Translations under genes and position numbers: made by a program
Notes under the pieces: model-generated
What the model saw: the letters and a program-made list of their open reading frames with translations, nothing else
What the model was told of the DNA's origin: nothing
Databases searched by the model: none
Virus record (IMG/VR): IMGVR_UViG_2671180753_000008
Source of the DNA: a virus
Taxonomy: Duplodnaviria > Heunggongvirae > Uroviricota > Caudoviricetes
DNA: 6,703 bases
Reading direction: 5' to 3' (one strand)
In this document: one piece after another, positions 1-6,703 of the stretch
Layout of the letters: each line of letters begins with the position of its first letter
Numbering within the stretch: the first letter of the stretch is position 1

Positions 1-5876: not shown

Positions 5877-6060
5877 GTCTGTAACAACCGAACTGATAGT
5901 CTGCCAGACCCGCCATAACCAGCTGGGTCAGTATTAACTGGCAGCGTTCGCGTGAAAGGTAAGTATTCTGCGCTATCTCCCCGACTGTCGCCGGTTCGGT
6001 AACGCTTAATTCATTAAACACCACTCTGGCGGTTTCTGTCATATCCTGCTGTTTTAGCAT
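5863..6060 (-). CDS. Small hypothetical protein (65 aa), possible helix-turn-helix or winged-helix DNA-binding protein
   Basis: Good Shine-Dalgarno (GGAAAAGGAAAAG ending about 4 nt before the ATG). Segment TVGEIAQNTYLSRERCQLILTQLVMAGL looks HTH-like. Sits between the tR'-like terminator and the methyltransferase. Confidence 0.45.
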   Translation of the reverse strand: MLKQQDMTETARVVFNELSVTEPATVGEIAQNTYLSRERCQLILTQLVMAGLADYQFGCYRRLPQ

Positions 6061-6178
6061 GTCTTTTCCTTTTCCGGTTAACGTGACACACCAATAACTC
6101 TTGTCGAAAAAGCCAGCAAGCTGAAAGACAGGTATTCACCGCCACCAGCGCGTTTACTGTACTGACGCGATTTCAGTC

Positions 6179-6204
6179 ATAAAAAACCCGCTCGGCGGCG
6201 GGTT
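6179..6204 (-). terminator. tR'-like rho-independent terminator downstream of the late promoter
   Basis: Minus strand reads AACCCGC-CGCCGA-GCGGGTT followed by TTTTAT (U-run of 6 counting the stem end), about 45-65 nt downstream of the predicted start site. Confidence 0.65.
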
Positions 6205-6239
6205 GTAGAAACTCTTCTAACGTCAGGCATAAAACGCCC

Positions 6240-6279
6240 ATCGTTATGACGAATTTACCACAGATTCCGGAAAAATCAA
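6240..6279 (-). promoter_or_regulatory. Lambdoid late promoter pR'-like with qut/pause-type initial transcribed element
   Basis: Minus strand reads TTGATT (6274-6279), 16-bp spacer, TAAATT (6252-6257), then CGTCAT AACGATGGG. This parallels phage lambda pR' as I recall it (TTGACT ... TAAATT TGACTC AACGATGGG). Located 6 bp after the upstream ORF stop. Confidence 0.6.
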
Positions 6280-6284
6280 CCTTG

Positions 6285-6703
6285 TTACCTAGTTACCTTT
6301 TTTAACTGCCGCTCAGCCCATGCTTCTTCAATATCAAACCGGGTCACCAGCGCATCATAAAATTTCTTAACTGTTTTTTCCCATGACGCGCGTGTTATCT
6401 GGTTTGTCACCTCGCATATAGCATTAAATGCCTCCGTTGATGGTAGTCTTTCATAGCCACGACCACCACAACGCTGGCAGTCTCTGATAACAGGCATACC
6501 ACGTTTTACCGACTCTTCACGATGAATGGCGACACCACGCCCACGGCAATCCTTACAGGCGGTGGAAACCTCACCCTTTCCGCCACACTCCGGACAGGCA
6601 ACTTTTACCACCTCCCTGACTTTTTTCCATTCTTCCCAGTAAGACGGATACACACCTTTCGTACACTTTGCCCATACCGGCGGCTTACCATCCGGATACT
6701 GGA
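6285..6703 (-). CDS. Putative Q-type late antiterminator, zinc-finger protein with CxxCxGxG repeats; 5' end lies beyond the right window edge
   Basis: Frame is open from 6703 down to the stop at 6285 (the track start at 6653 is a GTG, not the true start). Three CxxCxGxG motifs (CPECGGKG, CKDCRGRG, CQRCGGRG). Called Q mainly from its position directly upstream of the pR'-like promoter, not from sequence recognition. Confidence 0.45.
   Translation of the reverse strand, partial: QYPDGKPPVWAKCTKGVYPSYWEEWKKVREVVKVACPECGGKGEVSTACKDCRGRGVAIHREESVKRGMPVIRDCQRCGGRGYERLPSTEAFNAICEVTNQITRASWEKTVKKFYDALVTRFDIEEAWAERQLKKVTR

Follow-up and report, generated by a model that had tools for sequence, protein, structure and literature searches.

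The question raised by this locus is whether a zinc-finger open reading frame on the minus strand of a 6,703-nucleotide stretch of viral DNA (referred to here, at its full length, as the window) forms, together with the sequence that follows it, a late-gene switch of the kind used by phage lambda. An earlier note on this DNA had proposed a putative Q gene, a pR'-like promoter with a pause-type element and a tR'-like terminator, arranged according to the lambda Q-pR'-qut-tR' logic. All of the features described there are present on the minus strand at the positions it gave, and the lambda logic is supported by the protein family of the Q gene product, by a -10 hexamer and pause element that are identical to those of lambda, and by the terminator. 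We conclude that the region is very probably a Q-dependent late-gene regulatory cassette of a lambdoid prophage, built as in phage lambda. The features that we refer to below, with the basis for each in brackets, are:

6285..6703 (-), Q antiterminator gene, C-terminal 138 codons plus stop (PF03589 match and lambda Q alignment)
6274..6279 (-), -35 hexamer TTGATT of the pR'-like late promoter (read directly)
6258..6273 (-), 16-nt spacer TTTCCGGAATCTGTGG, putative Q-binding element with core TTCCGGA at 6272-6266 (conserved motif)
6252..6260 (-), extended -10, TGg (TG at 6260-6259) then TAAATT at 6257-6252 (same as lambda pR' -10)
6237..6245 (-), predicted transcription start (A 6245) and predicted sigma70-dependent pause element AACGATGGG (identical to lambda +1 to +9)
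6219..6245 (-), predicted 5'-terminal stem-loop of the transcript, +1 to +27 (minimum free energy, MFE, fold)
6206..6219 (-), predicted second small hairpin, +27 to +40 (MFE fold)
6179..6204 (-), tR'-like intrinsic terminator, stem 6204-6185, U tract 6186-6181 (terminator scan)
5863..6060 (-), 65-aa ORF downstream of tR' with a weak winged-helix TrmB-like match (ORF list; TrmB E 0.0026, below cut-off)
5851..5876 (-), second terminator-like hairpin and T run, about +370 to +395 (terminator scan)
4654..5712 (-), DNA methyltransferase gene (PF01555, E 7.9e-42)
4623..4651 (-), promoter-like site TTGAAG, 17 nt, TATTAT, just upstream of the tRNAs (scan)
4211..4613 (-), three tRNA genes (CAT anticodon, Arg-TCG, Arg-TCT) with an N run inside (ARAGORN and Rfam)

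The Q reading frame runs off the end of the window, and in the ORF list and its translation it is in frame from 6701 and closes with a TAA stop at 6287-6285. The full protein has 273 aa in relatives, the N-terminal 135 of which lie outside the window, and a check of the reading frame found no frameshift or internal stop in the fragment that lies inside it. The suggestion that this frame is Q was borne out when the fragment was searched against Q antiterminator families, as it matched the Pfam family PF03589, 'Antitermination protein Q' (Antiterm), with an E-value of 9.5e-32 and a score of 109.4 bits against a cut-off of 26.7; the full-length relative scored 180.8 bits. The window fragment is 39% identical to residues 118-207 of lambda Q. 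The copy in E. coli TOE17 (locus L006, 6598-7419) is full length, at 273 aa, and 99% identical to the window Q. Since the N-terminal part is outside the window, its homology to lambda Q was judged on a 99%-identical, full-length relative, which matched the lambda Q structure (PDB 7UBM) with an E-value of 1e-39 in two blocks, query residues 1-113 and 182-273 aligning with lambda residues 1-113 and 116-207, respectively.

The two blocks are separated by an insert of 68 aa, located at the base of the zinc arm. The CKDC and CQRC motifs of the window Q align with C118/C121 and C144/C147 of lambda Q, and the insert adds CPCC and CPEC, giving four cysteine motifs in total, which suggests that there are two zinc sites. 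The zinc-ribbon 'arm' of lambda Q, residues 114-152, touches the far end of the Q-binding element, and the helix-turn-helix 'body' touches the near end (PMC9388147). The insert sits in this arm, and the arm of the window Q would therefore be enlarged. The long-arm form is also found in phi80 Q, in ES18 gp73 and in many prophage proteins, and we assign the window Q, on its sequence, to the long-arm (phi80-like) branch of the lambda/phi80 family. It can also be noted that the window and phi80 Q proteins, each with an insert of 60-70 aa and four CxxC motifs, have a DnaJ-like arrangement.

The 138-residue fragment contains three CxxCxGxG motifs, and we considered the possibility, which the earlier note had named as an alternative to Q, that it is part of a DnaJ-like chaperone. 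The match to the DnaJ zinc-finger family PF00684 scored 32.2 bits against a gathering threshold of 32.7, and the NCBIfam DnaJ model gave only 27 bits against 377; lambda Q itself also gives a sub-threshold DnaJ-type CxxCxGxG match. Because the match is below the cut-off and is given by lambda Q as well, the motifs belong to the zinc 'arm' of a Q protein and not to a chaperone fragment.

Downstream of the Q stop codon there is a predicted promoter, as had been proposed, although the gap between the stop and the -35 hexamer is five bases and not six. The TTGATT -35 hexamer is invariant among 27 distinct leaders of the E. coli clade, and at the aligned position other relatives have TTTACT, TTGCAT or TTGACT. 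The TAAATT -10 is likewise invariant in this clade apart from a single TAAGTT, and is separated from the predicted start by the six bases CGTCAT. When the region was aligned with lambda pR', which reads TTGACT-17-TAAATT-TGACTC-AACGATGGG, the -10 hexamer and positions +1 to +9 were found to be identical. Thus AACGATGGG, which comprises a -10-like hexamer AACGAT followed by GGG, is the same nine bases at the same spacing as in lambda. There, AACGAT (+1 to +6) and the following GGG are an experimentally defined sigma70-dependent pause signal: sigma70 rebinds the -10-like AACGAT to give a pause at +16 that is needed by Q, and the GGG acts in a discriminator-like manner (PMC4005639).

The 16-nt spacer contains a conserved motif, TTTCC(C/G)GAA(T/A)CTGTG, which is kept together with Q proteins that are merely 54-60% identical, and which differs between Q clades. 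In an alignment with phi80 it falls on the sequence TCGCGGA, which the phi80 record labels as Q-binding, and we infer that the motif is the Q-binding element. The spacer also holds a perfect 8-bp palindrome, TTCCGGAA, at 6265-6272 on the minus strand. This palindrome is broken, as TTCCCGAA, in many relatives of the same Q clade, and the symmetry itself is therefore probably not required.

To place these elements in a wider family, we surveyed 160 loci encoding Q relatives, drawn from bacterial genomes and viral contigs, along with eight phages. An automatic scan returned 112 distinct combinations of promoter and leader, 110 of which were kept as true promoters. In these the order of elements is a -35 hexamer, 16-17 nt, a -10 hexamer, 5-7 nt and a pause element, and the cassette layout after Q recurs in about 110 distinct relatives belonging to many genera across the Enterobacterales. 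Across the Q family the promoter hexamers are kept in both position and sequence, and the six bases between the -10 and +1 vary freely; the hexamers on either side of them are fixed. The pause element is AACGAT itself in 60 of 98 distinct leaders. Among 59 representative leaders A2 was invariant and T6 and G8 were at least 90% conserved, A2 and T6 corresponding to the two bases that sigma70 needs most. Positions 3 and 4 of the element were variable, often towards TATAAT (as in AATGAT and AATAAT). This pattern, of conserved A2 and T6, variable positions 3 and 4 and a free gap upstream, would fit a -10-like element that is read by sigma70.

The tR'-like terminator has a stem of seven pairs, five of them G-C, a 6-nt loop and then a T run, and it spans +42 to +67 from the predicted start. 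The predicted RNA, from 6245 to about 6180, is accordingly 64-67 nt in length, in agreement with the expectation of a strong terminator close after the promoter and a very short transcript. A hairpin is conserved at this position in relatives, and 117 of 119 family leaders have a terminator-like hairpin after the start. The terminated transcript has a median length of 65 nt across the family leaders (10-90% range 56-72), and it follows that a 'very short' transcript is typical and that the 194-nt 6S RNA of lambda is the exception. The second predicted hairpin (+27 to +40) contains one pair that is G-C, G-U or A-U among relatives, which is not significant. We also considered a leader peptide, as there is a frame of 22 codons that begins with an AUG at +5 and extends across the terminator, and rejected it: the frame has no ribosome-binding site, stops after two codons in lambda and mEp237, and changes its end with the downstream module.

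It can be seen from comparison with relatives that the terminator also marks a boundary. Window positions 6703-6179 are 99% identical to phage mEp460_ev081, whereas for positions 6204-5850 the matches, at 92-96% identity, are Stx2a phages and others with different Q genes, and the two blocks of homology overlap solely in the terminator hairpin. This hairpin, AACCCGCC...GCGGGTTTTTT, is common to modules with three Q families (PF03589, PF06530 and the 144-aa 933W/Sp5 type), being found at 6179-6204 (-) in the window, at 1501-1530 in L005, at 1069-1096 in L007 and in L011; in PhiR5_1 it comes after a PF06530-type Q, and in the late transcript of Sakai Sp5, beside the 144-aa Q, it occupies +24 to +51. 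As the hairpin is the sole overlap and is common to these modules, the terminator is the joint between exchangeable Q-promoter and late-region units. A 258-nt RNA that ends at a second terminator has been detected in Sp5 (PMC7547250), and the hairpin is therefore not a complete block there. Termination at 6204-6179 of the window may likewise be partial, because the near-identical Sp5 hairpin is read through into this 258-nt RNA.

From the homology with lambda, we propose the following course of events for the cassette. RNA polymerase would start at about 6245, region 2 of sigma70 would rebind AACGAT and GGG within the first nine bases, and the polymerase would pause at about +16/+17. If Q is absent, the polymerase would resume transcription, stop at +42 to +67, where the hairpin and U tract lie, and free an RNA of about 65 nt. 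Once Q has accumulated after induction, it would bind the spacer element between the -35 and the -10 and load onto the paused polymerase, which would then pass tR' and the terminators beyond it without stopping and transcribe the small ORF, methylase, tRNAs, and lysis and structural genes.

For the genes downstream, the claim that everything is expressed only on Q antitermination proved too strong. A promoter-like site (4623-4651) adjoins the tRNAs and lies within an 85%-identical block that is common to the window and Sakai Sp5, where a primary start site driving the tRNAs has been mapped (PMC7547250). Given this promoter-like site of their own upstream, the tRNAs are probably not dependent on Q only. 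The 65-aa ORF is annotated as hypothetical in many Stx2 phages and in TOE17, and as a TrmB-family regulator in one Stx2k phage. The second terminator-like hairpin overlaps the stop codon of this ORF, and could catch read-through. In complete relatives the genes downstream of the cassette are lysis genes or stx2AB, and in E. coli TOE17 the same gene order precedes iraM and lysis genes.

Beyond the tRNAs the window contains IS600 copies, repeated blocks and prophage genes, and no stx. A sequence that matches Rfam STnc100 with 122-133 bits is present three times, at 821-1010, 2210-2399 and 3945-4134 (-), and there are two IS600 orfB copies, at 1170-1988 and 3007-3723 (+), with repeat spacings of 1389 and 1735 nt; these repeats reflect a tandem duplication around IS600 or else an artefact of assembly. 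The N run, at 4438-4515, interrupts a duplicated tRNA and has on each side a copy of the CAT-tRNA 3' part joined to the start of the next tRNA, and with its duplicated flanks it looks like a scaffold gap and not biology. The prophage in the window may be defective, or the assembly may be imperfect.

Two rival accounts bear on whether the cassette acts as a switch at all. According to one, there is no late promoter, the hairpin just ends the early (Q) transcript, and the likeness to lambda pR' is accidental or a relic. It is plausible in itself that the last early gene should be followed by a terminator, and a strict consensus scan found no promoter here, the hexamers scoring 8 of 12, with an extended -10 in addition, where the threshold for a call was 9; it is therefore homology and conservation, and not the consensus score, that speak for the promoter. 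However, the 21-nt pattern in common with lambda, TAAATT-N6-AAYGATGGG, occurs once in the window and was expected 0.03 times from shuffles, the ordered elements recur after Q in the distinct relatives surveyed, with the sigma-critical bases conserved, and phi80 has the same layout with an annotated pR'. We consider this account very improbable. According to the other, the cassette is intact in sequence and lies in a decayed prophage where it no longer switches a functional late operon. In its favour are the IS600 transposase copies and repeated blocks downstream of the tRNAs, and the finding that the closest complete E. coli relative lies in a prophage at ompW with several truncated early genes. 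Set against these are the draft state of the window, in which the N run and odd repeats are partly a possible assembly artefact, the uninterrupted Q fragment, and the occurrence of the cassette in phage genome records, mEp460_ev081 among them. Decay of this kind is a serious possibility, to which we give a little less than an even chance.

A further proposal, compatible with a Q-dependent cassette as an extra function of it, is that the pR'-tR' RNA, with its length of about 65 nt, binds Hfq and works as a regulator in trans, like StxS. The precedent is real: the earlier note had mentioned, correctly, that a pR'-tR' RNA of this name exists, and in Stx1 and Stx2a phages StxS has been shown to bind Hfq and to regulate rpoS and stx1 (Sy et al., PMC7547250). 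However, StxS is a 258-nt RNA from which RNase E produces a 74-nt 3' fragment, its Q partners are of the 144-aa clade (PMC7547250), and the window contains no StxS. When the 258-nt Sakai Sp5 StxS was compared with the window by BLAST there was a single match, over a 24-nt hairpin at positions 25-48 with 87.5% identity, and the functional 74 nt (185-258) had no significant match in the window, the best being 80% over 25 nt (E 2.5). We therefore rejected the presence of StxS, as its functional part is absent and the Q here is a 273-aa PF03589 protein and not the 144-aa type. In favour of a regulatory role one can point to the compact predicted fold (three hairpins, MFE -21.4 kcal/mol, z -2.47), to an RNA end formed by a terminator with a U tract, to an AGAAGAG stretch and to 90% sequence conservation among the 27 distinct E. 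coli-clade versions. Against it stand the lack of sequence similarity to the functional 74 nt of StxS, the result of three permissive Rfam searches, in which no family reached threshold for the leader RNA and the sub-threshold matches were driven by the terminator (IsrK, RF01394, with 16.2 bits against a gathering threshold of 50, and the Trp leader and STnc families, which matched a generic terminator), and covariation within the clade that was not above shuffles; moreover, the promoter, pause and terminator constraints alone can explain the conservation. A regulatory role in trans thus seems to us unlikely.

The Q-dependent cassette remains our preferred reading, and within it the 5' end of the transcript has a feature of its own. 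In the window leader, +1 to +4 (AACG) are predicted to pair with +24 to +27 (CGUU), with an inner helix of GGGCGU and AUGCCU. A stem-loop in the first 23-27 nt is usual in the leaders of loci L015-L174, L001 and L008-L014. We counted 5' pairing from the MFE fold of +1 to +32, with shuffling confined to the tail, and found that at least three of the first five bases were paired in 47 of 59 representative leaders, against 21% of the tail-shuffled versions. In an energy-based permutation over 17 arm classes the 5' arms matched their own downstream region better than they matched the downstream regions of other classes (p ~0.0009). Several changes between genera appear to be compensatory; the cases are AAUGA/UCAUU (L085), AACGG/CCGUU (L060), AACAA/UUGUU (L056), AAUCAUG/CAUGAUU (L070) and AAGGA/UUCUU (YeP2).

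Other observations give less support to this stem-loop. The E. coli tip variants AACAAT, AATAAT and AACTAT, and one Klebsiella locus, are without compensation, and in the ES18-like clade a different hairpin is preferred. When arms were matched to partners more crudely, counting contiguous pairs and accepting G-U, 11 came out better, 8 worse and 19 as ties. In the E. coli clade pairing is present in 97% of cells, which is no better than shuffles; there is no covariation signal here because there is too little variation. In a column-based comparison across the family MAFFT left the 34-nt leaders ungapped and the 3' arms out of register. In lambda, Q-dependent escape from the pause is also influenced, at the level of DNA, by the region +17 to +36 (PMC4005639), and such an effect could account for part of the conservation of the stem-loop region. 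We tentatively suggest that the first 23-27 nt of transcripts in the lambda Q family form a selected 5' stem-loop, with the pause element as its 5' arm and a co-evolving 3' arm, and we lean somewhat against this being so; the evidence for selection is, overall, suggestive only. The likely role of such a structure would be to shield the short RNA and the long late mRNA at their 5' ends against 5'-end-dependent decay, or to organise folding of the leader ahead of the terminator. We did not find such a 5'-terminal stem-loop described in the papers on lambda pR' that we consulted.

These findings assign a prophage module that is very common in E. coli to the class of antitermination switch that is understood best, and give exact coordinates for its promoter, pause element, presumed Q-binding site and terminator. 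Of 5,426 complete genomes, 1,082 contain at least 80% of the 854-nt stretch from Q to the small ORF. The module appears to drive stx2 in at least one sequenced Stx2a phage, and it is relevant to the coupling between induction and toxin expression in phages without the usual 933W-type Q. It should not be annotated as carrying StxS, and the family survey indicates that the typical product of such promoters is a transcript of about 65 nt and not the 194 nt of lambda. On the subject of annotation, the mEp460_ev081 record has two different genes (665-1714 and 2098-2919) labelled 'antitermination protein Q'. The first encodes 349 aa and lies at the position of ydfU/DUF968 in the Stx2_EH1910 and TOE17 loci, and its Q label therefore looks like an annotation error.

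Among known systems, lambda is the reference. Its Q protein is of the same family, the full-length relative aligning with both halves of it at 40% identity in a multiple alignment, and the two cassettes share TAAATT, AACGATGGG, a Q-binding region (putative in the window) between the -35 and the -10, and a downstream terminator. They differ in that lambda Q has 207 aa, whereas the window Q has 273, with the 68-aa arm insert and two more CxxC motifs. The spacer is 17 nt in lambda and 16 nt, of different sequence, in the window, where the -10 is extended by TG, and the terminated transcript is 194 nt in lambda and about 65 nt in the window. Gene 17 (Q) of phi80 belongs to the same long-arm branch, with 41% identity, about 269 aa and four cysteine motifs. 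The phi80 record has an annotated pR', Q-binding site and terminator in the same layout, its TCGCGGA aligning with TTCCGGA of the window, and the leader is short there too, with the terminator at about +46 to +74. However, phi80 has a different pause element, AACGCTGGG, other -35 and -10 hexamers and a 17-nt spacer. The phi80 Q protein has been studied experimentally, whereas that of the window is not known to have been.

StxS of Sakai Sp15/Sp5 is likewise the terminated product of a constitutive late promoter beside a Q gene, and its hairpin at +24 to +51 is homologous to the window terminator over the 24 nt noted above. Closest in gene order is the Stx2a-converting phage Stx2_EH1910 (LC567834), in which a quuQ-type Q, promoter, leader, terminator, 65-aa ORF, methylase and three tRNAs follow one another as in the window, with 89% DNA identity; its tRNAs are followed by stx2A and stx2B, whereas those of the window are followed by IS600 copies and prophage genes. 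The cassette in the window is thus an uncharacterised member of a textbook system, and one that is very common in E. coli.
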